A stretch of DNA of 64,000 bases from Chiloscyllium plagiosum (lineage: Eukaryota). Every line of letters starts with the position of its first letter. Position 1 is the first letter of the stretch. The notes beneath the pieces were generated by a model. That model saw nothing but the letters and a program-made list of their open reading frames with translations, was not told where the DNA came from and did no database searches. Of the stretch, positions 1 through 64,000 are shown piece by piece. Made by a program: the position numbers and the translations under genes. The stretch lies in the NCBI RefSeq assembly GCF_004010195.1, contig NC_057751.1:8935611-8999610 (forward strand), given 5' to 3'.

Positions 1-1069
1 TGTCTTCATTTGTACATTTTTCAAACTTGGTAATTCTCAGAGGTTTGGAATGTTTACAGAATTATTTTGCAGATGTTTATGGCAGAGAGTTTCCAAGGTT
101 GAAAGGTGACCATCATTGTGTGAAGCTCATTAGAGAAAGCAGAAGAAATCAAGAGCAAAAATCTTAAAATCTTGGAAAAGGGACAACATTCATGTTCCCT
201 CTCAATTTCACTTTTGCAGTTACTCCTCACGTTCTCTCCTCCTTTTCACAATGAACTGCTGATCATACCTCAGATCTAGCTGGTCCTTCATCCTCCATGG
301 CTGCAATTCAAGAACCTTTTAATACTCTGAATTTCCATGGATATAATTATTTTACACATGCTTTTTTGTTTATCTTGCTTATTCTGACTGTGCATATGAG
401 ATATTAAATTTTAACAAATTATTCCCTTGACATTTTTCTGAGTAAGTGAATGACTGGGCCATAAAAGCCAGGAAGATCCAATTTCCCCTCTGTACATGTA
501 CTGAATTGACTAAGCGGAGAAAGCAACATTTGGGAGGCTGTACTTCATCTCAACCAGGAGTACATCGGGGAAATTGTTGGCAATTAAGGCATTTCGTGGA
601 GATTGTGTGAAAGGGCTTACAACATCCGAGCTTTCAAGTAAAATGGTCCAGAAGTGACAGCTCCTTCTCTGACTATCTGCGAGATGAGAGATGTGAAATT
701 CTTGTTACTATTGACTCCAAACCAGATCAAAACTGCAGAATATTGGAGGGGAAAAGGAAACAGTCAACAGTCAGGGTTGGGAATTGAGTTGGGTAGAGGG
801 GAATGGTGAAATCAGGCGGAAGAGTGTACGAAGGGGTAACAGAAATAGGAATGCGCAAGCTGGGGAATGATGCACCTGGAGAATTGATGACCAGAAGGGA
901 TAAAGACTTAAGAATGAGCAAATAAAGGGACTCAGGGTTACTTGGAATATGGCCCAGGCAAGAGAGGAGATTGGGGCTTGAGAGAGCATTTAGACTGGGA
1001 AATTCAGTTCAGGAGGTGGAGGAGAAAGAAGGACTGGAAGATACAGATAAGGTGATTGATTTGCCTCTC

Positions 1070-1640
1070 AGCTTAAAATATGTCCTCCAATTTTGAACTC
1101 TCCAACATGAGGGAAAACCTTGTTATTTTCCTTATCCATGCCCCTCATGATTTTATAAACCTCAAAAAGGACACCCCACAACTTCTTCTGCTCCAGTGAA
1201 AAACATCCCAGCCTTTCTAGCCTCTCCTTATAACTCAAACCCTCCAGTCTCAGTAACTTCCAGTAAATCCTTTCTGAATCTGCCCCAATTTAATAATCTA
1301 CTTTGTACAGCAGGGCAACTGGAATTGTACACAGTACTACGAACGTGGCCTTACCAGTGTCCTGTACAACTTTAACATGACAGCATATACTCAATGGTCT
1401 ACCTGCAATGCAACTTTCAAAAAACTATGTACCTGAACCCTCTCTGTTCGACAACACTGTATAAGTCCTGCCCTTGTTTGCTTTACCAAAATGCAACACA
1501 TGGCATTCCTCTAAATTAAACTCCATCTGCCATTCCTCAGCCCAAATCATCAAGATCCCTTTGTAATTTTAGATAACCTTCTTCACTGTCCTTCACAACA
1601 CAAATTTTGGTGTCATCTGCAAACTTACTAACCATCCTTA
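1070..1640 (-). mobile_element. CR1/HER1-type LINE fragment (RT C-terminal region)
   Basis: Minus strand at ~1601-1640 reads RMVSKFADDTKI (RT catalytic motif); the remainder resembles the other CR1 copies in the window (e.g. 51700-51770). Confidence 0.85.
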
Positions 1641-1695
1641 CTCCGACACTAACAAGCATAGTTAGTGTATCTTCACAAAAAGTACTGCAGTAGTT

Positions 1696-2288
1696 TATTA
1701 TTGTTCAGAACAAAACCCCTCTAATCTATCAAAGGTATTGCCTCCACCCCAACATTTTCTTATTTTCAAAGCAAGTGCCAGGCGTTGCATTCTGGGTGCA
1801 ATTCAATTGGTCAATCTACCAGGCTTGAAGCAAACACACTTCATTCATACACTTCAGTTAAAATACAGACAAAATAAAAACAAAAGAATCGCTTCGCTGT
1901 AAATCTACTGAAGTAATTAACAAAACAATCAACTACTTATTCACTGTTCCAATAGAGTAATATCCCATAAGCATACTCTTGGCAAAGGCAAATCCAGTAA
2001 CATAGATTCTGTCACATGCAATTCCAGCAGCAGGAAGATAACCCAAGCTTTTAGCTGCAGCAAAGAAAGAGCAAAATGCAGCAGATTTCACAACTCCAAC
2101 AGCTACTGAGAGCTAAGATTAAAATCCTGGTTCTGTGGGAGTTTGACCCCACCCATTTCAGACTGCTTCTATCGTTCCAACTTGTACAAAACACCCAAAG
2201 TCTCACAAATGGTTTATTTCATTGATTTGGAGGAGAGTCTCGGCACCTTGGTCTCAATCTCTCATCACAAAGCCATAGTATCATCACA
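1696..2288. mobile_element. Solo LTR (Gypsy/ERV-type), decayed
   Basis: Starts tattattgtt (probably a decayed TGTTAT) and ends tcatcaca. Imperfect 4-bp TSD agtt/ggtt; it interrupts a Crack-like LINE 3' end (gtactgcagt|ggttcaagaagg). Patchy similarity to the LTR at 35128-35685. Confidence 0.6.
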
Positions 2289-3204
2289 GGTTCAAGAAGG
2301 AAACTCACCACCTTCTCAAGAACAATGAATGATGGACAATATTTTGTTTCCCTCGCCAACACAGCCATATTCCACGAATGAATGAAAGAAAACAGTTATG
2401 GAGGTGGTGGCATGTTACAGTTCACTCAGGTGGTCAAAATTGTTGTGGCAACATGCGCTTTACATTCATGTTGTAGTTTGGCACTATGGATGGTAACGGT
2501 AGAGACTACAATGTTCTTTCCATCACACAGCTGATCAGGAATCTCTACCTCTCTTTCTACCGGACACTGAGGATGTAATACCTGCAGGAAAACATCTGCC
2601 CACAATTAGATTGACTGAAATCACTGGAGATCATCGCTGAGAGAATCAGAGGCTGAACGCTTTCTCTGGCGCAGCATTTGCTGAGAGCAAAACAATATCA
2701 GTGGTCATTCAAAGCATCAATGTGATGATGTACTTCTCTTCCAAGTGATACAGTAAAACATCCCAGAGTAGGTTCACAGTCAGCAGTGGAATACATGACT
2801 GTACGGACATATAATTTCACAGATCAAGGAACATGCTATCTTGTAAAACCAACAAATTTTCACCCAAAATGCTGCTTTATATTCAAAAATGTAATCATTC
2901 CATGGAGAAATTAAAGTCCTGCAAATTACTGGTGTGCTGACAAGTAGGATTTCATGGGGCTGGAACAATCAGGGAATTAACATTACTACATTATGAGTGG
3001 ATATATTATAGTGAGCCCAACATTATCTCACAGCATTGACTCAATTTTTGGGAATATCAAACCAAGTACAAATTCCTCATCCTGCTGCCTTCACTTTCAT
3101 GATCATTCTGAATGTTGAAATAACATGTAGCCATCTATTCAAACTATCATGACATCTGTGTGTCTGGACTACAATGGGAACAGGGTCAAACCTCCATGCA
3201 TTTT

Positions 3205-4255
3205 TAAATTCATTCATAGGGTATGGGCATTGTTGAGACTGCATTTAATGCCTTTCCCTTGTTATCCTTGAGCTGCCTTCTTGAGTCACTGCAGTCCATG
3301 TGCTGCAGGTAGACCACAATGTCCTTAGGGAGGAAATTCCAAGATTTTGACCCAACAACAGTGAAGGAAGAGCAATGTATGTCCAAGTAAGGATGGTGAG
3401 TGGCTTGGAGGGGAATTTGTCAGTGGTGGTGTGTGTACCCATGTATCTGGTGCTCTTGTCCTTCTAGGTGAAAGTGGTTGTGGAATTACAAGGTGCTGTC
3501 TGAGGATTTTTGGTGAATTTCTGCAGTACACTGAGCATCAGTAGTGGAAAGACTGGATGCTTATAGATATGGTGCCAATCAAGTAGGTGGCTTTGTCTGG
3601 GATGGGATTCAAAGGTAATAATCACACAACACCAGGTTATAGTCCAACAGGTTTTTTTGGAAGCATGGGCTTTTGGAGCGCCGCTCCTTCATCAGGAGGT
3701 TGTGGAGAATAAGACCATAATGGTCTTACCTCTCCGCAACCACCTGATGAAGGATCCACACTCCGAAACCTAGTGCTTCCAAATAAACTTGTTGGACTAT
3801 AACCTGGTGTTGTGTGATTATTAACTTTGTCCACCCCAGTCCAACACCGGCTCCTCCACATCTTGGATGGTGTTGAGCTCCTTTGGTGTTGTTGGAGCTA
3901 CGCTCATCAAGGCAAGTGGGGAGTGTTCCAACACAGTCCTGACTTGTGCCTTGTTCATGGTGGGCAGGCTTTAGGGAGTCAGAGGTGAGTTAGCTGCTGC
4001 AGTATTTCTTGTTTCTGATCTTCTCTTGGAGCCACTATTTTTATATGGTGAGTCCAGTTGAGTTTTGGGTCAAGAGCAAGACCTAGGATGATGATTGTGA
4101 TGGGGCAGCGGTTAGATTGTCTCTTGTTGGAGATCGCCATTGCCAGCATATGTCTGGTGCAAATGTTACTTACCACTTGTCAGCCTCAGCCTGGATATTT
4201 TCTATGTCTTGTTGCCTTTGGGCCCGGACTGGTTCAGTATCTGAGGAGTTGTGAA
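3205..4255 (-). mobile_element. CR1/L2-group (Crack-like) LINE 3' portion, interrupted by a PLE palindrome
   Basis: Minus-strand ORF remnants MYCRNSPKILRQHL (3325-3531) and LDPKLNWTHHIK (3979-4176); the same sequence family occurs at 19680, 33320, 54570 and 63320. Confidence 0.75.
3611..3862 (+). mobile_element. Penelope-like palindromic mini-element, family B, with hammerhead motif
   Basis: Imperfect inverted arms 3611-3718 / 3720-3828 (centre aagaccat-a-atggtctt) plus a one-sided tail to 3862. cac-CTGATGA-a-ggatccacactcc-GAAA-cctA-gtg at 3741-3775. Confidence 0.8.
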
Positions 4256-4269
4256 CCCCACTTCTGACG

Positions 4270-4585
4270 CACAGTGCTGCACAGTCAGCAATGCTGTCTG
4301 CTTTTTCAGCTGGACATCAATGATCCCCTGGCACTGCTTCAAAAGAAGTTATATCTCCCTTGTGTATCCTGGGCATTCCTCACCCACTACTAAAACTCAC
4401 ACTGAGAAACAGGTGATCTGAATATTGTGACATTACTGCTTGAAGTAGTTTATCATACATTAGTTGCTATGTTCAATGCATTATAACAGTGAGGACACTT
4501 CAAAAGTATTTAATTGGCTGTTAGGCATTTTCAGACCTCCTGATGTCTTTAAAGGCACTATAGAAATCCAAATCTCTCTTTTCTA
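4270..4585 (+). mobile_element. SacSINE1/DeuSINE-like SINE, old
   Basis: Deu-domain-like gatcccctggcact...tcctgggca and L2-type tail acacttcaaaagtatttaattggctg...aaaggcactatagaaat. Confidence 0.7.
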
Positions 4586-4607
4586 ACTGGCAACAGTTCA
4601 GTTATCC

Positions 4608-5287
4608 ACCAGTGCATCCACCTGGACACCCTGCGCTGGCCTATTACCTGTCCTCGACCTCTTCATTTCCAACTGCCGCCGGGATATTAACTGCCTCAAC
4701 CTGTCTACCCCCCTCCCCCACTCCAACCTCTCACCCTCACAATGCACAGCCCTCCAATCCCGACCTCACCATCAAGCCAGCAGATAAAGGGGGCACAGTG
4801 GTAGTCTGGCGCACTGACCTCTGCACTGCTGAAGCCAAACGCCAACTCGAGGACACCGCCTCCTCGACCATGACCCCACCCCCGCATCACCAAACCATCA
4901 TCTCCCAGACCATACAGAACCTCATCACCTCAGGAGATCTCCCATCCACAGCTTCCAACCTCATAGTCCGGGAACCCCGCACTGCCCAGTTCTACCTCCT
5001 TCCCAAGATCCACAACCCTGACCACCCTGGCCGACCTATTGTCTCAGCATGCTCCGGCCCCACTGAACTCATCCCTACCTACCTTGACACTGTTCTATCC
5101 CCCCTAGTCCAGGAACTCCCCACATACGTTCGAGACACCACCCACGCCCTCCACCTCCTCCAAGACTTCCGTTTCCCCAGCCCCCAAAAACAATTCCTGA
5201 TGAAGGGCTTTTGCCCGAAATGTCGATTTCGCTGCTCCTTGGATGCTGCCTGAACTGCTGTGCTCTTCCAGCACCACTAATCCAGAA
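4608..5287 (+). mobile_element. Internally deleted Penelope-like element, family A (RT fragment joined to 3' pLTR)
   Basis: ORF 4612-5253 contains PLE RT motifs IKPADKGG, FYLLPKIH, GRPIVS and LPTYVRDT. It is joined directly to CTGATGAAGGGCTTTTGCCCGAAATGTC (5197-5224). 10-bp TSD tcagttatcc at 4598-4607 and 5288-5297. Confidence 0.9.
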
Positions 5288-8200
5288 TCAGTTATCCTCT
5301 GGCATTCCTTTCCTCAAGCCTTCTGCTTCTCGACAACATTCTTTTCCTTTAGACCCTCCTTGGTACTCCTGTCTGGGGTCACCCATCCCAGTACATCCAT
5401 TTTGGCATTCCCACCATTTTTCCATTACACCCTCACTGGAGAGGTTGAAGGACAACTTTGTAAGAATTCAAAACAAGAAACAGTGGAGGAGGAAAAAGAG
5501 CAGAAAGTGGCAGGCCCTTGGGCTTGCTGTTACCCGAACTACACTTTGCTGCCCAATTTCCATATCCCTTGACTCCTCTGGAGCCAAAAGTCTAACATGC
5601 TCAGCTTTGAATAGACCCAATTGAGCATCCACAGATATCTTGAGAATTAAAGTCCCAAAAATTCACAACTGCCTGTTCTGAAGAAATTTATCCTCATGCC
5701 AACTTGAAGTGTCACTGTTGTACCACTGTTTTCGACCATCCAACCAGAAAAAATGCAGACTTTAAGCATTGATCCTGTCAAGGCCCCTCAGAATTTTATC
5801 ATTTTTAAAACAGTAATCACATGCAGGTTTCAATTTGATCACAGCTCATTCATCTAAATTCCACAAAGTGTCAACTCAAATCTATTCAACCTTATATCAC
5901 TGAACACTTTTCCACATTCAAGTCACTAGAAGAGTGCAAATTGCTGTTGCTGTATATCTGTGTTCAATTTCTAAAATGTATCACTGGCTGGTGACAGGTT
6001 TGCTCTCAGATTATACAGCACTGAGCGCAGCAGAGTAGTGGAACCCAATAGCCTTACTAACTGATCTAACTGGAGAGACATGATGTTTGCTCTTCTGTTT
6101 AAGAAATCTATCATACAGATAGGTGAATAAGGTGTAGTACAATGGGAAAAATATCACAAACATTGCCTGGTGCAGTGTAAAATCAGAGGGTTAACATCTA
6201 AATTTCAGCTGAGAGTGACAACATTTTCAATTGTCTAACCACATCTAACTAAGGATCAACAGAGGAAGTTTGTGCAGATGTGTCCTTACTCACACGGCGG
6301 TGCTTCTTACTCTCTCCAGCTTCGTGCCCAACAGATGGTGCAAATCTGAACAACTCTCAGTGGGGAAAGGACTGCTGTTGTCAGTACTGAGAACAATATG
6401 AAGGATTGGACTGTACACCATAAGTGTTATGAAAACCGACACACCATTTGATTGTACCCATGCCCATACAATCTCTAAAAATCACACATAAAGATTCTGT
6501 CGGCATCACCTTCGGGGTAAATGTAGGAGCCACTCCTGCATGTAAAAGGTTACAGAGCTTTGGAACTTTTTCCCACAAATTGTAATTTTTAAGTTAGATC
6601 AATTGCTAATATTTGAACTGAGATTGATTGACATTTGTAAGCTAAGGCATTCAAGGTTAAGGGAAAATTCAGGTCATAGATCAGCCAAGATCTCATTGAA
6701 TAGTTAATATTCCAATGACTTTCCTGGAAACCCCTCGTACAGAAACCTACTTTCCAAACTTCACCCATGAACCCAACAGTTCCAACTTCTCAAGCTGCAC
6801 CTCCTTACTCATTTGAAAACCAATCTTATTGTGAAGCTACGTACTCCAGGACAGAACTGCAGTTTCTTCAATCCATCTATCAGTCATTTGGCTCCCTGAA
6901 AACGGCATTTATTTTTCCTTTAACTAATTAGAACAGGTATGATTTGTATTGCTTTCTACTCATTTTATCACAAAATTGCCATGACTAATCATTGATCCTT
7001 TGTGCTGTCTGAGCTGGAATGTTCTGTTGGTACAGAATTGTCATAAGTTTCACAATGTCCTTCTGACAATCCCTGGAAGCTAAATTGTTTGTGATACATT
7101 AAAATCAGAGGTATTGAAGATACAGTGCGAAGTTTATTTGAGATCTCTCTCAGTTCATTAATGATCCTCAGTGGACTTATTGTGCCATGTAAATAGCCTA
7201 AAAGTTAGAGCACAGAAACAGGCCATTTGCTCGACTGCTAAGTGGTACTATTTGTGCTGCACATAAGTATGTGTGTCCTGAAGTGAGAACCAATATTGTT
7301 CCTTCTAGTTGTTCTGCTTTTCCAGACAGGAAGGTAGGACAATGGGTATGCCACATCTCAGTCGCTTTCTCCAATCCACAACTCTGACTTCTCTAGGTTC
7401 TTCAAACTTTGTATCTTGTAAAGTCCATATTTTAATAACTGCACCACTGCACTGTCTTCAGCACTGAGTTTGGGAAAGTTTCCCTGAATCTCTCTGTCTC
7501 ATGAACTTTCTGGCTTCCTTTAAGACATTACTTAAACCGCAATTTGTGACTAAGATTTAGAGTGTTGTTTAAATATTTCATTACATGGCTAAGTGTTATT
7601 TTGGAACACGACAGTGAAGTAACTTGGGGTGTTTGCCTTTGTTGAAGGTATTATACAAAGAGTTGCTGGGTTATCTCGGTTTCTGTGTAACAAATGCAAA
7701 AGACCTAATAAAATGGAATTTCTGCTTAACAGAAACAGTCATCTTACATTTTTGCTGCACAGTGGGAAAAGGACTGCTCTCTCTTTGGTCTCTAGCTGTC
7801 AGACCAAAATTAGGACTTCATTGTGTAAAGAAATGGTACACCAAGCTATCTACCCTATGACTCCTTTTCACAGCAATTCCTGCAATTTGCGAGGCACAGG
7901 TGAATCTGATACCCCCCAAAAAAACACAAAAACAAAAGAAAGAAAAGTCTCTGCTTTTATTTATTAGGACGAGCTGAGCCACATTATTGGAGTAAATCAC
8001 ACTTTACTCTGCATCTAATCCATGTTCGACTATTTCTAGAAGTGTTTGGCGGGACAGTGTAGAGGTACATTTACATTTTTACTCTCAGTTTAAAACAGTA
8101 GAGGAGCTTTATTCTTTTCTCGCATGCCAAGCTTCTTCTGTTTGTATTTACTGCTGACAATAGCTTCTGAAGTGTTTCATTACATAGCAGCAGCAACCTG

Positions 8201-9322
8201 ATTGACAAGCACAAATTACACTAAAATAATTAATCACAAAAACAGAAGCCAATATCAAGCCACTCAGCCCTCCCCGCTGCAGTAAATGCTAATTGTTAAC
8301 CACTTTGCCAGAAAGAAATCTTGATGTTCATGGTTACTTGTGAGATTCTCAAAAAATAAATGCGAGTACAAGAGGTTAAAGTTCTTGAAAATTCTGCGGT
8401 CAAATTGTCACCGTGACATGAGTAAAGTGCACCGCAAAGACGATGCAAGTAAAGAATTTAAATGTTTCTCAGCTGTGGACCTGACTCTTATCAACAAAAA
8501 TCCAAAACTGCAAGATGTTCTCAATGTCACTAATTTAATATTTATATCCATATAATATTAAATAATAATTTCAAGAAAAGAACACATGCAGCACATGTTT
8601 TTCACTTAGCATTGATGCAACAAAAATGTGAGTTCTTCAAATTAATTATTTAACTCGAGTATGGTAGTTACTTTCCTGCATTAACAAGCGCAAAAAAGTA
8701 TTAGATTAGTCAAGGCTCAATGGAAACATTCAAAAACTCAGAAAACAGCTTCTTTGAGTAAGCAATATAGACCATGAAGGACCTCAGCAAAACAACAATG
8801 AAACCTATATGATCAAAATAGCTGCCAATGTTCAACAAACACCAATCAAAGTGAACAGCTAAGTCTGCTAATTTTTCACAACTGACATGGGGGAAACTGA
8901 AATTACAGGCATCTGGATGACAAATCAAACTAGTATCTTTTAATATGTTTAATTGAGAAAACGCTTTCACGTATGAAGTCATGTCGAGCGAGAAATGTTT
9001 CGTATTGTACAACTCAAAATATTTTCATGAGGATAGAGGAAATAGGAACAGTAGGCTACACTGTTCCTTAAACCTGCGCTGCCATTCAGTAACATAATGG
9101 TTCATCTTGGATTCACCTCCTTTCTTCTTTTGTTTTTTTCCATATCCCTCACTCCAGATACAAATTTGGCAAGATGCAATCTCCAATCCTGGCAAACCTG
9201 AATTCTCAATGAATAGAGTAGGGGCTATTGTCATTAACATGGAGTTGTTGGGCTGTACGACTTGTTTTTGCACTGCAAACACACACAAGAATATACAAAA
9301 GCACTGAAGTGTTATTCAATAG

Positions 9323-9502
<180 letters not shown>

Positions 9503-11698
9503 TAGGAAACAGTGTTTTACTTCCTTCAAATGTCCCTCCAGGGGAGTGGCAGTAAAGTGTTCTGAGCTGTGCCTGATCAACCACAGTGTGTGGTGTTGAA
9601 TATTTTCAAGCAGATGTTTGTGATAGCCTTAGATTGTAGACCTGTTTCTAATGTGAGGAGTCAAAGTATCCAGAATGATTTTGAACATATTATTACAGTA
9701 CAGTGGAGAAGGTTGAGGACATCATGGCACATTTACATCAGGCACTGAATGTTTACTAGCACGCGATGGTGAAGTCCATGGAGAATGTACTCGATGCATA
9801 GTACCTCGTCGTTGTGGCAAGTGATTTAGAGACAAAGATTATGATGGCACATGTGTGGTAAATCATTATAAGAAAAGATGGAAAATGTAGTCATTTGGGA
9901 TCAGTAATTCCAGAGTGCACGAAGATTCTTCAAACCAGAACATTGTCCATGCCTATATTACAGCAGTAAATTCTAAGTTAAAATATAGGGACCTACCTCG
10001 CTAAAGAAGAAAAATTAGAACTTTTATTACCATTGATTTTTAAAACTTCTGGCTTTCATTAAAATTGAGTATCAAGACCCAGTGGACTTGTCGATGAACC
10101 TCAATTTCACCCAAACTTCTTCCAATTCTCTGTCTTGCCCCAAGCCATGAAGAATCAGGAAAAGAAACTGCTCACTAGCTGTTCACCAGTTACTGAAACT
10201 ACTTCCCATATTATGTTACCAATCTGCTCATTATATTACCAAGCCAATTCATAGCAGATGCTTTAAGTCTCTGGAGTCCCCAGTTGAAGATCATGTGATT
10301 CAGTTGTGTGCCATCCTTGTTATCTTTATTCTTTAAACTGGAGAAGATTTTGGGAGGTCACTGTTGCACCATCAAATATAGCTTAAGTCTCCTTATTGTA
10401 CAGAACTGGAAATAAGCATAAAAGGTCAAGGGGAAAGTGTGTCCCTACAACCTCACTGAAATAGCTATTCTTTCACCTGAACCTAATTATTGTTGACAGG
10501 GCACTGTAATTGTGGCTGAAGAGCTTGTCGTTTGATAGTTGTGCACTGACTTTCCAACAGTGGTCACTGGATCACAATTACTATGCTGATGAAGACTGCA
10601 CGTTTTTCACAGAGCTTCTAAAGTTTCGTGATAATTGGGTCATTTTAAGATTGGATAGAAGTTAACATGCTCCTGTAAAATGAACCCATGCAAACAATAT
10701 GTTGCACGAACTACAAAATCTAAGACAGAAAGTGGAACCTGTGATGGATGTAAAGCAGCTGCAATCTGGAGGAGGAAACCTGACTGAAATCTCACTCGTC
10801 AAGTTGAGGTGCATTGGTGCTAATTGGCAATACATTGGCTGAGGGCAGTTAACAGTAAGAGGGCATGAAATGTGCAACACCACAGCTAAGCAGTACATTT
10901 GAACTTGCTTGATAATAATACTACAGTGTTGATCCTGTCATGACAGTTTTTACACTCCATTTATTTCAGAAATGGGTGAGCTAGATTCAAAGTTATGCAC
11001 TTTCTCAAATTGACCAGACAGCCATTTTTGTTAATTTTTCTCTGGAATAACTGGTGAAAATTTTTCTAGAGATTAGAAATGTGAACCATTGCTTATTAGC
11101 ACACAGAACATTTAACCAACCAGGCAGAAACAATCTGGGATACATTGAAGGAGGTGTCACTCTATTCAGACAAACACAATTATCAGCAGTGTAGTCATCT
11201 GGCGATTGCTCCTATGTTCCCATTTGCAAAAATATTGAGAGAGATGTTAGGTTAATCATGACATGGAAGCCATACTCAAACTTAGGCACAGTGGGGCTGG
11301 ATTTCAGTTGTCATGCAATTCCCTGATAGCAGATGTTAATGGAAGGGAAAACAATGATGAACACACTGTGGATCTGAGCTTCTGGTAAATTTATGAGTTA
11401 ATGGGATGTGACCAACACTGGCCATAGTAGCAATTATTGTCCATCCCTCACTGTACTGGAGAAAAAGGTGGTGAAACACATTTTTGACATGCAGCAATTC
11501 ATGTGGTGTAAATACACAGACATGCTGCTTGAAATGTAGTTTAAATGACACTTGAAGAAATGGCAATACGTTTCAGTTAGGATGGTGTGTGATTGAAGGA
11601 AAACTTCTTGGTTATGATGTTCTCTTGTGTTTACTACAATTGTATTTGTAGCCATGAAAGGTGCTCCTTAAGGAAATCAATAAGATTCTGTTTAAACT

Positions 11699-12020
11699 TT
11701 AGATTAGATTAGATTCCCTACAGTGTGGAAACAGGTCCTTCGGCCCAACCAGTCCATACTGACCCTCCGAAGAGTAACCCACCCAGACCCATTTCCCTCT
11801 GACTAATGCACCTAGCACTATGGGCAATTTAGCATGGCCAATTCACCTGACCTGCACATCTTTGGACTGTGGAAGGAAACCTGAGCACCCGGAGGAAACC
11901 CACACAGACACAGGGAGAATGTGCAAACTCCACACAGACAGTTGCCTGAGGCTGGAATCAAACCTGGGACCCTGGTGCTGTGAGGCAGCAGTGCTAACCA
12001 CTGAGCCACTGTGCTGCCCC
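11699..12020 (-). mobile_element. HE1-type V-SINE
   Basis: tRNA-like head (tggctcagtggttagc ... ggtttgattcc), V-domain tgtgtggagtttgcacattctcc, CR1-like tail ending (taatc)n. Confidence 0.92.
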
Positions 12021-13447
12021 TAAATACTGGAATGGGAATGTAGTTATCACACAGCAACAGACAACAGGTGGGGAAGCTTTTCTTTGGTGAAAAAGAATAT
12101 TTCTTAAAATTTCACAAAATTTTATGGCACTGAGGTTTTTCTACCATTGATATAATGAGTTAGGTTGCTTCCTGCCTTGTTCACTGTCACAGTCACACAG
12201 TCCTGAATATTGGGTCACAGTCCTCTGACTTGTAAAGGGCAGTGATGAAATGTTAGAGTCAAATTCCTCATTATTTCATCTGAAATGCCACCACTGAGAC
12301 CTCAGGCAACCAATGTGACGTCTATTAACAAAATAATCAGCTTTTTTTAAAAAAATAACAGGAGTAAACAAAAATGGCTTCCAATCCTCCCTTGAAAAGT
12401 GAACTCAAGAGACCAGGAAAACTCCAAACCCAACTTGCTGTGCTGAGTTCATTCATCCTATTTTGCCTGAGAGTAAGGACCTTGCTGATTGAAAATTGTC
12501 AGCTTGAGTTAGGCACTCAGAAAATGCATCTGTTAGCTATTAGCAACTGCATCCTGAGGTGTTGTTATGTTGTATAATGGGTTTTTAGTCAAGGTGAAAA
12601 TCAGTGCAGTGAGGCCAAAGGGTTAATGCAATGGGGTAACTCATGTGATCTCAGCAATTAGTAAAGCAAACTTGATTATATTAAGTAACCCTTACCTCAC
12701 ACAAGCATAAAAAAAGTTTTGTCTTTTGTTTACATTCAACGAGCATACAATTCCTGATATTTTCTGTTCATGTATTTTAACTAAAAACAAACTGTGGAAC
12801 TCAACGATCCTGTTTCACGCTTACATTTTTGTTCATACAGTGCTTTCTTGGACAAACCATTAGCCAAGTCCTATTTCCTTTTTAGCTGGATTTTAAATTA
12901 ACTAACATGCCCATCAAGGCAAGATTCAACCCCAACTCTTTCCAGTTGGGAAATTAAATAACCAGATGTCTCCAAGCTCAAACTGAACATTGGGAAACAT
13001 TGAAATGAAGTTTTTTTTATTCTTTTGAGAAACCCCAAGAGAATTACTGTCAACAAGAAAATATGATCCAACACAATACATCATTTAAGAAAAACAAGGA
13101 ACTTTGTTTGACTTTCTATCAGTCCATTAACTACTGCAGAACCCAAGAGTGCCAGGATATGCATGAATCTATGCACAGTGTTCAAAGTATACTAAATGTG
13201 TGTCCACATATCATCACTTCAGTTGAAACCAGCACAAGCCTAATGAAGTTGAACACGATGCTTTGGCAAATTGCACCTCACACTGAAACTTTATTGGGAA
13301 GCAAAGATGAAGGATTCCCAAACATTCTTACATACTAATTCCACCTGCTGCTCACATCTGACTTCAAACACCAAATGAGATGTAATCAGTCCTGTAATAA
13401 CACCAGTAGGAGCTTTAGGAGATGCATTTATTGGCTTTCTTCAGGAT

Positions 13448-13860
13448 AGGCTGGGACTTGTTTCCCTTGGAGTGTAGGATTCTGAGGGCTGACCTGATAG
13501 AAGTTTATAAAATCACGAAGGGCATAGATAAAAGGTGAATAGCCAAAGTCTTTTCCCCATGATAGGGAAGTCCAAAATGAGATGGTCTAAATTAAGAGGA
13601 GAGGAGAAAGATTCACAAGGGACCTGAGAGACAACAGTTGCACACAAAGATGATCATATAAGGAACGAGCTGCCAGAAGTAGTTGATGCAATTACAACAA
13701 TTAAAATATATTTGGACGGGTGCATGAATAGAAAAAGTTTAGAGGGATATGGGCCAAATGCAGGCAGACAGAATGAATTTAGCTTAGGAAAGTCGGTTGG
13801 CATGGGCAAGTTGGGCTGAAGGATCTATTTCCATGCTGTACATCGCTATGATTCTATGCT
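13448..13860 (+). mobile_element. CR1/HER1 LINE 3' end
   Basis: aggggctgacctgatagaagtttataaaatc-type sequence and 3' tail gggctgaaggatctatttccatgctgta...ctatgattctatg. Confidence 0.8.
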
Positions 13861-15409
13861 GTAATTGGACTGGAAGCTTCACCAAAATAATGCATTTTAT
13901 TTTTTCTCATTGAATAATTCTTATCCTAATTGCTCATGGAATTTACAGAAACAGAAAATGTTGCCTGATTGGATAATGAAAATCGACAGACTTCATGTCA
14001 GCCTCCACCCAACCTGATTACTGATTTCTATTTTGTCCCCATTTCCCATCCTTCCTGCATGTATCAAACTTTGGCCTAAATGTTAAGAAACACTGTAAGG
14101 TCTGTTCACCTCATTTTCATGTATTGACTAACACTCTACTGTCCCAGAATGGGTGGCCTTCCAGCAGAAAATCCAACCTTTTGAGATAAATCACTGTGGA
14201 GGGAATAAAACAGAGCAGGTTGTCTGTAAAAACTAACACGATGCAAGCAACCATCAGGAATGGCACTGAACCCTGGCTAACTTTACTCCAACCCAGCCAG
14301 AAGTGTGGCAAGTAATAATTGATTCCCTGTTACTAAATAGCCCGGATTAAACAGTCTATTTGGAGTCTTCCGAGTCTAGCTGATTTCGTACTGTGCGAGA
14401 TTGTAGCAGTCACAATTAAATTTCAGAACACTGCCACTTGGGGTGGTGGTGAGTTGGTGATCATCACCTTTCCATCAAACGCAGCTACCAACTCTTCATC
14501 ATGATTCTTGTCCTTTTCTTCCTCTCTAAATTTTACAAAACTACTCTCATCAGTGCTTCTCTGAATTTATCTGTTTTGTTCTGATTCAAGTTCCAAATAC
14601 ACCATTCTAAATACTGTTTCTTCTCGAGGGGCTGCCATGTTTAAATCAAGACCAGTTGGTCTATTTGCTACTCTACATTAGTCTTTTTCAAGAATTCCTC
14701 CCTTCCTTCTTAGCCATGTGAAGCCTATTTGCTTTAAAACCCTGAACCTGACAATCATTGCTTCATGAGCAACCTCCTCTTCTATCCTGCTTCCTGAGCC
14801 TTCATTTAATTCTGCACTTTGGGCCTCAGGCTTTCACCTGGGTTTCTCTATAAACAGCCTCCTATGGGCATTGCTTCAGGGAATAACATGAACCAGATCC
14901 GACTGGCACATATTGGCAACCCATCCATCACTTAAGCTTAACCTCTCTAAACAGAATAAAACTCTTTGTGGAAAAGATTAATGAAAACAAATTCCTGTGT
15001 TTCAAGAGCCAAGTGGTTTAAATTTCTCTCTTTCGAAATATGGCTTGAATCACGAAACAGCTGACTATTATAAAATGGAATGAGAGTGTAAAATGTAATA
15101 TTCAGAGACTTTTTCATCAATATATTATTCATTGAAGAATTTCTTTAATAAAAAAACTCCATATTTTTCTGTAATCTGTACTGCAAGCTAGCCAGCAACA
15201 TTGTTGTTTGAAATGCCACACTGCAACTTCATTACAGTCTGCTTGTTCCAGCTTTCTCAATGTCTTTGGAAGTAAAGGCATCATTTGATAGAGGCTCATG
15301 ACCTACAGGTTGTGAAACACCTCATTTCAATCCCTGATTATACGAAATAAGAGTACATTTATTTCCAAAAAGCGTTCAAGAAAAAGGCACAGGAAAGACT
15401 ATGTAGTAA

Positions 15410-15870
15410 CACATGAGCCTATGGTGTCAGGGGGTTGTATATTAGTGCTGGTTAGAGGATAGAAGGCCTGTCTTATGAGGAAAGATTGAGCAGTTTTAGG
15501 CCTCTGCTTTCGAAAGTTCAGAAGAATGAGGGGAGATGTAATTCAGATATAAGATGCTAAAGGGTATTGACATCATAGCCATAGAGCAGATGTTTCTCCT
15601 TGTGCGCCAATCGAGAATGAGAGATCGTAGTTTTTGGTTAAAAGGGTGACAGATTTAAAACAGATGAGAAACTATGTCTCTGAAAGAGTGCAGTGGACAT
15701 CAGGACATTGAATAAATTTAAGGAGAGACAGATTTTTAATTAGCCACGGTTGGAAGGGTTTTGGGGAGTGGGCAGAAAAGTGGAGTTGAGACCAAGATGA
15801 GATCAGCCATTATCTTATAAAATAGTGGAGCAGACTCAAGGGCTGAATAGCCAACTTCTGCCCCGAGTGC
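15410..15870 (+). mobile_element. CR1 LINE 3' fragments
   Basis: agaagaatgaggggagatgtaattcag... and gatgagatcagccat...gggctgaatagcc 3'UTR, similar to 18200-18280. Confidence 0.7.
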
Positions 15871-16477
15871 TCATTTTCTTCTCAGCTAACAGGAGCTTGA
15901 GAGTCAAGATAATTTTGATCAACATTTTTAGGACAGCAACCTCTAACTTGTGGGGTGCCACAGGCTTCAGCACTCGGGCAATAATTATTTACCACATATC
16001 CAAAATGACGTTAAGTTAAAGTACTGTTGACAAGTTTGCGCTTGACAAAAACAGGGAGTACGCAAGTCATGAGGATGATACAAAAAGTCTACAGAGATAC
16101 AGACTGGCTAAGAGTGGATAAAGCCTTGGCAATTGCAATATAAAGTGGGAAAATTTGAGTATGCACTTTGCCAAGAAGAATAGAAGAGCTGAATATTACC
16201 TAAATGGGTAAAGACTGAAGAAAGCTGCAGCACAGATGAATTTGAGGGGTCCTCATGCATTAATCACAAGAAACTTGCATCCAAATTCAATAATAGGGAA
16301 GACAAATGCACTGCCAGCCTCAATTTTAAAGGGAATAGAGTAAAACATTAGGGTGATCTTACCAAACCATTACAGCCACTAATAAAAGCACATCTGGAAT
16401 ACAGTGAACAGTTTTCATTGCCTTATCTAAGGAAAGATAAACTGGCATTCGAGACAATGCAGAAAAGGTTCAGTAGG

Positions 16478-16660
16478 CAGAATAAAAACCAGAAGAACGG
16501 CAGATGCTGGAAGTCAGAACCAAAAATAGTTAATGCTGGAAAAGCTCAGGAGATCTGGCAGCATCTGAGGAAGGGTCATGTGAGCCAAAACATTAACTCC
16601 AATTTCTTTCCACAGATGCTGCCAAACATGCTAAGCTTTTCCAGCCATTGCTATTTTTGT
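16478..16660. mobile_element. Old Penelope-like palindromic mini-element, family D
   Basis: 9-bp TSD ttcagtagg (16469-16477 / 16661-16669). Inverted arms gctggaaaagct...ggcagcatctg / cagatgctgcc...agcttttccagc; decayed hammerhead CTGAGGAAGGGTC...CCAAAACATT at ~16565-16594. Confidence 0.7.
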
Positions 16661-16728
16661 TTCAGTAGGATGATCCTGGATTTGGAGGGAATTTGTTTTG
16701 GGGGGGGGGGGGTGTTTTATTTGAAGGG

Positions 16729-16830
16729 NNNNNNNNNNNNNNNNNNNNNNNNNNNNNNNNNNNNNNNNNNNNNNNNNNNNNNNNNNNNNNNNNNNNNNNN
16801 NNNNNNNNNNNNNNNNNNNNNNNNNNNNNN
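16729..16830. other. Assembly gap
   Basis: N run following a poly-G tract. Confidence 1.
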
Positions 16831-18280
16831 AGAAATCGTGAATGCGTTGGTGATTATTTTCCAGAGTTCGATAGGTTCGGGATCAGTTCCTGTGGATTGG
16901 AGAGTGGCTAATGTTATATCACTTTTTAAGAAAGGTGGGAGAGAGAAAGCAGCAAATTATAGACCAGTTAGTCTGACCTCAGTGGTGGGAAAATTGCTGG
17001 AGTCTGTTATAAAGGATGAAATTATGACACATCTGGATAGCAGTAACAGGATAGGTCAGAGTCAGCATGGATTTATGAAGGGGAAATCATGCTTGACTAA
17101 TCTTATGGAATTATTTGAGGATGTAACTCTGAAGATGGATGAGGGAGATCCAGTAGATGTAGTGTACCTNNNNNNNNNNNNNNNNNNNNNNNNNNNNNNN
17201 NNNNNNNNNNNNNNNNNNNNNNNNNNNNNNNNNNNNNNNNNNNNNNNNNNNNNNNNNNNNNNNNNNNNNNNNNNNNNNNNNNNNNNNNNNNNNNNNNNNN
17301 NNNNNNNNNNNNNNNNNNNNNNNNNNNNNNNNNNNNNNNNNNNNNNNNNNNNNNNNNNNNNNNNNNNNNNNNNNNNNNNNNNNNNNNNNNNNNNNNNNNN
17401 NNNNNNNNNNNNNNNNNNNNNNNNNNNNNNNNNNNNNNNNNNNNNNNNNNNNNNNNNNNNNNNNNNNNNNNNNNNNNNNNNNNNNNNNNNNNNNNNNNNN
17501 NNNNNNNNNNNNNNNNNNNNNNNNNNNNNNNNNNNNNNNNNNNNNNNNNNNNNNNNNNNNNNNNNNNNNNNNNNNNNNNNNNNNNNNNNNNNNNNNNNNN
17601 NNNNNNNNNNNNNNNNNNNNNNNNNNNNNNNNNNNNNNNNNNNNNNNNNNNNNNNNNNNNNNNNNNNNNNNNNNNNNNNNNNNNNNNNNNNNNNNNNNNN
17701 NNNNNNNNNNNNNNNNNNNNNNNNNNNNNNNNNNNNNNNNNNNNNNNNNNNNNNNNNNNNNNNNNNNNNNNNNNNNNNNNNNNNNNNNNNNNNNNNNNNN
17801 NNNNNNNNNNNNNNNNNNNNNNNNNNNNNNNNNNNNNNNNNNNNNNNNNNNNNNNNNNNNNNNNNNNNNNNNNNNNNNNNNNNNNNNNNNNNNNNNNNNN
17901 NNNNNNNNNNNNNNNNNNNNNNNNNNNNNNNNNNNNNNNNNNNNNNNNNNNNNNCATGTTTCCGCTGATGGGTGAGTGCCGAACCAGAGGACACAGCTTA
18001 AAAATACGGGGTAGACCATTTAGGACAGAGATGAGGAGAAACTTCTTCACCCAGAGAGTGGTGGCTGTGTGGAATGCTCTGCCCCAGAGGGCAGTGGAGG
18101 CCCAGATTCTGGATTCATTTAAGAAAGAGTTGGATGGAGCTCTCAAGGATAATGGAATCAAGGGTTATGGAGATAAGGCAGGAACAAGAAACTGATTAAG
18201 GATGATCAGCCATGATCATATTGAATGGTGGTGCAGGCTCGAAGGGCAGAATGGCCTACTCCTGCACCTATTGTCTATTG
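16831..18280 (+). mobile_element. Young CR1 LINE, ORF2 RT and 3'UTR (partly in gap)
   Basis: Stop-free DWRVANVISLFKKG...NYRPVSLTSVVGKLLE...QHGFMKGKSCLTNL (16831-17169). C-terminus RTRGHSLK...RNFFTQRVVAVWNALP (17956-18195); tail ggcctactcctgcacctattgtctattg. Confidence 0.95.
17170..17954. other. Assembly gap
   Basis: N run inside the young CR1. Confidence 1.
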
Positions 18281-19679
18281 TTGGACTAATTGGACTTCAG
18301 AAGAATGACAGGAGACCTATTGAAACATTCAAGTTCCTTTGGAAACTTGACAGGGTAAGCAAAGAGAGGTTGCGCCTCCTTGTGGGAGAGTGTCAACGAG
18401 ATGGCATAACATCAGCATTAGGTTCACCCATCTCAAAGAAATGAGGAAAAAAATTCTCTGAAAATTAACAGTGGAATTCTTAAATGCAGATAACTGTGGC
18501 AGCTAAGTCATAACATATGTTCAAGAAGAGAGACATAATTTAAATTACTCCAGGAATCAAGGATTATGGAGATAACGAGAAAGTGGCATTGAGAATTATG
18601 AGATTAGTCATGATCTCATTGGCCTACTTCGGCTCCTACATCTGAAGGTGTTTTACATTTCCTCCCGACATTACCACCTCGAAGTAGTACTCTGAAGGTC
18701 TTTTAAACGGTCCAAATTGAGTGATCACAACTACAAGACCAACTGATCTACTTTCTTGGTATTGGTGCAGTCTTGGTTGGGGCAAGGAAAAAGCAGTCAA
18801 GTTCCTCTGCCTCCTTTATCACCCACTAACTAGGTGGAGATATTGAGGGCATTTTTACAAAATGTGAAGGCACACATGTGGGTGTATGTCAGGAAAAATT
18901 TTACTGCAATACATTTTCAGTTGTGAATGGTTACTGTGTAGGAACCACCAAAAATAGCACAACAGTAGTGCTTTTGATGAAAGCTAAATGAAAGCGAATT
19001 CAATCAATGTCTTCAGGCCAAGGTGAAGAAAATGGAGAAAACAAGGCTGTTGCTTTTATGGAAAATGGAATGGATACTTGCCCCACCTTCAGACAAGTAT
19101 ACAAAGAGATCAAACCAATGGTATGACATTGAAACAGAAATTTAGTGTGTTGGCATTTTCCATCTCTCATGTTGTACTTCTCAGCACAAACAATTCCTTC
19201 CTAATCCGGAGTAGCAGGACAGAAAGAAGAAATAGCTAGGTCTTCTGTTCCTATACTTACCTGACACCGTCCAACTTGGACAGATATAAGAATCTTGTCT
19301 CTTGCACCCCAGCTCAAGCCTTTTGCCCTCTCAGGCAAGCATTGTTCATCCTGCACTCCAAACAGCCATCCTTTCACAGATGTCTCATGTTGCTCCTGAA
19401 CCCCACTTCTCATCACTCTTTGCACATGTTCAAAACGCACAATAACCTCTTTTTTTCACAATCAATTAATCACACCCTTGCTGTTTTCCACATTGCCTTA
19501 ACCAAACAGGAGAAGCCTCAGGATATTTCCAAGGTCTAAGGGAAGACAGTAAAACAAAGAAGCTGGATAATGTGTTTTTGTCATCCTTAAAGCTTGATAA
19601 GCAGACACTGCAGATTCAAAAAGTAAAAACCAAGAAGGGAAAGTCCTCGTTCCCAAGAGCATTTCCACAGTTAACAAGG

Positions 19680-20166
19680 CATAAATCAGCAGTGTGCTGG
19701 AATATTTCTCACTTGCTGGGATGGATGCAGCTCCAACAACATTCAAAAAGCCTGACACCATCCAGGCAATCGTGCTTAATTGGCTCCACATCCACTCCCT
19801 TCACTACTGATGTTCAGTGGCAGCAGTGTGTTCTATCTTCAAGATGTACTGCAAAAATTCACCAAAGATTCTTAGACTGCACCTTCCAAACTTTGGCCCA
19901 CTTCAAATCTTGAAGGGCAAGGGCAGCAGATACATGGAAACACCATCCCCTGCAAATTCACCTCCAAGCCACTCAATATTCTCACTTGGAAATAAATCAC
20001 CTGGTCAAAAATCTTAAATTTCCCTCCTGAGGGTCATCATGTTTCACCCAACAGGAGGTTGACTGCAGCAGTTTCAGAAGGCAACTCACCACCGCCTTTG
20101 CAATGACAGGCAATAAATGCTGGCCCAGCCAACGACAGCCACGATCCACCAGTGAATAAAAAAAAA
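19680..20166 (+). mobile_element. Crack/L2-like LINE 3' end
   Basis: ORF remnant AAVCSIFKMYCKNSPKILRLHLP; ends ggcaataaatgctggcccagcc...gtgaataaaaaaaaa. Confidence 0.8.
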
Positions 20167-20889
20167 CTTGCTTAAAATCCAAAAGTTATTGATCTGGAAT
20201 AGACCACACAAAGAAAATTCGAGAGCTACTTCAAAAAGAAAAAAAATGGATTTTTTTTATTGCTGTGACTGTGCTCCGAGCAGGTCATTGCTTTTTGTCA
20301 ATTTGGTTGATCTAAAAGAATGGAATTTACACAAAAATTTGCAGAACAATGCGACAAATTGAACAGCCCTCCTTCTGTGGTCCCACAGACCGGGATACTC
20401 ACTGATGGAGACGTTGGGAAGCATTTTATTTTCAAAACAAAAAGTTGAAAATAGGTTCGGTTTTTTTTTCAAACAATTAGGGCAAGTTATCACTTGGTTT
20501 CCACAGGGAGTCCTGCAGGATGATATTTCATCAAGGGAAGTTACTCATATGAAAGAGAGTGAGAAATTAAACAAAGCCACAAAACTAATCAAACGTTTAC
20601 CCTCACAGCTTTCCAAAAAAAAATTGTGCAAAGAAGATTGAAGTGCTGGGAATTACCCACTGCTACGTCTGATACATGGTAATAACCTTGCATAATTACT
20701 CAGGTATAAAACTAATTGGAAATATTGCAAATGTCAAGCAAAACTGGCATTTAAGCACAAATTCGGTGATGTTAATTGCCGAACAGGTGCGAGGAGGAAT
20801 CTAAATGAGGGACCTGATTAGAGGGACCCAGGAAACAAATGTGGCCTGTGATTGAGGCAAACCACATCAATTATTTAGCTCTCTCAACC

Positions 20890-21590
20890 ACCACGGAAGG
20901 TCATGTTGATATAACCTTTTGTTTGCAGCACGAAGTCGAAGAGAAATATTTCTCTCTTTTCTGCTTTCCCCTCAGCCCCCAATCATGCATCACACACAAA
21001 AAAACCCCCAATTCTCACTCTTTCCCGTTTTCCCGTTCCCAGTGCTGTTCGAAAACAGCCCACTTTGCCCGTGGTCATTTAAACCAACCTTTCAGAACTC
21101 AACTCGGGGCAACACGAGCAACTTGTCTCTTGTTCGTCCGCGAGCAACGAATCGTTCAGGGGATCGGGTCTCCAGCATCCAAATTACTTTGCTTTTAGGA
21201 GGAGAAATCAGTCTCCATTGCGATACCTTTCGCGGCCGAACAGTTTGCTGATACTATATTGCAGGGTTTTTTTTGTGACCTGGGAAAAGCAAGAGTCACA
21301 ACGGCCCGTACTACTTTTAGGAGGAGAAATCAGTCTCCATTGCGATACCTTTCGCGGCCGAACAGTTTGCTGATACTATATTGCAGGGTTTTTTTTTGTG
21401 ACCTGGGAAAAGCAAGAGTCACAACGGCCCGTACTATGAGAACGAACGAATTGGCGTTAGGAATAGCCAACACCAATTCCAAAGTAACGGAAGGATGACA
21501 TGAAAAAGGAGTCGTGTTTTTTTTCTGACCACGGGAATGATTTCACCGTTTCGTTATTTATCTTCTCGCTGCGGTAGCGTGGTGGAAATT
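20890..21590. promoter_or_regulatory. Low-GC CpG-rich island; candidate promoter or 5'UTR region
   Basis: About 38 CpGs by hand count in 20881-21600, whereas flanking unique sequence is visibly CpG-depleted; no repeat family recognised here. Confidence 0.55.
21192..21436. repeat. Tandem duplication, 122/123-bp unit x2
   Basis: 21192-21313 and 21314-21436 are identical except for a T8 versus T9 run. Confidence 0.95.
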
Positions 21591-22494
21591 AAGGGCACAA
21601 AATATAAACTCATGAAAATAACAGAATTCCCCAACATCCTGCCTGTAAGACCCAAGTTGACATGAAGCACGGAGTAGGTTTCCACACTAATTATAATAAC
21701 AAATACATTCTGTCGAGAAATGAACAATTACATATTATAAATAACTTTCTAAACACCCCTTCACATAAAGAGAAGAAACACAGGACTTGTAAAATGCACA
21801 CCTTCTCACAACTGAAAAAAAAGGAAAGGTGGCTATTCTCAGGTTTGAGATGTTCTTTTACAAAACAAAAACAGCTCCTTCCACCCAAGGCTGTTCAGTT
21901 ATTTATGAGCTAATCGCATAATTGTAGATGGACACATGATGGTCACTAGTTCTTGGTGACCTTTATCATAAATAACTGGTCACTAACTGCAGAGCCATCA
22001 ATTCCAAATTGCCAGCCGATGCTCCATTCATACACAGCTCACCTGCAAACTCAGCTTCCACGACTGATTCAACAATTCTTTTCCCATTTCAGTCAACAAT
22101 CAAAATACAGAAAAAAAAACATTCCTTACACAGTACACAGAAAAAATGTGCCAAAATTGAGTTCCTTTCTTTAAAAACAGCATTGAAGAGAAAGTCACAT
22201 GCCACAGTCAAAGAAAAGTGATTGACCAACATGCTTCAAAGAAAACTTTGTTGTCCATGAATTTTCAAATTGGAACATGGAATTGAATCTTCCAACAAAG
22301 TCCGAAACATCTATTTATGCTAAGAACACAAACACATATGATTTTGATCTTAACACATGCCAATTATAACGTTTTTCTATGCTGAGTAATTTTACCTTTT
22401 GGATTGAAATCCCACAGGAGTTCTGTGCTAGCTTTTCATAACTATTGTAAAAGAACCACAAAATTCCCCCCTAAAAAAGCAGAGTTTTGTTATT

Positions 22495-22730
22495 CTTGCA
22501 CGGGACAAAGACACCACTGTTTAGACCAGCATTTATTGTCCATCACCACTTGCCCAGAGTTAAGAGTCAACCACATCACTGTGGGTCTGGAATCATATGT
22601 AGGCCAGACCAGATCAGGATCTCACTCCCTAATCAGATAGTGTTTTCTCAACAATCAGCAATGGATTCATGGTCATCATTGGACTCTTAATTTTAGATCT
22701 TTAAAAAATTTCACAATCTCAAATTGCATT
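22495..22730 (-). mobile_element. MetaSINE-like SINE with Crack-like tail
   Basis: Minus strand tggtctggcctacatatgattccagacccacagtgatgtggttgactcttaact followed by ggacaataaatgctgg, which matches the LINE tail at ~20110. Family name assigned from memory of the domain. Confidence 0.55.
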
Positions 22731-23140
22731 CTTGCAAACTGTACTTTGCTGATTTTTTTATGGATACAGTCTAGCCTGTTCAACCAACATGAGGCTAATC
22801 CCCCACCTATTTCAGGTTATTCGTCAAGTAAACCTTCTCTGAACTGTCTTGAAAGCATTTCCCTCTTGCCTTAAGTGAGATTACCAATACTGCTCAGACC
22901 ACTCCAGATGTTGTCTCACCAGTGCCTTGTATAATTGATTTGGAGGTGCCAAATCAATTGGACTGGTTAAAAAATCACAACACCAGGTTACAGTCCAACA
23001 GGTGCCCTTTGTGGGCACCTCATACCTTCAATGCTGTTGTGGTTCTGTTCGCCGAGCTGGGAATTTGTGGCAGATGTTTCATCCCCTGTCTTGGTGACAT
23101 CCTCAGTGCTTGGGAGCCTCCTGTGAAGCGCTTCTGTGAT

Positions 23141-23976
23141 NNNNNNNNNNNNNNNNNNNNNNNNNNNNNNNNNNNNNNNNNNNNNNNNNNNNNNNNNNNN
23201 NNNNNNNNNNNNNNNNNNNNNNNNNNNNNNNNNNNNNNNNNNNNNNNNNNNNNNNNNNNNNNNNNNNNNNNNNNNNNNNNNNNNNNNNNNNNNNNNNNNN
23301 NNNNNNNNNNNNNNNNNNNNNNNNNNNNNNNNNNNNNNNNNNNNNNNNNNNNNNNNNNNNNNNNNNNNNNNNNNNNNNNNNNNNNNNNNNNNNNNNNNNN
23401 NNNNNNNNNNNNNNNNNNNNNNNNNNNNNNNNNNNNNNNNNNNNNNNNNNNNNNNNNNNNNNNNNNNNNNNNNNNNNNNNNNNNNNNNNNNNNNNNNNNN
23501 NNNNNNNNNNNNNNNNNNNNNNNNNNNNNNNNNNNNNNNNNNNNNNNNNNNNNNNNNNNNNNNNNNNNNNNNNNNNNNNNNNNNNNNNNNNNNNNNNNNN
23601 NNNNNNNNNNNNNNNNNNNNNNNNNNNNNNNNNNNNNNNNNNNNNNNNNNNNNNNNNNNNNNNNNNNNNNNNNNNNNNNNNNNNNNNNNNNNNNNNNNNN
23701 NNNNNNNNNNNNNNNNNNNNNNNNNNNNNNNNNNNNNNNNNNNNNNNNNNNNNNNNNNNNNNNNNNNNNNNNNNNNNNNNNNNNNNNNNNNNNNNNNNNN
23801 NNNNNNNNNNNNNNNNNNNNNNNNNNNNNNNNNNNNNNNNNNNNNNNNNNNNNNNNNNNNNNNNNNNNNNNNNNNNNNNNNNNNNNNNNNNNNNNNNNNN
23901 NNNNNNNNNNNNNNNNNNNNNNNNNNNNNNNNNNNNNNNNNNNNNNNNNNNNNNNNNNNNNNNNNNNNNNNNNNNN
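23141..23976. other. Assembly gap
   Basis: N run inside the family C PLE. Confidence 1.
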
Positions 23977-24273
23977 AACTAGCCACGAAACGACACAACC
24001 AGCTATCCTTAGTAGCCACACACGCAGATGACAAGCAACATGAGTTTGACTGGGACAACACTACTTCGATAGGACAAGCCAAACAGAGAATTCCTCTAGG
24101 GAATTCCTAGAGGCATGGCACTCATCCACTGATTCAATCAACAAACATGTCGACCTGGACCCAATATACCGGCCACTGCAGCGGACAGCTGGAATGACAA
24201 CCGGAAGCGGCAGATTCAAACCACTACAAATGCCGGAGGAAGATCACAGAAGCGCTTCACAGGAGGCTCCCAA

Positions 24274-24313
24274 GCACTGAGGATGTCACCTAGACAGGGG
24301 ATGAAACATCTGC
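24274..24313 (+). ncRNA. Minimal hammerhead motif (family C), CpG-decayed
   Basis: gca-CTGAGGA-t-gtcacctagacaggggat-GAAACATC-tgc: stem I gca/tgc is intact and ACGT has become ACAT. A mirror copy lies on the minus strand at 23070-23109. Confidence 0.6.
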
Positions 24314-24773
24314 CACAAATTCCCAGCTCGGCGAACAGAACCACAACAACGAGCACCCGAGCTGCAAATCTTCACACAAACTTTGAACCTTCAATGCACT
24401 ATCTGGGCCAACTTGGCACCTATTGTTAAAGTTCACTTGAGAATGTAACTTTAACAAAATTCTGGAATTTACATATGAAAGAACTGAAACCAACATGGTC
24501 ATTCTCAAAGATGAGAGACTAATCAAACAATCCAAGTCTTTTTCAATATATAATTTCAGTTATATCACACTGTAAACTTTTGCCATAAATTCTGTGTCTT
24601 ACGATCTTATACTCTACAACCATCTGATGAAAGAGCAACACTCCAAATGCTATGCTTCAAAATAAACCTGTTGGACTATAACCTGGTGCTGCATGATTTT
24701 TAACTAAATATAATTGAGGCATAACCTCCCTATTTTTATTTTAGTTCATTTTGTGATAAATGATAGCATTCTC

Positions 24774-24977
24774 TAGGCAGTCCCCAGGTTGCAAACAGGT
24801 TCCATTCTTCAGATCATTTGCAAGTTGATTTGTACACTATTTGGAACACAATGCAAAACAATATGAAGCAGCCATTTGTAAGTACAGGTATTATTTGTAA
24901 GTCAGCGATTTAAAACTTCACCCCCGTATGACATTGTGTCCATAAGGTGGATGTTTATAAATCAGAGACCCCTTGTA
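24774..24977. mobile_element. Tigger/Tc1-mariner-type MITE, decayed
   Basis: Imperfect TIRs aggcagtccccaggttgcaaac / gtttataaatcagagaccccttg, with TA at the right end; interrupts CR1. Confidence 0.5.
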
Positions 24978-25129
24978 TTAGTATTTAAAATTATTTGTTG
25001 TACTAGCACACTCACGTGTTGCAATTCATACACAAGACATGCAGATCTCTCTGCATCTCTCACGAATTCTAACTTGAAGTTCTCACTGTTCTGATGATAG
25101 TTCAAGCCTTTCCCTTAAATTCTGCTTTA

Positions 25130-25410
25130 TGCCTCTCACCATTTCTCTCACAGCTGGACATAAAAGACCCTGTCACACCATTCAAATCAAAGCAGCATGG
25201 TTATTCCTGTTGTCGTTCTTGACATTTACCAATTAACCAACATTAAATTAAACCTGGATTATCTCATTATGAATACATTACTATCTGTGAGTGCTTGCTG
25301 TGTACAAATTAATTTCTACATTTCAAGATTTGAATAGTAGCTCTATTTCAAAAGTATCTAATTGGTGAAAAAGTACTTTGGGATACCTTGGGACAATAGA
25401 TACAAGTTTT
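25130..25410 (+). mobile_element. SacSINE1/DeuSINE-like SINE
   Basis: ggacataaaagaccctgtcacaccattcaaa...gcttgctgtgtacaaatt...ttcaaaagtatctaattgg. Confidence 0.7.
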
Positions 25411-28400
25411 TTTTTTGATGAGGCATTCTGTTACCTTTTTGTTTAAATGACTTGTTAAAGTGAAGTGCAGAGTGTCAAGAATGGTTCTGTTTGAATTACA
25501 GGTTGGCTCTCTTTTTCTTTCTGATTTTCAGTTTCTCTGCACTACCAGGGAGCTTCGAAAGCTCAGATTTCACTCTCTCTTTACTAATCACATCTCATAA
25601 ACCATTATCTCAAGGCTCATTCTGTGTGGGATTGAAGAAATGCTCATCCAAACTAACAATTCTGCACAGTTTCATCTGGTGTTTATATGTAACAACATTT
25701 ATGAAAAATAAAGCATAACAAAATCAGGGTTCAGATGATTCCTATGTGGAATAATAGTTTCCGAGGTGTAAGATAAAATCAAGAATCTCAGTGGATTGTC
25801 CGCATTGCTTGTATGTAGATTAACAGAGTATAGGGAGGAAAGATTGAAGTTTAGTTGGACAGATTTGACTGTACTGATTTTCATTGGGTTCCTGAAGAAA
25901 TCTGTGATGTAAACTCCAAACAATACTCTTCTGACACTGAGCTCACAGACATCGCTGAGTACTCCTTCCACTCCACCCAGACATGAATCTTCCAATAAAT
26001 ATCTATTTTGTTTTCTGTTTCTCAGGCAATTTTAAAATTTATTCCCCAATGTTTAGCCCAAAACCCAATGGCTTTGTGGCTTTTATGTGGAACTTTATGA
26101 AATGCCTTTTTGGAAGTATTGGTCCATCATGTTATACAGTTTATCACAGATCCCCTTGAGTTTTTCACCTCCTCACAGAAATTGAGGAGATTGGTCAGGC
26201 TGAGCTCATTCTCCTCTTAGGCACCATGATGCTATTCAACCCTGTCAAAGAAGAAGAGCATGCAATCATTGACTCAGACCTTCACTGCTGAACAGCCCAC
26301 CAAAATTCACTCTCCAGATTAACACCAATCATTTTGAAGGTGGGAGTGAACTGTATCTCTTCAAGGATATTCCTTCAGGAGAGGAGCAAGGTTAATCACA
26401 GCAGTCAATGCTGAATTTCTATCTTAAATAGCCAAATGATTTACCATTCATGGCATTTTAAATAAAAGTGAATCTTACACAGCCCTCACAGTTTGTTTGA
26501 AGAGTTGCTGTAAAGAAGGTTTTGCATAGGGCGAAAGCTGGTCGAATTTAAAGCCATGTCTGACAGGATCTAAATGAATCCAACTTTGCCAAATTAGACT
26601 CTAACCAGAGTTACTGGCAACTGGAAGGCACTGTCAATAGCTTCACTTTCAGTATTTGAAGTTACAGATTTGAGAAAGCCAAGATTGTCCATAACTAAAC
26701 AGTGATTTATTTTAACACTCCGTGTTGTTGAATATCCAACCACCATTTACTCTCAAGATTCACACTGTAGAAATGGAGACTTCTTGGAGGATGCTGGGAA
26801 AGTCAGCAACTGTTGAACTGCCCCCAGCAAACATTGATATCTTCAGGAATGATGGAAAAGTACAAATGTTGAGTTGGATACTGATTGTCCAATGGAACCA
26901 GAATCCAAATCTCCCTTGATATTGTTACATGACTCCTCTAATTAGCTGTGTGTTCTCCTTCATTCCTGACAAGCAAGCTGTAAGTCTCTGAGCTCCCTGG
27001 CTCTCTGTGTTTAATGATGGAGAGCAACATGGAAGTGTCAGGTCTTCTAAAGGAAATTGATTGCAATTTTTTCAGATGTTAATCTCCATTGATCAATACT
27101 CTACCTTTAAGTTAAATTGGGATCTATTCTGCCTTATGTTTGCTTCTCAGAAAGGCTTCTGAACGGAAGGGTAAACTGCTGACCATAAAATGAAAGTGTC
27201 GCAGTTTTGCCTGTTTATCAAAATATAAAAGAAGGATAGAATGTTTAGTTTGACTTGGAATAGCAGCGAGCTGTAAAGAAAATCTCTCTTGTCAAGTCAT
27301 AATTTCGAGTTAGTGGTTTAAAACTGTATTTGTTAAACACTTAACCGTGTGTTACAGGGTTCATAAACCTAGAGAGTGACAGGCGTCTGTCTGTGCTTGT
27401 CAATGTGCTGCCAATCATGGTGCCTTATCACCAATGGACAGCAGAGGTCAGTGTACATGTCAGAGACTGGTGCCATGGTTAATGCAGGCCACTGCTACTG
27501 CATAACTTATTCTGTCACCCAGAATTAACCCATTCCTGTCTTTCCTATGTTCAGAAAGGAGAAGTGGTGTTTATGTTGTGCTTTTAAAACATTAAAAACA
27601 CTTTAAAACCAATTCAGTACTTTTGAAGTTAAGGCATTTCTTTCAATTTAGGAAACACAGTAATTTGCACACAGCAAGCTCCCACAAACAGCACTGTGAA
27701 AATAACTAGACAATCTGTTTTTCACTGATATTATGGAGAAATGCCCCCCCACCCCCAGTTCCCACCCAACTATTGATTCTAACTTGTCCCTGATCCTGAC
27801 CAGACAGGGAAACCCCCAAAAATGCCTCCTATCATCTGTCTTTGTTTGGAGTGAAGACAGGCAATTTCTATGAACTATGACAGATTATGTGACATTGCAA
27901 AATTCAAGTCAGCCCAATCCAAGACTTTGAATTTCAGAGATTCTGGTTTACATAAATTTTGCTTTTGGAGCCAATTCTCCCTGTGTTCCTTACTCAACGG
28001 TACTAGCATTCACGACTGAAGGCTGGCCAGCCAAACCTGTTCAAATGCCGCATTAGTATTGTCCAGTGCCATCATGTAACCATCTTCTGCACAGAGCAAT
28101 TAGTCTACCACACAACCTCTAGTGCAAATTCCTAAATGACAAATATTCTCTCTTAATGTTGGTCCTGATGGTGCCTCAAGCTTGGCAGAGTGGAGCCCAA
28201 TACTTATCTTTTTTGCTTGCTTTGCAAGTAAAAGGTAAAAAGTTGTGGTTTTCAAAAGGTCACAAACCAGTCCCCAGAGTCCTCTTCCACACTTGAGGGG
28301 CAATGCAGAAAGGAAGGTGGTCAATCCTGTCAACCTCTTTGACCAGCCACTCCGAACCTCCTATGCCAGAAATGTGTGCTCCAATGTCTCAGTGCACACA

Positions 28401-28532
28401 AACGAAACAGACAAGTTGGTGCTCGCAGGAGGGGCGATAGGAAGTGATGGAATGTAAATTGTAAAATTTAAGGACTTTTGAAGTTAGGCCCAAACCCTGT
28501 TTGATTTCCAATGTTGCGTAACACACAACACA

Positions 28533-28849
28533 TTTGGAGTTTACATCACAGATTTCTTCAGGAACCCAGTGAAAACAGTACAGTCAAAACTGTCCAACTA
28601 AACTTCAATCTTTCCTCCCTATACTCTGTTAATCTACATACAAGCAATTAGAGGAGTCATGTAACAATATCAAGGGAGATTTGGATTCTGGTTCCATTGG
28701 ACAATCAGTATCCAACTCAACATTTGTACTTTTCCATCATTCCTGAAGATATCAATGTTTGTTGGGGGCAGTTCGACAGTTGCTGACTTTCCCAGCATCC
28801 TCCAAGAAGTCCCCATTTCTACAGTGTGAATCTTGAGAGTAAATGGTGG
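28533..28849 (-). repeat. Composite inverted copy of 25804-25920 and 26740-26943
   Basis: 28533-28648 is the reverse complement of 25804-25920 (about 3 differences); 28646-28849 is the reverse complement of 26740-26943 (about 3 differences). The pieces join through a 3-bp microhomology (ATT/AAT). Confidence 0.95.
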
Positions 28850-30019
28850 CTCGTCCTTTATGAGGCAATGTCAACATCCTACATTGTGATTATACTCACT
28901 GTACTATAAACACAGACAACACTAGTTCCATACAGAGCATTCATACTTGGCCAAAGCAACACCTGTTTTTTTAGCCAAGTTCCTCAGTGCAAAAATAGTT
29001 TTGAATTATATTCTCTCAGTGTCCCAAAGTCAAAGAGGTCTCGTCAGTTCTATTGTAAGGAAGTTAGCTATCCACCCATTTTTGCATATCGTCCATTAGT
29101 AAATTCACTGAAAGTGAATTCTTTACTCCATGAACCATATTTCCCTCCAACTGCTCTCACCTGGGACCCATTGGAACGAGTGTCACACCTATTTCTTTGC
29201 TTTCGCTTACTCTTACTCTGGGAACATCAGAGCTATTGCCAAGGATTCCACTGGGACTGGATGAAAAATATTTGCCTCTGTAATGCTTTTATTGTTTTCA
29301 AAGGAAGCAGAATAAGCTCATTTACTAAATCATATCATTTTAGTACTCATAATTGTACTGTACTCAACAAGCCAAATCAGAGATGAATAAGAATGGACCC
29401 CCATTGCCAAATCCCCCGATGTTGGTCCAGAATGCTTGTTATGAAACAATCATACATTCTGTTCATTCCCAATTTAGTTTTTTTTAACTCCTGCTTGTGC
29501 AACAGAGCATTCTGTACTGTTACTGAAGTGTTTACACAGTATGTACCACATCATTATCATGAGAATCTATCAGGAAATAGTTCATGTTTGTTTCACATGA
29601 ACACCCACAGTACCTACACAATGTTATCCTCTGCATTGTCAGCAATCCATTATGATCCCAACTCTGTGATCATAGACCATTGAATCTAAGTACATGGCAC
29701 AATTTCTCTGACCTCTTTGCCTTGCTTTCTGACTCTTTCATTGAAAACTTCATTGCCAAGATTGGTACAAAACCACATACCCCAGACTAACTTGGTTAGT
29801 ATTAAACTAGCCCATCTCAGCTGGGATATAATAGGAGTACTACCATTGACTTAAATTCTCCAGAGAAGTCACAAAATCAGGCAGGATCTCTAGCATTTAA
29901 TTGTAATCCAATTCCCTGCTACAAAGTTCATGTGTGGGCTTTGGTGAGAACAGGATAATGTTCAGCTGTGATACACCCAAAGGCCAAATATTCTGTCACC
30001 AACCAATATGCAGAAAGAT

Positions 30020-30260
30020 ATAATAACAAAAAGACTTGCATTTTTACAGCGGACACTCACAGCCTTGGGATCCAGTTTAGCTCGTCAATTACCTAATTCC
30101 CTTGAAACAGTCGTCTCTTTTGTTATATAGGCAAGCGCAGATGACAAATTATGCATAGCAAAATTCCACAGACAGCAAATGAAATTAATGCCCAAATAAT
30201 CCTTTGGCCAGGGTGAGCATTTCTGCTCATCTTAAATTCATATTATGGAATTATTATATT
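30020..30260 (-). mobile_element. DeuSINE-like fragment
   Basis: aaagacttgcatttttacagc...aaattatgcatagcaaaattccacagacagcaaatg (reverse of Deu domain and tail). Confidence 0.6.
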
Positions 30261-30265
30261 CATGT

Positions 30266-30482
30266 GTGTATGGAATGAGCTACGAGAGGAAGTGGTGGAG
30301 GCTGGTTCAATGACAACATTTAAAAGGCACCTGGATGGGTACATGAATAGGAAGGGTTTAGAGGAATATGGGCCAAATACTGGCAAATGGGACTAAATTA
30401 ATTTAGTATATCTGGTCAGCATGGATGAGTTGGACCAAAAGGTCTGCTTCCATTCTGTACAGCCCTATGAATCTATAACTCT
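30266..30482 (+). mobile_element. CR1/HER1 3' end
   Basis: gtatggaatgagctacgagaggaagtggtggaggctgg...ttggaccaaaaggtctgcttcc...ctatgaatctataactctg. Confidence 0.85.
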
Positions 30483-31139
30483 GTCTGGAAGGAGACAGTG
30501 CTAACAATGCATACCCTCATGCAGTACTGCAATGAAACCACTGAAGTGATGCTTGAACTCATGATCTATCGAGGTGACAATCTTGCCAATAAATGTTCAG
30601 TTCACTGGGATACTGGAGGACAAGAAATACCGTTGGGACTGTTGCCCAGCAACTGTGAAGAGAACAACGTTAAGGTAGCTGAGGTTTGAGTCATTCCACC
30701 TGTGTTTTTTAAAATACTATTTTGCAGTTGAACAGAGATCAAATGCAACTGGAAATGTGAGCTCTTAATGCAAACACACCAATTGTATGGAAGCTGAAAC
30801 CCATCAATAAGATCCATCTGGAATCACTTTGTGGAATTCAGTAATTGATTCTCAGTACCAAGCATCTCTGCAACAACTCCTGTCTAGTGAAAGCCATAGC
30901 AAAGAAATCACAGAGAGTTTAGCTGCTTCGTCCCTGTTCTTTCAGCAACATGTCCATATCTGGAATAAATGTCAGGATAAGCTCGGGTTGTTTTCTTTGG
31001 AACAGAGAAGATTTACTTGAGGTGTATACTGTCATGCAGGGTCAAAGTGGAGGGAAAGGATATATTTCCTTGAGCAGTGAAGTCAACAAACAAGGGGGCA
31101 TGGATGTCCAACAATTGTTTATGAACAGTAAACATTCAC

Positions 31140-31440
31140 AGCCTCAGAATCCTGTAATTTTTTAATTGCCTTGGAAGTGCAGAGCCCCTTGTTATATCAG
31201 CATTGTGAAAGATAAATTATGCACAGCAAGATTCCACAGACACAAATGAGATTAATGCCTGGATAATCTGTTGGCCAGGACACTGGTGAATACTTCTGTT
31301 CATTTTCAATTAATGTTGTGGAACCATTTATCTTCATCTGGGAGGGGACACTGCCCATAATGCAAAACACCCTCAGTATTACAGTGAAGCTTGAATGCAC
31401 AAATCTGTGACTCAGACGCAAAAGTACTGCCAATAAGCGG
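31140..31440 (-). mobile_element. DeuSINE-like SINE
   Basis: tgcacagcaagattccacagacac...ggccaggacactgg...gggacactgcccataatgcaaaacaccctcagtattacagtg. Confidence 0.65.
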
Positions 31441-32029
31441 AAGATAATGGGAAATTTTATCACCCAAAGCATTGTCGGGCTTTCTGCCTGAAAAGGTGGT
31501 AGAGCTAGAAACTCTTATCACATTTCGCAGATTAGGATCTAAGGTCTGGAAAATGGGTTGACATTCAATCACTATGAATACATGCGTTGAATGTCCTGTT
31601 TCTGTGATGTAAATTTCTATGATATATATTAAAACTGACATGACTCAGGCAGGTTAACCCAAAGTCAGAGGTAAGAGCTCAGAGCAACACATTAATCTGA
31701 AAGGATTCTTCAGCCACAGAATGGCTCGACACAGCATAAAGAACTTTGTAGAGATAGTAAAGCTGAAACATAACTTCTTTTCATATCCACAAAGTTAACC
31801 AGACTAGAGGTAGTACAGGTTTAGGGTAATGCAGAGAATGTTTCACAGAGATTCCATTGAGTATTTATTTGAAATGGTGGAACATGTTGACAGAAAGGTG
31901 AGACCAGACACTGGATCAATTTCAGAAATAGCGAGATGAGAAGCCATAAAGTTGAGATTCTTGATCTTGTGAACTGTAGGGCCTCTTTTTGAGTGCTTCA
32001 CACTCAATTAAGGCCCGGAGAGGTTTTCA

Positions 32030-32731
32030 GAGTTGAAAAATGCGGTGCTGGAAAAACACAGCAGGCCAGGCCGCGTGCAAGGAGCAGGTGAATCGACATT
32101 TCGGGCATAAGCCCTTCTTCAGGAATGAGGCTGGTGTGCCAAGCGGGCTGAGATAAAAGGTAGGGGGGAGGGGATTTTGGGGAGGGGCGCTGGGAATACG
32201 ATAGGTGGAAGGAGGTGAGGGTGATAGGCCGGAGAGGGGGTGGTGGTGGAGAGGTTACCACTGCCTCCGACATTATAGTCCCACAACACCGCACCACCCG
32301 TTTCTACCTCCTACCCAAAATCCACAAATCCATCTGCCCCGGCTGACCCATTGTCTCAGCCTGCTCCTGCCCCACCGAACTCATCTCNNNNNNNNNNNNN
32401 NNNNNNNNNNNNNNNNNNNGCCTTATCTTCACCATGGACATCCAGTCCCTATACACCTCCATCCCCCATCACAAAGGCCTTAAAGCCTTTCGCTTCTTCC
32501 CTTCCCGCCGACCCAAGAACTCCCCACCTACATTTGGGGTACCACCCAACACCCTCCAGCTCCACCCTACCTTCTATCTCAGCCCGCTTGGCACACCAGC
32601 CTCATTTCTGAAGAAGGGCTTATGCCCGAAACATCGATTCTCCTGCTCCTCGCATGCTGCCTGGCCTGCTGTGTTTTTCCAGTACCACATTTTTCAACTC
32701 TGGTACTCCAGCATCTGCAGTCCTCAATTTC
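32030..32731 (+). mobile_element. Penelope-like element, family A, inverted pLTRs with RT remnants
   Basis: ~16-bp TSD cccggaga[g/a]gttttca (32014-32029 / 32732-32747). RT pieces FYLLPKIHK and MDIQSLYTSIPH; hammerhead motifs at 32095-32122 (-) and 32608-32635 (+). N gap at 32388-32419. Confidence 0.9.
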
Positions 32732-33319
32732 CCCGGAGAAGTTTTCAATTCCATATCGTTTTCTCAGACAAATGACACTGAACCAGTGTCAGCAGTCCAA
32801 CAATCTATATTTAGAATGGGTTAACTGCACTGAATACATAGCCTTGTTGTGGTATCAGGTTGTCAAAGCTAATGCACCATGATTAGCACAGTGCCAAGGA
32901 GAGGTAAACAGGTAACCCACCTGATCTCTGAAAGGAAATTTCAGATAATAAACACAATTCTTAAATGGGCATAGATTAAAAAAAAGCCATCCAGTCCCCT
33001 TCTTCTGTTCTCCCTCCCAACACACCATCATTTTCTGAAAGTTATGCATTTAAGAGTAAACGTCCATTGTAGCAAGCAGCTCTCTCCGCCAAATGGCCTC
33101 CCTCATGTATGTGAGTAACTATAAGACAAGAGTTGCACAGAGCTGAGCTAAATTCTACCTTCATGTGACAACTACTCTCCAGTCCTTGACAGTGGTTGGG
33201 ATCACAAACCTTCACAGATATTTCCTCTTCTGTCAGAGGAGCTGATAACAACTGTAATAGTGGAGTGACTTGATAGAGATATTTAAAACATACGAAGGGT
33301 TTAATTTTTCAGACATTGG

Positions 33320-33680
33320 TTCCTGGTATTCGGGCATTTCTTGAACTGCTGCAATCTTTGACATGCAGAGACACTCACAGCAAGAGAGTTCCTGGATTTT
33401 GAAGAATGACAGTGAAGAAATGGCAGTATAGTTCGAAGTCAGAATGGTGTGTCACTTAACAGAGAACTTGCAGGTGATAGTTTTTCCATGCATCTGCCAC
33501 TCATATCTTTCTAGGTGTCAAACGTCATGGGTTTGGAAGATCCTTTTGAAGGAGCTTGAGTGGATTAGCACACTGCATCTTGTAGATGGTGCACATTGCT
33601 GCTGCTGTGTTGATGGAGAATAGGATGAATAATGAAGGTGATGGATGGGGTGCCAATCAAGGAGCTCCTTTGTTCAATAG
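33320..33680 (-). mobile_element. Crack/L2-like LINE fragment
   Basis: ttcttgaactgctgca...gagttcctggatttt...gcatcttgtagatggtgcaca; same family as 3205-4255. Confidence 0.75.
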
Positions 33681-34719
33681 GACAAACAACAGCTCAGTCT
33701 TAAAATCCTTTCTCTTCACTAAGGCAAAGTTTTTACCGAGGCACAAGTGAGAATATGAAATTTGCTACCTGAGAGAACAGTTGTAGCAAATAGCAGAGAT
33801 TCATTTCCAGGAAAATGAGATCAAAGTGGAGTAGAAGCTAATGCCTCCTAAAATGATTGAGGAGAGTTGCTAAAAGACACAAGTTGGTAATAAACAAACA
33901 TAAATTAAATGCTTTCTATTTGTTCATGGAATCTTTTGAAATAGACTGATGCTGGAAAATGCTGACATGCTACACATACTCTTGGAATAAAGAGCCTGTT
34001 GTCTTTTAGTGAAGCTTTACCGATAAATGTAACAACATTCTCAATTAAGCAGGAAGCTCTTTGAAGATTTAACTCACAAGACTCAAAGATTCTTGTCATT
34101 GATCTATTTCTCAGTTCCAACCTGCATCTTCATCTTTCATGTTTCAACCTTGCTCATCTCTCTTTCTTACTGGTATATTGATATTGTTCGATTAGATCAT
34201 TACCTCTAAAATCTAAATATCCTACTCATGTTATTTTCATCTTCGATGCTTTGACACACTGGATAACTTGAACTTTCGTTGCATTGTCTTCTGCTTGCAC
34301 TCATTCTTTGAAAGAAACTCAATCCTTTACGATCTCCTCAATGACGTAGTATTTGTTTTTTTTTTCATCAGTCTACACACAAAAAAATGTCGAGCTTGGT
34401 CTCACCAAATTACAAATTGTTGCCCAATTTATCTCATCTTCTGTTGTTTTTTGCAGCCTGCTTTGCCAGCCAGGTATTATCACTCTGCAGCATTAGCTCT
34501 CTGGCAGGACATGCAGGGAAATACTTTTCTTGTTAATCAATGCAGTGGAGATAAATTACTCTTTGGAGTGTCACATTGTGACCTGTTGTAGAGTCTGCAC
34601 TCCAGCAGAAAGCAGTGCCGTGCTCAATCTCCAAAGAGGTCTGAATTCATCCACAGTGATGTCCAGGTGACTGCTTACAATCCTAAGTCATGTAAACATG
34701 GTCCAAAAACACAGAAAAA

Positions 34720-35049
34720 TAGAAAAGTTCCACAAAGAGTAAACACATGACTGAGCAATCTTTATATAGTTAAGTTCAGAACAGGTCATGAAGAAATATT
34801 AATCAATAAAATGAATGGATAAGATATAAAAGTGTACTTTGTAATTGCTTAAAAGCTGAAAACAGCTTTAGAGGAAAATAGAAGTTGGCTATTCAGCCCT
34901 GTTAGAAAAGTTCCACAAAGAGTAAACACATGACTGAGCAATCTTTATATAGTTAAGTTCAGAACAGGTCATGAAGAAATATTAATCAATAAAATGAATG
35001 GATAAGATACAAAAGTGTACTTTGTAATTGCTTAAAAGCTGAAAACAGC
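34720..35049. repeat. 147-bp direct duplication with templated spacer
   Basis: 34720-34866 and 34903-35049 differ by one substitution. The spacer contains agaagttggctattcagccctgtta (34880-34904), identical to 35108-35132. Confidence 0.95.
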
Positions 35050-35127
35050 ACAGATCCAATAAAACTTGGTGGCTCATTAACATTGATAAAAGACCATTAG
35101 ACATGGCAGAAGTTGGCTATTCAGCCC

Positions 35128-35685
35128 TGTTATGGACCAGGCCAGACCCCTCAAAATATGTTAAGAAGGTTGCCCAGACCCTAACCTTTTCTTGTTTTAA
35201 AGGCAGGCAGATGTGAAGTGATATTCCAGGTGTGATGCAGCTGGTCAAACCACATGGCTTTAAGCAAAACAGAATTTATTTAAACACTACACTTGAAACA
35301 GAAACAAAAACAGACTTTAGAATAATTTAATCATTTGAAAACTCAACCAACTCAATACCAAACCTAACTAAGGAGCTATTCCAATTCCCACAACATCCCA
35401 TAAAAACACCCCTTCAAAATTCAAACATGGGTTCTTCCAGGCAGGAGAGATTTCAGAAAGAGAAGCCAGTCAAGAATCATCTGCTGAAGCTCTGGACTAC
35501 AGCAGCTTTGCACTGTTACAACTTCAAGAAACTGGAAAAAACCTGAACTGGGAGAACTGGCCACTCCCCTGCCATTGTTTTAAACTAGCCTCTTCCCCAG
35601 GCATTTTGGCACCTCTGCCTTTGCGACCTCTCTTAAAAAAATCCCAAGGACAAAATAACCTTGTTAAGAGGGCAGCATCGTCGCA
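35128..35685 (-). mobile_element. Solo LTR (558 bp)
   Basis: TG...CA termini (tgttatgg / catcgtcgca) with exact 4-bp TSD gccc (35124-35127 / 35686-35689); AATAAA on the minus strand at ~35276-35281. Confidence 0.85.
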
Positions 35686-36214
35686 GCCCATTGTATATGT
35701 TGCACCAGTCAATGAGATCAAGGCAGCTCTGGTAATTTTCAACACCACTTTCCTGCCCTTTCCCCAGACCCTTCATTTCCTAAGTGAACAAAAATCTGAC
35801 TGTATAAACCTTGACTGTACTGAACGATCCAGCCTCAATAGCCCCCTGTGGTGAAGAATTTCACGGATTACCTACCGTCTGAGAAACAAAACTCTTCCTC
35901 ATCTCTGCCTTAAATTAATGGCCCCAGACTTGTGATTATGCCTTTTGGTCCTCGATTCCAGTTCTAGGGAAAGAAATCTCTCAGCACCAACCTAGTTAAG
36001 CCCCCAAGAAACTTTTACATTTCTTTAATAGTACCTCTCAGTCTTCTGAACTCCAGTGAGTATCAGCCCAAACTACTCAATGACTCCTCAAAAGACAGTC
36101 CCTCCATACCTGGGATCAAACCAATGAACTGTATTCCAGCTGTAGCCTGTTTGGTGCCTTGTGTGGTTTTAGTAAGACTTCCCTATTTTTATGCTCCATT
36201 CCCTTTGAAATAAA

Positions 36215-36423
36215 AGCTGAAAAATGCATTGCTGGAAAAGCGCAGCAGGTCAGGCAGCATCCAAGGAGCAAGAGAATCGACGTTTCGGGCATAAGCCTGA
36301 AGAAGGGCTTATGCCCGAAACGTCGATTCTCTTGCTCCTTGGATGCTGCCTGACCTGCTGCGCTTTTCCAGCAATGCATTTTTCAGCTCTGATCTCCAGC
36401 ACCTGCAGTCCTCACTTTCTCCT
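36215..36423 (+). mobile_element. Penelope-like palindromic mini-element, family A (perfect 83-bp arms)
   Basis: 36215-36297 is the exact reverse complement of 36306-36388, with an 8-nt loop and one-sided tail ctgatctccagcacctgcagtcctcactttctcct. Direct repeat cctttgaaataaaagc at 36202-36217 / 36421-36436, partly overlapping the element ends. Confidence 0.95.
36297..36324 (+). ncRNA. Minimal hammerhead core (intact core, weak stem I)
   Basis: CTGAAGA-A-GGGC-ttat-GCCC-GAAACGTC: conserved CUGAnGA and GAAA, 4-bp stem II, palindromic ACGU, GUC cleavage triplet. Confidence 0.7.
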
Positions 36424-37527
36424 TTGAAATAAAAGCCAAGATTGCATTTGCCTTCCCTATTACCTGTTGGACTTGTATGCTCGCTTTTTTGTGATTTACG
36501 CACGCCGAATCCCAAAACCCTCTGTGCTGCAGCTTTCTACAGTCTTTCTCTATTTTAATAATATTCAACTCCTCTTCTTCCTGCCAAAATGCATAACCTC
36601 ACATTTTCCCACATTATATTTCATCTGCTAAGTTTTTGCCCACACACTTAACCTGTCTCTATCCTTCTGTAGACTTCTTGTGACATCCTTACTACTTGCC
36701 TTCCCACTTATTTTTGTGTCAACCACAAATTGATGAGAGTATATTCATTTCTGTCTTCCAAGTCATTTGAATCATAAATAATACTGGGCCCAGCACTGAT
36801 ACCTATGGTAATTCACTAGTTAGTGGTTGCCAACTGGAAAATGCCCCACTTATCCCTCTGCCTTCCAGCAACTGGCCAATTCACTATCCATGGTAGTAAA
36901 TTACTTTAACTGATTCCCCTTTATCTATCCTGTTTGTTAGTTTCTCAAAGAATTCTAATGAATCTGTCAGATTTCCCCTTCATTAAGCCATGCTAACTTT
37001 TCTTGATTATATGATGTATTTCTAAATGTTCTGCTGTACCATCTTTGGAATAGATTCTAAAATTTTCTCAATTACATATGTTAAGCTAACTGGCAACATT
37101 TACCTGTTCTCTGTCTGTCTTCCTTGTTGAATATGGGTGTAACACAATTGCTCTGGGACTCTACCAGAATTTGAGGATTCTTGAAAGATTATTACCAGTA
37201 TATTCCACTATCTTTGCAGCTACTTTCTTTCATATCCTAGTTTGCAACCCATGCAGTCCTGGAGGTCTATTGGCCTTTAACCCCATAATTTCTCCAATAC
37301 TTTATCTCAAGAGATAGTTACTGTATTTATTTTCTGCCTCAATTCTCCGATACAACCCTCACTCCTTAATTCATTAATATTTTATGAATGCTATTTATGT
37401 CTTCTACTGTGATAATTAATGCAGAGTATTTATTCAACTCCACTGCCAGTTCCTGATTCCAATTATTCTTTCCCAAAACTCACCCTCTACGTGTCCGACA
37501 TTCATTTTGACCTCTCTCTTCCCTGGT

Positions 37528-37846
37528 GGGTGGCACGGTGGCACAGTGGTTAGCACTGCTGCCTCACAGCGCCTGAGACCCGGGTTCAATTCCCACCTCA
37601 GGCGACTGACTGTGTGGAGTTTGCACGTTCTCCCTGTGTCTGCGTGGGTTTCCTCCGGGTGCTCCGGTTTCCTCCCACAGTCCAAAGATGTGCAGGTCAG
37701 GTGAATTGGCCATGCTAAATTGTCCGTAGTGTTAGGTAAGGGGTAAATGTAGGGGTATGGGTGGGTTGCGCTTCGGCGGGTCGGTGTGGACTTGTTGGGC
37801 CGAAGGGCCTGTTTCCACACTGTAATGTAATCTAATCTAATCTAAT
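37528..37846 (+). mobile_element. HE1-type V-SINE, young
   Basis: A box tggcacagtgg (37539), B box ggttcaattcc (37583), V domain, CR1-like tail gggccgaagggcctgtttccacactgta and (taatc)n; many CpGs retained. Confidence 0.95.
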
Positions 37847-39869
37847 ATTTTATACATTGAAAGAAGCTGTTACCATCCTTTTTCTCTTATGTGCTAATTT
37901 TACCCTGAAAAGTTTATTTTCCATACTTTTATGGATCATTTATTGTAAGTTTTAACAATTCCCAATCTTCTATCTCACCACTAATCTTTGCCACAATGTT
38001 TTTATTGATCTTATCCTTAATTCTTTTGGTTCACCATAATCGGTTTATCCCCTTCTTAGAATCCTTCTTCTTCACTGGGACATATCTTTGTTATGAATCA
38101 TGAATTATTTTCTTAAGCATCTGCCATTTTGCTCAACTATCTTTTCTGCTAAATTTCCCTCCCAGTCTACTCCAGCCCTAATTTCTTTGTAATCACCCTT
38201 CCTTAAATTTAGCAGTTATTCCCATACTGAATGCTAAATTGTACCATGTTACGGTTATTGTATCTTTCACAATTCTTTAGCTCCTTGATCACTCATTAAA
38301 CTTCCCTCACTATACATTACCAGATGCTAAATAGCCTCGTCCCTTTTTGGATCCACAACACACTGTCCCAAACACACGCACGCTGTGAATTCTTTCTTGA
38401 GGCTATCCCTGGAAATTTGACTGTTTCAGGGTACATGAAGATTAAAGTTGTCAGTGATTAATGTGTTCCTTTTTAACATGCCCTCATTATTTCCTTATTG
38501 ATTCTCTGACAAACAGTATAGCTAATTTTGGGGCCTAGAGGCTACTCCCACCAGTGGCTTCTTTCCCTTGTTATTTCTTATCTCCATCCACATGGGTTTT
38601 ACAACTTACACTGCGAGATTATTTCTTGCTAAATACCTATTCCATCTCATGTCAACAAAGTTACCTCACTCCCCTTTCCTTTCTGCTTGATCTTTTGAAA
38701 AGTCACGTGCTCCTGCACATTTAGTTCCCAGCTTGGATCTCCTGGTAACCATATCTCTGGAATGGCTATAAAATCATACCCACTATAGTTTCTTTCTGCT
38801 GTTAATCCTTTTATTTTGTTCCAAATCCCATATCATTTCAGTAAAAAGCCATTTCCCTCTTTGACCCTATTAGCTGCTGATCTTCTATATTTGTACACTC
38901 TGACCCCTACTTTCCCATTCTGTGTATCATTATCCAAATAAGAGTCGTGCAATGCTGCCAAATGCTTTTGTTTTGTACGTTTATCTTTCATCTCTCCCAA
39001 TTCTCCCTGTCCGTTCCCCAACCCAATTAGTCTAAAACCGTCACCAAAGCCCTCGCTAATCAGTTGCCAGGACACTGGTCCCAGCATGGTTTAACTGAAG
39101 CCTGATCCTTGAAAATAGCTTTGTTCAACTCCAGTACTGCTGCCAGTAACCCATGAACCAAAACTTATTTCTCCCACACTGACCTTTGTGCCACACATGT
39201 AACGCCTGAATTTATTTACCCCTTTGCCATCTTGTCAAAGAATTGGGGTGACAGTCCAGAGAGTATTAAATTGGAGCTTCCACTTTTAAGTTTAGCTCCT
39301 AACCATTCAAATTATTTCAGCAGAACCTCCTGTCTCATCTTATCGATGCTGTTGGCACTAACGTAAACAATGATAATTGGATCCCTCCCCTTGCACACCA
39401 TGTTCCTCTCCAGCCCTGAGGAAGTGTTCTTTACCCTAGCATTGGACAGGCAACACAGCCTTGTGGCATTATTTGTGGAGCATTTATCCTGCTAATTATA
39501 CCGTCGCCAACCATAACTGTGTTCCTATTTCCTCCTCCCACTTAAATCACTCCCTACACCACTGTGCTATGGTCAATTCACTCATCTTTCCTGCAGTCTC
39601 CATTCTCATCCATACAGCTTGCAAGGATCTCATACCCGTTAGACAATTCCACCTGGGTTCTCATGCCTGCCCCACCTGCTGTCACACCTCCCATCTCTGA
39701 CCACAGGCAAAATTTGACTGACCCAATGTGATCACATTCTTGAGGAAAGCATCCTAGTAACTTTCCCACCTGCTGATGCGGCACAATGTCTACAGCTTGG
39801 ACTCCAGCTCCTGACCTCAGATCACAAAAATGTTCTGGACCAATACAGAGAATAATCAAAAATACTTGT

Positions 39870-40740
39870 GGACACTAGCTTTTATGTCTAGATTCTAGAA
39901 TACAAGGGATGGAAATTATGCTACAGTTATGTTCAGCTTTGGTTCAACCAGATCTATATTATGATGAGCAGTTCCGAACATCACACTTTACACTTGATGT
40001 ATTGATTTTCGATGGAGTTTAGCAGAGATTTACCAGAACACCATCTGCATTTTAAGTGTAAACAAGATTGCATAAACTAAGGGTTGTATTTCCTTGAAGG
40101 TATAAGGTTAAAATGATCAAAGCTTTAAAGATATTCGACATTGATAGCACATTTGAAATTGGGAACCTCTATTCCTGAGAAGGACAACGGAATAGATACT
40201 TGGAACACTACCATGTCCCTGCAAGTCACACTCCTGAATTGGAACTGTATCGGCCTTTCTTTGCTGTATCTGGGTCAAAATCCTGGAACTCCCTTTCCAA
40301 CAGCATTGTGGATGCCCTTGCCCAGACAGAATGTAGCAGTTCAAGAAGGCAGCTCACTACAACCTTTTCAAGGGCAATTTGAGATGGTGAACTCGTCAGC
40401 AACTTCCATGTCTCATGAAAGAACATAAAAAACAAGAACAAGAAAATATTTTGGCTGTTTGGGAACTCTAGGCCTCAGGTTTGTAGTTTAAAATTGGAGT
40501 CAGACTTCTTAAAAGTGAAATTATGCCAGTGTTGGTAAAACTTTGGACCATTCTTCAGCAAACTCTTCAGAAATTGATGCTCAATCATTTGTTAAGTTTA
40601 AGAATTAAATTTGTTAATCAAAGGAATTCAGAGCTACAGATCAAAGGAAAATGGATGGAATTAGGACACAATCAGCCTTTGAATGGCCAAACAGGTTCAG
40701 GAGGCCAGATGTTCTATTTCTCTGTACTCTTAAGTAGAGA
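39870..40740 (+). mobile_element. Old CR1 3' fragment with inserted Crack-like 3' end (~40150-40430)
   Basis: CR1-like sequence at 39870-40140 and 40440-40740; the insert encodes AVSGSKSWNSLSNSIV. Confidence 0.6.
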
Positions 40741-40839
40741 GAGACCATGGTTTTCTTGTCCATGATTTTCTCAAAGTTTATGCGCAAGAAATTTGGAAGG
40801 CAGAAAGTGTGATTGTCTTTGTTACAATGGATTGAAGGA

Positions 40840-41370
40840 TAAGAGTTAAGGAAGTCTTGCCATTGTAGATGGATTTAGTCTGCTGACCTGAGGAAGATTA
40901 TACTTGCCTTCAAAGGGGTACAACCAAGTCTCAATAGATTCATTCCTGGAAGCACAGATTGAGTAGAATCAGCCTATATTTTATGAAGTTTCAAAGAACA
41001 GTTGATTTAATCACAGCATATAAAATTCGAAACGGATGTAACAGGGTGAATGCTGAGGAGCTATTTGCCCTGGCTGAGGAGTGAAGAACCAGAGATCTTA
41101 CTCTCAGAATAAGGGTCAGCTTTTTAGAAATGAGACAGGGAGACATTTTTTCACCCAGAGATCTGTGAATCTTGGGGATGTTCTATCCATGAAAGCTGTC
41201 GATGTGCAGTTTTGAGTATTCAAGATGGAGATGAATAGATTTTTGAACACAAAGGGAAGTGAAGAGGTCTGGGATCAGGTTATAAAATGGAGTTGGTATA
41301 AAAGATCAACCATGATTTCAATAAATGCTAAAGTAGGCTCAAGGTGCATTCTGACCCTCTCCTCTTATTG
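40840..41370 (+). mobile_element. Old CR1 3' fragment
   Basis: agaaatgagacagggagacattttttcacccagagatctgtgaatctt...gatcaaccatgatttc. Confidence 0.7.
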
Positions 41371-41875
41371 ATTATATTATTTTGTGCATTGCTCAGTGTG
41401 CATGCTCAATCTCAGAATAACAGATGCCATTAATTTCTGAATTGAAACAGCCATCTATTGTGGACAAATGCTGTTTAAGATTAGATGAAGGTTGCTTTTG
41501 ATACTTTTGGCACAGTAACGTATCATCCAGAAGTTAGAGGAGATATCATCCCATGAGGTTATGAAATGACCCCAAAGGTATGTTAAAAAAGAAATAGTAC
41601 CATCTATTTCTCCAAGGATAATTTGCTTTTTATCTCATTGTCTCACACTGAAGATGCACATTCACATGTTTATGATCAGGTTGCAGCTGCTTAATTTGCA
41701 TTTCAATCATTCAATGTTGCACAGATGTTAGAACATTTTGTGGTAAACATTTAAATCTGCTTTATGCTCACTGTCAGGCTGATGTTGTCAAGGAGACTTT
41801 GAGTGAGTAATGTATCTAATGACAGTCAATGAATGTCCATGCCACAATGGGAAAAGCTTGGACATGAGCTCCTCA

Positions 41876-44815
41876 ATAGATATAACATAGAACAGTACAG
41901 GCCCTTTGGCCCACGCTGTTGTTCTGAGCATTTATCTTAATCTAAGATCAACCTAACCTACACACCCTTCAATTTACTGCCATCCATGTGCTTGTCCAGC
42001 AGTCACTTCAATGTCCCTAATATCTCTGACTCTACTAGCGCTGCTGGCAGTGCATTCCAAGCACCCAACACTCTCTGCGTAAAGAACCCTCCTCTGACAT
42101 CTCCTCGATACCTTCCTCCAATCACCTTAAAATTATGACCCCTTGTGACAGCCCAGGGAAAAAATCTCTAGCCAACTCCTCTACCTGCGCCTTTCATTAA
42201 TTTGTATACCTTTATCAAGTCACTTCCCTTCCTCCTTCTCTCCAGTGTGAAAAGCCCTAGTTCACTCAACCCTTCTTCATAAGACAAGCCCTCCAATCCA
42301 GGCAGCACCCTTAAACGTCTCCTCTGCACTCTCTCTAAAGCATCCAAATCCTTCCTATAATGAGGCATCCAGAACTGGACACATTATTCCAAGCGTGGTT
42401 GAACCAGGGTTTTATACAGCTGCAGCAAAACCTCGCAGCTCTTAAACTCAATCACCCTGTTAATGAAAACCAAAACACCATAAACCTTTTTAACAACCCT
42501 GTCAACTTGGGTGGCAACTTTGAGGGATCTATGTACGTGGACCCCAAGATCCTGGTGTTGCTCCATACTGCCAAGAATCCTGTCTTTAGCCCTGTATTCA
42601 GCATTCAAATTCGACCTTCCAAAATGAATTACTTCACATTTATCCTGTTTGAACTCGATCTGCCACCTCTCAGCCCAGCTCTGCATCCTGTAACAGCCTC
42701 AACACTATCTGCAACACCACCGACCTTTGTGTTGTTGGCTAACTTACTAGTCCACCCTTCCACTTCTTCATCCAAGTCATTTATAAACATTACAAAGAGC
42801 AGAGACCCAAGAACAGATCCCTGCGGGACACAACTGGTCATCAACTTTCCATCCACTACCACTCGTCATCTTTGTTCAGTCAGCTAATTCTGTATCCAGA
42901 TAGCCAAATTTCCCAGTATCCCATACCTCCAACCTTCTGAATGAGCCGACCATGGGAAACCTTATCAACTGCCTTACTAAAATCCAAAGACTCTACATCC
43001 ACCACTCACCCTTTGTCAACTTGTCTCATCACATCCTCAAATAACTCAATAAGGCTTATGAGGCATGACCTGCCCCTCACAAAGCCATGTTGACTACCTT
43101 AATCAAAATATGTTTTTCCAAATAGTCATAAATCCTATCTCTCAGAATCCTTTCCAGTACATTGCTTAGCACAGACGTAAGACTGACTGGTCTATGGGTG
43201 GATTTCCCTATTCTCTTTATTGAACAGAGGAACAACATTCTCCTACCTCCAATCATCCAGTATGATTCCCGTGGAGAGTGAGGATGCAAAGATCATTGTC
43301 AGAGTCGTAGCAATCTCATTCCTTGCTTTCTGTAGTAACTTTGGATATATCTGGTCTGGCCCTGGGGTCTTACCTATCTGGTGCTTCCCAGAACTTCCAG
43401 CACATCCACTTTCTTAATATCAATCTGTTCAAGCCTATTAACCTGGTCCACATTATTCTCACTCTCAACAAGATCCCTCTTTCTACTGAATACTGAAGCA
43501 AAAATCTCATTTCGGGCCTCCCCCACTCTTCAAACTCGAGGCACAAGTTACCTCCATTATCCCTCATCGCCCCTACCCTCTCTTTGATCATTTTCTTATT
43601 GCTCATGGACATGGAGAACACCTCTGAGATTTCCCTAATCCTTCTCACCAAGGCTTTTTTTGTGTCCCTTCCTAGCTCTCCTCAGTCTATTCTTGAGTTC
43701 TTTCCTCGCTATACTCTAATCCTCTAAAGCTGTGCCAGATCCTTGCTTCCTCAACTGTAAGTAAGCTTCCTTCTTTGAGAAGCTCCGCTTCTCTTGTCGT
43801 TCAAGGCTCCTTCACCTTACTATTCATTGCCTCTCAGTGGGACCAAGTTATCCAACACTCGCAACAAGTGTTCCTTAAACAGCCTCCACATTTCTGTTGT
43901 GCGTTTTCTGTTGAACAATTGTTCCCAATTTATACTCCATAGCTCCTGTCTAATAGCAAGCTCCTGTCTAATAGCAGTATAATTTCCCCTCCCCAAATTA
44001 AATACCTGCCCATACTGTCTGTTCCTATCCCTCGCTATGGTAAAGGTGAGGCAGTTGTGGTCACTGTCACCGAAATGCTCTCCCACTAAGACATGTGACA
44101 CCTGGCCTGGTTCATTGCCAAGCACCAAATTCAATATGGCCTCCCCCCCCCCCTGTCAGTCTATCTACATACTGAGTCACAAATATTTCCTGGACACACC
44201 TGACAAAATTGGCTCCATCCAGACCATCTGCACTAAGGAGGTTCCAATCAATATTGAGGAAGTTGAAGTCACTCATAATAACAACTATTACACCTGCACC
44301 TTTCCAAGATCTGCTGTCCAATCTGTTCTTCTATCTCTCTACTGTTATTGGGGTGTCTATAGAAAACACCCAATAAAATGACTGCTCCTTTCCCGTTACT
44401 GACTTCCACCCATATTGACTCAGTAGACAAACCTTCCTCAATAGCTTCCTTTTCTGCAGCTGTGATGCACTCTCTAATTAACAATGCCTCTTTTACCCCC
44501 TCTGTCTCCTCTTTTACCCCCTCCTTGTTCTTTTTAAAAGATCTAAACGCTGGAATATCCAGCAACCATTCCTGCCCCTGTGAAATCCATATCTATATTA
44601 TCGTAGTTCCAAGTACTGATCCATGCTCTAGTTCATCACTCTTATTCCTGACACTCATTGCACTGAAACAGACACACTTTAACCTATTCCTTTTCCCAAC
44701 AACTGTGTATCCTTCCTGATAAACTCTCTGCCTTCTATTCCTGCCTGTTAAACAACTACCCTCTCCTCTGATCTGTAGCTCTGGTTCCCATCCCCTTGCC
44801 AAACTAGTTTAAACA
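41876..44815 (-). mobile_element. CR1 LINE, nearly complete but frameshifted ORF2 (APE + RT), 5'-truncated
   Basis: Endonuclease remnants LKCVCFSAMSVRNK, GVFYRHPN, MSDFNFLNIDW, GEHFGDSDHN; RT remnants HRPVSLTSV, VPQGSVLGSLLFVMFINDLD...KLANNTK (decayed FADD), KCEVIHFGRSN. 3' tail at 41876. Confidence 0.95.
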
Positions 44816-46175
44816 GTTAGATATTCTTAGATTTCCTGGAGTCGTGCTGTCAACTCTCTAAAACTGATAAGGAATAATCCAATTTTAAAAAAACAAAATC
44901 TCTTCATGTAGAGAGCTGTGTGTTCAGGGTCTTTATGTAAATTTAAGGCTGAGACAGATTCTTGATTTTTTTTGGAAAATCAAGGGTTGTGGGATAAGAG
45001 CAGGAAAGTGGACCTGAGTGTCAGATCAATCATAATGCTACCGAAGGGATCAAACTGCCTTCTCCTGTTCGTAGCTCTTATGGTTTTATGGTCTGTCTTT
45101 GCATCTCATTCTTAGCTTGTGTCAGGTGACCAACAACACACAGAGAATCATATGGGACAATTTTCTGGTTTGGTATATTCAGAAAATAGGTAAATAACCT
45201 ATTGCATAAACTGTGTGCATCTTTCCCAACTTCTCAAATTTACACTTCTTTTAATCCTAAATAACTCTGGTGCTACCTTGAAATATTCACTTTAGCCTGT
45301 GTTCATCAATAAAGTAATAATTCAATGATTACACGGCAGTAACAAGTAAGGTCTGGTGAATTCATCCATCCCATTCTTCATGTACAGATTGTAGTGAGAC
45401 TATTTTTCTCTCTCTACTCAATGTACCAAGTCTGTCATTATTTCCTTCTTCTTTCAGTGGAAGACCCCATTCATTATGCCTGAAGTCAGTCTTTCATCAT
45501 TGTGAGTCAGTCTTTTTTTTAACCTGAAAGCATTGACTTGGAACTAATTTTCAGTTCCATTGAGAGGTTCTCCAATTACTTTTTCCAAATACCCATGTTT
45601 TTACCATGAGCAACATTGGCAAAAATGTCAGAACACCATTCAGTTGCAGAGGCAGCAAAGTCTGGTCCGATCCACACCTAACTTGGCCACATGGAAATTT
45701 TTCAGGAGAACCGCAACAATGAGTAGGTAAGAGACTGCTGAATGATGGGTGGAAGAGTGAGTTTTTAACTTCTTTGACCCATCTCTATCCATGACTACAG
45801 TGTCTCCCTCTTGCCTTGACTTGGACCAATGATTCAGTGCATATAAAGGACTGAACCTGAGACTTTACTGTCTGAATGATTGAGAACTTTCTTGAATAAA
45901 CCTCAACAAGCTTAACCTGAAGAGTCAGTGCAATCTGCCCTCTAAGTTTTCTCATTTTAAAACTGCATATTCCAAGCTTTGGGTTATTGCACTGACCAGT
46001 CTGGACAGGAGTCACAAATTTAGGCACTCCTAGGTTTCCTGATCTTTCCTGAATTAACTTATCTTCATCCATTGTTTTGATACAATTGGGTCCAGTCCCT
46101 GGTCCATTGAATATTCTGATCAACTCGGGTTCCTGTTGGAAAGTCTGATTCTCTGGGTGGAATCAGCTTTGGTTG

Positions 46176-46448
46176 ACTTTTTAACTGTAAGGTGAATATT
46201 GGTGAACTGTGAAGAAGGGGTTAGTTATTGTTCTTATGGCTAAAGGAGTCAAAAGGTGTCAGGAAAAGAAAGGAACAAGATACTCAGTTGAATGATCACC
46301 TATGATCATGCTGATTAGCAGAGTAGACTTCATGGGTGAATGGTCTACTCCTCGTTCTGTTTTCTCAGTTTATATATTAATCACTCTGGAGAACAATAAC
46401 TAACCCCTTCTTCACAGTTCACCAATATTCACCTTACAATTAAAAAGT
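46176..46448. repeat. 59-bp inverted repeat flanking a CR1 3'-end fragment
   Basis: 46176-46234 versus 46390-46448, one mismatch; the 155-bp spacer resembles a CR1 3'UTR (gaatgatcacctatgatcat...gaatggtctactcct). Confidence 0.92.
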
Positions 46449-46669
46449 ACTGTCTAAAAAGGGCACCGGAACACCCACAGAATCGTGCTTAAACGTGAGT
46501 TGATGCAATTACAAATTTAATCACAGAATAGCCATTTAGCTCAACAGGATCATACTCACATTTATGCTCCATAAGAACTTCTGTGTGTCCCTGCACATTG
46601 AAACATGTCAATATAATCCTTTCACTCTCATCTGTTGATTCAGTTTTCCCCTAATTGGCTCTCTCCTGC

Positions 46670-46854
46670 GGAGAAAGTGAGGACTCCAGATGCTGGAGTT
46701 CAGAGTCAAAAAATGTGGTCAGGCAGCATCCGACGAGCTGGAAAGTCATGAGCCCTTCATCACCACCTCATTCCTGATAAAGCGCTCATGACTTTCCTGC
46801 TCCCCAGATGCTGCCTGACCGGCTATGCTTTTCCGGCACCACATTTTTCAACTC
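46670..46854 (-). mobile_element. Penelope-like palindromic mini-element, family A, ribozyme core deleted
   Basis: 14-bp TSD tggctct[c/t]tcctgc (46656-46669 / 46855-46868); tail on the left; both arms read gctcatgactttcc and lack CCCGAAACGTC. Confidence 0.85.
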
Positions 46855-49524
46855 TGGCTCTTTCCTGCCCGCATCAATGACTTCTGGTACTAATAAGTTG
46901 CATGTTTCAACCACATTGTGGACAAAGAAATTTTGTCTGAATTCCCTTACAGATTATTAATGATCACTTTATGTTTATGGCCAAAGGTTTTGGTCTCCTT
47001 CATCTGGAAACACCTTCTTCACATCACCCTTTTCTGAATTTCAATGACAATGTTTAGGCTACTCAATTTTCTCTTCCAGAGAAAAGAGATCTAACTTGTT
47101 CAATCTTTCCTGATTGGTACGACCTCGCACTTGTGCCACCTTGCTGGGAAATCTTTATGGCACCTTCATGAGAGCTTCCACGCACTTTTTTCTAATTAGA
47201 GAACTTGATAAGGAATGGAGCACAAAATAGAAAGGAAAAATTAAATTCCAACACATGTTTGGAAGAATGAGATCCAAAATCCACATTCTGTTGATGATTT
47301 ATGAGAAAAATATCAAATAATTCAATGTGATTTAATAGGATTCTACAGCACAACTCCACACATGTTTTTGATAGAGGTGGAATGGAATTAACACCTTTTA
47401 ATCTCCTTACAAAGTGATTCTGTTGTTACATGGAACTTGACTGGCAGTAAACAGAATTCCGAATTGAAACAGATTGGTACCATCTGGCGTTCCTGTCTCT
47501 GGATATTAGACCAGGACAACAAAGCCCCAAGCGGGAAACAGGAGCCTGTGACAAACAAAATGAAGGTTGCTCCAAGGTGAGGGGAGTCCTTGAGGAAGAA
47601 ATTGTAAATTTGTATTCAAAGCCTGTTGGTAAGGAGAAGAGACCAAACAGATTTTCAAAAATTAAAACAAACATAATTCCCTACACAAATTTGTCAAAAT
47701 CTGTTATGTTAAATGCCACAATTCATGACTTTCTGCTGCTTTTTATGGAGATTTTTTTCCCTTCTCAGCTGACAGGTACAGCCGACAAAGTGCAGGTACA
47801 CAACACTACCTCATCGAAGTAATCACTCTCCACTTAGACAGTCAACAACAACATGCTACTCAACTAAGGGTGGCATCACAACTATTCACACCTTGCTTTC
47901 ACATGCACACACAAAAACCCATTCATTCTTTCCAACATTGGCAGGTACAGAGATTTCCTCAACTTCAGTGCACTGAGGTCCATCATCATGATCAGGGGTC
48001 TTAGTTTTTAAGAGGTCACCTTGTAAGATCTTATCATTTTTTACCTTTGGAAGCTTTGTTTTGGTTTTCAGAGGTTCCATTTACATTTTCACTAGCTCAT
48101 ATAAGAACATCTCACGTATTTTTTTTAGGGTTTTCTTTTTGAAGTAGATAAGATGGCACAATTACCAATGGCTATTCACATGAAAAAAAGTGACTCTTTC
48201 GCTTGAAATCTATAAATAAGATATTTTGTTTTCCATTATAATTAAATGTTCCATACTACGTGTCTAAACTTAAAATTCTCAATGTTTATCACAAGGTAAC
48301 TTATTGGAAGCAAAAGGATGCATTTTAAGCATTATTATCAAATTTTACTGCCCAAACGCCATGAGAGATTTGTTGCTGACACAAAACAGGTTGTAAATGG
48401 AGAAGGTAAATGTCTGATTATAGTCAAGTCCAGAACCCTCAATGTTTACGCTCTCTCATGGTTATATGTCAAAAATAACAGACTAATCAAAGAAAATATT
48501 TACTTGAAACATTCATAAGAGTTGTACATCAAAAATCAACATAGCACAAGGCGGAATGACAAAGTTGGCCAGAAATTCCATGTTTCCCTCATTCCATTGA
48601 AACTTGGAGCAAGAACTCAGTATCTCATTCCCTTAAGTTTATGAAACAAAATTCTTGCAAAATTCAAGATACCATCTGTAATTAACTCTCAAAACAGCAA
48701 AGTGAGCACTATAACATTCAAATATGCAAAATACCTTCTTTTTACCTCAACAATCATGACATTTTACTTTCGAGTCAGGAACAACAGTGTCTCCTAACCC
48801 AACCGAACCTAACCTATCCAGCACGAATTCAGATCCATCCCACCCTATCATTGCTCAAGCAGGCTGTGAGTGATGGATCCCCCAGGCCTGCCCTGAATTT
48901 GTTAAACTTTCTTTCCTGCTGCAGGACTGGCCAGAATGGACTCTTCCAATTAAAGGTTTCCTTCCTCCTGCCATTGCTGCTCCTTCAGTCAGAAGCAAGA
49001 AGAACCAGAGAGAGACACAGAGAGAGAGAGAACCTGCAATTAATGTGACTGAAACAGTCAGCATAAAAGAGATGAGATCTCTGATTGGAGAAGCAGCTCC
49101 TCAAGGATCATGTCTCCCCCACGTACAGGACTACCTTTCTTTGATTAGTGACCCCATGATTGACATTACCCGAGCAGTTTGAACGTTCAGGGTGATTTTG
49201 CTTATTTCACCTGCCACTCCAATTGAGGTTAAATGCTGGTTCTATCTGAGGTCTGCTCATCGCACAGATTAAACCCTCCATGCCTATGTGTTTAATTTTG
49301 AACTGAAAAATGTCAGAAATCAGAGTGGCCATTGATCTGAGCCTGCTCCAACATATAGTAAGATCATACCTGACCTGTATGCAGTACACTATTCAAAAGT
49401 GATCTCACTAAGGCCCTGCTGAAATAAGACATCTTTAATCTTCTACTCAAAACTCTGAGCAAGGAAGGGCAACATAGCATTTGTTAAATTTATCCAGTCA
49501 AACTTTGGTCAGCTTTGAATCTCT

Positions 49525-49749
49525 GCTGAATAATGTGTTGCTGGAAAAGCGCAGCAGGTCAGGCAGCATCCAAGGAGCAGGAGAGTCGACGTTTCGGGCA
49601 TAAGCCCTTCTTCAGGAAGCCTGAAGAAGAGCTTATGCCCGAAACGTCGATTCTCCTGCTCCTTGTGTGCTGCCTGACCTGCTGCGCTTTTCCAGCAACA
49701 CATTTTTCAGCTCTGATCTCCAGCATCTTCAGTCCTCACTTTCTCCTAG
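49525..49749 (+). mobile_element. Penelope-like palindromic mini-element, family A
   Basis: About 90-bp inverted arms meeting at cag-gaagc-ctg, plus a one-sided tail; direct repeat ttgaatctctgctg at 49515-49528 / 49750-49763. Confidence 0.93.
49588..49615 (-). ncRNA. Minimal hammerhead core, intact
   Basis: Minus strand ttc-CTGAAGA-A-GGGC-ttat-GCCC-GAAACGTC-ga; the plus-strand twin at 49621-49648 has a stem II mismatch. Confidence 0.7.
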
Positions 49750-50352
49750 TTGAATCTCTGCTGTTCAACAATTGTTTAACCTCCGACCCTGCAGTCAGTA
49801 GGTTACACGGTGTTTTGACTTTCCATCTGTCACACAGTGATGATCTAATTGACAGAATCATTGATGACTTCACGCTTGCACAGTATTGATCTTGGAAGTC
49901 CCCACTGCAGCTGTCACATATACATAATAATCTGTCTGTGGTCCCTGACAAAATTCTTTCAAGACATTACAGTTGTTCTCATTTCCGTTCTGTGGTCAAT
50001 GCGATCAAAACATGCTGGAGGCTGACGGTGAATAAGTGTAATTAAATCAGTCAGTCAGGAAAGGTACTGCTTTCACAGTGTAAGGTACTGGTTTCTGATA
50101 CTGATCCACCCATGACATGACAGAGAGCATTTGGAATCTCTGATTAAAGATCTGGGACTGATGGCGCAGGCACACATGTCAATTGACAAAGTGCTTTTCG
50201 AAATTGATACATACTTCTCCTAAGCTGGCAGTAGAAAATCAGTGCAAATCCTGCTTGAAATGTCTCACGACAAATCATGGTAATGATCTCTTATAGTTTT
50301 AATCAATGAGAACTGTCATGTCTCATGCTTGCTGTGCTGACCTGAGTACCAT

Positions 50353-50557
50353 GATATGGAGGTGCCGGTGTTAGACTGGGGTGTACTAAGTTAAAAACCA
50401 CCCAACACTAGATTATCGTCCAACAGATTTATTTGGAAGTACTAACTTTCAGAGCACTGCTCCTTCATCAGGTAGCTAGTCAGCTGCCTGACAAAGAAAG
50501 CTAGTACTGCTAAATAAACCTATTGGACTATAACCTGGTGTTTTGTGATTTTAGATT
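50353..50557 (-). mobile_element. Penelope-like palindromic mini-element, family B
   Basis: TSD tgagtaccat / tgagtactgt (50343-50352 / 50558-50567; differences fit CpG decay of tgagtaccgt). Minus-strand tac-CTGATGAAGGAGCAGTGCTCTGAAAGTTA-gta; plus-arm GAAAGCTAGT at 50496. Confidence 0.8.
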
Positions 50558-51374
50558 TGAGTACTGTTCAACTAGGGAAGGTGCCTACAACTGTAAAATA
50601 GCCAGCTGCTTCATGGGACACATACTGGTGGAATTTTTTAATGAGGTTGTGAAGCAGTTGCTTAGATTTGACATTACTCCAGCCCTCTGTCAATTCTATC
50701 ATCTTTTGATGTCATGCTCAAGCTGATGTGTCATTCTCCGCAGACAGCCTGCTCCTGATTCTGAGCCACATTTGTAACACAGCTGGAAATCTCCCTAAGT
50801 TTTGATTCCAAACTTTATTTATATGGTTGATTCAGAATGGTTGTTGTGGCTTTCCAATTCTGGCTAATATTCTGACAGCCCAGAAGGAAATGAATCAGTA
50901 AAATTGGTGAAAGAGATAACATGGTCTGACTTTTATGCTTCAAACGGAGGTCTGGTTCATCCAGTATTTTCATTTCCAAGTGTTACTGTTTGTTTGCTGT
51001 TTCTCCATCTGGGATGCTTGCAGACTGATTTACAATTGGTTTGGAAATGCCTGAACTCATCCTGGCTTGTTGAATGTAAAGTTATTCTTGGCTATGTTGA
51101 TACGAAGTGGTTAATAGGACGTTTCTGAGACGTATGATGAAGTATTTCAGAATGAATTACAAAGTGGTATTTTAAAAAGCACTAATTCAAGTAATTATTG
51201 CTTTTAGTATGGATTTCTCTCACACACCATCCCCCATTTCCAGTATTCATTTCACACTGTTACAAGAACAAAACATCCCAAAACACTTCACAGGAGCATT
51301 GTTCAACAAAATAGGTAATTTGTTAGAATCTACAATGACTGCAGTGCCACCTCATGTTTTTCAAGATAGGTTTG

Positions 51375-51770
51375 AGACTTTGAGATACAGTCATAGACAT
51401 GTACAGCACAGAAACAGACCCTTCGATCCAATTCGTCCATGCCAACCAGATATCTCAATCGAATCTAGTCCCACCTGCCAGCACCCAACCCATATCCCTC
51501 CAAACCCTTCCTATTCATATACCCATCCAGGTGCCTTTTAAATGTTGCAATTGTACTAGCCTCCATCGCTTCCTCTGGCAACTCATTCCATACACGTACC
51601 ACCTTGTGTGTGAAAACGTTGCCCCTTAGGTCTCTTTTATATCTTTCCTCTCTCACCCTAAACCTATGCCCTCTAGTTCTGGTCTCCTCCACCCCAGGGG
51701 AAAGACTTTGTCTACTTATCGTATCCATGTCCCTCATGATTTTATAAACCTCCATAAGGTCACCTCTCAG
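51375..51770 (-). mobile_element. CR1/HER1 3' end
   Basis: ORF 51465-51755 EVYKIMRDMD...RTRGHRFRV...GNVFTHKVVRVWNELP. Confidence 0.92.
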
Positions 51771-52213
51771 AGAAAAATAATCTACATCTAGACACCAAAG
51801 ATACCATTTGTGCTTTCTGCCAGTAGTAAATATTCACTCTCTTTCTGTCCTACCTGCTCCTTCTGCAAATAGATTTGCACATTTGGTCACATTATCCCAT
51901 TAGTCTCCATAATGAGAGGAGCCTGTCTGCACAGTGGTCTGGCACATCACTCTACAGGTGCTGGGAAGACAACAGGAACAAGTCTGAGCAGAAATCCCAG
52001 AGCAAGTAATAGTCTTGGACAGGTTTGAAATTGTGGTCCTGTGGGGAAAATAGACTCCAGGCTTGATCATCAAATGGATTAGCGTGCCACCAAAGAAACA
52101 ATAGCTTGGTGAAAAGGCTGAGGGATAGCAGGGTGTTGGGAGAACTGGCAGTTAGACATTCAGCTTTGAGTATAGTAGTTACAAATTATGCGATCATGAG
52201 AGGGGAGAATATA

Positions 52214-52556
52214 GGGTGGCACAATGGCTCAGAGGTTAGCTTTGCTACTTCACAGTGCCAGGGACACGGTTTGATATCATTTTCAGGTGAGTGTCTATGT
52301 GGAGTCTGCATATTCTTCCTGTGTCTGCATGAGTTTTCTCTGGGTGCTCCCACAGTCCAAAGATGCGCTGGTTAGGTGGATTGGCCATGCTAAATTCCAT
52401 GTAGTGTCTAGGGATGTGCATGACAGGTGGGTTAGCCATGGGAAATGCAGGGCTACATGGATAGGGAAAGCCTGGGAGGGATGCTCTTTGGAGGGTCGGT
52501 GTGGACTCGATGGGCCAAATAGCCTACTTGCATACTGTAGGGATTCTGTTCTGTTC
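52214..52556 (+). mobile_element. HE1-type V-SINE, older subfamily
   Basis: Decayed tRNA head, V domain, ggattggccatgctaaatt, tail gggtcggtgtggactcgatgggcc. Confidence 0.88.
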
Positions 52557-53599
52557 AACATATTGCTTGCAAAGCAGATCAAGAGTTCCAGATACTTTAA
52601 TTCTTTTTAGATGCAGAAAGAATATTACAAAAAGATGGAGATTTTGTTTATGGAGAAAAGCTAGTCATATGTTTTATGTATGTTTCTGAAATAGTTGGAA
52701 GATTTACTCCATGACTGAGTGCAGTAAGCACCAACCCTTTTAATGATGTCATAAAGACTTGGGAGTAAAGTAGGAGCTAGCAGGGAACAGAATGGAGAAT
52801 GTAGATCATATTTCTGCATGTTGTTTGCAACAGGCTGTAGCAATGCAATAAACTTCCTATTGCTTATTCAACTCGACTTACTGTGCAATCACAAATGTGG
52901 CTACCCTCATTTATGCTGTACCATTTGGTACTCACATACAAGCAGTCAACAAAAACGATGGGGAGACTTAATTTGTCGCTTCAAGGTTTTGAAAAGGGAA
53001 GGATATTAGGGAGAAGTTAAGCCTTCAATTGGTTAAAATTAAAATGAGAACTTTTATAACACTGGTAAATAACTGAAAAGTAGTAGAGAAGTTTAGTTTA
53101 GTTCAATTTCAGTCAAATTCCAAGACCTGAAAAGAAACATCCAGGAATCTTGAGGGAAGTAATGAAGAAATAGCAGAAACCCCAGAATGTGTAAATGCTA
53201 GAGAACAGTTGATCTGAACAATTACAGACCAGTTCATTTCATATATCAAGCAGAGAAAATTGGAAAATATTCCATGAAAGATGGCAAATTGCTGTGAAGC
53301 ACACAATATGCATTTCCATGTGGAAGATAATGATTTAAAAACTTGAGAGTTTCTTGAGGAGATGTCAAATGTTTTCACCCTCTTCAGCTGAAGGCACTGT
53401 CTCTTTCCCAGCCTATTGTTCCATCAATGCTTTTGATGCATTCTTCATTTGTTGGACATGAGTGAATGAGTCTGTTGGTTAACAGTGGAGGGCATGATAG
53501 CCAAGCATGCTCCTGGCTGAGACTGGTGAAAAGCAAGGATCCTGGTCCATTTCTGAGAAACTGAAGAGAGCTGAGAACAATTGTAATAGTCCAACTCGT

Positions 53600-53990
53600 T
53601 AACGAATATAAAAAAAATAAAGTGAGCCATACAGTCTCTTCCACCATTCAAATGAATGACAGTTGATCTTCAATCTCGACTCCATCTCTGTGCTCGTTCT
53701 GACTTCCCTGGATTTCCTCAGTACCCAAACCCGATCAATCTGGGCTAAGAACATGTGCAACAACTCAGAATCCACAGATCCCTGGAGTATAGAATTCCAC
53801 ATATTCACAAATCTCAAATAAAGTTATTTCTTCTCACCTCATTTGAAAATGGCTGAGCCCTTACTCAGAGACTGTAATCGCTAGTTCTCGGCTGTGCAAC
53901 CAGGAGAGATAACCTGTCAGTATCTACCATGTCAAGCCCTCAAAGAATTTGGCACTTTCAATGAGATCATCTCTTATTCTTCAAAGCTTC
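53600..53990 (-). mobile_element. Old CR1 3' fragment
   Basis: ORF remnant RFVNMWNSILQGSVD; ccaccattcaaatgaatgacagttgatc 3'UTR. Confidence 0.7.
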
Positions 53991-55196
53991 ATTACCTGAG
54001 ATGAGCAAAGTCCGATCAAACTAAGAATAATTGTTTGTTTAAATCAAACTGAATTGCTTCTTCAACTTGGGCAAAAAATAGAGGCAGCAATTTGTAACGA
54101 ATTGTGGGTAGATTTATGAAGAAATTAGTTTGTTACATGATTATCTATTATTTCCAAATCTGGAAGACACTGAAGCATACCTGGATTTGCTCAAAAAACC
54201 TTTTCATGTAATAATATCTCATTTCTGTCATCCTTGCAATTAAAAAGCATGCTTTGAAATTCCTTTGCAAACCTTAAGGGATTGCGGATCACTGATAAGT
54301 CTTTCTATCTGAATGTGTCAGAATGTCGTTAAAAATTCAAAATTTCATTCAATATTACTACTGGTCAGCCAGGCGAGGGAACACAAATTCTCCTCACCAC
54401 CCCTGATCGGATACTCGTCCAAATCAACAAAGCAAACAAATCAGCTCCCTCAATACAAATTGAATTTCTTTTTGCACACCCTTGTACCATATTGGATGAT
54501 GCATTACCCACTTTAGACATAAAAATAACCTGGTTGATTTGACCAGGCCACCAACTGAAATGATTGTTTCTTTGTTATGTCTTAATTAATGGGATTAGGG
54601 CATCACTGATTGTGTCAGCACTTATGCGCATTCTTAATTGCCCTTGAGAAGGTGGTGGTAGTCTGCAATCTTGAATCACTGCAGTCCATAGAGGGTAGAT
54701 ATACCCACAGCATTGTTCGGAAGGGAGGTGCAGGATTTTAACCCAGTGACAGTGAACCAACAGCTGATATACTTCTAAGTCAGGCTAGTGTGTAGCTTCG
54801 AGAGGAACTTGCAGTGGTGGCGTTACTGTGCATCTGCTGCCTGTGTCCTTCCTGGTGGGAATGATTGCAGATTTGAAAGATACTTCGAAAGGAGCCTTGG
54901 TGAGTTACTGCTGTACAATTTAGAAATCAATCACGTTGCCACTACTATGTATTGATGGTGAGAGAGTGGAGTTGAAAGTGGTGGATGTGATGCCACCCAA
55001 GTTGGTCATTTTGTTCTGGATGTTGTTGAGGTTCTTGAGTGTTATTGGAGCAAAACTCATCAAACTAGTGGAGAGTATGTCATCGCACTTCTAGCTTGTG
55101 CTTTGTAAATGGTAGACTGGCTTTGATGAGTCAGAAGATGAGTTACATTGGGATTCGAACCACTGAGTCTGGCTCAGTTCAATTTCTGGTCAATGT

Positions 55197-55976
55197 TGTT
55201 ATGCCGCTGAGATCAAACTCCTCTGCTAATTAGAACTAAAACACACAGAAAAGCTCACCTTGCCTCGTAATCTGTTATGAGTGTGAATGAGTGAAAGAAA
55301 ACTCCTGACTTCCACTGTTTAAGGAAAAAAACATTCATTTTCCCAACTCGAACAGTGAACACTAAACAAAAACTATGAGCAAATCCAAGCCCCCTTTTCT
55401 TAATGAATCACAATCTGACCCAACTCTATAAAAATGCTGTTCCAATAACACAATTATTACACATTAAATTAACTTAATCTCTCCAAGTCTATACAGCCTC
55501 TTTCACTCTTTGCCTTCTGGTCTTCCAAATCTGTCTTCTCCCTGGGTCGTCTTCTTCCTTATTATTGTGAGTGTCTTTGTATATAATTTCTTGGTACCTT
55601 TAATAGATGATGCCTTCTGAGATATTTATTTTGAGAGCCCCTTTCAGATGACATGTGCTCTCCAGTTCAAGAGGTAGTTATTTCTGACTAATTTTCAGAA
55701 TGCCTTCCTTTTTCTGTTGGTCCAATGTGGTCATTACAATCAAAATTCAAATTCAATTGGGTTTTGGCATCCTGGGCATAATTTAAATTAAGTGCTTAAA
55801 TTCAAATCCAGTTGCCTTCCCATCAAAAGACAACCCCAAGATGATTGTTACATATTATCAATTCTCCGCACAGTCTGCACCTGTCAGTAGTTACAGTAAC
55901 ATGTACTGTCACAATCTCAGCTCAGAAAAGGCATCTCTCTCTTAAAGTGATCATACCCTCTTTCGACTTTGTTACA
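55197..55976. mobile_element. Solo LTR (780 bp)
   Basis: Termini tgttatg...gttaca, imperfect 4-bp TSD atgt/atgg; the host LINE reads through (ttctggtcaatg|taacc). Confidence 0.75.
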
Positions 55977-57007
55977 ATGGTAACCAGGAGTTAACAGTAC
56001 AGAAGTCAGAGATGGTCGTGTTACTTTGTATCAAGAAGATATATTTGGATTCTCTGTTTTTGGAGATATTCATTGCCTGGACTTGTACGGTGTAAATGTT
56101 ACTTGCCAATTGTCAGCCCAAACCTGGATTTCCTGATGGACACAGACTGACTCAGTTTCTGAACAGTCGTGAATGTAGTTGAAGATTGTGCAATCATTAG
56201 TGAACAGCCACACTTCTAACCATATGATGGAAAGAAGATAACTGATGAAGCAACTGAAGATGGTTGAACTGTACCCTGATGAACTCTGGCAGTGATGTTC
56301 CAGGATGAGATAACTGATCTTCAACAATCACAACCCCTTTCCTTTGTGCCAGATATGACTCCAACGTCTGGAGAATTTTCCCGATTTCCACTGGTTCCAG
56401 TTTTCCTCAGGCTCCAGCTGTCACACTCGATCAAATCTGCTTTTACTAGCAGTTACTGGCACCACACTTTTGAAGGTCATTGGTTTTGTCCATATTTGGG
56501 CCAAGCCTGTAATGAGATCAGGAGGAAAAGGCCCTGGCAGAACCAAACTGAGCATCAGTGGGCAAATTATTGCTGAGCAACCACTACTTCATAGCACTGT
56601 CAATGAAACCTTTCATCACTTTGACTGGGATCTCTCCCACTTATTGTGCACAGGACATACCTGGATACCTCTCCACATTGCCAGGGAGACACCAATGTTG
56701 AGCTAACTTTGGTGGACAAGTCAATACTATTGCCAAAATATTGTAAGGGAATATAATCTTTGCAATATCTAGTACCTTATTTCTTGATATCATGTGGAGT
56801 GAATCAAATTGGCTGAAGACTGACATCTATGATTTTGGGGATGTCAAGAGGAGGCCACTCAGCACTTCTGACAATCATTGTAAATGTTTCACCCTTGTCT
56901 TTCAGACAAATATGCTGGGATCCCCCATCATTCAGACTTGATTTACGAGTGGAGCCTCCTTCTCCTGTTAATAGTTTCAAAGTCCACCGTCATTCACAGC
57001 TAGATGT

Positions 57008-57328
57008 CCCACCACAAAAGCACAGTAGTAACAGTGTGTATCATCTTACACAGCTCCATCCAAATTGGAAGGGCAAGGGTAGCAAATACATGGAAAGTTC
57101 TCCTCGAAGCCACTCATCATTTTGACTTGGAAATAAACTGCTGTTCCTTCACTGTCACTAAATCAAACATCTGGAGCTCCAACCCAAACAGTCTTGTGGG
57201 TATAGCTGTACCAAAGGGACTGCAATGGTCCAGGAATGCAGCACACGACCATCTTCTCAAGGGCAATTAGGGATGAGTAATAAATGGTGGGCTTGCCAGT
57301 GACACCTATATCTCTGAATGAAAGGAAG
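57008..57328 (+). mobile_element. Crack/L2-like LINE 3' end nested in opposite orientation
   Basis: ORF end SFTVTKSNIWSSNPNSLVG...HDHLLKGN* then ggatgagtaataaatgg; the host resumes at caggactgcagagcttagatctg. Confidence 0.75.
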
Positions 57329-59125
57329 TAACAGGACTGCAGAGCTTAGATCTGATCTTTGTGGGATCACTGACTGGGTGCAGATTCTGTTGCTTGCCAT
57401 GCAAGTGTAACAGCTTCGTAGGTCGACACCTTATTTTCAGACATGTCTGCTGCTGCTCAATGAATGATCTCCTGCTGTCTTCAGTGAGCTAATGTCAGCC
57501 TTTTGACTTGATGGAAATGGAAGACGAGGGGATGTCGAGTCATGAAGTTACAGATTGAGAATGAATACAATTCTGCAACTGCTGATGGCCCAAAGTGCCC
57601 ATGGATGCTCAGTTTTGAGTTGCTGGATAACTTTAAAACCCATTTAGCACAATGGTAATTCTACACAACACAATGGGGGGTATCTTCAAACGAAAGATGG
57701 AACTTCACCTCCATAATGTCTGTGCAGTGGTCACTCAATTGATGCTGTCCCAGACAGATGCATCTGCGACAGGTAGGCTGAGGAGGATGAGTTCACTGAT
57801 GCTTTTCTCTCTGGCTAGTTCTTTCCCCATCTGCCACAGATCAAGTCTATCAACTCTTCTCTTAAGGACTCAACCAGCTCAGTCAGCACCAAGGCACTCT
57901 AAGTGCTTGAGATCGAAGTCACCCACCAGAGGGGTCGGAGTGAGTCTGGAACGCACTGCCTGGAAGGGTGGTTGAGGCAGGAAACCGCACAACCTTCAAA
58001 AAGTTCTCGGATGAGTATCTGAAATGGCATAACATTCAAGGCTCTGGGCCTAGTGCAGAAAATTGGGACAAGTGCAAGTCGTGTATTTTTGGCAGTGCAG
58101 ATTCTGAACTGAATATTCTATGAGGTGCACTCTGTGCTATTGGTAACATCAGCAATTTTGCAATTGATGTCCAATATGGAGGTGGTCTGATTTATCTGCT
58201 CAGGGTGGGTGGAAACATTAGCTCTGCTTTCTCTCCACAAATGCTACAGACTTGTTTCTCCACAAATTTCTGTTTTTGATACTTGACATGCCTATGGGAA
58301 CAGATCTTCCAATTTTGGCATCAGTCTGCAGATGTTAAGAAGTGGAACTTTGCAGGGTCAACATTTTTAGGAATGGAATTCTCAACAGTGAGATGATCTA
58401 AGGTAGAACAGGCAATGATGGTTAAAAAAGAACAGCAGATGTTGAACATCTGAAACAAAAACATAAATTGCTGGAGAAATTCAGCGGGTCTAGTAGCATC
58501 TGTGGAAATAAAGTACAGTTAGTATGCTGAGTCCATTATGACCTCACCCAGAATTTTTGTTTTGGAAACCAGGGAATTACTTAATCTTAGTGAGATCTCA
58601 CAATGTTGATGCAGGCAAACTGTTCATCGTGTTAATGGTTCACATAGGAGGGCACACTCATTCACAATCAGACAAAGGGGTTTGGAGGGAGATTAAGGTG
58701 AAGTCAGGTGGAACATGGTCCCCAGAGAAGGAAGGGGATTGTAGAGTTAATCAGTAGGGGAAGTTGTTAAAGCAGATTATATTAACAGGTTTTAAGGGGA
58801 CAAGACAGCTTTCAGTGTGAGTTAGCAGCTGACAGATATGGTGAGAAGTTGAGTCAGTGGGATCTGTCAAACAGGGTACGTTATACCTGTTTGGATTCTC
58901 AATCAATCTTATGTCAATCTATATGGATAATACATGTTAGCTGATGTACTATACAACTAAGACCCATCAGTTTGATGTAAAAACAACAGTTTGTATACAG
59001 GTTATATTGAATAGAGGGACTTCCTACAGTTTCCTTCTCTCTTTTCACCTTTCCTCACTGCATGTCACTTACTGTTTCTAGCCTTTGGGACCATAATTGT
59101 TCATTGCCTGCTGGCATTTTAACTA

Positions 59126-59406
59126 AGATGAGATTACTTACAGTATGGAAACAGGCCCTTTGGCCCAACACGTCCATACCGATCTGCCGAAGCGCAACCA
59201 TTCCCCTACACCTAACATTCCGGGCAATTTAGCATGGCCAATTCACCTAACCTGCACATTTTTGGCCGGTGGGAGGAAACCAGAGCAAACCCACACAGAC
59301 ACGGGGAGAATATGCAAACTCCACACAGACAGTCGCTGGAGGCGGGAATTAAACCTGGGTCTCTGACCCTACGAGGCCGCAGTGCTAACCACTGTGCCAC
59401 CGTGCC
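59126..59406 (-). mobile_element. HE1-type V-SINE
   Basis: Reverse-strand tRNA head, V domain and CR1-like tail. Confidence 0.92.
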
Positions 59407-59477
59407 TCACTGAAGAGATGTCTCTTCATGTACTTGCCAACACAGTCAAAGTGGGCGAGCAATTTGACATCCATATA

Positions 59478-59635
59478 CAGAGGAATCTTGATTATCCGAA
59501 GGACACAGGCAGAGAGTATTTCACTCAGTTAATTGAATTCAAGATAATCGAATGCCAGATAACATAGTTTAGCCAAGCATCGGGACCTTGTGATCTTGCT
59601 GGATAATCCGATATTTGGATAATCGAGGTTCCTCT
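59478..59635. mobile_element. Tigger/pogo-type MITE
   Basis: TA then TIR cagaggaatcttgattatccgaa; right TIR tttggataatcgaggttcctct, with the terminal base and TA lost at the junction with a PLE-B fragment. Confidence 0.75.
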
Positions 59636-59655
59636 TGGGGGGGCAAGGGGGGTAA

Positions 59656-59805
59656 TTTCGGAGCACTGCTCCTTCATCAGGTGGTTGTGGAGGTTAAGGT
59701 CATGCTCACAGAATTTATAGCCAAAGGAGTCCTGTGTCATGGAAACGTGATACAGTAAACAATCTTAGATTGTCCACTTCAGTCCAACACCGCAACCTCC
59801 AAGTC
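59656..59805 (-). mobile_element. Penelope-like family B fragment
   Basis: Minus strand cac-CTGATGAAGGAGCAGTGCTCCGAAA (59656-59683), truncated before the cleavage site; tail agtccaacaccgcaacctcca. Confidence 0.75.
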
Positions 59806-60496
59806 AGAGATGGAGAAGTCACTGGCAAGGCCAGAATTTAAAACCAGTTCTTAACTGACCTTGTTGAACTACAGCAGTCCTTTGCTGCAGGTATACCCAA
59901 ACTACTGCTTGGAAGCAAACTCCAGTGTTTTGACCCAGGGACACTGAGGGAACAGTTATCTATTTCCAAGTCAGATAGTATGTGACTTTGGTGGGAAGTT
60001 GGAGGTGGCACTGTTCTCATATATTTTCTGTCTTTGTCTTGCTTGGTGATGACTTTTGATAGTTTGTGAGATACCACAGAAGAAACCTGCAGCACATGGC
60101 CTGCTTCCCAACAGATACCAGTGCAGAATGAGGAACAAATTTGGCTGAGCATCAAAACTGTCTTTATAAATTAGACCAGCAAGAAATACAGCACTCTTCT
60201 GAAAAAAACAATTTATATCAAAAAGATTCAGCTTCTCCCTCTCTCCACCTTTTTATCCTACTTCCCCACAATATCTTTGATGTTGATAAGTAGTCAGAAC
60301 TTTGATCGTTGGATTGGTAGAGGTGTTGGTTTAAAAGTGCCCATAATCTAGATTTGAGATGCCCATGATGTTAGCAAATTGGACTGTGCAGATTGAGCTA
60401 TGGGAAGCTAGGGAAGACTTCTTTTCATTCCTGTGGGGTATCACCTGGTTTCGGGTGAAGCAGTTTTCTGAGTTATTGCAACCATTAAGTAAGAAA

Positions 60497-60783
60497 AGAT
60501 TAGATTACTTACAGTGTGGAAACAGGCCCTTCAGCCCAACAAATCCACACCGACCCTCTGAAGAGTAACCCACCCAGACCCCTACACCTAACACTATGGG
60601 CAATTCACCTAACGTGAACATCTTTGAACTGTGGGAGAGAACCAGAACACCCAGAGAAAACCCACGCAGGCACAGGGAGAATGTGCAAACTCCACACGGA
60701 CAGTTGCCCGAGGTAGGAATTGAACCTGGGGTTTGTGGAGTTGTGAGGCAGCAGTGCTAACCACTGTGCCACCGTGTCACCCC
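60497..60783 (-). mobile_element. HE1-type V-SINE
   Basis: Same architecture as 11699-12020 with small internal deletions. Confidence 0.92.
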
Positions 60784-62419
60784 AAAAGAGAGAGAAAAGA
60801 AAATAGTCAGGGTTCCTGCATGTATGCTCAGATCCATTCTTGCTCTGTGAGTAGATTACTTCAAAAAGCAATTAATACATGTGGAAACAAACTCCATTGA
60901 CTTCAGGGAGGAAAAGGGAAAAAATTGGAAAGCAAACAAAAAAGCCGATCAGTCCAAAGGAAAGAGCTCTCCAAAAAACAGTCAGTCCCGAAGTGGTTTA
61001 CAACAAATGTGAAGGAATCAGTTCCAGACATTGCCTTCACTGTTATAATATTAACACAGTATGATGTAACTGGTGTAAATCTGAATAGGAAATCAAATGG
61101 TTCAGCAGTGTCATTCTGATTATTTCACTGTTTCTGAAGGCCCATTCGTACGTTAACTGTTCTACATATGTTTCCTGGTGTAAAACTTTCTAGATGCAAA
61201 TATTGAAGGGTTTTGTTACAAGTGCCGGACTGATGAATGGTGGATGAGGTCCAGGACACCCACTCACTTTCCAGTGATCATGTGGCAAAGTCATTAAACC
61301 TGGTAATTCCTGGAGGGATAAGGCTCCCTGTCCTTTCTAATCCTGGCTTATTTGTTACTTTGACCCCTGTATACAGACGGATACTGTGTTCCCATACATA
61401 CTTGGTTTAATTGAATGCAGTCGATATTTGATAGCAGTGAATGGTTTCCAGGTTTTTGGACTGATTCTTTCTTTTGCAGTCACGTTGCTATGATTTAACC
61501 CTAGCCTACTGTAACTGGCTTCAGAAAGCAAATAATTGTATATTGTATGAAACGTCCTTGCTGTAGGATTTCAATGCACAGATCAAAGATACTGGCTATT
61601 TTGTCCTCATTTCTCAGTCCTTCATTTTTAAAGGTTTTGACTCAAGTTGTATGATTGCTCCAATTGGTCATGCCACTCCAGGGAGGGCTGGGGTAGTAAT
61701 TAGAGGAAGCTAGTAGTCCTGCTCCTGATTGCTGTCCAGTGATCCCTACTCCTAAACAATGGGTCTGCAAATGTTGTCAGATATCTGTGGTGTCCTCATG
61801 TCCGAACACTGCCTGTCAACATTCACTGTTGAGTCTCCACATATGGTGGTCACTTGGCAAGGACCTGTACTCCAACAGTTTCAGGGAAAGGTGAAAATTG
61901 TGAAACAAAAAGAATAGCAAATATGAAATATCATTTTCAATAACTTAGACTGTACAGGTTTGTAGAAGTTATTAAGTTATGCAGGCTTTCAGCAGTTTTT
62001 ATTTGAGGTGTAGACAAGGTTAATGCAGGAAGATATTCATTTTCTAAGAAATAATCTTTGGCATGTGATTTGTGCATTTAAGGGTTTGGTTAGCACTGGG
62101 GATTGAAAGATTTTCATGTCAAGTGTCAAGGACGTCATATTGTCAGTGCCACGTGGACTAAGGTCATATACATTACAGGTTAAATGCAGATACGTCTGAA
62201 AAATATCCTATTAATGTACTGCTATGTTCAACTTAGTGCTTAAGTAAACTTTGAAGACTCATGTCTACTTTGTGGGCACGGATCTCCAGCATCTGCAGAC
62301 CTCAGTTTTTCCACAGATTACACCTAACCTAATGTTCCCGGTCCAACAGTCACTTATGGAATAATGCAGAAAGAGTTCCTGTTTTGGACTAACGTGTACA
62401 AACTTTACCTTGAGAAACT

Positions 62420-62720
62420 TAAATACAAGAATCTCAGCTGCCACTCCAGGTCAGTACTCAGGGGAGGTTTACTTGACAGAACTGCCATGAAACCAAAGAC
62501 CAGTCTGCCCTTTGAGACCAAGCAACATTATTTCAAACAGAATGGAATTTGTTTCCAGTAATTTATTTCTGAGCAATATTTATCCCTCAAACCAACATTG
62601 CAAAATATCGGACAAGAGTAACTACACATCAAAAAGTAATTAACTACCTGGAAAGGCCTTTGATAAGTCCTTAGCTTGTGAAAGATGTGATAGAAATTCA
62701 AGTGTTCTTCTTCATTCTTT
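62420..62720 (+). mobile_element. DeuSINE-like SINE remnant
   Basis: cagtactcaggggagg...gcaatatttatccctcaaaccaaca...actacacatcaaaaagtaattaact...gtgaaagatgtgatagaaattcaagt. Confidence 0.65.
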
Positions 62721-62859
62721 GATGCTGAAGATGATACAAGATTCTACTCCTAATCATGAACATTTTGTATTAATTAACACTAAATTCAATAAACACCTTT
62801 ATTTTAAACATGTGAAGTAAACTAATCCAATTCTTTCGATCAGCTTTGTTATTTGAAAA

Positions 62860-62960
62860 TATTAACAGAAAGTGCTGGAGAAACTCAGCATGTCCAACAG
62901 CATCTGTGGAAAGACAATACAGAATTAATGTTTCAAGTCCATCTGACCTGTCTTTGGAAC
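62860..62960 (-). mobile_element. Old Penelope-like (family D) pLTR fragment
   Basis: aacagaaagtgctggagaaactcagcatgtccaacagcatctgtgga; similar to 16510-16570 and 58450-58520. Confidence 0.6.
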
Positions 62961-63204
62961 ATAAGAGGCTGCAACCTGATGGTTTGCATCTGTTGACTAA
63001 GTTGTAGGAGGAGCAAGTGAAATAGATGGTGATGGTGCCCAGACCAAAGAGCAAAAAATAATGATAGGAGAGATATCAACAAAATATGTTAAAGATGTGC
63101 ATGAACAACAGAAAATAGGTAATCTTAGCTGAGAGCAAATCCATGCAAACAGAACACTGTCTGATTGTTATAACTCTAACAGTCAAATGTGAAATATTTA
63201 TTTT

Positions 63205-64000
63205 AATTTGCATGGATCTCACTGGCTAAGCTGCATTTATTGCCCAAAGGGGAAATAAGAGTCAACCACAAAGCTGTGGATGTGTATTCAAATGTAGGTG
63301 AGACAGAGTAAGTTTTTAAAAATTCATTCTTGGGATGTGGGTATCGCTAACTGCCCAGTATTTATTGCCCATCTGGAGCAATAGTTAGCATGCTAATTCC
63401 AGCAATAATTGCTATGGCAAAAGCAATGGTTGCCCCAAAGAAGGTGGCAATCAGCTGACTTCTTGAACCACATCAGTCCACCTACTATGGGTTGACCCAC
63501 AATGCCATTAGAGAATTCCAAAATTTTGACCAGTGAGAGTGAAGGAATGGCGATATACTTCCAAGTTAGGAAGTGGCTGGCTTGCAGTGAGCAAGTTTTT
63601 CCGAAGCAAGTGCTGCTTGACAGCACTGTTGATGACACCTGCCATCATTTTATTTATGATCTAGACTGGGCTGATAGGGTGGTAATGGCCAGGTTGCATT
63701 TGTCCTGCTTTTTCAGGACATAGCAGGTCAATTTCTTATATTGCTGGGTAGATGCCAGTGTTGTAACTATGCTGACAGAGCTTTTCTCAGTGAGTGGCAA
63801 GTTCCAGAGCACAAGTCTTTAATATTGTTGCCTTAATGTTGTCAGTGCCAAAAGCCTTTAAAGTCTCAAGAGCGTTCAAATGTTTCTTAATATCACACGG
63901 TGTGAATCAACTTGGTTGAAAACTGATACCTGTGATGCTGGGGAAGGAGGCTGAAATGGAATATATACTTCTGGCTGAAAATTGCTGCGAGTGCTTCAGT
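63205..64000 (-). mobile_element. MetaSINE-like and Crack/L2-like LINE fragments
   Basis: aagagtcaaccacaaagctgtgg (63260); LINE 3' end at 63320-63580 and RT-region sequence to the window end, similar to 56560-56850. Confidence 0.7.

Follow-up and report, generated by a model that had tools for sequence, protein, structure and literature searches.

The palindrome at 36202-36436 and other copies in the window

The stretch of the Chiloscyllium plagiosum genome analysed here, referred to as the window, is 64,000 nt long and carries at 36202-36436 a short palindrome whose arms form an exact 83-nt inverted pair (36215-36297 / 36306-36388), in agreement with the perfect arms reported in the first-pass annotation. 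The inverted arm, which has no tail, lies on the minus strand at 36215-36297 and corresponds to about +9 to +91 of a repeat family designated A, C3 of the CUGA core being position 0. The direct arm, as aligned (36296-36388, plus strand), starts 1 nt before a hammerhead core, and the two arms overlap by 2 nt at their junction. A one-sided tail of 34-37 nt follows (36389-36422, plus strand), reaching 36422 and corresponding to the stretch between two likely reverse-transcription start sites by comparison with the available text of PMC11167929. An exact 16-nt repeat flanks the copy at 36202 and 36421; the last 3 nt of its left copy (36202-36217) are common to the arm, and the first 2 nt of its right copy (36421-36436) to the tail. 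The insertion lies in an old and abundant host repeat, and the flanking word is present once in paralogous copies of this repeat (e.g. L331, L339 and L340); since it is single at these paralogous empty sites, the 16-nt repeat is a true target-site duplication (TSD). Its CC and AGC ends are common to the element, so the spacing of the nicks may be 11-16 nt. At the same base of another copy of this host repeat lies another family A palindrome, centred differently (L002:1428-1740), which suggests a target hot spot.

A minimal type I hammerhead motif is predicted, following the descriptor, at 36297-36328 (plus strand), with the core at 36297-36303, helix II at 36305-36316, the GAAA at 36317-36320 and the predicted cut at 36324/36325. 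The core is kept on one arm only, and this copy fails the hammerhead descriptor because its helix I is truncated. The predicted RNA fold of the palindrome is one long hairpin (z = -25) in which the motif is sequestered; given the loss of helix I and this modelled folding, the focal copy is unlikely to cleave.

The six insertions previously listed as sharing one design (3611, 16478, 36215, 46670, 49525 and 50353), hereafter stubs, are all head-to-head pairs with a tail on one side, and fall into three families, A, B and C, rather than the four or so proposed. Family A comprises the focal copy, that at 49515-49763 (plus strand; arms 49525-49618 and 49620-49746; 14-nt TSD) and an older subfamily at 46656-46868 (minus strand, tail on the left), where a 12-nt deletion removes GAAA from both arms. 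Family C, represented by the copy at 16469-16669 (minus strand, tail on the left), has 80% identity to A over 71 nt. Family B, with copies at 3610-3865 (plus strand; arms 3610-3706 and 3733-3865 around a 26-nt centre) and 50343-50564 (minus strand, tail on the left), shows no nucleotide match to A or C. The TSDs attributed to these insertions are clear at 36215 (16 nt), 49525 (14 nt), 46670 (14 nt, one mismatch) and 16478 (9 nt, exact), and weak at 3611, where the duplication is uncertain (10 nt, one mismatch), and at 50353 (7 nt). A longer family A insertion (32027-32734, plus strand) presents the same design, with an inverted tail-less arm, reverse transcriptase (RT) fragments, a direct tailed arm and a 16-nt TSD with one mismatch.

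Other repeats were observed in the window. A further Penelope-like element (PLE) at 23035-24348 has 106-nt inverted repeats (99% identical), a separate CUGANGA core (24277) and a frame presumably resembling a Poseidon-type endonuclease end; it looks nested in a long family B insertion spanning 22967-24705, the middle of which is hidden by an N gap. Two inverted-repeat pairs of 97% identity (26740-26953 / 28636-28849 and 25804-25880 / 28572-28648) surround non-coding DNA holding no frame of at least 90 aa, and reflect an unexplained rearrangement or an assembly artefact. Near-identical local direct duplications of 83 nt (21192-21274 / 21314-21396) and 147 nt (34720-34866 / 34903-35049) are also present, as is a dispersed repeat of about 300 nt, which we take to be SINE-like (11701-12019, 37528-37825, 59121-59406 and 60492-60776).

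Relationship to Penelope-like elements and to minimal hammerheads

The palindromes are almost certainly ORF-less insertions of endonuclease-bearing PLEs. As the first-pass annotation had assumed, the arms are homologous to PLE pseudo-LTRs (pLTRs), arm and tail being continuous with an element encoding RT and a GIY-YIG endonuclease. Together they constitute the first ~126 nt, or 5' leader, of an RT + GIY-YIG PLE with a minimal hammerhead. Family A copies extending past the arm lead into RT and GIY-YIG frames (RVT_1, E=5e-9; GIY-YIG, E=2e-4), and two pieces of the window (4966-5273 and 32027-32734) hold PLE coding frames. Among 30 loci fetched with an N-terminal query, arm and tail run straight into the 5' end of the ORF in 11; four of these begin at -9 to +7 (counted from the first C of the CUGA core, giving values one higher than the other position figures), four are partial tandems, two begin inside the unit and one is cut by N. 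In family A, arm and tail also follow the stop codon of the ORF, which lies inside the hammerhead core. A frame starting from an ATG in loop II extends as far as the ORF in L274 and is broken in other copies. L274 is a full form with an adjacent inverted 5'-truncated copy and a one-sided tail. Judging from these sequences, the family A arm and tail are the pLTR of a partial tandem, in which the unit's 5' start is repeated at the 3' side, an organisation also seen in the anole element of PMC11167929 (available sections); this arrangement is established for family A only.

RT or endonuclease sequences lie within 1.5 kb of 48 of the 106 long arms of family A, and GIY-YIG frames are linked to 4 of 12 long copies in family C. 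The link is weaker for family B, with RT or endonuclease near 1 of 29 long arms (tblastn); in L167 the arm is preceded by a GIY-YIG-like frame, and in L181 by the end of such a frame (E=4e-4 to the A endonuclease). A PDB sequence search with the RT fragment gave no match. The linker before the GIY-YIG domain is of the C-x4-C-x2-C form in family A and degenerate in B. A Zn-finger-like C-x2-5-C-x2-C linker is tied to the Neptune clade in the accessible part of PMC8557442, and by this motif the families look Neptune-like. A pyrimidine run ending in AG, similar to a 3' splice site, was also observed shortly before the core in A, B and C (roughly at -25, -5 and -12; e.g. 32560-32607 in the window); in Drosophila virilis an intron ends at helix I, according to the available text of PMC4209133.

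In the accessible parts of PMC8557442 and PMC3846280, the insertion unit of endonuclease-positive (EN+) PLEs includes an adjacent inverted 5'-truncated pLTR and a 30-40 bp tail. The shark copies share with this unit the head-to-head inverted pLTR, one-sided tail, TSD, partial tandems, RT with C-terminal GIY-YIG and solo pLTRs. They differ in that the commonest product is ORF-less, about 200 bp long and present at ~64 per Mb, in their TSDs of 14-16 nt against 8-10 nt in the rotifer elements of these papers, and in that solo pLTRs have their own TSDs, whereas the rotifer ones are attributed there to recombination or deletion. PAc, a Poseidon element of Anolis (PMC11167929, available sections), is alike in its tail between two fixed ends, its use of both target strands, the ribozyme at the front of the unit and the ATG in helix II/loop II. 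Unlike PAc, families A and B have a C-x4-C-x2-C-type, Neptune-like linker, and the sections available mention neither gene-less palindromes nor a run-off product.

The architecture had been suspected to be poorly described. The inverted pLTR, the tail, the TSD and the ribozyme have each been described in PLEs before, and the design is that of the PLE insertion unit at its shortest. Our search of the openly accessible literature, for the most part at the level of entry listings, retrieved no account of gene-less palindromic PLE stubs, of their occurrence as a mass product or of twin priming in PLEs; a term search of the accessible text of PMC5753468, PMC4316615 and PMC12602865 added nothing on stubs. 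Such stubs may be annotated in Repbase or Dfam.

The minimal type I hammerhead noticed in the window is found as a predicted motif in all three families. The descriptor gave 67 hits in 1.16 Mb, 58 of them within mapped arms, and none in three shuffled sets. In families A and B, more than 90% of arms can pair in helix II; position 3 of helix I in family B is C-G in 25, U-A in 11 and U-G in 10 of 52, a compensatory change, and helix I of family A has a U-U mismatch. Core, helix II, palindromic helix III and helix I are thus all present at the level of the family, the focal copy itself failing. An Rfam scan of the window gave no hammerhead hit and only sub-threshold hairpin or miRNA matches. The minimal hammerheads of metazoan PLEs, as far as the available text of PMC4209133 describes them, have a CUGANGA core, an extra nucleotide before helix II, a G-C first pair, a palindromic 2-nt helix III and a short helix I, and are mostly single, some being paired on opposite strands 100-700 bp apart. 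The stubs share these core and helix features and differ in that their opposite-strand pairs abut, usually truncating the predicted motif. A ribozyme-centred functional design, as initially proposed, is not supported, since the arms meet at the leading edge of the motif, ~25-35 nt away from the predicted cut (+27/+28 in family A), since solo stubs and full-length elements begin there too, and since many stubs have lost the motif. The hammerhead is likely a passenger marking the start of the unit. A retrozyme was rejected because the arms are inverted, not in direct tandem, and the ends are not at the predicted cut site.

Abundance, ends and arm concordance of the stubs

A census covered 120 of 160 planned 10-kb stretches, placed on a fixed grid over contigs among C1-C27; they total 1,159,478 called bases, and elements within 70 bases of a stretch edge were left out. 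It contained 74 mini palindromes (A 48, B 13, C 13), with one tail in 68, none called in 5 and two in 1, together with 140 solo stubs and 54 longer copies (51 single arms and 3 palindromes). No head-to-head pair between families occurred in these 1.16 Mb, and the 2 tail-to-tail neighbours were each of different families. The density is ~64 mini palindromes per Mb, or ~1.2% of bases in the sampled DNA, which would represent roughly 230,000 palindromes in the 3.56-Gb genome if the large contigs are typical. A centre-blind query gave the same continuum from stubs to ORF-bearing copies.

The outer ends of family A are confined to two places, +125 and roughly +84 to +95, as expected from two start sites bounding the tail in vitro. 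Inner ends lie at -12 to +12 in 103 of 154 palindrome arms and at -30 to -13 in only 2, with the same sharp upstream edge in palindromes and solo stubs (median +2 vs +4, p=0.66); for single arms that are longer or older, alignment to a single reference may have shortened the inner ends, an effect from which palindrome arms are free because they abut. Palindrome arms are no shorter than solo stubs. A minor group of 7 among 139 young A arms ends near the predicted cut (+26 to +28). Contig depth of run X9, the kind of which is not on record, drops ~20-fold upstream of the core, in agreement with the census, of which it is not independent. One RNA run, dominated by read-through of dispersed copies, showed no pile-up of starts or ends and a second gave no reads, so that neither speaks to the RNA start.

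The centre is made anew at each insertion, as proposed in the first-pass annotation: there are 51 distinct junctions among 69 young copies, recurring junctions (one of them common to 6 copies) lie on different source haplotypes, and loss at the centre does not increase with arm divergence (rho 0.02, n=63), for which reason progressive centre deletion was rejected. Between the inner ends of the two arms of a copy there is a weak correlation (rho 0.25, p=0.048). Of 77 copies, which present 71 distinct end pairs, 38 have the longer reach on the tail-less arm and 21 on the tailed arm, and in 18 both end within 2 nt. Most junctions show 1-11 nt of microhomology, with overlap in 39 of 67 copies. A TSD was detected in 62 of 70 young copies against 3 of 70 controls; its length ranges from 9 to 20 nt and is 14-16 nt in 38 copies. 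Target flank logos are dyad-symmetric (r=0.58, p=0.001, n=52). Solo stubs with their own TSD were found among tailed (11/24) and tail-less (5/13) forms alike.

The arms of a copy usually share their source haplotype, source alleles being mirrored on both arms in 47 cases and on one arm in 14, and arm divergence is 2.6% within copies vs 5.2% between copies; allele counts in the fetched loci are biased, as rare words are preferred by the genome search. The 14 one-arm alleles compare with 6.4 expected, and three copies (L008, L013 and L018) are discordant for G/T at +44, with a known source allele on the tail-less arm only. This excess points to two templates, in a suggestive manner only. A query aimed at enriching one source allele gave mostly copies already in the set, and an apparent discordant excess at +78/+79 was discarded, being an artefact of this rare-word preference. 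Some apparently private changes are mirrored, namely the 12-nt deletion at 46670 (its exact 18-mer is found once in the genome), a 3-nt deletion in L117 and a change at +35 in the focal copy; they fit one arm copied from the other, the same RNA serving for both arms, or an uncommon defective source. Singleton substitutions are rarely mirrored (A 2/47, B 2/50, C 3/59), and post-insertion homogenisation of the arms was rejected on this ground. L006 and L010 (about 1500-1720) were seen to share a junction, a haplotype and one arm-specific change at different targets, possibly representing a rare re-mobilised whole palindrome or chance.

Possible routes of insertion and their significance

We lean, with moderate confidence, towards a route in which two short cDNAs are made from the front end of the element, one at a nick in each target strand. 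The element protein would nick the two strands about 14 nt apart and each nick would prime on the front ~126 nt of the element RNA, one cDNA presumably starting at the outer site, which includes the tail, and the other at the inner site, which excludes it. Both would then likely run off the RNA 5' end near -10, at the front edge of the ribozyme and not at its cut site, and would probably be trimmed before being joined head to head by microhomology; we infer both the RNA start and the run-off step. A single productive cDNA would leave a solo stub, a start in a read-through copy at the RNA 3' end would give the longer insertions, and the stubs themselves are likely dead ends. In the accessible text of PMC11167929, both strands are cut and extended by the protein of the anole PLE, which is predicted to form dimers; synthesis begins internally at two sites bounding the tail, ribozyme cleavage not being needed. 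That in vitro work concerns a Poseidon-clade element and the stub families look Neptune-like. The concordance of the arms, the mirrored private changes and the weak correlation of the inner ends count against the route. During L1 twin priming, both target nicks prime cDNAs that meet by microhomology, and two different parts of one RNA are copied; the stubs would be alike in the joining of two nick-primed cDNAs and differ in that both arms cover the same sequence.

The first-pass annotation favoured instead a fold-back at each insertion. In such a route a single target-primed cDNA would snap back, or prime itself on an antisense template as Arkhipova et al. proposed, and be copied as far as the inner site, its centre being trimmed during repair. 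The high arm concordance (47 mirrored alleles vs 14), the mirrored private deletions at 46670 and L117 and the microhomology at most junctions all speak for it, as does the argument for self-priming made from head-to-head palindromes by Arkhipova et al. 2013 (PMC3846280, accessible part). However, a snap-back copy cannot hold sequence upstream of the tailed arm, yet 38 of 77 tail-less arms do, so that an additional asymmetric deletion would be needed, despite which palindrome arms are no shorter than solo stubs. Moreover, tail-less solo stubs with 14-15 nt TSDs show that synthesis can start at the inner end independently, and singleton substitutions are mirrored in only 2/47. As the arms lack a nested arrangement and each arm type is also found singly with a TSD, fold-back is not supported as it was stated, and we regard it as unlikely, two cDNAs being favoured by the same upstream sequence and tail-less solo stubs.

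Two cDNAs could also be primed while their inner ends arise from RT stalling or ribozyme cleavage instead of the RNA 5' start. The stop zone does lie at the hammerhead in all three families and the minor group of 7/139 young A arms ends near the predicted cut, but most ends are 20-35 nt upstream of the cut, past helix II, before which a stall would be expected; the upstream sequence differs among A, B and C with the edge unchanged, and full-length elements start at this same edge, making such an origin quite improbable. A self-amplifying non-autonomous element, such as a DNA MITE or else a palindromic RNA that is retroposed in its entirety from a few masters, seems to us more improbable still and is largely refuted. 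MITEs are short, hairpin-shaped, numerous and flanked by TSDs, and have fixed centres, symmetric TIRs and short TSDs of fixed length. The stubs resemble them in size, shape, number and flanking duplication, some junctions recur, one in 6 copies, and the L006/L010 pair shares junction, haplotype and arm-specific variant. Against this, 51 junctions occur in 69 copies, pairs with the same junction share a haplotype no more often than the others (10/36 vs 538/2310), and have arm-specific variants in common in 1/36 vs 24/2310. The earlier view that these are not MITEs is therefore sustained by the absence of a fixed centre or symmetric ends (71 end pairs in 77 copies, a one-sided tail), the long, variable TSDs of 9-20 nt and the continuum to longer, ORF-bearing copies.

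More tentatively, and slightly short of even confidence, the two-cDNA route may be extended to vertebrate PLEs: their dominant retrotransposition product could be a 'strong-stop'-like twin cDNA, a protein dimer priming both nicks on the 5' leader of (sometimes two different) RNAs, followed by run-off and joining, leaving some 200,000 hairpins or about 1% of the genome. Self-priming was proposed in 2013 (PMC3846280) and the in vitro work of 2024 left later steps unvalidated (PMC11167929), as far as the accessible text of both shows. The single locus is ordinary, whereas stubs en masse form a good record of how PLEs likely insert, since with hundreds of thousands of minimal insertions the fold-back and two-cDNA models become separable by counting alone. 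Repeat finders would class these hairpin stubs, about 1% of the genome, as MITEs, and miRNA finders would take them for precursors. If the twin-cDNA reading is true, the RNA start, both priming sites and the geometry of the nicks in vivo can be read from the stubs, and self-priming would not be needed to account for the inverted pLTR and the tail found in all EN+ PLEs.
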